A DNA stretch of 64,000 bases. Source: Eledone cirrhosa. Lineage: Eukaryota. Under the pieces are notes generated by a model. It had not been told where the DNA came from and did not search any database. It saw only the letters and a program-made list of their open reading frames with translations. The stretch spans positions 4,340,001 through 4,404,000 of the forward strand of contig OZ024746.1 of assembly GCA_964016885.1 (NCBI GenBank), given 5' to 3'. The position numbers were made by a program, and so were the translations under genes. This document shows positions 1 through 64,000 of the stretch, in pieces; position 1 is the stretch's first letter; every line of letters starts with the position of its first letter.

Positions 1-77
1 GTTGCCAGTTTAGTCGCCAACGACCCGACCAGGTTGTACTGGGATACATGTTACCAGTAACACCAACTGGTGACCTG

Positions 78-80
<3 letters not shown>
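1..80 (-). mobile_element. Fragment of the dispersed repeat also present at 27033-27340
   Basis: Reverse complement (tgtcaggtcacc...tactggtaacatgtatcccagtacaacctg...ggcgactaaactggcaac) matches the start of the 27033 element; both abut (TA)/(CA) tracts. Confidence 0.75.
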
Positions 81-139
<59 letters not shown>

Positions 140-145
140 TATATA

Positions 146-231
<86 letters not shown>

Positions 232-716
232 AATATATATACACATACACAAACACACGCAAACGATCGTATATAAAAATGTAACATTTTCCTCGGACAA
301 TTTCTCGGCAGTCTTACAGTCTACTCCTGTTCCCCAGACAACTCCACTCAATAAATATGTGTTCGGCCTAGAAATGTCCTCATCTCTTGACTCGACAAGC
401 AACAGAAGCCACTTCACTCCACATATTCTACAACCCCTCACATAGGAATATACATATACAACCTTTATATATATGCATACATAAGATCATACCTGATTAC
501 ATTCAGACACAACATTCGCACATATGTAATTTACACACATATGTCATCCCACCAAGACACATATGTCATAACACCTTATTCACCAACACATACATACACA
601 AACTCATCTGCACACTCATTTCAACATCACATACACACACTAACATGTTACCTATACCAACTATCTCTCCCATCATTACACATCTGCATTCACAAATATA
701 CGCTTTTACCATATAC

Positions 717-878
717 CACAGTTTCCCAAATGGAACCCTTTTTGGTTCAGAAACTATGGGGAGAACCCCAAAGTCTAATACAGTTATGTGGTTGTAATAT
801 AAATATACTCCTCTCCCCTTTTTTCACGGAACCCCAAACACACCTTGGGTTCCACGGAACCCACTTTGGGAACCCCTG
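717..878. mobile_element. hAT-type MITE
   Basis: Imperfect TIRs cacagtttcccaaa / tttgggaacccctg; 8-bp flanking duplication ccatatac (709-716) / ccatttac (879-886). Confidence 0.7.
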
Positions 879-1151
879 CCATTTACCATCTCAGCCACGA
901 TGTCACTCGTCTGGCTGCCCTCTGTAAAACAAATGCACTAAAACTGTTTGTCATCTTAAGCATTTCATGTTTTTGTTTTCTAGATAGCGACCCACGTACA
1001 AACAACTGTTTTTCACGGGGACTTTTTTCCTACCTACATCAAGACTCTTTTTTCTGATATGTGTTCTACATAGACACTCACTGCATACACATACACACAT
1101 GTACCTACACACACATACACACACATATATGCACACAGACAGACACACACA

Positions 1152-1201
<50 letters not shown>

Positions 1202-1387
1202 TAAAACCCTGCAATTTCAATTTCATACACATGGCACACATTTTGCCGGGATTATTTTATTTGACAGTCAACACCCGCAAAATTTTGCAGAATTTCTTAA
1301 ATTTGCCTGGAAAATATGGTTTGTAGAACACGAATTCCTTTTCCGTCGGAGAAAGCGGTAAAGCGAAAGAAAGACAAATAGAGAGGT

Positions 1388-1465
<78 letters not shown>

Positions 1466-2910
1466 TGTGTGTGTGTGTGGAAGAGAAGGAGAAAAATATC
1501 GCTAAAATCCCCTTTCATCCAGATGCTACCATGTCGAATAACAGTAGATTTTGTTTCTCTCTCTTTCAGTTCTTCTTTGTCATGATGCATTTTCGCCTGA
1601 TTAAACGGATGTGAGCAAGTTGATACAAAATATAGAGATTACATTGCTTCTCAACACCGAAGTAGTTGGATGGCAATAGATTTTAACGAGATTCTCCCTC
1701 TATCTTAACTAGAAAAAGAAGTTATAAGCTAAGAAGACGGTATTTGCAAGGAAACACCTGTTTAGATATTTGATTCGTTTACCAGACAAAATATATTAAG
1801 ATGGTGATGTGGGACCTTTTAATGTGAAAACTAAAATATCTGATCTGTAATATCACCAATACTACGTCAAGGGGTTTCTAATGCTTTATAGTTAAGTTAT
1901 GGAAAGTGTGTAATATTAATTATACAATTCAAACGCATATTCTATTGCTTTCATTAATTATCTTATATAAATAGTAATATTATGTGATATTAATTATACA
2001 ATTCAAACGCATATTGTATTGCTTTAATTAATTATCTTATATAAATAGTAATTTTATATGATGCTCCGAATATTTCAACTACACACACATATAGACACAT
2101 TCACACTCACACACACACATATATACAAACATACACATACACTCACAAATGACTTTGATAATGAGAATTTCATAGCAATTACATTAATCGTATCTGTTAA
2201 AGATATAATTAATATAATCGCTATCACTTTCCTATTTTATGGTCTAATATTTAAGGATTTAATGGTAATTTTACTACGTGAATATATTTATTGTTTCAAG
2301 ATCAAATGGTCAGCACGCTTAACTAAAACAAAGAAAATATGTAAATTATGACACATTTGAACGGCAGAACAAAGGATTTAAAATGTTGTTTTCCATCTAA
2401 ATACTATAAAATCAAATAACTTCTTGGAATCTTGACCACATCCTTTTCTGGTAAAATGCCTATACACTTACCCTCTCCAAAACTATAAGTGAAACTGTAA
2501 TATCGAACCATTTACCAATATCAGTTATCGCACACGAACCAAATCTTCTGGAAAATTTACCACAAAAAGTTTATCACAGGATTTATTCTCTTTTCAATCT
2601 CACCTATTTGCTTCTAGTGGTTCGAGCCAAACGAGGGGAACCTCTAATTTATTGTTATACCTACAAGCTAAAGCAGCGAAATCTGCTTTTAAATTACACT
2701 CCAGTATTTTTTATATAGCTAGGGTGACATTCAATAAATTAGTATTACATACACACTGACCGAGAGAAGGGTGGGAATGGGTTGGCTAGAATATCATTAC
2801 TTAAAGATCTGTCTTAATCAGTGGAGACATTAGGTTAAACAACAACAACAACAATACAAATGATTTAGACAGATCTATGAAGTAAATATCCTAAGTGTGT
2901 GCGTGTGTGT

Positions 2911-3147
2911 GTGACAGCTCACACATATGCAGGTTTAGCTGGCCTCCTCCAAGGTATATCTCGTTGGAGGTGTCTTGGGTAATTTAATGATAGGAACCCC
3001 AGTCCCCTCATTTCTACAGCTGAGTAAACTGGAGCAACGTGAAATAAAAGTCTTGCTCAAGGAAACAACACATCAGCGGGTCCAAGAATTGAACTCACAA
3101 CCTTTCGATTGCAAGCCCAATGCTCTAACCACTAAGCTATGCGCCTT
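2911..3147 (-). mobile_element. tRNA-derived SINE (family 2)
   Basis: Minus strand reads ggcgcatagcttagtggttag (A box)...gagttcaattc (B box)...ccttgagcaagac core; near-identical inverted copy at 48733-48980. Confidence 0.8.
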
Positions 3148-3479
3148 CATAATTGCAGTATTATTTAGTTGAACTAACATCTCTAACTACCCTAAACGTA
3201 GGTGCAACGTATCAATAAGGACCATGGCAACGATAACTTTATTGACGTGTTTGCGAGTTTGCCAGGCTAAGAAAGATACCTTTTCTCAATTCCTGTTATC
3301 GCATGCTGTTCTTTTAGAGTGAGCTAGACATAAATTGCTTTATAGCTTCCGCTCATGCAAACAACTTCCGCTGCAATACTGTTTTCTCCTACCACCATTT
3401 TTAGCTAATTTCTATTCGTCTTTCTCTCCCTCACACTTTACAATTGCTCCCATCACCACAAGCAGCAGCAATATAACCC

Positions 3480-4010
3480 CACGACACATACAACCACTAC
3501 AACCAACAATAGCAACAACAACACAACCATTTTAACCACAGACACCACCACAAATAACAACTACCAACAACACAACCACCGCTACTACTACCACCAAAAC
3601 CACCACCACCGCCGCCACCACCAGAATCACCACCACCACAACCACCGCCACCACCAGAATCACCACCACCACAACCACCGCCACCACCACCACAACCACC
3701 ACCACACCCATCACCACCACAACCGCCGTCGCCACCACCACAATCACCAAAACCACAACCACCGACGCCACCACAACCACCACCGCCACCACCACAACCA
3801 CGACCACCACAACCACCGGCGCCACCACCACCACAAGCACCACCACCACAACCACCACCGCCGCCACCATCAGAACCACCACCACCACCACAACTACCAC
3901 CGCCACCACCACAAACACTCCCACTTCTACCACCACCACAACCACCATCGTCACCGCCGCCACCACCACGTCTACCACCACAACCACCGCCACCAACAAC
4001 AACAACCCAA
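3480..4010. repeat. Degenerate (ACC/ACA/GCC)n trinucleotide tract
   Basis: Direct inspection. Confidence 0.95.
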
Positions 4011-4174
4011 TCACATCATCCTTCTTCGCCGCCATCTTCCTTTCTCGGATGTAGTTTTTATGGTCTCCCGGGGAGACATACATTCCTGTTGTTGTTGTTG
4101 GTGTCAGCCTGCTAAACAACTGGATAATGGCGGACTGTAGAGAGGAAGGCTTCCATGGAAACTATAGTATTATA

Positions 4175-4646
4175 GATGATGATGGTGGTGATGGTGATGG
4201 TGATGGTGATGATGGTGATGGTGGTGATGGTGATGGTGATGGTGGTGGTGATGATGGTGATGATGATGATGATGATGGTGATGGTGATGATGGTGATGGT
4301 GATGGTGGTGATGGTGATGGTGGTGATGGTGGTGATGGTGATGGTGATGGTGGTGGTGATGATGGTGATGGTGATGATGATGATGATGATGATGATGGTG
4401 ATGGTGATGATGGTGATGGTGATGGTGGTGATGGTGATGGTGGTGGTGATGATGGTGATGATGGTGATGGTGGTGGTGATGGTGATGATGATGATGGTGA
4501 TGGTGGTGATGGTGATGGTGGTGGTCATGATGGTGATGGTGGTGGTGTTGGTGATGGTGATGATGATGATGGTGATGATGGAGATGGTGATGATGATGAT
4601 GGTGATGGTGATAATGGTGTTGATGACATGATGATGATGATGGTAA

Positions 4647-4670
<24 letters not shown>
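4175..4670. repeat. (GAT/GGT)n mixed trinucleotide tract
   Basis: Direct inspection. Confidence 0.95.
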
Positions 4671-4677
<7 letters not shown>

Positions 4678-4806
4678 TGTTTCTACTTTAGGCACAAGGC
4701 CAGCAAATTACCCAGTGTATTACTGGTACTTTATTTTATCGACCTCGTAAGGATGAAAGGCAAAGTCAACCTCGGCGGGATTTGAACTCAGAACGTAAAG
4801 GGACGT
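4678..4806 (-). mobile_element. tRNA-derived SINE with Meta-like central domain (family 1)
   Basis: Minus strand: gagttcaaatcc B box followed by gcctttcatccttacgaggtcgataaaataaagtaccag, resembling the MetaSINE domain; many copies in the window. Confidence 0.8.
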
Positions 4807-5024
4807 AACTAATAATTACTTTTATTGACCTCAAGGACTTAAGACATCAGGGAAGATGGAAGAACGGCAACCTAAAGTGGGAGATCTAGGAACAACCTAA
4901 TGAGGATCTTGAGGCTTTTCAACCCCTGTTTCTAATGGTTACTCCCACACAATCGCAGCACAAAACCGTCTCAGTCACCTCCCTTTCCATTCTCGGGAGA
5001 CTGAAAAATAATAATAATGAAAAT

Positions 5025-5180
5025 GATTTCTACTATAGACATAAGGCCAGTAATTTAGGGGACGGGAAAGTCGATTAAATCGACCCCAGTGTATTACTGG
5101 TGCTTTATTTATCGACCCTGTAAGGATGAAAGGCAAAGCTTAATCTCGGTGGGGTTTGAACTCAGAGCGTAAAGGGCCAC
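5025..5180 (-). mobile_element. SINE family 1 copy
   Basis: Same atcgaccc..aaggatgaaaggcaaag..tttgaactcag motif. Confidence 0.8.
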
Positions 5181-6079
5181 AGCTCTATATTAATAATAAT
5201 AATAATAATAATAGTAGTAGTAATCGTAATAACAATTTCATTATAAACCACAAGGGTTTACATAAAGAAAAAACATTAAGGAAGGTACATGGCGGTACAA
5301 ATAGGGGTTTCTGTGTGTATAAATAGGAAACACAATAACAATAACAAACAAAAAACAAAAAAAAAAGATGAAGAGGAGGAAGATAAAGAGGGTGACGGCA
5401 ATGTTGATAGTGTTATTGTGGGAGGTAATGGTGAGGAGGAGGATAACATTAATAAATAGTATGTCATCAGTGCACCGAGCTGACCTCGCTGTCGGGGTCT
5501 CGTGCACTGAAGATTGCTCAGTGCACAACACATTCCCGCTTCCTGTTCAGATCTGCTGCAGAATGTGTTGGCTAATGTTTAGCGACTTGCAAGCGAAACA
5601 CTAATAATTGGCCAGACACATTAAACACTGACGAGCTCACACATATCCAGTCACTGAAGCGTGTGTATCTCCAGAACACATATAGATATACACACGTTCA
5701 AATATATAGGCCACAAATACACACGTTTATACATACATACCTATATCTGTACATACATATATATATACATATACACATACATACATACACAGATACATGT
5801 ATGCATATATACATAAATACATACATACATACATACATACATACGTACGTACATACATACATACATACATGTATTTATACACACATGCGTGAGAATGCAT
5901 ACATAAATCAACTTAAAACCGACATACACGCGTGTGTGTGTGTGTGTGTGTATGAGTGAGTGTGAGTGTGTGTGAACATAAATAAATATTTCTGCTCCCT
6001 TCCAGATTCAGCTCTGTTTTCCTTTTTCCTTTTCCCATCTACGGATATTGCTACATATACATACACCACACACACACAT

Positions 6080-6185
<106 letters not shown>

Positions 6186-7444
6186 GTATGTGTGCACGCT
6201 GGCATGTAAGTATGAATGTGTGTGAATTTGTTCATAGATATATGATTTTTGGGTGGATTTGTACGTGACACAGAGAGAGAGAACGGGGCGGAGGGGGGGG
6301 GGATAGAGAGGGGGGCGATAGAGAGAGAGAGAGAGAGAGAAGTCACAGCTGTGTGACGGAGCGTTAAACTATTTTTGCTATATTTTCTGTGGCGTCATTT
6401 AACCAGCGAGATACCACACAGTTTCCAATGGCGGGGGATTTATTACACTGATCACTGGCCTCTCTCCCACCCCATCTTACCCAGACTCCCTTTCGCCGCC
6501 ACGCTTCTCCCTCTCTCTATATATATATCTACCTATCTATCTATCTTTCTATCTCTCTATCTCTCTCTCTATCTCTCTTTCTTTCTATCTCTATATATCT
6601 CTCTATCTCTCTTTCTCTCTCTCTCCCTCACTCTCTCTCTCTCTCTCTCCATCTCTCTCTATCTCTCACTCTATCTCTCCCTCTCTCTCTCTCCATCTCT
6701 CTCTCTCTCTCCCTCCCTCTCTCTCTATCTTCCCCCACCCTTCCTGGTAACTATGTAGTGTTGTGAACGATTGAAGAATCGATCTTCAACAATTAAAGGC
6801 AGATAGTAGAGATACACAATGAAGGTCAATTGAGGTCAATGGATTATAGTTTGGGGGGGGGGGGGTAAACGAGGAACAAATCCGGGGGGAAATGAAAAGA
6901 AAAAGTTTGTTACCATCGAGACGTTTAGGAATGAAATTTTATATATTGATGGAGAACATTGAAGTTGGGGGTGGAGATAACACTAGCACCCTCCCCCCTC
7001 TCCTCCCCCTCCTCACCACCATCACCATCACCATCATCACCACCACCACCACCATCATCACCATCATCACCATCATCATCACCATCACCATCATTGTCAT
7101 CAGTTTCATCATCATTGAAACAGTAACATCCGGGATATTTTATCTATTAATATTGTTGTTGTTGTTGTTACTGGTAGTGATCTCTGTGCTGGTGTCTGGT
7201 GCTCCACCGACTCTGCCAATCCACCACCGAACAGTAATAATAGCACAGGTTTGTTTATTTGCCACATGAGCGGCCTCAGCAGGGGGTTGCAGGAGGACAG
7301 AGAGGGGCTTATAATAATTGTTTCTACTTTTGGCACAAGGTCAGCAATTACACCAGTGTATTACTGGTACTTTATTTTATCGACCCCAGTACGTTACTGG
7401 TAATAATGATAATGATAATAATAATTAACTTCTTACAAAGTATC

Positions 7445-8523
7445 AAATCATCATCATCACCATCACCATCATTACTACCACCACCACCACCACCACCACT
7501 ACCACCACCACCACCACCACCATCACCACCACCACCACCATCACTATCACCATCACCACCATCACCACCACCACCATCACCACCACCACCACTACCACCA
7601 CCACCACTACCACCACCACCACTACCACCACCACCACCACCACCACCACCACCACCATCACCATCACCACCATCACCACCACCACCATCACCACCACCAC
7701 CACTACCACCACCACCACTACCACCACCACCACCACTACCACCACCACCACTACCACCACCACCACCACTACCACCACCACCACCATCACCACCACCACT
7801 ACCACCACCACCACCATCACCACCACCACCATCAACACCACCACCACTACCACCACCACCACCACTACCACCACCACCACCACCACCACTACCACCACCA
7901 CCACCACTACCACCACCACCACCATCACCACCACCACCACCACCACTACCACCACCACCACCATCACCACCACCACTACCACTACCAGCACCACCACCAT
8001 CACCACCACCACTACCACTACCACCACCACCACCACCATCACCACCACCACTACCACCACCACCACCACCACCACTACCACCACCACCACCATCACCACC
8101 ACCACCACCACTACCACCACCACCACCATCACCACCACCACTACCACTACCACCACCACCACCATCACCACCACCACTACCACCACCACCACCACCACCA
8201 CCACCACCACCACCACCACCACTACCACCACCACCACCACCACCACCACCACCACCACTACCACCACCACCACCATCACCACCACCACCACCACTACCAC
8301 CACCACCACCATCACCACCACCACTACCACTACCACCACCACCACCATCACCACCACCACTACCACCACCACCACCACCACCACCACCACCACCACCACC
8401 ACCACTACCACCACCACCACCACCACCACCACCACCACCACTACCACCACCACCACCATCACCACCACCACTACCACCACCACCACCACCACCACCACCA
8501 CCACCACCACCACCACCATCACC
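7445..8523. repeat. ~1.1-kb (ACC)n tract with ACT/ATC interruptions
   Basis: Direct inspection; source of the poly-Pro and poly-Val pseudo-ORFs. Confidence 0.97.
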
Positions 8524-8689
8524 ATATATATTAACGTTGTTTTATTGATGTCTCTTTTGTTTTTATCATTTTCAGTTTATATTCCTATATGTGTGTGTCT
8601 GTGTGTTACATATATTCATATATATATGTGTGTGTGTGTATTACACATGTATGTGTATATTATATCTGTATGTGTGTATATGGTCATAC

Positions 8690-10855
8690 ACACTCACATA
8701 TATAGACATAGAAACATATTTATACATACACACACATATAGACATAGAAACATATCTATACATACATACACACTCACACATATAGACATAGAAACATATC
8801 TATACATACATACACACTCACATATATAGACATAGAAACATATTTATACATACACACACATATAGACATAGAAACATATCTATACATACATACATACATA
8901 CATATAGACATAGAAACATATCTATACATACATACACACTCACACATATAGACATAGAAACATATCTATACATACATACACATATGGAACAGGCATACGT
9001 ACATGTACATACACATACATACACATACATACACATACATACACATACATACACATACAGACACATACAGACACATACATACACATACATACACATACAG
9101 ACACATACATACACATACATACACATACATACACATACATACAGACACATACAGACACATACATACACATACAGACACATACATACACATACATACACAT
9201 ACATACAGACACATACAGAAACATACAGACACATACATACACATACATACACATACATACACATACATACACAGACATACACATACAGACACATACATAC
9301 ACATACAGACACATACAGACACAAACATACACATAGATACACATACATACACATACAGACACACACATACAGACACATACATACACATACATACAGACAC
9401 ATACATAAACATACAGACACATACAGACACATACATACACATACAGACACATACATACACATACATACACATACATACACATACATACAGACACATACAG
9501 ACACATACAGACACATACAGACACAAACATACACATACATACACATACAGACACATACAGACACAAACATACACATAGATACACATATATACACATACAG
9601 ACACACACATACATACACATACATACACATACATACAGACACATACAGAAACATACAGACACATACAGACACATACAGACACATACAGACACAAACATAC
9701 ACATACATACACATACATACACATACAGACACAAACATACAGACACATACAGACACATACATACACATACAGACACATACATACACATACATACACATAC
9801 ATACACATACATACACATACATACACATACATACAGACACATACAGACACATACATACACATACATACACATACTCATACATACAGACACAGACACAGAC
9901 ATACACACACATACAGACACATACAGACACATACAGACACATACAGACACAGACATACACATACATACACATACATACACATACATACACATACATACAC
10001 ATACATACAGACACATACAGACACATACATACACATACAGACACATACATACACATACATACACATACTCATACATACAGACACAGACACAGACATACAC
10101 ACACATACAGACACATACAGACACATACAGACACATACAGACACAGACATACACATACATACACATACATACACATACATACACATACATACACATACAT
10201 ACAGACACATACAGACACATACATACACATACAGACACATACATACACATACATACACATACTCATACATACAGACACAGACACAGACATACACACACAT
10301 ACAGACACATACAGACACATACAGACACATACAGACACAGACATACACATACATACACATACAGACACATACATACACATACAGACACATACAGACACAT
10401 ACAGACACATACATACACATACAGACACAGACATACACATACAGACACATACAGACACATACAGACACATACAGACAGACACATACAGACACATACATAC
10501 ACATACATACACATACATACACATACATACACATACATACACATACAGACATACACATACATACACATACATACACATACAGACATACACATACAGACAC
10601 ATACATACACATACAGACACATACAGACACATACATACACATACATACACATACAGACACATACATACACATACAGACACATACATACACATACATACAC
10701 ATACTCATACATACAGACACATACAGACACATACATACACATACAGACACATACAGACACATACATACACATACAGACATACACATACAGACACATACAG
10801 ACACAGACATACACATACAGACATACACATACAGACACATACAGACACATACATA
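8690..10855. repeat. Complex ACAT/ACAG/AC minisatellite with a ~194-bp higher-order repeat
   Basis: Units like acacatacag/acacatacat; marker atactcatac recurs at 9871, 10065, 10259. Confidence 0.92.
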
Positions 10856-11419
10856 AATATGCCTTTCGTAAATGTTGCTGATGTTCTTCAAACGATTGTC
10901 CCCCCCCCCCCTCTTTGCTCCACATCACCAAAATCAATGAAAATCGCTATTGATCCATTGAACATCAAAGACATCATTCGCCATTATCATAATCCTCCCC
11001 CTCCACTACCACCGCCTCCTTCTCCTACCCCATCCACCGCATCCTACTCCGTCCTATTTCTCCCCCTCCTCCCCCACACCTTCATCTTCAGCATCAGCAG
11101 CAGTCGCACCGTCCCCTCTACCGTCCTCTTCCTCCTTCTCCACACCCTCCTCCTCATCATCACCATCATCACCATCGTCATCACCATCGTCATCATCATC
11201 ATTATTATTATCATTATTGTTGTTATTGTTGTTGTTATTGTTGTTATTGTTGTTGTTATTGTTGTTGTTATTGTTGTTGTTATTGTTGTTGTTATTGTTG
11301 TTATTATTGTTCATATCATTATTCTTACAAATATTATTATTGTTATCATTTTTCAATTTCATATTTCCATTTGATCCCGTCTGATAAATTGAATGGTAAA
11401 AACCAACAACCCCCACCAA

Positions 11420-12400
11420 CATCCACAACATCAAAAACAACAACATCAACACTAACAACAACACTAACAACTTCAACACTAACAACAACAACAACAACAC
11501 TAACAACAACAAAACTAACAACAACATCAACACTAACAACAACACTAACAACTTCAACACTAACAACAACACTAACAACTTCAACACTAACAACAACAAC
11601 AACAACACTAACAACAACAAAACTAACAACAACATCAACACTAACAACAACACTAACAACAACAACACTAACAACAACAACATCAACACTAACAACATCA
11701 ACACTAACAACAACATCAACCCTAACAACAACACTAACAACAACAACACTAACAGCAACAACAACACTAACAACAACAACATCAACACTAACAACAACAC
11801 TAACAACAACAACACTAACAGCAACAACAACACTAACAACAACAACATCAACACTAACAACAACACTAACAACAACAACACTAACAGCAACAACAACACT
11901 AACAACAACAACATCAACACTAACAACAACACTAACAACAACAACACTAACAGCAACAACAACACTAACAACAACAACATCAACACTAACAACAACACTA
12001 ACAGCAACAACAACACTAACAGCAACAACAACAGCAACAACAACACTAACAACAACAACATCAACACTAACAACAACACTAACAACAACAACACTACCAG
12101 CAACAACAACACTAACAACAACAACATCAACACTAACAACAACACTAACAACAACACTAACAGCAACAACATTAACAACAACAACAACACTAACAACAAC
12201 AACACTAACAACAACAACAACACTAACAACAACAACATCAACACTAACAACAACACTAACAACAACACTAACAGCAACAACAACACTAACAACAACAACA
12301 CTAACAACAACAACACTAACAACAACAACAACACTAACAACAACAACATCAACACTAACAACAACCATAACAACAACAACACCATCAACAACAACAACAC
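11420..12400. repeat. (ACA)n-based minisatellite with acacta/acatca/acagca variants
   Basis: Direct inspection; gives a mucin-like poly-Thr pseudo-ORF. Confidence 0.93.
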
Positions 12401-12637
12401 AGGGAATAAAGGACTAGTGTATACTATAGAAATGTGTATGGTATTAGAACCTTTCAATTACATTAAAGTACCTTCACCCCAAGTTGAAACAGTTGATAGA
12501 GGTGAGTTGCTGGAAGAGAAACATGTTGGGCTGGAAGCTTTCAAATTTAACCATCTGGCAATGTATTTCATCATAGCATGCAAACATAGCGAAATTGGTT
12601 GCCCTCCTGGGGCATAGGATGATGATGGGATAATGGT

Positions 12638-12953
12638 CCAGGAATGGTAAGGTTTAGTTCGAATCCCCTATGTCAGGCCAGAACACAGTATTCCAGGAAT
12701 GGTAAGGTTTAGTTCGAATCCCCAATGTCAGGCCAGAACACAGTATTCCAGGAATAGTAAGGTTTAGTTCGAATCCCCTATGTCAGGCCAGAACACAGTA
12801 TTCCAGGAATGGTAAGGTTTAGTTCGAATCCCCAATGTCAGGCCAGAACACAGTATTCCAGGAATGGTAAGGTTTAGTTCGAATCCCCTATGTCAGGCCA
12901 GAACACAGTATTCCAGGAATGGTAAGGTTTAGTTCGAATCCCCTATGTCAGGC
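12638..12953 (+). repeat. 55-bp tandem repeat (~5.8 copies), each unit with a Pol III B-box motif
   Basis: Unit ccaggaatggtaaggtttaGTTCGAATCCcctatgtcaggccagaacacagtatt. Confidence 0.93.
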
Positions 12954-13035
12954 CGGTGATACAAACGTTTCTAAACGTGATCTGAAATATGTTGTACAAC
13001 CATATTAACGATGATATGTGCATATATGTATGTAT

Positions 13036-13071
<36 letters not shown>

Positions 13072-13155
13072 TGTGTATATACATATATACATACGTATAT
13101 ACACATATATACATCTATATATATGTATGCATATATGCATGTATGCATATATGCA

Positions 13156-13187
<32 letters not shown>

Positions 13188-15201
13188 CGTATGTATGTAT
13201 GCATATATGTATATATGTGTATATGTATGTATGCATACATATATAGGTGTGTCCGTGTGTGCGTGTGTATGTACTTATGCTTATATTGTAATAATTTTCA
13301 CAGTGTACTTAAATGCCTTCATCCAAAATTCAGAATTCAATAGAGTCTTTAAGAGATGAAGAAAAAGTGGACAGTGGGCGAGAGAAAGAAAGAATAAAAG
13401 AGAAAGAGAGAGATAGAGATATAGAGAGTGCGTGTGTAAAGGGGAGAGAAAGAGAGAGATAGAGAGATAGAGAGTGCGTGTGTAAAAGGGAGAGAAAGAG
13501 AGAGAGAATTATGAAAAAGAAAAGAGGGAATGAGTTTAGGAAAAGGAAAAGATTCTGGCAATAGTAAAGAAAAGAGAGTGAAGTGGTTTTGTTGATTCTT
13601 CATATAAAATGATTTTGCTGATATTTGCAAGAATTTCCATCTGATGTTGGTTTGATCTCTAGGGAAGTAACGAACGGAAAGATAGAAACCTTGCGATTCT
13701 GGATGGACTCTAGTGATTTGATTAATGAATGGAGTGCAAGCGATGTATACATTGCTGGAGAAATGACCTTAGAAGGATCGATAAAGCTTACACAATATGA
13801 AGCGTTAGAGAACCGTTAATCAATATTATACACAAGTTTAATATTACTCTGTTATAAACGAAAATATTCTGTACATAGTTTTCTAGAATGAGAATTCGTC
13901 ACTCATAATTATACTGCAGAATCGTAGCTGTCCGACTCAATAAATCCTCGCTCCTGTAGCCAAAAATGAACAATTTGTGTTCATATCTCCTGTTGTTGTT
14001 AAGCTCCCGTTTGCCTCTATCCGAGCAAATTTATTGTCAAAAGAAATACCAGCCTGTTTTATTTTCTTTCAGTCAAAGTATACTCTAAATTATATTAGCA
14101 GCTATGTTCTTTTTTAAAGGTGCGGAAGAGGGAGATTTGATTATCATATTTAGTAGTTTTAGCAGCTAATTAGAAAGTTCCAACACACAATTGGCTTATG
14201 TATTCATATCTTGAATGTTTGAAGTATTTCCATAAGCCAGCACTCATTTCCCAAAGCTACAATTCACACAGTTATCAATAGGTAACAAGTCATAATACAC
14301 CAACGTATATATCATCACCACATGACTAACAAATGATCTGTTGCTTTGTAATGTTGACAACAAACTCTATTGTGTATCGATAGGAGTAATCACTCTTGTG
14401 ACGATTACATCTAACAATCAACATAGCCGAATGGTTAAAGAGTTCAATTGGCAATCATTAGGTTTTGGAATCGATCGTGATATTTCAGGAAAGAGTACTA
14501 TACTATAACCACTGATGGATCTAAGCCTTGTGAGTAAAACTTGGTAGACGGAAACTGTTTGAAAGTTTGTCAAATGGCCTGTACTTGTAATTCAAAATGG
14601 TCAGCCTTGTCACATTGTCTCACTGAATCTCCCTGAGAATTACATTATGGGTTCACGTGTCTGTTGAATGTTCTGCCACTTAAGCGTTAATTTTATGAGC
14701 ACTCAGTTCCATTAATAAAATATCTATAATAATTATCCAGAAAATCGACGGAGGTTCATTCCTTTCTACATCTATATATCAAAAATAAAGAAACTGACTT
14801 GTTGAAGAGAAATAACACTAACCTACTAGCTGACAGAACTTCAAATATATTAGAAATGTTTCATATTTGTGCAGTGGGTCACACAATTCTGAAACAACAT
14901 TACGTCTAGGACTAACTACAAGATACAGTGGAAATATTTCTTGTTTAATCTAGGCTGTACATTTATCTTTTGTCCATTCAATATTACCGGTTCTTGAAAT
15001 TCATTAATTTCTACTACATATGTTGATATTGGTTTAATTTTCTTACTTTTGATTGAGTTAAATATATATTATGTAATTGATATTTAACAAACTAAAATAT
15101 CCATATTTTTAAAAACCTGAATCATTACTTTCTTCCTAAAGATTGCGATAAAGAAGTTACATAAGGTAAGAGTGACAATTACAGTTTGATTGGTATATAT
15201 G

Positions 15202-15291
<90 letters not shown>

Positions 15292-15293
<2 letters not shown>

Positions 15294-15434
15294 GTTATTC
15301 CGGGTTGAATCGGAGGTAACCACAGTAAGTAAGGTACTCAATACATTGCAGAGTATAAAAGTTTTAATATGAGATTCCTGATGATTTCTAAAGAATGAAA
15401 CAGTTCTAGTCCTGTATAATCTCATCTATATTAA

Positions 15435-15438
<4 letters not shown>
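15292..15438. mobile_element. PLE pseudo-LTR relic in inverted arrangement within (TA)n
   Basis: 15292-15370 is the reverse complement of the terminus at 28040-28116; followed by a forward HHR. Confidence 0.7.
15371..15423 (+). ncRNA. Type I hammerhead ribozyme motif
   Basis: gagatt-c CTGATGA tttc-taaa-gaat GAAACAG ttctagtc CTGT A t-aatctc: both cores, stem III ACAG/CUGU, GUA site, stem I gagatt/aatctc. Confidence 0.75.
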
Positions 15439-15496
<58 letters not shown>

Positions 15497-15526
15497 CAGA
15501 AAGAGGATTTGCTTCGAAACCACTAG

Positions 15527-15619
15527 ACGTATCTGAGGAACTTACGAATCCAAAGTCAGGTTCGATCCACAAACAGATCTCAGCTCGAGCTGTTCGCCGG
15601 AGAAACAATTGTAATACGT
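15527..15619 (+). ncRNA. Type I hammerhead ribozyme motif with long stem II insert and palindromic stem III
   Basis: acgtat CTGAGGA (~62 nt) GAA ACAATTGT A atacgt: perfect 6-bp stem I, palindromic ACAAUUGU. Confidence 0.7.
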
Positions 15620-15684
15620 AATAAATTGTGTTCCGATGCATCACTGATTCTTCGTTTTCCATATTATATATATATATATATATA

Positions 15685-15877
15685 TAACGAAGGAAATGTG
15701 GTAAGGAACCAGGTGGATCATAACGCACCAAAGTACTCAATACTTAGGGTAGTAGAGTGGGTAATAGGAACGAGTAGGATCCCGACGGCTGAGCTCAAGC
15801 CGTTTCGACGGCTAATTCTGGAGTCCAGAATTAGCCTTCGAAACGGCTTGAGCTCAGCCGTCGGGGTCCTACTCGTT

Positions 15878-15882
<5 letters not shown>
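15685..15882 (-). mobile_element. Fold-back PLE pseudo-LTR relic carrying the 3' half of an HHR
   Basis: ~59-bp-arm palindrome at 15764-15882 containing GAAACGGCT-tgagctc-AGCCGTC; flanked by (TA)n; sister copies at 44942 and 27389. Confidence 0.75.
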
Positions 15883-15912
<30 letters not shown>

Positions 15913-15915
<3 letters not shown>

Positions 15916-16180
15916 CGCTTGGCTTAGTAGTCAGAGCGTGAGGTTGTGATTTCAATTCCTGGACCAGGTAGTTTGTTGTGTGCTTGAATAAGACACTTCA
16001 TTTTATGTTGCTCCATTTCACTCAGCTGTGTCTGACATCATCGGTGGCGTGGAAAGGAGTCTGATGTGAATGGGCGACTGGTGGTCTTCCACAAACAACC
16101 TTGTCCGGACTTGGGCCTCAGAGGATAACTTTCTGGATGCAGTTCCTATAGTCATTCATGCCCGAGGGGACTCTTTACAC
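15913..16180 (+). mobile_element. Degenerate SINE related to family 2
   Basis: ggcgcttggcttagtag...tttcaattcc...cttgaataagacacttcattttatgttgctcc..ctcagctg. Confidence 0.6.
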
Positions 16181-16268
<88 letters not shown>

Positions 16269-16751
16269 TGTTTATATGTAAATTTTGACACGTTTTACAA
16301 TAAAGTTTAATAATCCAAAATTCATCGATTTGTTGTATTTCCTTCAAATATAGTCTCTCAAAAAATATTTTATATTGGGCTGCATTCTTTTTCACAGACG
16401 TTTAAAATTAAAAAGAAAAAATGCCACGCTAGAATTAGTATTTGTGTCTAATTGATTATGTAGGACAAATCTCTTTAAACATACCTTTGAATCTAAAAAC
16501 TAAGGATATAGAGTCTTATTCTACTGGAATAGCATGGCGAAAGACAAAAACTTCCCAAATCAATGAGGATCAAGCGAGATGCAACGTTAAATCTAATAAA
16601 CCTGGTGACCTTAATCCGATTACAAGGTAATAACAGATTGGTAAGTTTTTAGTGTACAACTTTGTTTTGGTTGTGAACTAGTTTTTATAGAAACATAAGA
16701 GGTTGTGGAAGAATAAAAAATAACTTAATAAACAACTGTCCAACGAGAGTT

Positions 16752-16860
16752 CCAGCCAGCGAGCCAATGCACTAGCCAGCGACCATATGTACCAGCCAGT
16801 TAGCCAATCACTAGCCAGCGACCATATGTACCAGCCAGTTAGCCAATCACTAGCCAGGGA
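16752..16860. repeat. ~38-bp tandem repeat, about 3 copies
   Basis: ccagccagttagccaatcactagccagcgaccatatgta repeated. Confidence 0.85.
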
Positions 16861-17169
16861 GCCGCTACTTGGTTGCTCGACTTGCTAGGAATAGAGGCTA
16901 AATCTCCACCAAATCACAGTCTACAAGCAAATATTGGATGATGTGGTACATTATGTGTAGAAAAATGCCATGGTTATGACAGAAATACTATATCTTCTCA
17001 ATAAAAATCGACATAGGTCTAGAGAATACAACAATAACAACAACAACAGTAAAATCTGAGTATCATTTACAATAATGTTGGATTCTTCTTCGTTAAAAAC
17101 AATATTTGTGAAGTAATATATAGTTAAATGTTTGACTAGGTAAAATAGTCTTGGACGTGTGGGCCCACT

Positions 17170-17335
17170 GAAGGGAGCCCCTGTCACAGCCTCCCTCATC
17201 TCCTTCACATCCTAAAAGTGGATACACCTGAGCTTCTCTTTCAGCTTGGGGAACATCCAGAAGTGACACGGGACTATGTCTGGACTGTAGGGAGGATGGT
17301 TCTCGATGGATTTGTGACTCAGGAGGAGCAATTTT
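17170..17335 (-). pseudogene. mariner transposase C-terminal fragment
   Basis: HPPYSPDIVPCHFWMFPKLKEKLRCIHF*DVKEMREAV matches the mariner HPPYSPDLAPxDF..F..LK..L motif. Confidence 0.88.
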
Positions 17336-18182
17336 GAGGAGAAGAAGAAATCACTTAAATCGACCTTTTTACATGACTGGTATTTTATTTTATCAACCAC
17401 AACTTTGATGAAAGGTCAGCTCAACAAAGGCTGGCCTGGGGTTAACAGCAACAACAATAACAAAAGCAAACAGCAGTAATAATAACAACAACTTGTATTT
17501 CCCATATGAAGGCAAAATCTATCAAATTCAGATAGATTTATTTCAGAGCCTCACTTTAACCATTTCAGCTCTTTTAAAAGTCTTTATCTTGGTTTAAAGG
17601 GCGAAGTTCGCGGGAGAGATATGAAGAAATGAATTTCCCCCGTACATATCTGTTATATTTTGAAATGTTCCTCATTGATAAGTGAACGATTTAACTTCGT
17701 TTTCTTATCGAAAAGGTACAAAATATAGAAAACGGTTGTTACATCATAGGTTTTTATTTCTCCTTGGGCAGAAACGTGAATCAATCTGAATAGTTTTTAA
17801 TCTTGTTAGATCTTCATCAGAGAAGGAATTACCTTCTTGTCTCCACAAAGAAACTGTTAGCTCATAGCTCTTTATAGTGTATAGAAACTAGTACAGAGCT
17901 CAACTGACTTGTTAAATCTACGTAATAGTGTGTATACGCTAACAGCATGGATTAATTAATGACTAATTTAATATATACTGGATAATTTGATATGGTAGGT
18001 GTAGATTTTTAATAAACATGTAATTAAAAAAAGGTATATCTTATCTTTGCAATTATCTTCAAAGTAACGTGTGTACAATTATTTAATCACTCTAATAATT
18101 CTGATTAGATGTAGAGTATAGTGGGGGTGGAAGTAATATCTGATTATAATAAGACTGTTTAATGAGAGTTGAACTGGAACTA

Positions 18183-18183
18183 A

Positions 18184-18251
<68 letters not shown>
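18183..18251. repeat. (CTA)n microsatellite
   Basis: Direct inspection. Confidence 0.95.
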
Positions 18252-18499
18252 AGGATAGATTTGGCTTTAATATAGATTCCTGAGGATAATTTTCTGTTAT
18301 ACGACAGCAAAAATTTCAAACGTCAGCCAGCAAGAGCAGAAAAAGGGCCACTGACAGCCTTTTGGTGGTGGGGGGGAAGAAAGGGCTGAACCCTTTTCTG
18401 TAGAGTAACTCAACATTAATGGCTATATGATGTGGTGTGACAAGTTAAAGCCAGAAATTCGAAGGCGATGATAAATGTCGAAATATTTTCTGTATTCTA

Positions 18500-18925
18500 C
18501 ACCATGCCGCTCTCAACGAGATCATAAAGCATAGCTTCGATGATACAGGGTTCCTTTCCTAGTTTGTGCCAGTCGGGATGGAACGAGGGGACGACATAAA
18601 ACTAGACGACATCACAGTCTCCCTTATCTGGGACGCTACGTGATAACTCCATTGCCAACCTGGGGCATTCGACGACAGACCCTGTCTTCGGTGCTCATCA
18701 AGCTAAATATCGCAAGCTAGACAACTATTGGCTGCTCTCCGATAGGTTTGTCGTCAAATCTGTACCAATGGAGATTCTGGCGTTCTTGGGCCTCGGCCCA
18801 CCTCCCTATTGACTACTATTGTGATGGAGTTGGCCACCCGCAGGAGTGAACCCCGTGAGTTGGAGTCGCTATTACAACGAATCTTCCTCACCATCCACCG
18901 AGTCAACGTTTATATTAATCTGTCT
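18500..18925 (+). pseudogene. CRE-clade non-LTR retrotransposon, restriction-like endonuclease region (decayed)
   Basis: Manual translation HHAALNEIIKHSF..G..*FVPVGMERGDDIKLDDITVSLIWDAT, later GVLGP and LLQRIFLTIHRVN; resembles the CRE RH..LND.I...EP.GL.RGDGKRPDG...WDAT motif; stops and frameshifts. Confidence 0.75.
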
Positions 18926-18941
18926 GCTGGGGCAATGAGGT

Positions 18942-19018
18942 AGCTTGCGCCTCGGCTTTCACTGGCCAGGTCGTTGTGAGGGAACGTTCTCTGGTTAGTG
19001 GGAGCCGAGGCGCAAGCT
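18942..19018 (+). other. 77-nt hairpin, 28-bp stem with four G-U wobbles
   Basis: agcttgcgcctcggctttcactggccag pairs with ctggttagtgggagccgaggcgcaagct. Confidence 0.85.
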
Positions 19019-19522
19019 GAATGACAGCACACAATGGTTCAAATATACGTCTTCCCCTTAATTAATTTATTTTTAGTAATAATCTAGGATTGAATGGATT
19101 TTAAACATTCTGTACAGAAACAAACACGTAAGACGCACCAATGGAGAAGACGAATTAAGGATAGCGCTGTTTATAAAAGTATTCATTTCTCACACAGAAT
19201 GTAAGTGAGCTACTCGACAATGCACAATTGGTGAAGTGGGTGTTGTAAGCTTGATCTGCGGTTGGATTGATAAGTAACAAACGAATTCATAAGACACAAA
19301 GTTGATTATTGTAAGTTCATGACAACAAACAGCCTACCATGCAGTTCGTGTGGGAAAGTATGCAAAACTATTAGTCGATTAAATAGACAATGTTATACAC
19401 CAGAGCACATTATTGTATACTGATATGCATATATACAGATTTGTATGTAAGGTCTAACAAAAAACATGTAGGAGTCTGCCGGGTTTAAAATCCATCGTCA
19501 AAAATACAATTCTCATTAATAA

Positions 19523-20005
19523 TGATTTCTACTATAGGCACAAAGCCAGCAATTTGGAGGGAGGGGAAAGTCGATTAAATCAACCCCAGTACGTGACTGG
19601 TACTTTATTTTATCGACCTCGTAAAGATGAAATGCGGGATTTGAACTCAGAACGTAAAGGGCAGTAACTCTATGCTGCTAGTCATGTTGTCCTATGCTCT
19701 ACTGGTTCTACCAATCCACCGCCATATTCTCATTAATAATTGTTTCTACTTTTGGCACAAGGCCAGCAATTACCCAGTACATTACTGGTACTTTATTTTA
19801 TCGATCCCGTAAGGATGAAAGGCAAAGTTGACCTCGGTGGGATTTGAACTCATTAATAATAAAGTCTAATTTAGACACAAGGAAAGGAAATTTGGGGGAA
19901 AGGGAATTACATTGACACAGTACTTGATTGTACTTTATTGTTTTAAGACTGTAAATGTGAAAGACAAAGTTGACCTTGGCGCGATTTGAACACAGAACGA
20001 AAACC
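19523..20005 (-). mobile_element. Cluster of three tandem SINE family 1 copies
   Basis: Repeated ggcacaa..cagcaatt..ccagtac..actggtactttattttatcga..gatttgaac at ~19525, ~19740 and ~19870. Confidence 0.75.
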
Positions 20006-20302
20006 TTTGGAACAAATGCCACCAATAATAATTGATCTCCCTTGGACCCAAGTAGACAACTATCATACATATATACATATATGTTATTTATCTATGTATG
20101 TGTGTATATATATCCAGATTAGAGCAAAAATCACGAGCGCTCTATTTCAAAATTATTTTTGAAAAGCATTAGAAATGCGCAACCGGTAAAAACTTAAAAC
20201 TAAAACTGAATACTAACCAATACTTATTACTAGTTTATACTTATTCCTAATTAAACTATTTTTCACTGGGAAAAATATCTCAGCATTTTCTTTTCCTTTT
20301 TA

Positions 20303-20400
<98 letters not shown>

Positions 20401-20413
20401 TAAGGGTAAATGA

Positions 20414-20480
<67 letters not shown>

Positions 20481-20614
20481 ATATGTGTCTGTGTGTGTGT
20501 GTGCGTGTGCGTGTGTGTGTGTATGTAAAAGTAATAACAAAAATAACAAAACAACGGCACAGTATACATGGAAGAAATATATTAGTTTAACGCTTGAAAT
20601 AGAAGGGAAGAGAG

Positions 20615-20650
20615 TCTTAACGTTTCGGACACTAGTCCTTCATCAAAAGA
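20615..20650 (-). ncRNA. Minimal type I hammerhead motif (family A)
   Basis: Minus: tctt TTGATGA a ggac-tagt-gtcc GAA ACGT T aaga; first core has C to U. Confidence 0.7.
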
Positions 20651-21101
20651 TAGAGTTAGAAATAGAAAGTAAAGAGTGATGAGAGGAAGGAACGGGGAAA
20701 ATGAGAAAAAAATTGAAAAGGAAAAACGACACATGTTAGGGTCACTGAATGATGACATCAAGTCATCAGGTGTTGCGTCAGAGATTATTTATCAAACCTT
20801 TGACAACATATTTAATATCAGGCGTTTTGTCGGCAAATCAAAAGTTTTACTCCTCTCTTTTGTAAGCAGATGATTGTAATCTTGTCGTGAAAACAGAGGC
20901 TGTAACCACTTCCTCGGAGTCTTTTATGTAAGCACGAGGTCTTCTATACTTTCACTCTGAGAACTTTTCAAATTATTAATATTACTTATGTGATCCCTCC
21001 AGTGACACATAAATATACATACATAAATAATAAAGCAACGACACTGAAGAATGACAATGAAGAAATATATTAGTTTAACGCTTGAAATAATAGGGAAATG
21101 G

Positions 21102-21137
21102 CCTTACCGTTTCGGACACTAGTCTTTCATCAGAATG
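21102..21137 (-). ncRNA. Minimal type I hammerhead motif (family A, diverged)
   Basis: Minus: catt CTGATGA aagac-tagt-gtcc GAAACGGT aagg. Confidence 0.65.
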
Positions 21138-21463
21138 AGAAAGAAAAGCTGAAATAGAAACTTAAACATAAATATAAGGTGATAAAGTGAAGAGAACAGA
21201 AAACAAATAACAAATTGATAATGAGAAATTATTATTAAGATTGAAAAATTGAAAAATTGAAAAATTGAAAAATCACAAATCAAGTAAATTAAAATATGTG
21301 TGTGTTATAAAGATGTTGGCCAAATTATAATGGCTGTGTCAGAATCAATCTCTCGGCTATCATGGTGTCTGCTCAGCCTGGGTTGGTCCCTATGGCTTGA
21401 GGGGAGTTCTCAACCTAGGGTGTTGTTATTGCCCATATAGCTTGAGGGAGGTCTGGCCGAGAG

Positions 21464-21865
21464 GTGTCTACATGTTCTGGAGAAGTCCCTATAGCTTGAG
21501 GGGAGTTCACATCTTCTTGTGTTGCTACTGTCCATATATCTTGAGGGTCTCATTCAGGCATAATTTGCATATGCAAGATCCCCCTTTATCGGGTGGTACT
21601 TTCCTGATTATGTACCAGGCCAGAGAGTACGGGGTCCTGTCCAACTTAAGCTTCCAGATCAGGTCGGAGAGAGCCTTGCTTTTCCTTTTGGCCTCCTTAT
21701 TGAAGGAATGGCGATGGTTATACCAGCGGTCTTTAAAGCTCGTTGATGTGGCTCCTATGTAGAGGTGTTCGGAGTTGGGGTTTTAACCCTACAACGGTAT
21801 ACTAGGTTCTTCTTAAGGCATTCATTACCAAAGGGGCATGATTCGGGGTTTCTGCAGTTGCAGAG
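21464..21865 (-). pseudogene. PLE GIY-YIG endonuclease with Zn-finger-like linker (Naiad/Neptune-type), frameshifted
   Basis: Manual translation LCNCRNPESCPFGNECLKKNLVYRCRVKT /fs/ EHLYIGATSTSFKDRWYNHRHSFNKEAKRKSKALSDLIWKLK..YSLAWYII..CKLCLNETLKI..SRTCRH. Confidence 0.88.
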
Positions 21866-22107
21866 GGTGGTCGACCTCTGCGTGCCTAAATTGGGGTTCC
21901 CGTTAGGTGTTACATGGTGGTCTTCCCCCAGGCACGGTGGGGGGGGGGGTCCTCGGGTCTGTTTGGGTTTCTTGGGTGGGCACTGGGTCCCCCCTTCCCT
22001 CCTTTCACATGGTTCTGCTGAGTGCTTGTATTGCCATCTTCTGGTTGTGTGTGGTTTTTAAGCCGACTCCTGTTGATGCTAGCTATGTGTAATATATATA
22101 TATATAT

Positions 22108-22250
22108 AAGAGATGTGAGAAAAACTACAAACCCTCCATATCAATTCTACTTTTAAAAAGCATAAGAACTGTGAAACCGGTAAAGGAAACAAATAAATAT
22201 TCTTAAAAAGACTCCAGTTGCATTTTCGATTTCATCTTTTTTCCTTATAC
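22108..22250. repeat. Dispersed repeat of unknown class (related copies at ~27707-27850 and ~20115-20190)
   Basis: Shared agatgtgagaaaaa..accctccat..aaaagca..agaactg.gaaaccggtaaagga..cagttgcattttcgatttcatct. Confidence 0.75.
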
Positions 22251-22300
22251 TTTCACTCGTGTAGGACATCTCGTTTTTTTTTCATTTAAAAAATAAACTC

Positions 22301-22401
<101 letters not shown>

Positions 22402-22941
22402 AGATGGTCGAATTATGGGAGAAAATGTGGCATATGTTTCTGTTTCTGTACACATCTGCGCCCGTGTATTTACATGTTTGTGAGGTATTTTAAAAATCCA
22501 ACTGTTTGTTTGAATGTATTTAGTTCCATGTAACGTAGAATCTGCTTGTCTGTTTCTGGTTCAATGAAAACATATAACTACAGAGGTCAGCATATTCTGA
22601 CGTCTTTTTTCACCTCCAGACATCCGTAATCAATGCTGTTGCTTCTGTTTTGTGAGACACGATATGGATTATATTGATAACGTGTTTTACGTAAATCTAC
22701 AAGCAATTCTGATATATGATTCTGCGGTTGTATATGTGATATTCACTTCCTGTTAATTGATGATTTAATAATGGTTCAGCTAGGAGCAACTGTACAGCTT
22801 CAGTAATTTTTCTTTTGACACTTATCATTGATTTAGTGTATGATAGTCCTGTTAATGCTATTAATAGTTCTACGCCTGGTATTTATAGATATCTTTCTCA
22901 AACCATATGTATATATACACATATAGAAATGTTTCTCAAAC

Positions 22942-23069
<128 letters not shown>

Positions 23070-23086
23070 TAGATAGACAGATAGAC

Positions 23087-23123
<37 letters not shown>

Positions 23124-23172
23124 CACATACATAAATATATGTATATATATATACATATGTATATATATATAC

Positions 23173-23255
<83 letters not shown>

Positions 23256-23320
23256 CATAAATATACTTAGTTCCATATATATGAATATATACAGAAACAT
23301 ATGTATATGAAAATTCGTAT

Positions 23321-23408
23321 AAGCGCCTGAAGATAGGTCAATTTTGATCCCTCGTAAATTCTGGAGATATCGTTAATATAGGGCCTTGAAACCCCTAAGG
23401 TAACGCTT
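23321..23408 (+). ncRNA. Type I hammerhead motif with long irregular stem II
   Basis: aagcg-c CTGAAGA t-aggtc...ggcct-t GAA ACC cctaa GGT A a-cgctt; the downstream terminus (..tgttttcctt..acggagattgctac) recurs at ~5975-6055. Confidence 0.7.
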
Positions 23409-23547
23409 TTGTTCTGAGTATGAACATAAATAAATAATATATAATATAATACAATATAATACAATATAATACATATATAGTGTTTTCCTTATTTCTTTTC
23501 ACACCGACGGAGATTGCTACACACACACCACACACATACACACACAC

Positions 23548-23583
<36 letters not shown>

Positions 23584-24600
23584 TGAAACAAACATCGCGT
23601 GTGAAGCTCTCATGTTCAAATTTTCGAATAGCGTTGAGGATATAAATTTATAAGAAGAGGATGTAAATTTATAAAGAGAAGTCAGTACAGTCAGTTGCTA
23701 TAAAGTAGCTCGCATAAATCTGGTAAAGACCCTTAGAGACAGAAAAAGGTTGGCAGCTGCCGCAATATTTTTTTGCCTGTAATTTCATTATTTCGATGTC
23801 AGTAAATATGGTTTATAATCCAGGCACAAAGCACACAATATTGGGTTAGGGAAGGGAAAGTCAAATCGACTCAAGTATTTGGCTTATATTTTTTTTATAT
23901 TGACCCTGGATAGAGGAAAGCAAAGTTGACTTCGGTAGGATTTGAACTCAGAATGTAAAGCATTTTGTTCACAGATCTCCCAAACTGCAAATATGATATC
24001 GAAGTATTACCTAAAACGGGTGGAATCGCATAAAAAAAATTCCTTGTAGTATTAAGTTGAATTTCTTTACATTTTTAGTTCAATTCCCTCCGGCGTCGTG
24101 CGTGGAACGACTTAACATTTCATTAGCTCTCGGATTGATATAATAAGTATTAGTAATACTAAGAGAATAATTTCATTTCAATCGACTACATTCCCAATAG
24201 ATTAATGGCATTGTATCTGTGTCGAGAATCAATATTATCGACCCGATATATTAAAACAATCACAATGATTCAAGCTCTTATAAAAAGACTACGAAACATA
24301 GACGGTGTAGAGATGTACGGATTGACATATCAAATTATTTTGACATCAACATATTTACATAATCCCCCCTCCCTCTCTCGCTCCATATAAATATATATGT
24401 AGTGACTTATATATATATACAAATATAGAACACAAATAAGGCTCAGATTTGAAAGAAAGCAGTAAAGTAGGAAAGAAAGTAAAAGGAAAGAAACCTTATA
24501 AGCATCTGAACCTAGGGGTAAACTTCTTGTCAAGCGACCTTAATCTAGAAGGCTTATCGGATGTTTCCCCACCCAAGCTAAGTACTTTGCATATATATAT

Positions 24601-24657
<57 letters not shown>

Positions 24658-25069
24658 AGAGAGGTTAAGAGGAACCCATAATACAATGATCACATGGTGA
24701 GTCGTTGATGTTTTATAAATTTTTCCTCCGAAAAATTCAACAACACATTCTAGTGTCACAGTATAGCTTGACATAGAAATATATCCTCGAACCAAAGTTT
24801 ATTTTTTTCTTCTAACTTTGATTTTATACCTAATTCTATATGGTTGTCGATATATTTAATCGATTTCCACGTGCTATTAGAAATGCTGGGTAAATATTCT
24901 GTGACTGTTGATCGCGGATAGATAGCTGTCGTTTATTTATCTATTATTTCCTCAGAGGTGCCTTTTAATCTTATAGCCTTGTTTAATTGGTTTTTTGTGT
25001 GGTTGATTATGCTGATTGGAAGAGGAAATGATGTATATATTTTATCAAATGATTCTATGGACATACTTT

Positions 25070-25121
<52 letters not shown>

Positions 25122-25185
25122 TATACATATATATATATATAATATATGTGTGTATGTGTGTGTGTGCATGTATGTGTGTGTGTGT

Positions 25186-25450
25186 CCAAAAAGTCAGCTC
25201 GAAAGTGACACAGAGGAGACTGAGGTTAGCTGGACATGCTCACTGACATCCAGAGTTGACACTGCACTCAGTGCTCCTGTGGGAGCCCCTACATGGACAC
25301 ACTGGAAGAGGAAGACCGAGGTTAACGTATGTTGATGCCCTAAGGACAGACACTGGTCTCTTGGAGACGGAGGACGTGGCAGCGATAATGAGGGACAGAG
25401 ACCGCTGGAGAGAACTCGTCCATGAATCTCAGGAATTTTACCCGCCCTAG
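25186..25450 (+). pseudogene. RTE-clade LINE 3' end
   Basis: VTQRRLRLAGHAH*HPE..VLLWEPLHGHTGRGRPRLTYVDALRTDTGL..MRDRDRWRELV. Confidence 0.88.
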
Positions 25451-25459
25451 ACATTTGTT

Positions 25460-25504
<45 letters not shown>

Positions 25505-26011
25505 TTTTGTGTGAGTAGGTATGTGTATGTTTGTTTGTGTGTGTGTGTGTGTGAGTAGGTGTGTGTGTTTATGTGTGTGTGAGTGTGTGTACATAGATAG
25601 ATAGGTAGAGAGGAAAATAAATGATGAAAATAAATCAGTGAAGACAGGTAGTTAAATTAAAATGCATCAAAAAGAAAAGAAGAAAATAGAGCCAGGGTTT
25701 AAGTGAACACACATCAGAATTACTGAAAGGAAGGAAAAAGGAACGACGCCATATTTAACGAGCAGTAAATAGACATATGTTAAGAACCATTTGCCAATTC
25801 GCCTAAATCCATTCTTATCTATCACCCAAACTAGTTTTACATTTACAACAATAGATTTCTATTTAATATCCATAATTAGAATATGATGCTGCAATAGAAT
25901 GTTCCATCTATAAATATGTACTTCATCTTCTTAGATTTGATGGAGAAATAGTTTCTATCATAAGTCTGTGTTGTTTTAGGGGGGTTGTTTTCTTAGTGAT
26001 GCGAATATTGC

Positions 26012-26151
26012 TGATGTTTTGATTATGGTGGTAATGATGATGATGGTGATGATGATGATGGTGGTGGTGATGATGGTGATGGTGGTGGTGGTGATGGTGA
26101 TGATGGTGATGTTGATGGTGATGATGGTGATGATGATGATGGTAATGATGG

Positions 26152-26185
<34 letters not shown>

Positions 26186-27000
26186 GGTGATGGTGATGAT
26201 GGTGATGGTGGTGGTGGTGATGGTGATGATGGTGATGGTGGTGGTGGTGATGGTGGTGATGGTGATGTTGATGGTGATGATGGTGATGATGATGATGATG
26301 ATGGTGATGGTGATGGTGATGATGATGAAGATGTTGATGGTGATGATGGTGATGATGGTGATGATGATGATGATGGTGATGATGGTGATGATGGTGATGA
26401 TGGTGATGGTGATGAGGATTATGATGACGTGGTCCTTACATATTTCTTTAATGCTATGATGTGTTGCTGCTGATGATGTGGTAATGATGATTCATTGTTT
26501 ATATTGATCTACGATGATGGTGATGGTGATGGTGATGTTGGTTAGGATGGTGATGGTGATGGTGGTGATGATGATGGTGATGGTGATGGTGATGGTGATG
26601 ATGATGGTGATGGTGATGGTGGTGATGGTGATGGTGATGGTGGTGGTGATGGTGATGTTGGTTAAGATGGTGATGGTGATGGTGATGGTGGTGATGATGA
26701 TGGTGATGGTGATGGGGGTTAAGATGATGATGGTGATGGTGGTGATGGTGATGGTGGTGAGGATGAGGATGGTGATGGTGGTGATGGTGATGATGATGGT
26801 GATGGTGATGGTGGTGATGGTGATAGTGATGGTGATGGTTATGGTGATGGTGGTTAGGATGGTGATGGTGATGGTGATGATGGTGATGATGATGGCGATG
26901 GTGATGATGGTGATGGTGATGGCGATGGTGATGGGGGTTAGGATGAGGATGGTGATGGTGATGGTGATGATGGTTATGATGATGGTGAAGGTAATGATGC
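26012..27000. repeat. (GAT/GGT)n tracts
   Basis: Direct inspection. Confidence 0.95.
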
Positions 27001-27032
27001 ATATATATATATATATATACTATATATATATA

Positions 27033-27340
27033 TGTCGGGTCACTCTTGAGTGCTACTGGTAACATGTAACCCAGTACAACCTGTCGCAGGGTCGTCGGCG
27101 ACTAAACCTGCAACCCCACCAGGTTTACTTGGTGAGGAGGGTGATATTGGACACCCTGCAGGACAAAAAACAAAACCTGACAAAGGGCGGAAGAGCTCAT
27201 AAGAGTCAACGGACATCCAAAAATGCGTAAATATGTATATACACATGTACCACGTGGTTAAACCACTGGGGGTGAAGGACCCCTCGGAACTAACTATTGA
27301 AACGGCAAGAACTCACCCGTCGGGTCCCGACTCGTTACAA
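27033..27340 (+). mobile_element. GC-richer dispersed repeat, possibly a LINE 5'UTR
   Basis: Second copy at 1-80; inserted after (TA)n; several short hairpins; class not established. Confidence 0.55.
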
Positions 27341-27349
27341 TGCATACAT

Positions 27350-27388
<39 letters not shown>

Positions 27389-27390
<2 letters not shown>

Positions 27391-27453
27391 GGAACCAGTA
27401 AGACCCCGACAGCTGAGCTCAAGCCGTTTCGACGACTAATTCTGGACAGAATT
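27389..27453. mobile_element. Truncated copy of the 15685/44942 fold-back element
   Basis: taggaaccagtaagaccccgacagctgagctcaagccgtttcgacgactaattctg-ga-cagaatta. Confidence 0.8.
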
Positions 27454-27850
27454 ACCATCATTACCATCATCATCATCACCATCATCACCATCAACATCAC
27501 CATCATCACCATCACCACCACCACCATCACCATCATCACCACCACCACCACCACCATCATCATCATCACCATCATCATCATTACCACCATAATCAAAACA
27601 TCATTCCAGGTTTTTCGAGAAGTAATTTGATTCAAATTACTTATCGAAAAACCTGGAATTTCGAACCACTTTTTCCATATAAAACAAGTAACATTCAGAG
27701 ACCAACCAGATGTGAGAAAAATCACAGACCCTCCATCTCAACTCACCTTTTGAAAAGCAGAAGAACTGCGAAACCGGTAAAGGAACCAAATAAATATATA
27801 TATTTAAAAAAAAAATAAGACTTCAGTTGCATTTTCGATTTCATCTCTTT

Positions 27851-27927
<77 letters not shown>

Positions 27928-27929
27928 CT

Positions 27930-28113
27930 ATAGAAAAGCTTCTACAAGACTAGAACTGTTTCATTCGTGAAAAATCATCCGCGCTTCCTGATGATTTCTC
28001 ATGAATGAAACAGTTCTAATCCTGTAGAATCTTTTCTATATTAAATATTTATACTTTTCTTTGTGTTGAGTACCTTACTTACTGTGGTTACCCCCGATTG
28101 AATCCGGGATAAA

Positions 28114-28116
<3 letters not shown>
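27930..28116 (+). mobile_element. PLE pseudo-LTR with inverted 5' duplication and HHR (27985-28029)
   Basis: ttc CTGATGA tttc-tcat-gaat GAAACAG ttctaatc CTGT A gaa; 27930-27979 is an inverted copy of the same HHR segment; embedded in (TA)n. Confidence 0.78.
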
Positions 28117-28161
<45 letters not shown>

Positions 28162-28163
<2 letters not shown>

Positions 28164-28291
28164 AGGCAAAAATTAATCAAAATAAAAACATCTCTATTTC
28201 GTTTGTCCATAAAAGCTCAATGGAAATTAGATGCAAAATTATCGTAAACAACGGATTCGAGGTGTTTTTATTTCGATTCATTTATGCCTGT
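28162..28291. mobile_element. Small MITE/fold-back element with ~33-bp inverted ends in (TA)n
   Basis: ataggcaaaaattaatcaaaataaaaacatctc / gaggtgtttttatttcgattcatttatgcctgt. Confidence 0.65.
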
Positions 28292-28305
28292 TATATATAT
28301 ATATA

Positions 28306-28352
<47 letters not shown>

Positions 28353-28354
28353 AT

Positions 28355-28461
<107 letters not shown>

Positions 28462-28463
28462 AT

Positions 28464-28580
<117 letters not shown>

Positions 28581-28606
28581 GTATATTTATATTTATATAT
28601 TTATAA

Positions 28607-28673
<67 letters not shown>

Positions 28674-28760
28674 TAGATAGATAGATAGATTTCCCTCCAT
28701 ATATACCAATTAATTATATAGTATATCTATAATTTATGTATGTAATATAATATATTAATG

Positions 28761-28810
<50 letters not shown>

Positions 28811-29331
28811 CACATATGCATATGTTTGTTTTTGTGTGCGCGTCTCTATATATACGTCTGTGTGTGTGTATATGTCTGTATGTGAGTGTGTCTATATATA
28901 CGTCTGTGTGTCTATATGTTTTGGTGTGTGTATGTATATATGTATGTGTGCACGTGTGTGTATGTCTCTGTGTGTATATGTTTGTGTATACGTGTGTGTG
29001 TGTGTATATGTTTGTGTATACGTGTGTGTATATGCTTGTGTATACGTGTGTGTGTGTATATATGTTTGTGTATACGTGTGTGTGTGTGTACACGCATGAT
29101 TGTATTTCTATATTTACGTTAATGGTTTCTTGGTATTCCATGAGGATGTTGTATCTTAAACGTGTCTAAGACATTGCACAAACATACGGAAACACATTCA
29201 CACTCTTACACACACACACACATACACACATATATATATATATATATATGAATATATATATATGTATGTATATGTATATATATATGTGTGTGTGTGTGTG
29301 TACGTGCACATTTGTGTATACTCTCTCTTTC

Positions 29332-29426
<95 letters not shown>

Positions 29427-30419
29427 AGAGAGAAAGAGAGAGAGAGGGGAACGAGAGAAAGAGCGAGTAACTTGTAATAAATATACACTATTTCCCAGTC
29501 AGACAGAAGTAATACTGTATTCAAAGAAATACCATTGGGGCTTGGAGAACATTTTCTCTAAAATATTTTAGATACCAAGAGAAATAACAATGAGATATTA
29601 TACTAAGATATTATATAGTAGTTATAATACTGTTAGAGGTGTCTAGAACAAGGACAGCAGACCATCTCACCGCGGTCACCTGCCGCAATCTAATACACTT
29701 CAGGCATTTCACCGCAAATAGGAGGAGAGACACAATTATATAACAAATAAATAAATATTTTAAAAAAATTATTATTTCATTTATTAAAATTGTACACATT
29801 GAAATATGTTTAATAAAATTAATTTATTGGCGTAAAAATATAAAACATTTAAAAATGTAAATATTTATGAAAAATTAAGAGCAATATTTTTATGACGTTC
29901 AACAAAATTTCAACTTTAAAAGTTTGTCATTTCATTTATCAATAAACTTGAATTTAATGCTTTTCCGATTAGAAAAATAACTGGGGGGGGGGGGCTGTCT
30001 CAATCTGCTCATATTACAGATCTCGTATTACAGATCTCATTCTCGTTGAATATTTTTGAGATCACCAATAATTTCTGAATTGTCGAATATTGACCCCAGT
30101 ATAATTCCAGTGTTCGGTGTGTGTGTCATTTATTCGTCAATCGTGTCTTGTCTTCTGTCTTCTGTCAGAGTGGATCAACAATCGATAGATCAAAGGATAC
30201 ATACGAGGCTGAAAAGTTCCTGGATTTGGGTAAAAGAAAATCCAGGAGCATTCAGAGAATATGACAGGAAAGTTCAACTCTTGCATTTCCCGTCTAAGCT
30301 ATGATCTCGCCAAGATTGGGGTATGTTATATGTCTAATGAAATACCTCTACATAGCACGAGGTGTCATAGCGGTTCAATATGTCGTGACAGCAAACAAAT
30401 CTGAGCTTATATTTTGCCG

Positions 30420-30620
30420 GGCATTCATATAGAGACATCAGAGGAACAAGAAGCTGACCACTGGTCACATACACCTACAGAACCTTTCACAGCAGGTACC
30501 GTGGAATGTAATCATATTCCTTTTCAAGGTCTACAAAGCAAGAATACACCTCTTGGTAGTACTCCTACGAATCCTGAAAGACCGAGTGCAGTAGGGTATT
30601 GTATCAGCAGATGTGAAATA
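30420..30620 (-). pseudogene. RTE reverse transcriptase fragment
   Basis: EYYQEVYSCFVDLEKEYDYIPRYLL*KVL..SGQLLVPLMSLYEC; DNA shared with 48050-48090. Confidence 0.75.
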
Positions 30621-31344
30621 TTTTGATTATCTTTATAATGCAGCCATCATGATATTATAAGAACTAGCAACTAATTCCTTCAGTTATAGCGGTTCAACAA
30701 CAGAAGTAATAAAACCTACAAAGAAGTCATTTTCTGGATTTATTTCATTCGTTTTATTGTATTATTTGCTAACAACTGTTTGTTGTACTTCAAAACTAGT
30801 TGAAGTTTCCTACGAACCACTTTTATCACTCTAATCCAATTATATGGCCTTCTGGTTTATTTAAGCATTTAATCCGAATATTCGTGATTTTCCTTTTTCC
30901 ATTGGTAGCGATCTCTTCAAAGAAATAGTTTTCAGTTCCTCTTTTCTAAAATTGTCTGCTAAGAGATATTGTCCGAACATCGATGGAAGAATCTAATCAA
31001 CAATTTAGTCAATGAGATGAAAGAACCTTAGTAGGAAGTGGTCTTTATTATACGCTGTTTGTATCAGAGAAATTTATGATAGCATCAACTTGAAGCAACT
31101 CCAACAATATTTTCTTACAAATGCTGATCATATTTTATTATGCGAACGACTCTCATGACAACAAAGCAAAGAATTGAATTACTTCTATGGAAACCAAGAT
31201 TGTCTTAACTACGGTAATGCTGTCCTCTACAGAAAGGTCAATACTACCGTCTTCGTTTTTAGCTGACCGTTGTATAAACTGATAAAAGCAAACTATTGGT
31301 CGGACTTAGCAATGTGACGTAGATAACTGGAACGGTAATACGAT

Positions 31345-31505
31345 ATTAGGCGGCGAGTTATCAGAATTCTTAGAACGTCGAATAGAATGATTTACGGTAT
31401 TTGTTTTGTCTGTTTACGTTCTGAATTGAAATAGTACCGAGGTTAACTTTGCCTTTCTTCCTTTGAGGTCGATAAAAACAAGTACCAGTCCAGAATTGGG
31501 GTCGA
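31345..31505 (+). mobile_element. SINE family 1 copy (diverged)
   Basis: ggcggcgagtt..tttacgttctgaattgaaat..gaggttaactttgcctttcttcctttgaggtcgataaaa..gtaccag. Confidence 0.7.
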
Positions 31506-33014
31506 TTCTTCTATATCTCTTTCTCTCTCCCTCTCTATCACATAATCTCCTTCTTTGTCCAGACATGGAGAGGGATGGGCACCGCCAGATTTAAACTACC
31601 CAAGACATGACACGCCGTATGTCAGTTCGGCATCACTACAACTTCATCAGGAGTTACAGAATCATACATACAAATACACGAACAAGTAAGATGTTTCTAG
31701 AACTCGGCTACCGCAGACGTTCTTTAATGGTAGCTTATCTCAACTTATTTTGGTATATTCAAAATCGATTGAGTTATTCATTCGAGTGGTCTGACATGTA
31801 CAAGCACCACTATTGCTATTCACAGAACCAACATCTCTCTTCTTTCCTAGACAAGATATAGCCTATTTGCTATACAGAGACATTTAAATCTCAGATATAT
31901 TTAAATTTTACTTTGTTTTTCCTTTCTTTGCTATGTCTTCTGGTAATACATCATCATGACTGCAAGATTACATAACATATATTACATATTCTTTGAGATT
32001 GACTGATATAATTTCTTGGTTAAACCAAATATTTGTTTGCAATAGTAATTCCAGTAGAGTAGAGAAAAGTGTAGAGAAGAAATAGAATCTGCTAAATTTC
32101 TCACTTCTTTTCACATTTGTTCCGAAAATTTGAAATCTTCTGACGACGACACAGACGACGAGGACGATGACAAAGATGACGACGAGGAAGACGACGACAA
32201 CGACGACGACAACATAAATGGGTTTAGTTGGGCAAAAGCCTGGGCCCCACCACTTTAGTCTAAGACATGCAACAAAAAGAGAAGGTTTGAAGTGATGATT
32301 TCTGTACAATACAATTGGTATGGAACCCACGTATATTCACATGTAGAAGATCAAACTATGGAAAGGTATGTGGTTCCTACCCTCTCTTCAGCGCTGCCAA
32401 CCTTATACACTTTCCAAACATTATCACGTGTTACAAGATGGCGGACGGAGAAGAGTAATGACGGTAAGCTATTGATCAGTCAAAACTGCAACTGAATCGC
32501 TGATCGAAGCCGATTGACTTTATTTTCGAACTTACTTCAGTTTCCAATAAAAATACAGCCGTTTTGTTTAGTAAAATACAATATTTAACCATAAATTATC
32601 GGTGACTCACAGCTCCGTCCTTAAATCTGTCCAAGCCTGGCTTTTAGGTTTATTAAACCGGGTTGGATGAAATAACTAACAGTAATATATGATACTTAGA
32701 ATTGACTATATTCCCACTTAATAATGCGTTGGGTTTCTGTTTGGTCTTAATAAATAAATATTAAACCATTATGAAAACGGTGAAGATAGTTAGCAATGAG
32801 GTAGGTTGAAGATTTGGCTTTCAGACTGCTCATTGCAATTGATAGCGATCGAATATTAAGTACCAGTAATACACTGGTATTGCTTTAATCGAATACATCA
32901 CCTCCAAATGAAAACTAGCCTTGTTCCAACACAAACAATTAATAATTTACCATAATCAGATGTATGCATAAACACACTAATATTTACATAAACATATCCA
33001 TATCAATCAACGCA

Positions 33015-33101
<87 letters not shown>

Positions 33102-34636
33102 ACCTGCCAACACTTTTCACGCAAACATGTATAACTAACCACTCATACATATTCACAGAAATCAATACTCTGTTCACGAGATTTTAATTGTAAATGTCTG
33201 CAAAGTCGTTATTATTCGCCCATCCATCGAATATATTTGTGTGTTTTTATAGTAAGTGTATTTATTAAACTTGCAATTAATAGCTGACTGAGACGAATAA
33301 ATTGTTTATGACATCTCACTCGTCTTTTCTCTCTTTTTTCTTTGGTTTTCTTTATACATTACTTCTTCAAGTTTGCTATTGTTGCACATCAAGAACAACG
33401 TTGTTATTCTTAGAAAAACAATTCTAAAAACAGGCAGACTGCAGAAATTTGCAATAAAGTGTAGCTTCTAAAGAAATAGTAGTAGTAAGAGATTAAAATA
33501 TTAATGATATTCTTGATAAGGCTTGGTGTTTAGTCATGTATTGAAAGAAACTGTTGAGGGACTCCGTGGACAAGGAATAGTCCAAAGATCCAAAGAGCAG
33601 TTAGTAGAATATCAATAAATTATGTTGCCGTGAGGAATGATGAGAATAACGTTTCAAGTTCTTACCTCATTCAAAGAAGAGCAGACCAAGACAAACGTGT
33701 TGATGACTTAGCTGTCGGCAATGAAGGGGGAAAGAGTCAAGGGGTTGTGGCAAATATAAAACTGAATTTTAAATGTTTTCCCTCAGCTTAAAATAAACTG
33801 GTCGTATTGTTTAATGTTGTAAAGGGATGGTCACAACTGGAATGTTTTTATCGTAGGATTTGATTCCATGACCAGGTGTCACGTTGTATCCTTTACCGCC
33901 TCACAAAAACTGGTTATGCTCCGGCTGGACGAGCCTCTCGGAGTGCTGGGACACCTTTCATTATAAATCTCCTCGATGAACGTTGGTCGATGGTTAAACA
34001 ACTAATCCAACTATTACCTGATCAAGCTCACCCAATATCTTACCTGTTGCTGGGACGTAAGAAGATGAAGAGTACTGATTCATCTCTGATTTACTGTTTT
34101 GAAACTGATATCATTGAGGTAAAATGGTCAACTGAATTACTTTCCAACTTAAACTGTAGGGATCAAAGGTGACAGACGAAAGGTTGTAAGGTTATACGAA
34201 ACTTAAAATATGTAAAAGAAATTTAGATTTAAAATAATGCAGGAAACATTTCGCGTACATTTTTGTTTGGGATATTACTTTACTCATTGCACATTTTCAT
34301 AATCCTGTGAAAGCAAATAAAAATATAAATATTGGCATTTTAACTTCATGTAATAACAATATTGTCGTCGTCTAGGTAACAATTTTATCCGAACAGCTGA
34401 TTTGCATGAGGTGTCTCATATCTGAGTCAATTGCTATAACTAACGCCTCTTATTAATTTTCACATCAAAACAAATCCACCGTTGTAATATACATTTTTTA
34501 CAGTAAGATTAAATATGCTCTTCTATACCAACTTATTGCTATATGAAATATTACTCAATTATAGTCACTTTGATATTTTTCTTCATTTTCCTCGTCGTAG
34601 TGGTGGGGTTATATATATATAACCCCAGCAAATATC

Positions 34637-34682
<46 letters not shown>

Positions 34683-35379
34683 GATATTTTCGTCTATAAA
34701 ATTGCTTGTCCTTTATAAAAATTCATCCTTGAAGATTTATATCAGACTTTCCGACCAACAGCATCAGCGTCAATTTGAACAAGCATCACTATACTACAAT
34801 GAGGTTCCACCACAATATACAGAAGATGGAATCATAATTTGAAACGTTATTTATTCATATATTTATTTAAATTTCATTTTTTCCCCTATGAAAATATCCA
34901 AGTATATTGTAATATTCATGATTTTACAGTCAATGTTATTATTCATAGCTACAGCTGGCGCGCTATATGGAATATGATCGTTAAAGTTTGATGCTAAAAT
35001 GACTAACAATTTATATGCCAAAAAGCTTAATTATACCAGAAAAAGAATACGGCTAACACATTCCATCTCTCTTCTGCATTATAGATTCCATATCAACCAA
35101 CTCGATAGACAATTATCATGATTCGCAATTATCATATTATATTTCTCCCGGTTCAATTTCTTACGTTCACAAATAATGTGACAGACTACTATCTTTTTCA
35201 CAAATTAATCGGTGGGGCTTTTAGGTGGTGGCTAAAGAACACTTTATGTTCTATGTGATTATTTGAAGGGCATTTTATATGGTCCTCGAAATGACCCACA
35301 ACGTGGTTGCTCTAGGTGCTTTCTATGTGGTTGCTTGAGGCGCACTCGACAGGGTTTCCTAAAAAGAGCTTATCATGGG

Positions 35380-36350
35380 CGACCAAAAGATCTCAGTTGG
35401 ACTATGGATAGATTGACAAGGAAATACAGCACAAAGGGAAAAGAGATAAATATTGTAATAGAGTATCTGAAACAACGTGTCTTAACCAAAATGAAAATAT
35501 CCAAATATATGAAAGTAGAATCAGCCAGTATAGACAAAACCACATGGTCGACAACAAACAAAAATATATTATTTGAACAGCTAGAAGGGAAAGAAAAGAG
35601 ACAACGATGTTACCCTCGAGGTTGAAGAGACCAACATATTTTGGAGAGGGATTTGCGAGCAGGATGTTGAGTAAAATAGTCGGGTGGAGTGGATTGAGAC
35701 TGTTAAAAAAGGAGATTAATGAACAAGTACACTAACAACCCGATTTGACTATCTCGGTTGATAGGACGAGTTAGATGTACTTGATAACACTGTTCGTATT
35801 TTTCAGCAATTGAATTTCAGTATGGAATTTGGTATTAATAAGTGGGGTGTGCTCGTGATGTGGAGGTGAACATTAAAGAGAAGCAAAGGAATCGAAATAT
35901 GAACGGGCGAGATGATAAAGGAGATCGACACCGAAGAAGGATATAGTTTGTGTGTTTTTGTAGGTAGATACTATGAAGGAGATGATAAGATCTAAAAAAC
36001 ATAAGGAGAGTAAGAAAAACTACAAAATTCACATCTCAATTGTAGGAATGCCGTAAGTGCAATAAATTGCCGAGCTGATTCCTATTATTACGTACAGTGC
36101 GGTCATTCTTAAATGGAAGGTAAACGAGCAATGAAACTGGATAGAAAAACAAGGAAATTAATAACTACCTAGAATAGGTTTCATAAGGGTCGATCTTGAT
36201 AGACTGTACTTAAAGAGAGCTGAAGGTGGGAGAGGTCCTTATCAATGTGGAGGGCTCTGTTGAGATGGAAAACGAGTTGTTCAAATAAACATGTGTCTGA
36301 GAGTAACGAGTCAGGGCTTAAGGCTATACTGAAGGACGAGATAATACACC
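35380..36350 (+). pseudogene. R4/Dong-like non-LTR retrotransposon fragments
   Basis: RLTRKY..IVIEYLKQRV..ISQYRQNH..FEQLEGK..IFWRGI..VEWI and later LDRKTRKLI..DLDRLYLKRAEGGRG; many stops and frameshifts. Confidence 0.7.
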
Positions 36351-36459
36351 ATATACGTCTAATATACATTTAAATAAAACATCAGTGACTTTACTTTGGG
36401 GACAAACCTCGTATTAATTCGATTTTGAAAGTGCTCTGTACGAGAGTCATAGTAAATGT

Positions 36460-36520
<61 letters not shown>

Positions 36521-37452
36521 CTATATATATATATGACTAGGTTTCTGTGAAGAATGTTCGTGTACGTGTGTGTGTGCGTATGAATACTCACACACACACG
36601 TACACACATGTATGTGTATGTGTGTATGCGTGTGTGTCGTTGTACGAAATATGCAACTAGAAAAAATACTTGAGGAAGCAATCAAGAACAAAAATAATTA
36701 CAAAACAAATCTGTTTCTAAAGCCAATTAATCCTCACACAGACAGGGTTGCATATAAATGCACACAGATGCATTTATATGCACACAGATGCATTTATATG
36801 CACACAGATGCATTTATAAAGATGTTTATGTTGGGAGATTTGACTGTGGAGGGGTTGGGAGGAGACAAAACACGTGATGTAAACAAAACAAAGAAGGTTC
36901 GTTTAATAATAACTAACAGGGTTTGATATACGCTAACACATTACTTAACAGAGAGAGGGTGAGAGAGAGAGAGGAAGAGAGAGAGAGAGGAAGAGAGAGA
37001 GGGGGAGAGGGAGGGGCAGAGAGAGGTGGAGAGAGGAGGGAGAGGGGGGGGACATAGAGAGGGGGAAATGAGGGGTGTAAAGGAATAGAATAGAAAGGTT
37101 ATGTAGATGGATAAACATGATGAATGGATGGTTTGATGGAAAGACAGATCGATTGACCTAAGAGTTAGATAGATAGGGAGATGGTGGATATATATATATA
37201 CATATATACATATATACATATATATATAAATGGGTATCATATGTATGCACGTCCTCATATATATATATACAAAAATATTATATAATTATTATATAAAGTA
37301 TACGAACACATGCATATATATATATATATATATAAATATAAATATATATATATATATGTTGTGTGTGTGTAGATATATACACCTATAATTCAAGTCATTA
37401 TATAATTATTATATAATGCTATAATATACATGCATTTCAGTTATATATATAA

Positions 37453-37501
<49 letters not shown>

Positions 37502-37705
37502 TAATATATATATTATATTATATATATAAAGAGAGAAAGAGACAGTGTGTGAGAGAGAGAGAGATGGGCGGCATGAATGGATCGCTTAATGCGGTGAGAA
37601 ATAGAAATAAAATAAAAGAGTGAGAGGTGATGAGAATATATATCTACATGTTGTGAGCAATCAAATCTCCCTGTATATATGACACAAACACACAACCATA
37701 GACAG

Positions 37706-37761
<56 letters not shown>

Positions 37762-37821
37762 ATAGATATATTTATATAAATATATATTTTTATATATATA
37801 TATATTTTTATATATATATAT

Positions 37822-38000
37822 ACATATACATCATCATCATTTTACGCCATATTTATATATATATAAAATATATATACATATATAAATATATATATATGTA
37901 TATATAAATATATATATATATATATTTATATATAAATATATATATATATATATTTTATATATATATAAAACATGACGTAAGATGATGTTGATGTATATGT
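37822..38000. repeat. Inverted repeat, ~29-bp arms around an AT-only loop
   Basis: acatatacatcatcatcattttacgccat / atgacgtaagatgatgttgatgtatatgt. Confidence 0.75.
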
Positions 38001-38008
38001 ATATATAA

Positions 38009-38043
<35 letters not shown>

Positions 38044-38106
38044 ATTATGCTAATTGGGAGAGGAAATGGTATATATTTTATCTAATAATTCTAAGGACAT
38101 GATTTA

Positions 38107-38252
<146 letters not shown>

Positions 38253-38784
38253 ATATGTTTATATATATATATGTGTGTGTGTGTGTGTATATGTATATAT
38301 ACGCAGGAGATTTAGCTTTGCAGTGTGAAAATATTGAGATAAATAAAAGCGAAAGTATTGTTGACAGCTTGCATAATCATATTTATAATAGATGTGGGTT
38401 TATAGACCTGGACAACACATTGATGACAACTATAGAGACAACTGGTGCACCTGTGGTGGTGGTGGTGGGGGGGGGGGGGGGTGATGGTGATGATGGTGAT
38501 GGTGATGATGGTGGTGATGGTGATGGTGATGATGATGATCGTAATGATGGTGATGGCGATGATGGTAATGATGGTGATGATGGTGATGATGGTTAAGATG
38601 GTGGTGATGGTGGTGATGGTCATGACATGATGATGATGATGATGATGATGTTATTGTTGTTGTTGATGACGAGGACGATGATGAGGGGAGGTGGGTAATG
38701 ATTGTGATGACGATGATGATGATGATCACGATGATTATGCTGATTATAATGATGATGACGTCGATGATGATAATCATGAGAGCG

Positions 38785-39100
38785 TTGACAACGACGACGA
38801 CGACGTTGAGTGACGACGACGACGTTGACGACGTTGACGACAACGTTGACGACGTTGACGGTGCTGACAACGACGTTGACGACGTTGACGACGTTGACGA
38901 CGTTGACGACGTTGACGCCGTTGACGACGACGTTGACGTCGTTGACGGCGTTGACAACGACGTTGACGACGTTGACAACGACGTTGACGACGTTGACGAC
39001 GTTGACGACGTTGACGACGTTGACGGCGTTGACAACGACGTTGACGACGTTGACGACGACGTTGACGGCGTTGACGACGACGTTGACGACGACGTTGATG
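38785..39100. repeat. CpG-rich (GACGACGTT)n minisatellite
   Basis: Direct inspection. Confidence 0.92.
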
Positions 39101-39289
39101 ATGATAATAGCATACATTACATCATAAATAGCAACCTTGCAACAGCACAGAAACACTACATAAAACAACAACAACTCCACGCTATCTTCTTCCATAGAGA
39201 TCTGCAAATACAGAGAGAGACTTAAATATGCAAACACAGCGTATAATATCTCATCTTATCTTTCTATCTATTTATCTATTTCCATATCG

Positions 39290-39351
<62 letters not shown>

Positions 39352-39359
39352 AGACACAC

Positions 39360-39394
<35 letters not shown>

Positions 39395-39443
39395 AAGAGA
39401 CACACATATATAAATATATATATATATATATAAAGAGACACAC

Positions 39444-39487
<44 letters not shown>

Positions 39488-39537
39488 ATATATAAAGAGA
39501 CATATATATATATATATAAAGAGACACACATATATAA

Positions 39538-39663
<126 letters not shown>

Positions 39664-39681
39664 AGACATATATATATATAA

Positions 39682-39731
<50 letters not shown>

Positions 39732-39890
39732 ACATATATATATATATACATACATGCTCTCTCTACACACAGATATGTATATGTAAATATATATATATAC
39801 TCACACACACACACACACACACACATAAGTATCTGTCTATCCATATCTATATATATATATATATATATATGCCTCAATACACGTTCCCTC

Positions 39891-39944
<54 letters not shown>

Positions 39945-40532
39945 CATATGTGTATGTATGTGTGTGTGTGTGTGAGAGAGAGAGAGAAAGTGTGTGTGTG
40001 TGTGCATGCATATGCATGTGTGTAAAAATATGAAATAATTTATTTTTATTTGTCTATTTACAAGATTTTCCTTCTATTTATCCTAAAAACTCCACCAACA
40101 GCCATTACAAACAAGTCAATATATTATAAGATATATATTGCCTCTCAAACTTCACATTAAGAAGAAAACATCATATTAAGCGACAAAATATGAAATTTCA
40201 TTTCGGCTAGAGAGAGAAAATAAACTGTTTCAAATTATCCCCCTTTTTCTTTGTTTGTTGTTGTTTATATATGATAGGTGGCGAAGGCGAACTTATTTGT
40301 CGCCTTTCGAAAATTCGCTTCCATCATCAGAACTCTATCTGAGCCTTACGGATTTTAAACGTCATTGCATATAGCGAACTTCTCTGGTAACAAATAGCCA
40401 TTTCCTTCTCTCCTTGTTAACCACAATTGATACAACTAGAAGATAAATAGGTAACAATAAATATATATAAAATTAATAATCGATATATATTATCGTTATT
40501 GTTATTGTTGTTGTTATTATTATTATTGTTAT

Positions 40533-40721
40533 AAGGACGGTGGATTGACAGTATCGGTAGAGGGTCTGACGTCATGCTTTGCAGCAAAGAGTTACGGCCC
40601 TTTATGGTCTGAGTTCAAATCCCGCCGAGGTTGACTTTGCCTTTCATCCTTACAGGGTCGATAAAATAAAGTACCAGTAATGCACTGGGTAATTGCTGGC
40701 CTTGTGCCTAAAGTAGAAACA
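40533..40721 (+). mobile_element. Near full-length SINE family 1
   Basis: A-box-like gtggattgacagtatcggtag, B box gagttcaaatcc, Meta-like domain, (ATT)n tail. Confidence 0.82.
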
Positions 40722-40779
40722 ATTATTATTATTGTTATTCCTATTACTTTCATCATCGTCAACATGAACATTACCACGT

Positions 40780-41130
40780 TCACTATCATCTACTCCACAT
40801 CATCATCATCATCACTATCATCTACTCCACATCATCATCATCACTATCATCTACTCCACATCATCATCATCGTCATCACTATCATCTACTCCACATCATC
40901 GTCATCGTCATCACTATCATCTACTCCACATCATCATCATCATCGTCATCACTATCATCTACTCCACATCATCATCATCGTCATCACTATCATCTACTCC
41001 ACATCATCATCATCGTCATCACTATCATCTACTCCACATCATCATCATCGTCATCACTATCATCTACTCCACATCATCATCGTCATCACTATCATCTACT
41101 CCACATCATCATCATCATCATCATCACTAT
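40780..41130. repeat. Minisatellite cactatcatctactccaca(tca)n
   Basis: About 10 units with variable (TCA/TCG) spacer. Confidence 0.9.
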
Positions 41131-41307
41131 CAACTTCACCTCATAAGAATTATTCTAACTTCATTCTACCACAATATCACACTCCTTCATCTGGTATCAC
41201 TCCTTCACTCCCCCTCCCTCTCTCTCTCTCTCTCTCTGCCCCCCCCCCCCTATCTCTCTGTCTGCCTCTCTCTCTCTCTCTCTCTCTCTCTCCTCCCCTC
41301 TCTCTCT

Positions 41308-41377
<70 letters not shown>

Positions 41378-41537
41378 CCTCTCTCTCTCTCTCTGTTTTA
41401 CTTTCCCTCACAGTCTTTCTTCCATTTCACCTCTTTTCTTTTTCTGTTATTGAAAAACTTTTAATCAAATTCCATTTTCCCTTTTTCCTTGTCTTGTTAA
41501 TTTATTTGACTACACACACACACATACGCACACACAC

Positions 41538-41653
<116 letters not shown>

Positions 41654-41811
41654 ACACACACATATATATATAGTGGGGTATGTGTGCATGTATTTTTGGT
41701 TGTCTTTTTAAATCGTTACCTCTTTGTATGTATTTGTTACTATATCTTCTAGTGTCCACAGACGACAGAGGCAATATATTAATAAGACGTCCCAGCACCT
41801 CATTTGCTGTT

Positions 41812-41863
<52 letters not shown>

Positions 41864-41887
41864 GATAGATAGATAGATAGATAGATT

Positions 41888-41978
<91 letters not shown>

Positions 41979-42569
41979 TAATAAGATGTTCCATCTTCTC
42001 ACTTGCTGTTTATTATAACTGGCCACCATGTTTGTTTTTGATGCCATCATTGCTAGTGTAGCTGCTAATCATTTTTGTATTTATCTGCTTTATGTATATA
42101 TGTGTGTATATATGTGTGTATATATGTGTGTATATATGTGTGTATATATGTATATATATGTATGTGTGTGTATTTATGTATCTATGAATGTATGTATGTG
42201 GGTGTATATATGTATGTATGTATGAATGTATGTATCTATGTGTGTGTGTGTATGTATGTATGTTTGTGTATGCGAGCGTATATATGCATGTATATTTCAT
42301 TGTATATATGTCTGTATGTTTGTATGCATGTATGTATGTTTGTATATATGTATATTTGTATGTATGCATCTATGTATCTATGTATGCATGTACGTATGTG
42401 CGTTTGTATGCATGTATATATCTATGTATATATGTACATATGTATGTATGTATGTATATTTATACGCATGGATGTATGTATGCAGTGTTTGTGTCAGGAC
42501 TGTGTTGGAATGGAGGTATGTCTGTGAGTATTAGTGGAGTTTTTGTGTATGTAGGTGTCTGTGTATACG

Positions 42570-42698
<129 letters not shown>

Positions 42699-43166
42699 GA
42701 GTGTGTTATTGTTGTTCTCACTGCAGCTAAAGTGCTATGATATTTAGATATTTCGTTACTAATAAGACAACAGAATAATTAAAACAATTGCATTCAATGA
42801 TGTTTATAAATAGGATTGTGCGCAATGACAACATTTTAATGAGAACAAAAGAAAGAAAAACGGAAATAGAAGTGAAATATGTTTTAGTTGAAGATAAAGA
42901 CGGGCCGAGTAAATAAGATGCTGCATTAGTAAAGAAAACATCCAGAAAATTTAATAAATTTCAGTCTAATTGATAAATGCAAACCAAGAGTCTTAGTCAT
43001 CGATATTACATGCAATCTACCACATACAGGTTTCAGCATGTATAGTCGTGTACACGAATAAACACACACTCACAAACACACACATAAACATACGCACACA
43101 GGCAGGCTTGCATACGTCAAATTTACACACAAATGTATATATGTATGTACGTGTCTACACACATAT

Positions 43167-43237
<71 letters not shown>

Positions 43238-43365
43238 GTAGGAGGTGAGTTTTATTGTAGTACAATAAAGCAATGCAGATATCGGATAAGAAGCACTCTA
43301 CAGTTTGTAGGACTGGAGTATACATAATATATAAGATCAAAAGATGGTTAAAGGAGTTCCATGTA

Positions 43366-43432
43366 TTTTATTATGCGCATTTCAAAAACAAACATCATCA
43401 TGCAATAATATTTGTGTTTTCATCAGATAAAA
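43366..43432 (-). ncRNA. Type I hammerhead motif (mirror copy of 44803-44869)
   Basis: Reverse complement of the 44803 motif. Confidence 0.8.
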
Positions 43433-44802
43433 CAGGAGGACATGATATGAAGGCTAAAAAACACTTGTGGATAGTGCAGTTTTAAATCAACATATGAGAA
43501 GTAATTTTAGATTGATGTGTGATATTGGGAAAAATATTTTATTTAGAGAGGGGGGGGGGTAGAAAGGATGAAAAAAAGGGGAGGAGATGAGAGTGAAGGT
43601 GGAGAGGGAGAGATGGGTGATAGAGAGAAAGAGATACTTTTTATAACTGAGAAAAGATATATTGTTTTACATAGAGAGGTTGAAAACCGTTGGAAGATAT
43701 TGTATAAATTAAAAGAATTTGAAAATTAACGAAGGGAAAAATATGTACGAAGAAGGAGAGGGAGTTAATATGTATTGAGATTAAAAAGTTTGATGATAGA
43801 GAGAAAAGAATAATGGATTGCGGATGAATATTCTAACGTCAAAAAAATGTGTGTATGTTTACAAGTATTATGGAAATTTGAAAATTAACGAAGAGAAAAA
43901 ATTATTAAGGTTTGTGTATTGAAGGATTTGAGAAAAATAATGTGAAGTTAAGGTTTGTATATTGAAGGAATTGATAATATGTGCGAAGAAAGAGTTATCA
44001 ATTCTTTATCAATTTAGAATCTTTTCTCAAAGGCACATATACATACACCTCTTTTAAAATATACCCATCTTCCTACCTTACTTCAAATACACTCTATAAT
44101 ACTTGTTTACTCATTACCCTCACTCTATCTTCACCTTGTAAAATCCTTCGTAACATATACATTTGTTTTGACGCCAGATTATTCATCCTTAATTTATTAT
44201 TTTTTTCTCCCCATCATCTAACTCATTCTTAATACATATTAACTCTTTCTTCGCACATATTATCAATTCCTTCAATATACAAACCTTAACTTCACATTAT
44301 TTTTCTCAAATCCTTCAATACACAAACCTTAATAATTTTTTCTCTTCGTTAATTTTCAAATTTCCATAATACTTGTAAACATACACACATTTTTTTGACG
44401 TTAGAATATTCATCCGCAATCCATTATTCTTTTCTCTCTATCATCAAACTTTTTAATCTCAATACATATTAACTCCCTCTCCTTCTTCGTACATATTTTT
44501 CCCTTCGTTAATTTTCAAATTCTTTTAATTTATACATTATCTTCCAACGGTTTTCAACCTCTCTATGTAAAACAATACATCTTTTCTCAGTTATAAAAAC
44601 TATCTCTTTCTCTCTATCACCCATCTCTCCCTCTCCACCCTCACCCTCATCTCCTCCCCTTTTTTTCATCCTTTCCACACCCCCCTCTCTAAATAAAATA
44701 TTTTTCCCAATATCACACATCAATCTAAAATTACTTCTCATATGTTGATTTAAAACTGCACTATCCACAAGTGTTTTTTAGCCTTCATATCATGTCCTCC
44801 TG

Positions 44803-44869
44803 TTTTATCTGATGAAAACACAAATATTATTGCATGATGATGTTTGTTTTTGAAATGCGCATAATAAAA
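44803..44869 (+). ncRNA. Type I hammerhead motif with palindromic stem III and ~16-bp stem II
   Basis: ttttat CTGATGA aaacacaaatattatt-gcat-gatgatgtttgttttt GAA ATGCGCAT A ataaaa. Confidence 0.8.
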
Positions 44870-44899
44870 TACATGGAACTCCTTTAACCATCTTTTGAT

Positions 44900-44941
<42 letters not shown>

Positions 44942-44944
<3 letters not shown>

Positions 44945-45145
44945 CGAAGGAAGTGTGGTAAGGAACCAGATGGACCATAACGCACCAGAATACTCAATAC
45001 TTAGGGTAGTAAGTGGGTAATAGGAAAATGTTTAACCCCGACGGCAGAGCTCAAGCCGTTTCGACGGCTATTTCTGAACCCTGGAGTCCAGAAATAGCCG
45101 TCGAAACGGCTTGAGCTCTGCCGTCGGGGTTAAACATTTTCCTAT
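44942..45145 (-). mobile_element. Fold-back PLE pseudo-LTR relic (sister of 15685)
   Basis: Same left terminus taacgaagga..; palindrome 45020-45145 containing GAAACGGC..GCCGTC. Confidence 0.8.
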
Positions 45146-45224
45146 ATATATATATATTTGAAAAAAAGGAAAATAATGACTTCACTTGTAGTGTTAAATA
45201 CTTTGATTTAATTTTATAATATTA

Positions 45225-45816
45225 CTAGCAGTGGTACCCGGCGTTGCACAGGATAAGGTATTGTGAAATATATAACCGCCTTAACTAAGCTTAGTATTGC
45301 CATAACCACGGCTGGCAAAGAAGTTAGGGTCTGGTGGTATGTAAGTAAGCAACACTGTGGCTTAACACGTGAAGGAGAAGTTGTGTGCACTTACCAACTG
45401 TTTGGGGAATGAGTGTAAGATTTGTCTTGAGCAAGGGTGGCAGAATAACCGGAGGCAGCAGACAGCCAGACATACAGACAGATATTATAAGGGCGCGTTC
45501 TGGACGCAGAGCGAATTGTAGGAAGTGACGTAATGCAGACAGCTAGACATACAGAAAGATATTATAAGGGCGCAACGTTATATCTATTTATCTATCTAAA
45601 AAAAGAAAGACTAAGAATTATAGAGAGAGATCGCTAAATCGCCCAATGCGGTCCCCAGGGCATTGAAAATTTGAAATTGTTTTTGCTCAGAAAACTCCCT
45701 GAAACATAAGTATTACATGTGTAAAGTTTGAAAACAGTCGGTTGGGTGCTTCTCTAGTTTTAGGGATTCAAACTCACACACACACAGACAGACATCCTCA
45801 GTTTTATATATATAGA
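45225..45816 (-). mobile_element. Non-autonomous Helitron-like element
   Basis: Minus strand starts a|TCtatatatataaaa..gtctgtc and ends with GC-rich cctgtgcaacgccggg then CTAG|t. Confidence 0.7.
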
Positions 45817-45936
45817 TAATATTATGAGTTGGTAGATCTCTCTCTCTACATATATATATATATAAAATTTCGGTGTAATGCCAATAGTCCAAGTTGATAA
45901 AGCAGTATAGATAATAGTTTGCACATTTTGCACCGC

Positions 45937-46061
<125 letters not shown>

Positions 46062-47062
46062 ATATTTCACAAAACCTGAAACCTGTTATATACTCGTTGA
46101 CAAATTATGTTTGTCATTTGATAATTGTTGGATAAAATTTACGCAATAGATACTAGACTATATAAATATATTTTATATACGAATAACTATTTGTTCTTGC
46201 CTTATTGTTATGAATCATTGACAGATTTACGTTCTCAGTCGTATTTACTTGTAAATAGAATTGTATTAAAATATTTGGTGTATATTAAACTTGATTGTAA
46301 TATTAAACTTGATTCCTTTTGCAAGCATAAAAGAGCAATTACATAACTAAGCAGGAAATCATTGTTTGTTTCTTTACAAAACTAGGAATCTATTGGCACA
46401 ATATAAGACATTAGGAATTTTTCTAAAACCTATTTACGTAAACCGTCTTAAGCTGATACACAGAAATTAATAATCTGTTAAACAATTGTTTCGCGTTAGA
46501 TTCTAAATCTATTGGAAATACAATACAGCCAAATTGAAGCAGAAATCCAGGGAAGCTTGATTGATCTTCAGAATGATATAACTACACGCCGTCAGTTTAG
46601 TCAAATATTTTTTAATGAATCAGGAATGTTCTGAGAAATAAATTTCCAGCTCAGTGAGGAAAATATACAAAATTGTATATTACCTTCAAACAGTTACTCT
46701 TGCATAGCTCCAGCACTCAAAGTCATTCTAGCCGTGACTATCTCATTTTTACCTGCTTATGGAACGCAGGGCTAGATCTATGGTTGTAGGATTTTATTTG
46801 TGGGAATATAGTTATTTTTAGTATGCCAAACAATATTGTATAACCTTACCCAAGGTCTGATTGTATGATTAGAAGTTTCTAAACTAATTTTAGGAATAAA
46901 TAACATTCTGACTATATTCTGTCAATTTATTCAATCTTTTTATAAAATGTTTAACACACATACATACATGTATGTGTGTGTGTTTTCAGTTTGTGAAAGT
47001 GCTTATGTATGTGTTCATATATGTTCGTGTGCACATAGGTTTGTATGTATTTTTGTGAATAT

Positions 47063-47155
<93 letters not shown>

Positions 47156-47599
47156 GTGTATGTGTGTGTGTATGCGTGTATGAATGAGTGTTTATGGACA
47201 ACAAGAAAATACATCGATTTTAAATTCAACGCAGTCACTAATAAATGTTAATTTTAAAACTACACTTCGAAATTTATATTTATCTGAAAACCAGAACGAA
47301 CGATAATTCCTTCTATATTGAAATTTACGAGTAGACTGGTGGATGTCTGAATCTGCAGAAATTGTATTTATTAATGTGTAAACTTTATCTTGTCGCTGAT
47401 TCATAAAACAAACGCCAAATGTTTCTCTTTCAGAACAAGGACTTCGTTTAAAACGTCGGAGACTTTCACACAAAAACACTTATCAACTTAACTTTTAACG
47501 GGCTATACCACATGAAACCACATGAGGGAGGCATTCTTGCGACTGTAAAATAATGTTTTCCTAAATCAGCAAATTTTTACAACGAACAGCCCACTAGTA

Positions 47600-48090
47600 A
47601 ATATACCGTACCAGCTCTTGCAATTCTTGCAGTTAATTCAGCCTCCTGCATTCCGTCATTCGTGAATATAGCCCCGAGATACTTGAACTTCTCCACCTGC
47701 TTCAGTGGAACTCCATTCACATGTAGAGTGCACTGTGCAGGCTTCTTTGAGAGGACAAGTGCCCTAGTTTTTGTAGCACTTATTTTCATTCCAGCCATGC
47801 AACACTCAGCATCAAACCTATCAAGTGCAAGTCGGAGATCACCTTCTGTCGAGTTAAGTAACACCATGTCGTCTGTAAATTCCACCCGAGTGATGTTACA
47901 CCTGCCAGTCGTGATGCCACTTCAAGCCTGGCTGCGCATGTCAGTCCTGTTCATGAAAATAATAAACAGGAGAGGTAACAGTACGCACCCTTGGCGGAGT
48001 CCAACTCCCACATTGAATGGTTTCGATTTATCCGACACAAATACACAGGCATTCATATAGAGACATCAGAGCAATAAGTAGCTGACCATC
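47600..48090 (-). pseudogene. RTE reverse transcriptase fragment
   Basis: KPFNVGVGLRQGCVLLPLLFIIFM..EFTDDMVLL..GMKISATKT..KQVEKFKYLG. Confidence 0.92.
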
Positions 48091-48732
48091 GATCCCATTT
48101 TTCTAATAACTTAATATTTAATTTGTCCAGAGCCCTTCTAAATCTGAAAGATAGTTCACCCCTGGAGGTTGCATTGACGAACATTACAGTCTGTTATCTG
48201 TTGTTTGTTGCTGTCATACCCTCAGTTATTATTACTCTTTTATTAGGTCTCTCTATCCTATTTCAAAATTGTCTCATATAAACGGGACAAGTCCCATTTG
48301 CATTACTTTCTATGATATTCATTCATTTAGCTCCCGCTCCTTACACCATGATCTCTTCTCTTTGATTGTAGCCATAGAATTGGAGAGATTGAAGATTTGG
48401 GTAAGGCGAGTGACAAACAATGGAGCGCATTGGAATCAAAGGGTCAGTGTCATGGCAATTGATGTTATTAATTTGACGTTAGTTGATGTACCTTTACGCT
48501 TGTTGTGTGCGCATGCGGGGTTGTGATATTCATAGAATGAAACGAGGTACGTTTGGAGAAGATTTATCTAAAGTAGGAAGAGTAGGGAAAGATTCAAAAT
48601 TAACAGATAATGTGGGAACCTTTACCCACAATCCTACGCCTTACATGACAGTCATGGTTGGAAAGTCAAAGATAGGAGAAGGGAGGATCAATCTGGAATG
48701 GGTCCTAAAATATTGGCTGTAGTTTCGGGGGT

Positions 48733-48980
48733 GAAGGCGCATGGCTTAGTGGTTACAGCATTGGGCTTGCAATCGAAAGGTTGTGAGTTCAATTCTCGGA
48801 CCGGGTGATGTGTTGTTTCCTTGAGCAAGACACTTTATTTCACGTTGCTCCAGTTTACTCAGCTGTAAAAAGGAAATGATAGGACTGAGGTCCCTCTCAT
48901 TAAATTACCCAAGACACCTCCAACGAGATATACCTTGGAGGAGGCCAGCTAAACCTGCATAGGTGTGAGATGTCACACAC
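48733..48980 (+). mobile_element. tRNA-derived SINE (family 2)
   Basis: ggcgcatggcttagtggtt, gagttcaattc, ccttgagcaagacac; tail matches 2911-3000 inverted. Confidence 0.82.
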
Positions 48981-49613
48981 ACAGTTTCGGGGGTGGAGGG
49001 TTAATAGTGCTTCTGTGCTATAAAATGCACTTTACAGATCGGATTACAGTCAAAGGGAAATTCTGGGTAAGATCCATCAAGTGATTGATTGCAGGACAAG
49101 TTTCTTTTGTATTACTTGAATTGCTGCAGTGCAGCAATGGGAGAACGAATCACGGGATTCATCTATTGCAGATATGGTGTATATCTATTGTACTTATATG
49201 TAATCTTTCATGTTTGTGGGTGTAGGTGCGTATTTCAGAGTATAAACCGCCATCAAAGATAAAATATGGTTAGATATCAATGCAGCTGGTAAAAATCACT
49301 GAAGCTATGTTTTTTGTTTGATCAAAAGTATTGGCTTTATTCCGAAATTTGACAGATGTGCTTGTTTAGATTGTCTTCCGATTGGGAAATAGATCTTTTT
49401 GTTAGGCCTATACACGGCCTCTTTGTCTCTCATAATTAACTCTCACTTTAATAGCATCTTTAAAATTACTCCTTTGATCTAACCGTCAGTTATTATCATT
49501 TTTAACTCATATCTTCAAATAAACATCATGCACGCCAGACGACACACAGATACACGTACTTACGTAGGCTCTCACTCCACACCCATACATAGGCACATGT
49601 TTCTGTGAATATT

Positions 49614-49667
<54 letters not shown>

Positions 49668-49735
49668 TATTTATATTTATTCATTTATCTATCTATTTAT
49701 TTATATATATATGTGTGTGTGTATACATATTTATG

Positions 49736-49785
<50 letters not shown>

Positions 49786-50050
49786 TACATATTTATGTAA
49801 ATATTTATATATATACAGACTTGTTCACATACACCCTAACAGATGCAGTCATATATATATATATAATCATATAATTTGATTATAAGTATGCCAACATTTC
49901 TAGACAGATATAAAACGTTTTATAAATGTATACCTTACTGCAGAAGTGTATGTCAGTGTATGTGAGTGTGTGTCTATGTGGTTGAATGTGTTCGTGGATG
50001 TGGGCAGTAAATGAGTCACTACGAGTCTACAATTGATGGTTGTAGTACCC

Positions 50051-50096
<46 letters not shown>

Positions 50097-50269
50097 GTAC
50101 ATACATAAACGTGGCGTACTCATGCACACACTCATATACGTACCACCACACATGTTGGCCTGTTTCTGTGTTACCAAAAGGTATTGCGACGATCTCTTTC
50201 AGATGTGATAAAAAAAATATGTAAAATTTGAAACCAAGAAGTTTGTGGACTGGCGTTTTAAGAACAAGT

Positions 50270-50725
50270 GATGTTATATTTGATGTCACTACAAGATCAA
50301 TGCGAGCTTCATTCTGGTGTGAGATCAGTGCCAGGTTATGTAGACATTCTAAAAACATGTCCGTAATAGCGGAGTTGTGATCTCTCAATTCGGAGAAGTA
50401 GCGGCTCTACCCGGAGCGAGTCTCTAATCTCGAGCTACTCACTCTATCAACTAATGTTACTCAAAAGAACCTTCGGATAAACCCCATTTCGGACGTTTGT
50501 ATTCGCGATCGTATTCTTTCGGTCATTATCCAAGATTTATGACCATAGATTTGGGTTGACACAAATACCGAATTGAAGATAGTGAGTTTGGCATTTACAC
50601 CTACCTTCCTTCTCATGACTGAATTTTGAAGCTGGTATATTACTGCCCCAGCTCCTGTAATTCTTGCACGCAATTCAACCTCCTGCCTTCCATCACTCGT
50701 GAACACGACCCAGAGATACTTGAAA
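50270..50725 (-). pseudogene. RTE LINE fragment downstream of the RT core
   Basis: FTSDGRQEVELRARI..AKLTIFNSVFVSTQIYGHKSWIMTERIRSRIQTSEMGFIRR. Confidence 0.88.
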
Positions 50726-50850
50726 TTCTCTGATGAAGGACTAATATCGAAAACGTTAAGATTCTTTTCTTATACATCAAGTGTTAAACTAATATATTTT
50801 GTTATTGTACTGTGTTGTTTGCTTTGTTATTTGTGCTTACTTTTTGCATA
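50726..50850 (+). mobile_element. Family A PLE terminal repeat with a degenerate HHR
   Basis: CTGATGAaggactaatatcGAAAacgttaaga...gtgttaaactaatatat, homologous to 20530-20650 and 58244. Confidence 0.7.
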
Positions 50851-50870
50851 TACGTATATATATATATATA

Positions 50871-50979
<109 letters not shown>

Positions 50980-51650
50980 ATAAAGAGAGAGGGGAAGAGA
51001 TGGAAGAAGAGAGAGGGAGGAATCAATGGCAGCTATATATATATATGAGCAGTAACTGATGGCCGGTGACTAATCAAAAGAATCTTCATCAAATGAATTA
51101 TGATAGAAGCAATGGAGGTTTCTGACAGAAGACTGTTAGCAAATAGAAACGGTAGGTTTGTTATAATTCCCTGTTAGTTATCTTCATCTTGTCAAGTTCT
51201 TGATATATCAATCGATGTGTGGGTATTTCGGTATAATTGTCTCGTAGTGTTGAATGTCGCAAAGGTTAGAAATTGTGAGAAAACACAACAATCTATTTTA
51301 CCTCCTGTTACAATCAATATGTGTCATCAAAATCGTTTTGACGGCTCCAAACATTTGCAAACTTCTTCGCTAATCTAATTTTCTTCTTCACTTTTCTCCT
51401 TTTCCTTTTATCTGGCTTCTCACATTCATCTATTATATTTATTTCTTCTTCTTCTTCTTCTTCTCCCCCCCCCCCCCTGCAGTAATTTTGTGCCAGGACC
51501 TGCCAAGTAATATACATACATACTGACCAGCCCACAAATGTACAAAAACGTATGTATGTATGAAATGAATGTATGTGCATATGCAAGTATATTTATGTAT
51601 GTACACACTTATACACATGTATACATAATTATTCACACACACATATATGA

Positions 51651-51731
<81 letters not shown>

Positions 51732-51859
51732 TAACAGATTAAAGTTTAATATTTGCTCTTATATATTTGATATATATTTATCCTTATCGAGCAAATTTAT
51801 TATTATTACTATTATTATTATTATTATTACTAGTTGGATGCCATGCTTTGATGCATAGA

Positions 51860-51990
51860 GTTACGGCCCTTGCCATTCTGAGTTCAAATCCCGCCGAGGT
51901 TAACTTTTCCTTTCATCCTTACGGGGTCGATAAAATAAAGTACCAGTAATGCACTGGGTAATTGCTGGCCTTGTGCCAAAAGTAGAAACA
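51860..51990 (+). mobile_element. SINE family 1 copy
   Basis: gagttcaaatcccgccgagg..cctttcatccttacggggtcgataaaataaagtaccag. Confidence 0.82.
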
Positions 51991-51995
51991 ATTAT

Positions 51996-52053
<58 letters not shown>

Positions 52054-52155
52054 ATAATAATACATTTGAAGACTAAAATCCAAAGAGGGCTCGAAAAGAA
52101 GATTCCGTTAAGGGCAGCGATTCTTTGCTTAAACATTAATCTGTTATTTTAATAA

Positions 52156-52205
<50 letters not shown>

Positions 52206-52209
<4 letters not shown>

Positions 52210-52376
52210 ATGTGGTTGGTGGCTGAGAAAAAGAAGCACTCAATACCGAAGAAGAGTTTTGATATTCATTTTATTAAGGCTAAAATACTGAGTCTTGTTA
52301 CTCTGGAGTTATCATGAGGGCAACTTGCCTGTTGACGCCGTGATAAAACAGGCGAAACTCCAGGGTAACGAGATCT
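52206..52376. mobile_element. Inverted PLE pseudo-LTR relic with a degenerate HHR (52324-52372, +)
   Basis: cttgc CTGTTGA c-gcc..ggc GAA ACT ccag GGT A acgag; 52293-52310 is an inverted copy of its 3' half. Confidence 0.6.
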
Positions 52377-52808
52377 GAAAACATGAAGGAGCGGAATGGG
52401 GCATTATTCGATACCCGAGAGTACCTCTATTGACATTATCCAATATGGTTTTTAAGATGTTTGTGATTTATGGAGATTTTTATTACTTTTTCTAACAGGC
52501 TGACTAGATAGGGGCTCGTTCACGATTCTTTGTGATCCACATCACTATACTATATTTTACAGACTAGAATCCTACCTATTTAGAATAACTACTACATTAT
52601 ATAGCATACATTCTAGGTGTGGATATAAACAGGGATTATTAGATTGAGCTGCAAGGCTGGGTACCGGCCAGGCTTGATATTATTCTCTCGCTCGTTTCAC
52701 GCCACATGAAAACGTTTTAAGTACTGGCCTGGTGTGTGTCTGAGTTCGGATGAGAATACACACACTCACGTACACACACACACACACCCACACACACGTA
52801 CACACGCA

Positions 52809-52853
<45 letters not shown>

Positions 52854-52915
52854 TCATTACAAACATTGTACAAGCGAGACTTCCGCGTGTGTATGTGTTA
52901 GCCTCTGTGTGTGTG

Positions 52916-53005
<90 letters not shown>

Positions 53006-53072
53006 CATGTATGTAGAAATGAATCCGCGTATCTTTACATTTCTTTGACCAATGATTTATATATGTATATAT

Positions 53073-53105
<33 letters not shown>

Positions 53106-53541
53106 CATATATACATATGTGTGTGTATGTGTGTGTACAAATATGTGTTGTGAAGAAGTAATAAGTTGTTTTTGCCAGGAACATAAAGCTAATTTGTAAT
53201 GGCAAGACGTATAGTACATCACTCATAGAACGTCTAAGATCTGAGTTGGAGATTTGACTCTTATCTCTTTAGGATTTCAGCATTAAATGCTTGAAGGAAA
53301 AACGTGAAGACCACTAATGCTTACTACACTCTGGTTGACTGTAATGTGTGTGTCTGTTAGTGTGAGCTGCATGTTTTAATCTGCTTTCAAATACACGAGC
53401 ACGCTCACACACCGATATGTATAAAGAGGCATCTGCAACAGACTGTTTTCCTGCGTTTTATTTTTACATGTATAATGCATTCATACATATGAATACATAT
53501 CGACCTATAGCAGTTTATATACACACACACTCACATACACT

Positions 53542-53647
<106 letters not shown>

Positions 53648-53712
53648 TATACATATATATACATATATATATATACACACACACATATATATATATAAAT
53701 ACATATATATAG

Positions 53713-53755
<43 letters not shown>

Positions 53756-53774
53756 TATATACAGATATATACAT

Positions 53775-53821
<47 letters not shown>

Positions 53822-55299
53822 CATATATATACATATATATATATACACACACACATATATATATATAAATACATATATATAGAGATACATATATATATAT
53901 ATATGTATACATATATGTAGATATATATATATATATATTTATGTATATATGTATATATATATATTGATATACATATATATATATATATATATACATACAC
54001 ACCACACACACATATATATATATGTATGTATATATGCATATATACATACAAAGATACATATATTTATCGGCGTATTTGCATACAAGCTAATATGTATACA
54101 TATGTTTGTGTCCGTACGCTTATTCCAATACAATAATGTGTAAATATATAAATAATATATATTTTGTTTATATAAATGTAGAATTATATAAATCTACACA
54201 TGTATATGTGTTCGTGCGTGTTAAATTCCTATTATCCAGTCAAAGCCATCCTGAGAATGGGTTGTTGTTTTTTATTTCGTTGCTTTTGCCTTTCGTATAT
54301 TTTCGTCTTTCGTATTTTAGAATAATTTTCTTTCTCATTTTTTCTTTTCGTTTGTTTTTTTCGCCTAAACCCGAATGTCTTTTGTCGGTAGGTCTGGCAG
54401 CTGTCAAACGAATTCGATCCCTGATATAATACAATTTTCTGTGAAATTCCATCAGTACTTGTCACTTAATTCTGACAATAATAAACTCTCCAACATTCTA
54501 TAGTGTACAAGCCACATTACAAGAAATAAAAAACATGACTAAAATAGATCCACAATGGTAAATATGTTTTTTCCTCTCCTTTATCCTTTTAACTGAATAA
54601 GATTATTTTTATCAGGTTTTTTTTTTTTATTATCGTATTGGTAAGACACGACAAATAATAGTTCTGCTTCTCAGTATGTGCATTTTGTATATATAAATAT
54701 ATATATATATATATATACACACATGTGTGTGTGTGTATATTTGTGTGTGTGTGTGTGTGTGTGTAAGAACGTCTGTATTTGTGTTCTTTTGGTGCTTATA
54801 AATTGTTGATTTAATATTGTCTAGGAACATTTGTTTGGAGCTTAATACGAAAATCTGACCGGCAAATTCTTCTAAGATAGATTTATGTAAGGTTAACCGG
54901 TGTTATCATCATCCTCCCACCACCACTACCTTCATCATCATCCTCCCACCACCACTACCATCATCATCATCATCATCAACAGCACCATCAAACACTTCAT
55001 GGTTTCTACTAGTAATATTTTCCAGCCTCTTTATTGTCAATAATAGAGTTGATGGAATAAATATTTCTATTGATAATGTTTCTGGTAACCATGGGACAGT
55101 ATGTTCAACTCCACAAGACTGTTGTTTTACTTGTTTTACTTGTTAGTTTTACTTGTTAGTTAGCCCTAAGTTAACCCTGATACTCGCATGACAATGGTTA
55201 AAGTCATTCCACCATGAACAACCAGATGCTAGAGTGTGGTTTGACGGGGCTTTACTAAAAATTGTCGTAGCTGTAAACATTTTCCTACTAAAAATATTT

Positions 55300-55396
55300 G
55301 GGAAACTGGACAGGACCTTTAAAGAATTGGGTGGGAAACTGGATAGGACCTTTAAAGAATTGGGTGGGAAACTGGACAGGACCTTTAAAGAATTGG
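55300..55396. repeat. 33-bp tandem repeat, 3 copies
   Basis: gggaaactggacaggacctttaaagaattgggt. Confidence 0.9.
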
Positions 55397-56123
55397 ACAA
55401 ATTGCAAGATAAGACAAGCGAGGATGAATATTAGGCGATCTAACATCAGATATATGTTTAATGGAGGGATGAAAGCAAAAGAAAAGCCTGATGTTGTTTT
55501 AGTGTGATATATCGTTTTGCTGATGTGTTGCTCAGTAAAGATACATTAATATGTTGTATTTATTTCTTTTACAGAATTTATATGCACCACCGGACCGAGA
55601 GAGACTTGTCATAGAAACACTATCCCAAACCCTCTCATATCAATTCTTACCCTCATTATAAAGAACGGTGACATGGGATAATATAGTACTAGATATTTGA
55701 GACCCGACGAAAAATATACGTGATGGTCATTTCTGGAACGTCTTTGGTCGTACATCGTCTAGGATTAAACAACACTAATTGATTATTGTTGTTAATTAGA
55801 CCGAGGTTACCTCTAGTTGAGTCGAGTATACAGATGATCCAAGGCCTTCCAGCCGTGACCACAAAAACCATTGAGGTTATATAGGACTATGGCAGGGAAT
55901 TGACAGAACTGTCGGAGTATCGGACAAAATGTCATGTCAAGGGTACAAAATAATACTTTCACCCTTTCACATAAGTCATTAATTGCAGTGGGATGCTCAG
56001 CGTACACAACAGAATTTTAAAACATCGGTCATCTTACAATACTTTCTACGGTCTAACAAAAATTGACTTAAAAGAAATTTTCAAGAAATGCTTTAATCAT
56101 ACATGTTCTATTTACAACCCACC

Positions 56124-56480
56124 GTTGTCGTATGACATAAGCACAGTTGCTAGAGAGGCAGGTTGAGACTGGCGAGCCAGACTAAGGTGTCATTTGCACT
56201 AGTATGGATTGTCTCCAGGCTACCGGGAAAACCTCTGAGGGGTCAATCCCGAACAACATGCAGTACTGTCTGGTCAAGGTACCCACAGTCACATGCTGAA
56301 CTGTCTTTCATTTTCCATCGATGGGACTGATGGGCTGCCCGGGCATGTGTTGTGCGGATCTGATTAAGGGTCACCAATTGCTTTCTGGGAAGGTGAAAGC
56401 CGACTGGTTTAGATGAGGGGTCCTGATAAGGTCTTCATTGGCAAGTTTGGACTCCTATTCTAATCTTCGCCCCTCTTACT
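56124..56480 (-). pseudogene. LINE 3' end with CCHC-like finger (RTE-X-like; clade uncertain)
   Basis: DPSSKPVGFHLPRKQLVTLNQIRT..HRWKMKDSSACDCGYLDQTVLHVVRD*PLRGFPG..WLASLNLPL* then catacgacaac tail. Confidence 0.82.
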
Positions 56481-57563
56481 TCAGTTATTGTCCTAAAGAG
56501 TGGGAAATGGCAACCTTCGCGTCATCCACCCTGTATGGAACTCACTTCAACTTATATCATTGCTTGATATATACACATTGCAGCCCACCAAATTACTGAC
56601 GAGGATCGTTGATTAGAATATTTATACACTTTGATAAACTTTGCTATATACAGTTTTCATTCATGATGTGCATTTCGATAAAAGAACGTTTGGCTGTATT
56701 CTTTGACTCAGAATAGGCTTGTTTCATCAGGATTGAATATTTGTTGGTTATCTTCGTTGGATGGTGCGAGGTTCAGAACATCAGGATCATTTCTTGTATC
56801 TTTTGTATTCACTAATGATTTCACAAGTTAGACGAACATTGTGAAAATCCTATTTATAGTTTGAATCCCTAGAAAGCAACTCTAACTTACAGTAACATCT
56901 CCTTCAGTTCCTGAAACAATCCCATTTTCTTATGTTATATATTATTGTAGAGAAGATATTTAACGTTTCCCGTTTGATTGACATGGTACGTATGGGAGTT
57001 CCTCTATAGTTGTAATCTTGCATCCACTTCGATTATGATACAGCATCTATTCCATGTTTCTTGTGTATCTGAAGTCGATTCATATTAACCTTTTCCCCTA
57101 TTAGAATCGAAGTTTGTTAGAATTGTTCACCCCGTTGCTTCATTCATTCCCAAGCCTTACTCTGTTTCGGCTTTGCTGTCTCCAGATTCATGTATTTTTA
57201 TAACTTGTAATTCATCATCTAGATTTTAAACCTTCCTTTATCTCTATCATTAGAACTCTTCGCAACAGTCTTTCTCTTAGTTATTGGGGTTGGATTACGT
57301 ATTGAATTTTGGTGTAAATTATGTTGTTAATGGCGGTTAGAAACCACACGTTATCTAGAAGCAGCTCCATGAAAACAAAGTAGGAAATTACAATCTAAAT
57401 AGTAGCAAATCATCTTTCAGGAGGTTCTGTCGGCTGTGGAGTTCTCATTGGTTGTTTTAGATCTTGGCTTTGTTGAGTTGTTCTGTGCTACATTTGCATA
57501 TTCTGTCTGATTCTCTTCTCCCTCTCTCTGTCGGTCGGTTTCTCTATCGCTCTCTTACTCGCT

Positions 57564-57656
<93 letters not shown>

Positions 57657-57693
57657 ATATGTTTTTATGCAAGATATTAAAATCGTTGTACCT

Positions 57694-57733
<40 letters not shown>

Positions 57734-58243
57734 TATGTGTATACTTTTACTTCTTTTGTTCAATTTTGCCACGAAAAATGCATACATATTCCTGCCTGCA
57801 CACTTTTGCGTACACTCATACACTCACACATACGTACACTCATGCACTCACACATAGGTACAATCATACACTCACACATACGTACAATCATATATATATA
57901 TACATAATTTTATTCCACACTCCTATACCTATTTGCCCGTTCTTGTCTAACCAGAGTGAATGAATATACTTCGCTGGGAAGATCTAATATGATCGGAACA
58001 TGTCTGTTGCTTTCAACAATTTTGGTACAAATATCGTCTATTCGAATTATAGTCTTAAATTGCCTCCAAAACTACGATTTACCCGGGCAATAGGAGCTTG
58101 TTGCTTTTGCTTTCCTCTTATTACCTGAACACCTCTAATGGTATCTCAGTGCTTGAAAGCAAGAATCTGTTTGTATACACACACACACACACTTTCAAAT
58201 TCCAACCCGCCCGTCCCCTCAATCTATGTTATTTCTCATTCTT

Positions 58244-58279
58244 TCTTCTGATGAAGGACTAGCGTCCGAAAGGTTAAGA
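58244..58279 (+). ncRNA. Minimal type I hammerhead motif (family A)
   Basis: tctt CTGATGA a ggac-tagc-gtcc GAAAGGT T aaga; followed by the family A terminus gagcgttaacctaatata. Confidence 0.7.
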
Positions 58280-59345
58280 CTCTCTTCCTGCTATATCGAG
58301 CGTTAACCTAATATATCCCTTCCATATACTCTACCGATTGTGCTGTTATTTCTGTTTACCTTTTACATACACACACACATAGAGAGAGAGAGAGAGAGAG
58401 AGAGAGAATTTGTTGTTCCACAACAAATTACAAACCATACTTAAGGACATGTGTTTCACCTGAAGTATTATTCACCACGTGTATGGTTATAGTGAAAACG
58501 GAAGTTAATTTGTTGTGGAACTCTACACCGAACTCGGCGTTTGGACTGAGTCCTCTTCCAGCTTTAGATATACGTACCTCCTGTTGTTTCACTACTCTTA
58601 TATATAGAGAGGGATATATAGGAGTGAAGAAGGAAATTATAAGTAAGGTGGCTAGGAGAGATCATTGTACAAGTGAATGAATTCTCTTGATGAAGCAGAC
58701 TTTCTGATGGTCGTGTATGAATGTATTTGCGTAAAAATCAACATTGCGTTTTAATGCCATTCATTAATTCATTAATTAATTCACTAATTCATTTCCACAT
58801 TTGAATATTTCATGTTTATTTAAATTTTACTTGTCTATTTCTGCTTTTATTTTTATTTGTATTTATTTTATTCTATTTTCCATGTTGTTTTTTCTTTTGT
58901 TTCTATTTTGTTTAGTGTTGTAAACGGATCAACAATACAAAGTCATCTGTTTCCTTGCGACACAGGCCGACTGTAAATAACGCCATTTTATGTGTTAGAT
59001 GTCTGTTGAATTATAAACGCCGCCATGATATATGCACTGTTTCAGCAATATTGTCGTTTGTGATCGCCTACCTTACCTTGCCTTATTCATATTACTTCTC
59101 TTTTTTTTCTGGGTATTTTTTTATATCTCTATGACTTTTTTCATCTCGTAACGCTCTATTGATTCTTTGGCTTAGCTCTGGTCCCCATAGCTACACTTTG
59201 TTTTCTATTGTTTATTATTTAATATCGATACCAATGGACACAATGTTGCGATAGATTGGTGAATAAAATACAACGGCGGGGGTGGGGGAGTGATGGAAAG
59301 GGTTGAAAGGGTGTGAAAGTGAGAAGTATATGTCTGTGTGTGTGC

Positions 59346-59420
<75 letters not shown>

Positions 59421-59478
59421 TGTGTGTGCACATATGTGCATATATATATATACACATATATGAGTGTGTGTGCACATA

Positions 59479-59555
<77 letters not shown>

Positions 59556-59809
59556 AGGGATAAACAAAAGAATCATTAATACTTTAACGTTACACTTTAT
59601 CTCATAGACGGCTGTTCATTTAATAGCCATGTGACATAATATATGTGTATATGTGTATATGCTGCATTGTTAAAAATAGATCGTTTAAAAATAGATCTGG
59701 TCTATACGTCTTCCTCACCTTCACAAAGGTATACAATGAGTAGCATTTACACAGCATATATTCTATAATGACATCGTCAGAGATCTAGCAAATATATCTA
59801 TATCTTCAT

Positions 59810-62800
59810 GATAGTCATACAGTTGTATATCTGTAAACTAATATAGTAATACAGTTGTATAATGGTAAACTAATATAGTAATACAGTTGTATAATGGTAA
59901 ACTAATATAGTAATACAGTTGTATATCTGTAAACTAAAAGAGTAATACAGTTGTATATCTGTAAACTAATATAGTAATACAGTTGTATATCTGTAAACTA
60001 ATATATAGACATACAGTTGTACATCTGTAAACTAATATATAGTCATACAGTTGTATATCTGTAAACTAATATATAGTCATACAGTTGTATATCTGTAAAC
60101 TAATATATAGTCATACAGTTGTATATCTGTAAATTAATATAGTCATACAGTTGTATATTGGTAAACTAATATAGTAATACAGTTGTATATCTGTAAACTA
60201 ATATATAGTAATACAGTTGTACATCTGTAAACTAATATAGTAATACAGTTGTATATCTGTAAACTAATATAGTAATACAGTTGTATATCTGTAAACTAAT
60301 ATAGTAATACAGTTGTATATCTGTAAACTAATATAGTAATACAGTTGTATATCTGTAAACTAATATATAGTAATACAGTTGTATATCTGTAAACTAATAT
60401 AGTAATACAGTTGTATATCTGTAAACTAATATAGTAATACAGTTGTATATTGGTAAACTAATATATAGTAATACAGTTGTATATTGGTAAACTAATATAT
60501 AGTAATACAGTTGTATATCTGTAAACTAATATAGTAATACAGTTGTATATTGGTAAACTAATATAGTAATACAGTTGTATATTGGTAAACTAATATAGTA
60601 ATACAGTTGTATATTGGTAAACTAATATAGTAATACAGTTGTATATTGGTAAACTAATATAGTAATACAGTTGTATATCTGTAAACTAATATAGTAATAC
60701 AGTTGTATATCTGTAAACTAATATAGTAATACAGTTGTATATTGGTAAACTAATATATAGTAATACAGTTGTATATTGGTAAACTAATATATAGTAATAC
60801 AGTTGTATATCTGTAAACTAATATAGTAATACAGTTGTATATTGGTAAACTAATATAGTAATACAGTTGTATATCTGTAAACTAATATATAGTAATACAG
60901 TTGTATATTGGTAAACTAATATAGTAATACAGTTGTATATCTGTAAATTAATATAGTAATACAGTTGTATATTGGTAAACTAATATAGTAATACCGATGT
61001 ATATCTGTAAACTAATATATAGTCATACAGTTGTATATCTGTAAACTAATATAGTAATACAGTTGTATATCTGTAAACTAATATAGTAATACAGTTGTAT
61101 ATCTGTAAACTAATATAGTAATACAGTTGTATATCTGTAAACTAATATAGTCATACAGTTGTATATCTGTAAACTAATATAGTAATACAGTTGTATATCT
61201 GTAAACTAATATATAGTAATACAGTTGCATAATGGTAAACTAATATATAGTCATACAGTTGTATATTGGTAAACTAATATATAGTCATACAGTTGTATAT
61301 TGGTAAACTAATATAGTAATACAGTTGTATATCTGTAAACTAATATATAGTAATACAGTTGTATATTGGTAAACTAATATAGTAATACAGATGTATATCT
61401 GTAAACTAATATATAGTCATACAGTTGTATATTGGTAAACTAATATAGTAATACAGTTGTATAATGGTAAACTAATATATAGTCATACAGTTGTATATTG
61501 GTAAACTAATATAGTAATACAGTTGTATATCTGTAAACTAATATATAGTCATACAGTTGTATATTGGTAAACTAATATAGTAATACAGTTGTATAATGGT
61601 AAACTAATATATAGTCATACAGTTGTATATTGGTAAACTAATATAGTAATACAGTTGTATATCTGTAAACTAATATATAGTAATACAGTTGTATATTGGT
61701 AAACTAATATAGTAATACAGATGTATATCTGTAAACTAATATATAGTCATACAGTTGTATATTGGTAAACTAATATATAGTAATACAGTTGTATAATGGT
61801 AAACTAATATATAGTCATACAGTTGTATATCTGTAAACTAATATATAGTAATACAGTTGTATATTGGTAAACTAATATAGTAATACAGTTGTATATCTGT
61901 AAACTAATATAGTAATACAGTTGTATATCTGTAAACTAATATAGTAATACAGTTGTATAATGGTAAACTAATATATAGTAATACAGTTGTATATCTGTAA
62001 ACTAATATAGTCATACAGTTGTATATTGGTAAACTAATATATAGTAATACAGTTGTATATCTGTAAACTAATATATAGTCATACAGTTGTATATTGGTAA
62101 ACTAATATAGTAATACAGTTGTATATCTGTAAACTAATATAGTCATACAGTTGTATGTTGGTAAACTAATATAGTAATACGGTTGTATATCTGTAAACTA
62201 ATATAGTAATACAGTTGTATATCTGTAAACTAATATAGTAATACAGTTGTATAATGGTAAACTAATATATAGTAATACAGTTGTATATCTGTAAACTAAT
62301 ATAGTAATACAGTTGTATATCTGTAAACTAATATAGTAATACAGTTGTATATCTGTAAACTAATATAGTAATACAGTTGTATATCTGTAAACTAATATAG
62401 TAATACAGTTGTATAAAGGTAAACTAATATATAGTAATACAGTTGTATATCTGTAAACTAATATAGTAATACAGTTGTATAATGGTAAACTAATATATAG
62501 TAATACAGTTGTATATCTGTAAACTAATATAGTCATACAGTTGTATAATGGTAAACTAATATATAGTCATACAGTTGTATATTGGTAAACTAATATAGTA
62601 ATACAGTTGTATATCTGTAAACTAATATATAGTAATACAGTTGTATATTGGTAAACTAATATAGTAATACAGATGTATATCTGTAAACTAATATATAGTC
62701 ATACAGTTGTATATTGGTAAACTAATATAGTAATACAGATGTATATCTGTAAACTAATATAGTAATACAGTTGTATAATGGTAAACTAATATATAGTCAT

Positions 62801-63160
62801 ACAGTTGTATATTGGTAAAATAATATAGTCATACAGTTGTATATTGGTAAACTAATATAGTAATACAGTTGTATATTGGTAAACTAATATATAGTCATAC
62901 AGTTGTATATCTGTAAACTAATATATAGTCATACAGTTGTATATCTGTAAACTAATATATAGTCATACAGTTGTATATCTGTAAACTAATATAGTAATAC
63001 AGTTGTATATCTGTAAACTAATATAGTAATACAGTTGTATATTGGTAAACTAATATATAGTCATACAGTTGTATATCTGTAAACTAATATATAGTCATAC
63101 AGTTGTATATCTGTAAACTAATATAGTAATACAGTTGTATATTGGTAAACTAATATAGTA
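59810..63160. repeat. 32/34-bp satellite, ~100 copies
   Basis: Unit agt(a/c)atacagttgtata(tct/ttg/atg)gtaaactaatat(at). Confidence 0.97.
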
Positions 63161-63219
63161 AATAACCTTATCCTAAGTATATTGATCTGGAAGATAAGAC
63201 CAGAGTGGTTGGTGGCGTA

Positions 63220-63813
63220 TGTCGGGTGGCAGTTTGTGTGTGTGTCGGGTGACCGTCTGTGTGTGTGTGTGTTGGGTGACAGTCTGTATGTGTATCGGGT
63301 GACATTCTGTGTGGGTGAGTGTCGGGTGACATTCTGTGTGTGTGTGTGTCGGGTGACAGTCTGTGTGTGTATGTCGGGTGACAGTCTGTGTGTGAGTGCC
63401 GGGTGACAGTCTGTGAGTGTGTGTGTGTCGGGTGACAGTCTGTGAGTGTGTGTGTGTCGGGTGACAGTCTGTGAGTGTGTGTGTGTCGGGTGACAGTCTG
63501 TGTGTGTGTGTCGGGTGACAGTCTGTGTGTGTGTGTGTGTCGGGTGACAGTCTGTGTGTGTGTGTGTGTCGGGTGACAGTCTGTGTGTGTGTGTGTGTCG
63601 GGTGACAGTCTGTGTGTGTGTGTGTGTCGGGTGACAGTCTGTGTGTGTGTGTGTGTCGGGTGACAGTCTGTGTGTGTGTCGGGTGACAGTCTGTGTGTGT
63701 GTCGGGTGACAGTCTGTGTGTGTGTGTGTGTCGGGTGACAGTCTGTGAGTGTGTGTGTGTCGGGTGACAGTCTGTGTGTATGTGTTGGGTGACAGTCTCT
63801 GTGTGTGTGTGTG
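63220..63813. repeat. Minisatellite: constant gtcgggtgacagtct separated by variable (GT)n
   Basis: More than 20 units. Confidence 0.95.
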
Positions 63814-64000
63814 TATTTTTACTTCAGTTGTTCTTAGTATTTAGTCAACGAAGAAATGGCATTGTCCATGATCCTTTTCTGGAACTCCGACACTAGCGAG
63901 AGGGTAGGGCCATATATAGATATATAAACACCTACATATATATATATATATATATAAACACATACATATATATAGATATATAAACACATACATATACATA

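What the first reader, a model, noticed from the sequence alone, without database searches (positions are those of the whole stretch)
43236..44905. 1.6-kb inverted repeat whose two arms each carry an intact-looking hammerhead
Seen: ~665-bp near-identical arms. Each holds ttttat-CUGAUGA-(~16-bp stem II with G-U pairs)-GAA-AUGCGCAU-A-ataaaa, oriented outward. The left arm continues ~95 bp further to an apparent 3' terminus. It looks like a fold-back DNA transposon, but the ribozymes point to inverted PLE pseudo-LTRs. Inference: read-through transcription would yield a long dsRNA (ADAR or siRNA substrate) that sequesters the ribozyme; the high arm identity suggests a recent event.
Basis: partly seen in the sequence, partly recalled or inferred. 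Interest (0 to 1): 0.8.

Follow-up and report, generated by a model that had tools for sequence, protein, structure and literature searches.

The report
Head-to-head Penelope-like retrotransposon ends
This inverted repeat is two head-to-head copies of the end of a Penelope-like retrotransposon, one of thousands of such insertions in this genome and a known layout; the copies suggest both halves were likely reverse-transcribed from the two broken DNA ends at once, using two start sites on a likely capped RNA.

Summary
The repeat is real: arms 43327-43997 and 44240-44908, 662 of 671 identical, each with a minimal hammerhead motif. It is not a fold-back DNA transposon. It is a 5'-truncated, head-to-head insertion into (TA)n of a 3.5-kb Penelope-like element with Hydra-clade motifs (telomerase-like RT, DKT, CxCx5C). 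One arm has an 83-nt tail, the other lacks it; the 'spacer' is more 3' UTR. This layout is published, and common here: at least 8,600 tailed ends, and 66 of 87 scored have an inverted partner. The family as a whole is more informative than the locus. Partners pair tailed with tail-less (56 of 58; 22 of 22 in a second family) and share subfamily alleles (10 of 478 sites discordant, 40% between loci). Many arms stop at one fixed 5' site, often with an extra G (51 of 100); few stop at the ribozyme cut. This favours priming from both target ends at two start sites on a capped RNA over self-priming. One RNA versus two is open; the second family lacks the arm-length bias. Ribozyme activity and dsRNA are untested.

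The parts
43163..43235 (.). (TA)n target, left flank
43236..43997 (-). tailed arm: 762 nt of the element's 3' end, 5'-truncated in the 3' UTR
   Evidence: matches the 3' end of long copies at 91-98%
43236..43318 (-). 83-nt tail, present on this arm only; ends at the family's fixed tailed end
   Evidence: 6,722 + 1,921 exact tailed junctions
43362..43434 (-). minimal type I hammerhead motif, left copy; predicted cut 3' of 43372
43495..43495 (-). position of the family's fixed 5' end (inferred transcription start), left arm
43998..44908 (+). tail-less arm: about 911 nt, from 3 nt after the ORF stop to the TA-rich stretch before the tail
43998..44239 (+). single-copy part ('spacer'): 5' part of the 3' UTR, held by the tail-less arm only
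   Evidence: continuous with the rest in L015-L017, L020-L022, L024, L030
44740..44740 (+). position of the family's fixed 5' end (inferred transcription start), right arm
44801..44873 (+). minimal type I hammerhead motif, right copy; core 44809-44815 and 44852-44855; predicted cut 3' of 44863
44902..44943 (.). (TA)21, right flank, overlapping the arm end and shared with the neighbouring insertion
44944..45145 (.). neighbouring head-to-head insertion of a second Penelope-like family: tailed arm 44944-45085 (-), tail-less arm 45086-45145 (+)

Best explanation
The feature is a 5'-truncated, head-to-head double insertion of the 3' end of a Penelope-like retrotransposon with Hydra-clade motifs in a (TA)n repeat, likely made when both ends of the cut target primed reverse transcription at two different start sites on the element's likely capped RNA and the two cDNAs were joined at their far ends. 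Shown: family, ORF, TA targeting, pairing of a tailed with a tail-less arm, a shared source subfamily, a fixed 5' end with excess G, and few ends at the ribozyme cut. Inferred: (1) the endonuclease cuts both strands of (TA)n; (2) one 3' end primes at the UA-rich stretch before the tail, likely by microhomology, the other at the tail end; (3) both cDNAs run toward the RNA 5' end, where the extra G would be a copy of the cap; (4) they join end to end, often by annealing their self-complementary ATAT ends; (5) most likely both come from one RNA, the tail-primed enzyme trailing the other. The hammerhead is a passenger of the pLTR, predicted to be weak as a monomer.
For: Full copies hold a 797-aa ORF with DKT, RDDG, CxCx5C (L032) and LIY..YFG; the model's top PDB matches are telomerase RTs. 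Of 90 tailed ends taken in order on C1 (87 scored), 66 have an adjacent inverted arm: 56 tail-less, 2 tailed, 8 with the end out of view. Picked from the tail-less side, 15 of 15 seen partners run into the tail, and 22 of 22 in a second family. In the window each arm has sequence the other lacks, so neither is a DNA copy of the other. Arms agree at 14 subfamily sites: 10 of 478 discordant against 39.9% between loci; 11 rare variants are shared by both arms. The fixed 5' end has 3,271 matches preceded by a non-element base, G in 51 of the first 100, against 2 of 30 and 9 of 75 at two control sites (p 1.5e-10). 14 of 20 double-fixed-end joins are perfect palindromes with no loop. The tail-less arm reaches further 5' in 31 pairs against 2 and 9 against 2 in the other sample. 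Tailed arms stop at the second start site in 16 of 33 truncations (p 3e-5). In vitro, an anole PLE cuts and extends both strands and starts RT at two internal sites bracketing the tail (PMC11167929).
Against: The second family shows no length bias (6 against 7). The pairing is not absolute: 2 of 58 pairs are both tailed, and 3 head-to-head pairs among 83 distinct tail-less ends are both tail-less (read by eye). Allele agreement also fits two RNAs from one active source, or later conversion between arms. 7 of 16 G junctions viewed could be templated by the partner arm or a local duplication. The pile-up near the second start site overlaps an AT-rich stretch that favours microhomology joins. Few of 30 read-through (near full-length) junctions have their upstream pLTR starting at the fixed 5' end, none by BLAST boundary, which a single pLTR-to-pLTR RNA does not explain. 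Samples come mostly from one chromosome, need exact patterns, and under-count long arms. No biochemistry.
Confidence: 0.6

Rival explanations
1. Same two-ended priming, but from two RNA molecules of one source locus held by a protein dimer, with the first and second strands using different start sites.
For: Explains 21 of 56 pairs in which both arms reach the fixed 5' end, the perfect palindromes, and the both-tailed or both-tail-less exceptions. Needs no strand displacement over 670 nt. The anole PLE protein is predicted to be a dimer. No length bias in family 2.
Against: Gives no reason why the tail-less arm reaches further in 31 against 2 and 9 against 2 pairs, nor for tailed arms stopping at the second start site. 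Several subfamilies exist, yet arms almost never mix.
Confidence: 0.22
2. Self-priming (fold-back): a single cDNA, or an antisense RNA as Arkhipova et al. 2013 proposed, folds back and copies itself.
For: Explains allele agreement directly. On an antisense template it could also give a longer tail-less arm. It is the published reading of junction palindromes (PMC3846280).
Against: Fold-back of a sense-derived cDNA predicts the tailed arm to be the longer; the opposite is seen. Loop-free palindromes and arms with no overlap at all (such as L093, L071, L077, L079) are hard to make by a hairpin. A fixed end with extra G fits a capped sense 5' end. A sense RNA is the template in vitro.
Confidence: 0.12
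3. A fold-back or TIR DNA transposon, or an assembly artefact.
For: Long near-perfect inverted arms.
Against: Arms are asymmetric and variably truncated, and continue into an RT ORF in long copies. Thousands of copies share the layout. Contigs of independent runs show the tail-less TA junction and opposite-strand joints.
Confidence: 0.01
4. The locus acts as a host dsRNA hairpin that feeds ADAR or small-RNA pathways and locks up the ribozyme.
For: A transcript through the whole insertion would fold into about 670 bp of duplex (715 pairs, -1133 kcal/mol).
Against: Nothing marks this copy out among thousands. None of 73 ORFs scanned matched a host family above cut-off. Single-arm differences in 37 pairs show no A-to-G excess (2 of 34). 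The inferred start sites face outward and would not transcribe both arms.
Confidence: 0.1

Closest known systems
Hydra clade of C-terminal EN+ Penelope-like elements (Craig et al. 2021, 10.1101/2021.04.23.441226; passages read)
   Same: DKT, CxCx5C linker, no CCHH in the endonuclease, hammerhead present, insertion into (TA)n; inverted 5'-truncated copy with a tail on one end, as in their Fig. 2 legend.
   Different: Unit 3.48 kb rather than under 3 kb; Asn-rich linker insert; tail 83 nt rather than 30-40; about ten thousand insertions. No tree with their reference sequences was built.
Penelope of Drosophila virilis and Pen2a of Adineta vaga (PMC2377424, PMC3846280; passages read)
   Same: Partial tandems, inverted pLTR, optional tail on one inverted pLTR, promoter and start site inside the pLTR, palindromes at the inverted junction.
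   Different: Other clade; 31-34 nt tail; target-site duplications visible there, hidden here by (TA)n; self-priming on an antisense template was proposed there.
PAc (Poseidon) of Anolis in vitro (Frangieh et al. 2024, PMC11167929; parts 1-2 of 4 and passages read)
   Same: Two internal RT start sites bracket the tail; both target strands cut and extended; AT-rich target; AC-rich start; hammerhead cleavage not needed.
   Different: There the tail lies in the ORF start; here the ORF starts 78 nt after it. The text read does not link the two sites to head-to-head insertions. Here the tail-less site has TA homology to the target.
Minimal hammerheads of metazoan PLEs (Cervera and De la Pena 2014, PMC4209133; parts 1-2 of 4 read)
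   Same: Type I core, long stem II, palindromic stem III for dimers; pairs on opposite strands 100-700 bp apart were already noted.
   Different: Stem II is 15 bp and closes with A-U, not the conserved G10.1-C11.1; stem I is 8 bp.
L1 twin priming (recalled, from no call)
   Same: Both target strands prime on the element RNA and give an inversion.
   Different: L1 pieces do not overlap; here the two cDNAs overlap, so an inverted repeat results, and both start sites are fixed.

Membership tests
EN+ Penelope-like element | single ORF with telomerase-like RT | tested here: met
   797-aa ORF in L047; top Foldseek matches are TERTs, E 6.5e-8. Pfam and PDB sequence searches were blank.
EN+ Penelope-like element | C-terminal GIY-YIG endonuclease | tested here: met
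   LIY..YFG aligned with VVY..YIG of 16 relatives. Indirect: a window fragment 39% identical to this domain hits Pfam GIY-YIG at E 2e-4, just under cut-off; the protein itself has no Pfam hit.
EN+ Penelope-like element | partial tandems forming pLTRs | tested here: met
   182 read-through junctions; L047; L111-L140
EN+ Penelope-like element | inverted 5'-truncated copy, tail on one end | tested here: met
   66 of 87; 56 of 58 mixed pairs
EN+ Penelope-like element | hammerhead motif in the pLTR | tested here: met
   motif and fold; activity not tested
EN+ Penelope-like element | target-site duplication | tested here: inconclusive
   both flanks are (TA)n
Hydra clade | DKT in place of DKG | tested here: met
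   D123-K-T
Hydra clade | CxCx5C linker | tested here: met
   present in L032, changed in L047; present in relatives
Hydra clade | no CCHH motif in the endonuclease | tested here: met
   one Cys, not a pair, between LIY and YFG
Hydra clade | insertion into (TA)n | tested here: met
   8,643 tailed TA junctions against 182 read-through; only TA and read-through junctions were asked for
Hydra clade | generally under 3 kb | tested here: not met
   unit 3,479 nt; a tendency in the paper, not a strict criterion
Hydra clade | RT phylogeny with reference Hydra elements | not tested
   reference sequences not held
minimal type I hammerhead | core CUGAnGA, GAAA, UH and stems I and II | tested here: met
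   None of 14 subfamily sites lies in the core; recurrent stem changes swap G-U and A-U and keep pairing (one search read).
minimal type I hammerhead | G10.1-C11.1 closing stem II | tested here: not met
   A-U
minimal type I hammerhead | selection on the core, compensatory changes | tested here: inconclusive
   5 of 938 departures in the core against 112 of 10,783 at other non-polymorphic columns; no two-sided change
minimal type I hammerhead | self-cleavage | not testable with these tools
   ends at the predicted cut are rare
fold-back or TIR DNA transposon | symmetric terminal repeats, DDE partner | tested here: not met
   asymmetric, variably truncated arms linked to an RT ORF
non-LTR retrozyme | tandem arrays of short hammerhead units | tested here: not met
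   short copies are single or head-to-head in the 90 loci scored

The most novel reading that the evidence does not exclude
Penelope-like elements insert by overlapping twin priming: both ends of the cut target prime on one capped RNA, one at each of the two start sites that bracket the tail, and the two cDNAs meet head to head. This one rule would explain the inverted pLTR, the one-sided tail and the junction palindromes, without antisense self-priming or ribozyme cleavage; the extra G marks the cap.
Probability: 0.45. Interest if true: 0.68.

Novelty: new member of a known kind. Interest (0 to 1): 0.42.

Why it matters
The locus itself is ordinary. How Penelope-like elements make tandem and inverted insertions with a one-sided tail is named as open in Craig et al. 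2021 and Frangieh et al. 2024. This young family with about ten thousand insertions gives counts that separate the models: mixed pairing, same-source arms, a capped fixed 5' end and little use of the ribozyme cut. They predict a simple result in the existing in vitro assay. Thousands of short perfect inverted repeats are also a possible dsRNA source if transcribed, which is untested.

Tried and rejected
Rfam: no hammerhead hit at gathering score or E up to 10; this does not count against a minimal motif. Pfam on the ORF and PDB sequence search: blank. Idea that the fixed 5' boundary marks a sister family with another upstream sequence: rejected, the upstream is target or partner arm. Idea that the two arms of the window come from two subfamilies: rejected, the five clean differences are private. 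Idea that ribozyme cleavage sets 5' ends: 75 matches at the cut site, of which 17 of 30 viewed are real junctions, against 30 matches (11 of 15 real) at a control site and 3,271 at the fixed site; at most about twofold, with AT microhomology as a confound. The first tail-less count (416) caught one junction variant only; the wider pattern gave 5,512 forward and 7,904 reverse, the reverse partly double-counted. RNA: no RNA holder listed, so no evidence on expression or editing; contigs of four runs of unknown kind were laid and show presence only. A-to-G excess: not seen. Host gene: none detected among 73 ORFs; small exons would be missed; flanks L298, L299 were fetched but not analysed. Earlier findings: none returned. 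Papers linking Penelope to twin priming or a cap-derived G: none found in searches; only hit lists were seen, subscription journals are not covered, and no supplements were opened.

Full report
Observation. The arms are 43327-43997 and 44240-44908, 662 of 671 identical. Each holds the same hammerhead-like motif facing outward. The left arm has 83 further nt at its outer end. Both flanks are (TA)n. Rfam's models do not hit the motif.

What it is. The left 305 nt gave 968 candidates in the 3.0-Gb genome, the 40 scored being 99-100% identical. In long copies the 242-nt 'spacer', the right arm and the tail form one continuous 3' end. Upstream lies one ORF, 797 aa from ATG in L047. It has DKT, RDDG, LIY..YFG and, in L032, CxCx5C, shared with 16 unnamed relatives at 30-39% identity. 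The predicted fold (pLDDT 78.7) best matches telomerase RTs. These motifs, the lack of CCHH and TA targeting are the features given for the Hydra clade; no tree was built. Positions q below are on the natural copy L047:4022-7500. The window's insertion is a tailed arm of 762 nt joined head to head to a tail-less arm of about 911 nt that starts 3 nt after the stop codon.

How common. Exact tailed TA junctions number 6,722 and 1,921, read-through junctions 182, tail-less junctions 5,512 on the forward strand alone. I scored 90 of the first 100 tailed ends listed on C1; 3 gave no usable hit. Of 87, 66 have an adjacent inverted arm. The layout is the majority form and is described in Craig et al. 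2021, Arkhipova et al. 2013 and, as opposite-strand hammerhead pairs, in Cervera and De la Pena 2014.

Pairing rule. Of 58 pairs with both ends in view, 56 join a tailed to a tail-less arm and 2 are both tailed. From the tail-less side (30 loci; 10 long and not scored, 5 with no partner seen) 15 of 15 partners run into the tail. A second family, whose copy lies next door at 44944-45145, gives 22 of 22 (30 loci; 2 long, 6 with no partner seen). Both end types are about equally common, so independent choice would give about half same-type pairs. Exceptions exist: 3 both-tail-less pairs among 83 distinct ends, read by eye.

Same source. In 37 pairs with enough overlap the arms disagree at 10 of 478 subfamily sites, against 39.9% between loci, and share 11 rare variants. 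Two RNAs from one locus, or later conversion, would also give this. The window's arms share one haplotype; their five clean differences are private and lie within 110 nt, which I cannot explain.

Fixed 5' end. Many arms stop at q3220, 70 nt before the ribozyme core: 29 of 87 tailed and 32 of 56 tail-less arms; 3,271 genome matches are preceded by a non-element base, 5,434 by C, which includes palindromic joins. The base before is G in 51, T in 39, A in 10 of the first 100 (counted by eye), against G in 2 of 30 and 9 of 75 at control sites. An untemplated G as the copy of the cap is recalled from L1 work and comes from no call. Of 16 G cases viewed, 7 could be templated. Where both arms reach this end, 14 of 20 joins are loop-free palindromes, as expected if two identical ATAT ends anneal. 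Penelope has an internal promoter in its pLTR. Against a simple picture, upstream pLTRs of 30 read-through junctions do not start at q3220.

Geometry. Among the 56 mixed pairs the tail-less arm reaches further 5' in 31, the tailed in 2, both reach q3220 in 21, and 2 are equal; the other sample gives 9, 2 and 4. Tailed arms stop at q3363-3400, just at the tail-less start site, in 16 of 33 truncations (p 3e-5). This fits a trailing enzyme behind a leading one on one RNA, and is opposite to fold-back of a sense cDNA. The second family does not repeat it (6 against 7), and long tailed arms are under-sampled.

Ribozyme. The core is complete, recurrent stem changes keep pairing, and no subfamily site lies in the core; selection on it is not shown. 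Stem III is 2 bp in a palindrome that pairs 8 bp with a second copy, the dimer type with low activity in vitro. Stem II closes with A-U. An inverted partner is antisense and cannot complete the dimer. Ends at the predicted cut are rare, in line with the anole element, where cleavage is not needed.

Mechanism. Most likely both target ends prime, one at the UA-rich site before the tail and one at the tail end, on a capped sense RNA, and the cDNAs join head to head (0.6; two RNAs 0.22; self-priming 0.12). Frangieh et al. showed both-strand cutting and two start sites in vitro; the text I read does not tie them to inversions. Searches found no paper that does; coverage is limited and supplements were not opened. 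Of 10.64898/2026.07.22.740005 I saw the abstract and outline only.

dsRNA. A read-through RNA would form a long duplex, but no RNA run was listed, no host exon was detected and no A-to-G excess is seen. It remains untested.

Verdict. Real, correctly guessed as inverted pLTRs, a new member of a known kind. The locus is ordinary; the family-wide counts make an open mechanistic question testable. Interest 0.42.

Noticed in passing
window 44944-45145; L143, L144, L155, L296: Second Penelope-like family with the same head-to-head layout (76-nt tail; 792 exact tail-less junctions). Long copies fold into a full type I hammerhead with the U3-A8 core variant, G-C closing stem II, a 5-bp stem III and GUC. 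Its short copies start inside the stem II loop, so they hold only half the ribozyme. An endonuclease 29-48% identical to the focal one lies in the inverted arm of L296.
   Followed up: partly
window 15687-15867 and 27403-27447: Further copies of that second family, one again head to head.
   Followed up: no
window 21537-21895 (-): Fragment of a related PLE endonuclease, about 40% identical; Pfam GIY-YIG E 2e-4.
   Followed up: no
window 47580-47921 (-): Reverse transcriptase fragment, Pfam RVT_1 E 1e-5.
   Followed up: no
window 3077-3146 (-): tRNA-like sequence at the Rfam cut-off (29 bits), probably a SINE head or pseudogene.
   Followed up: no
window 43592-43700 and 44537-44645: All five clean arm differences cluster in 110 nt; three are T-to-C on the right arm; the other 520 or so nt are identical. 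Unexplained.
   Followed up: partly
L195 (same place as L132): A short tandem whose pieces start at the predicted ribozyme cut, three times in one locus: a possible rare product of cleaved RNA.
   Followed up: no
L200 and L201: Both arms of one insertion share a rare 3-nt deletion at the ribozyme cut site.
   Followed up: no
L047 protein 580-657: Asn-rich, low-confidence insert between RT and endonuclease, absent from 16 relatives; similar inserts are described for rotifer Penelope.
   Followed up: no
L006, L007, L019, L027, L029: A subfamily with a 111-nt unit of the 3' UTR repeated in tandem.
   Followed up: no
window 43255-43273 (-): The tail holds a short hairpin just before its AC-rich end, recalling the AC-rich stem-loop where the anole element starts RT.
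   Followed up: no
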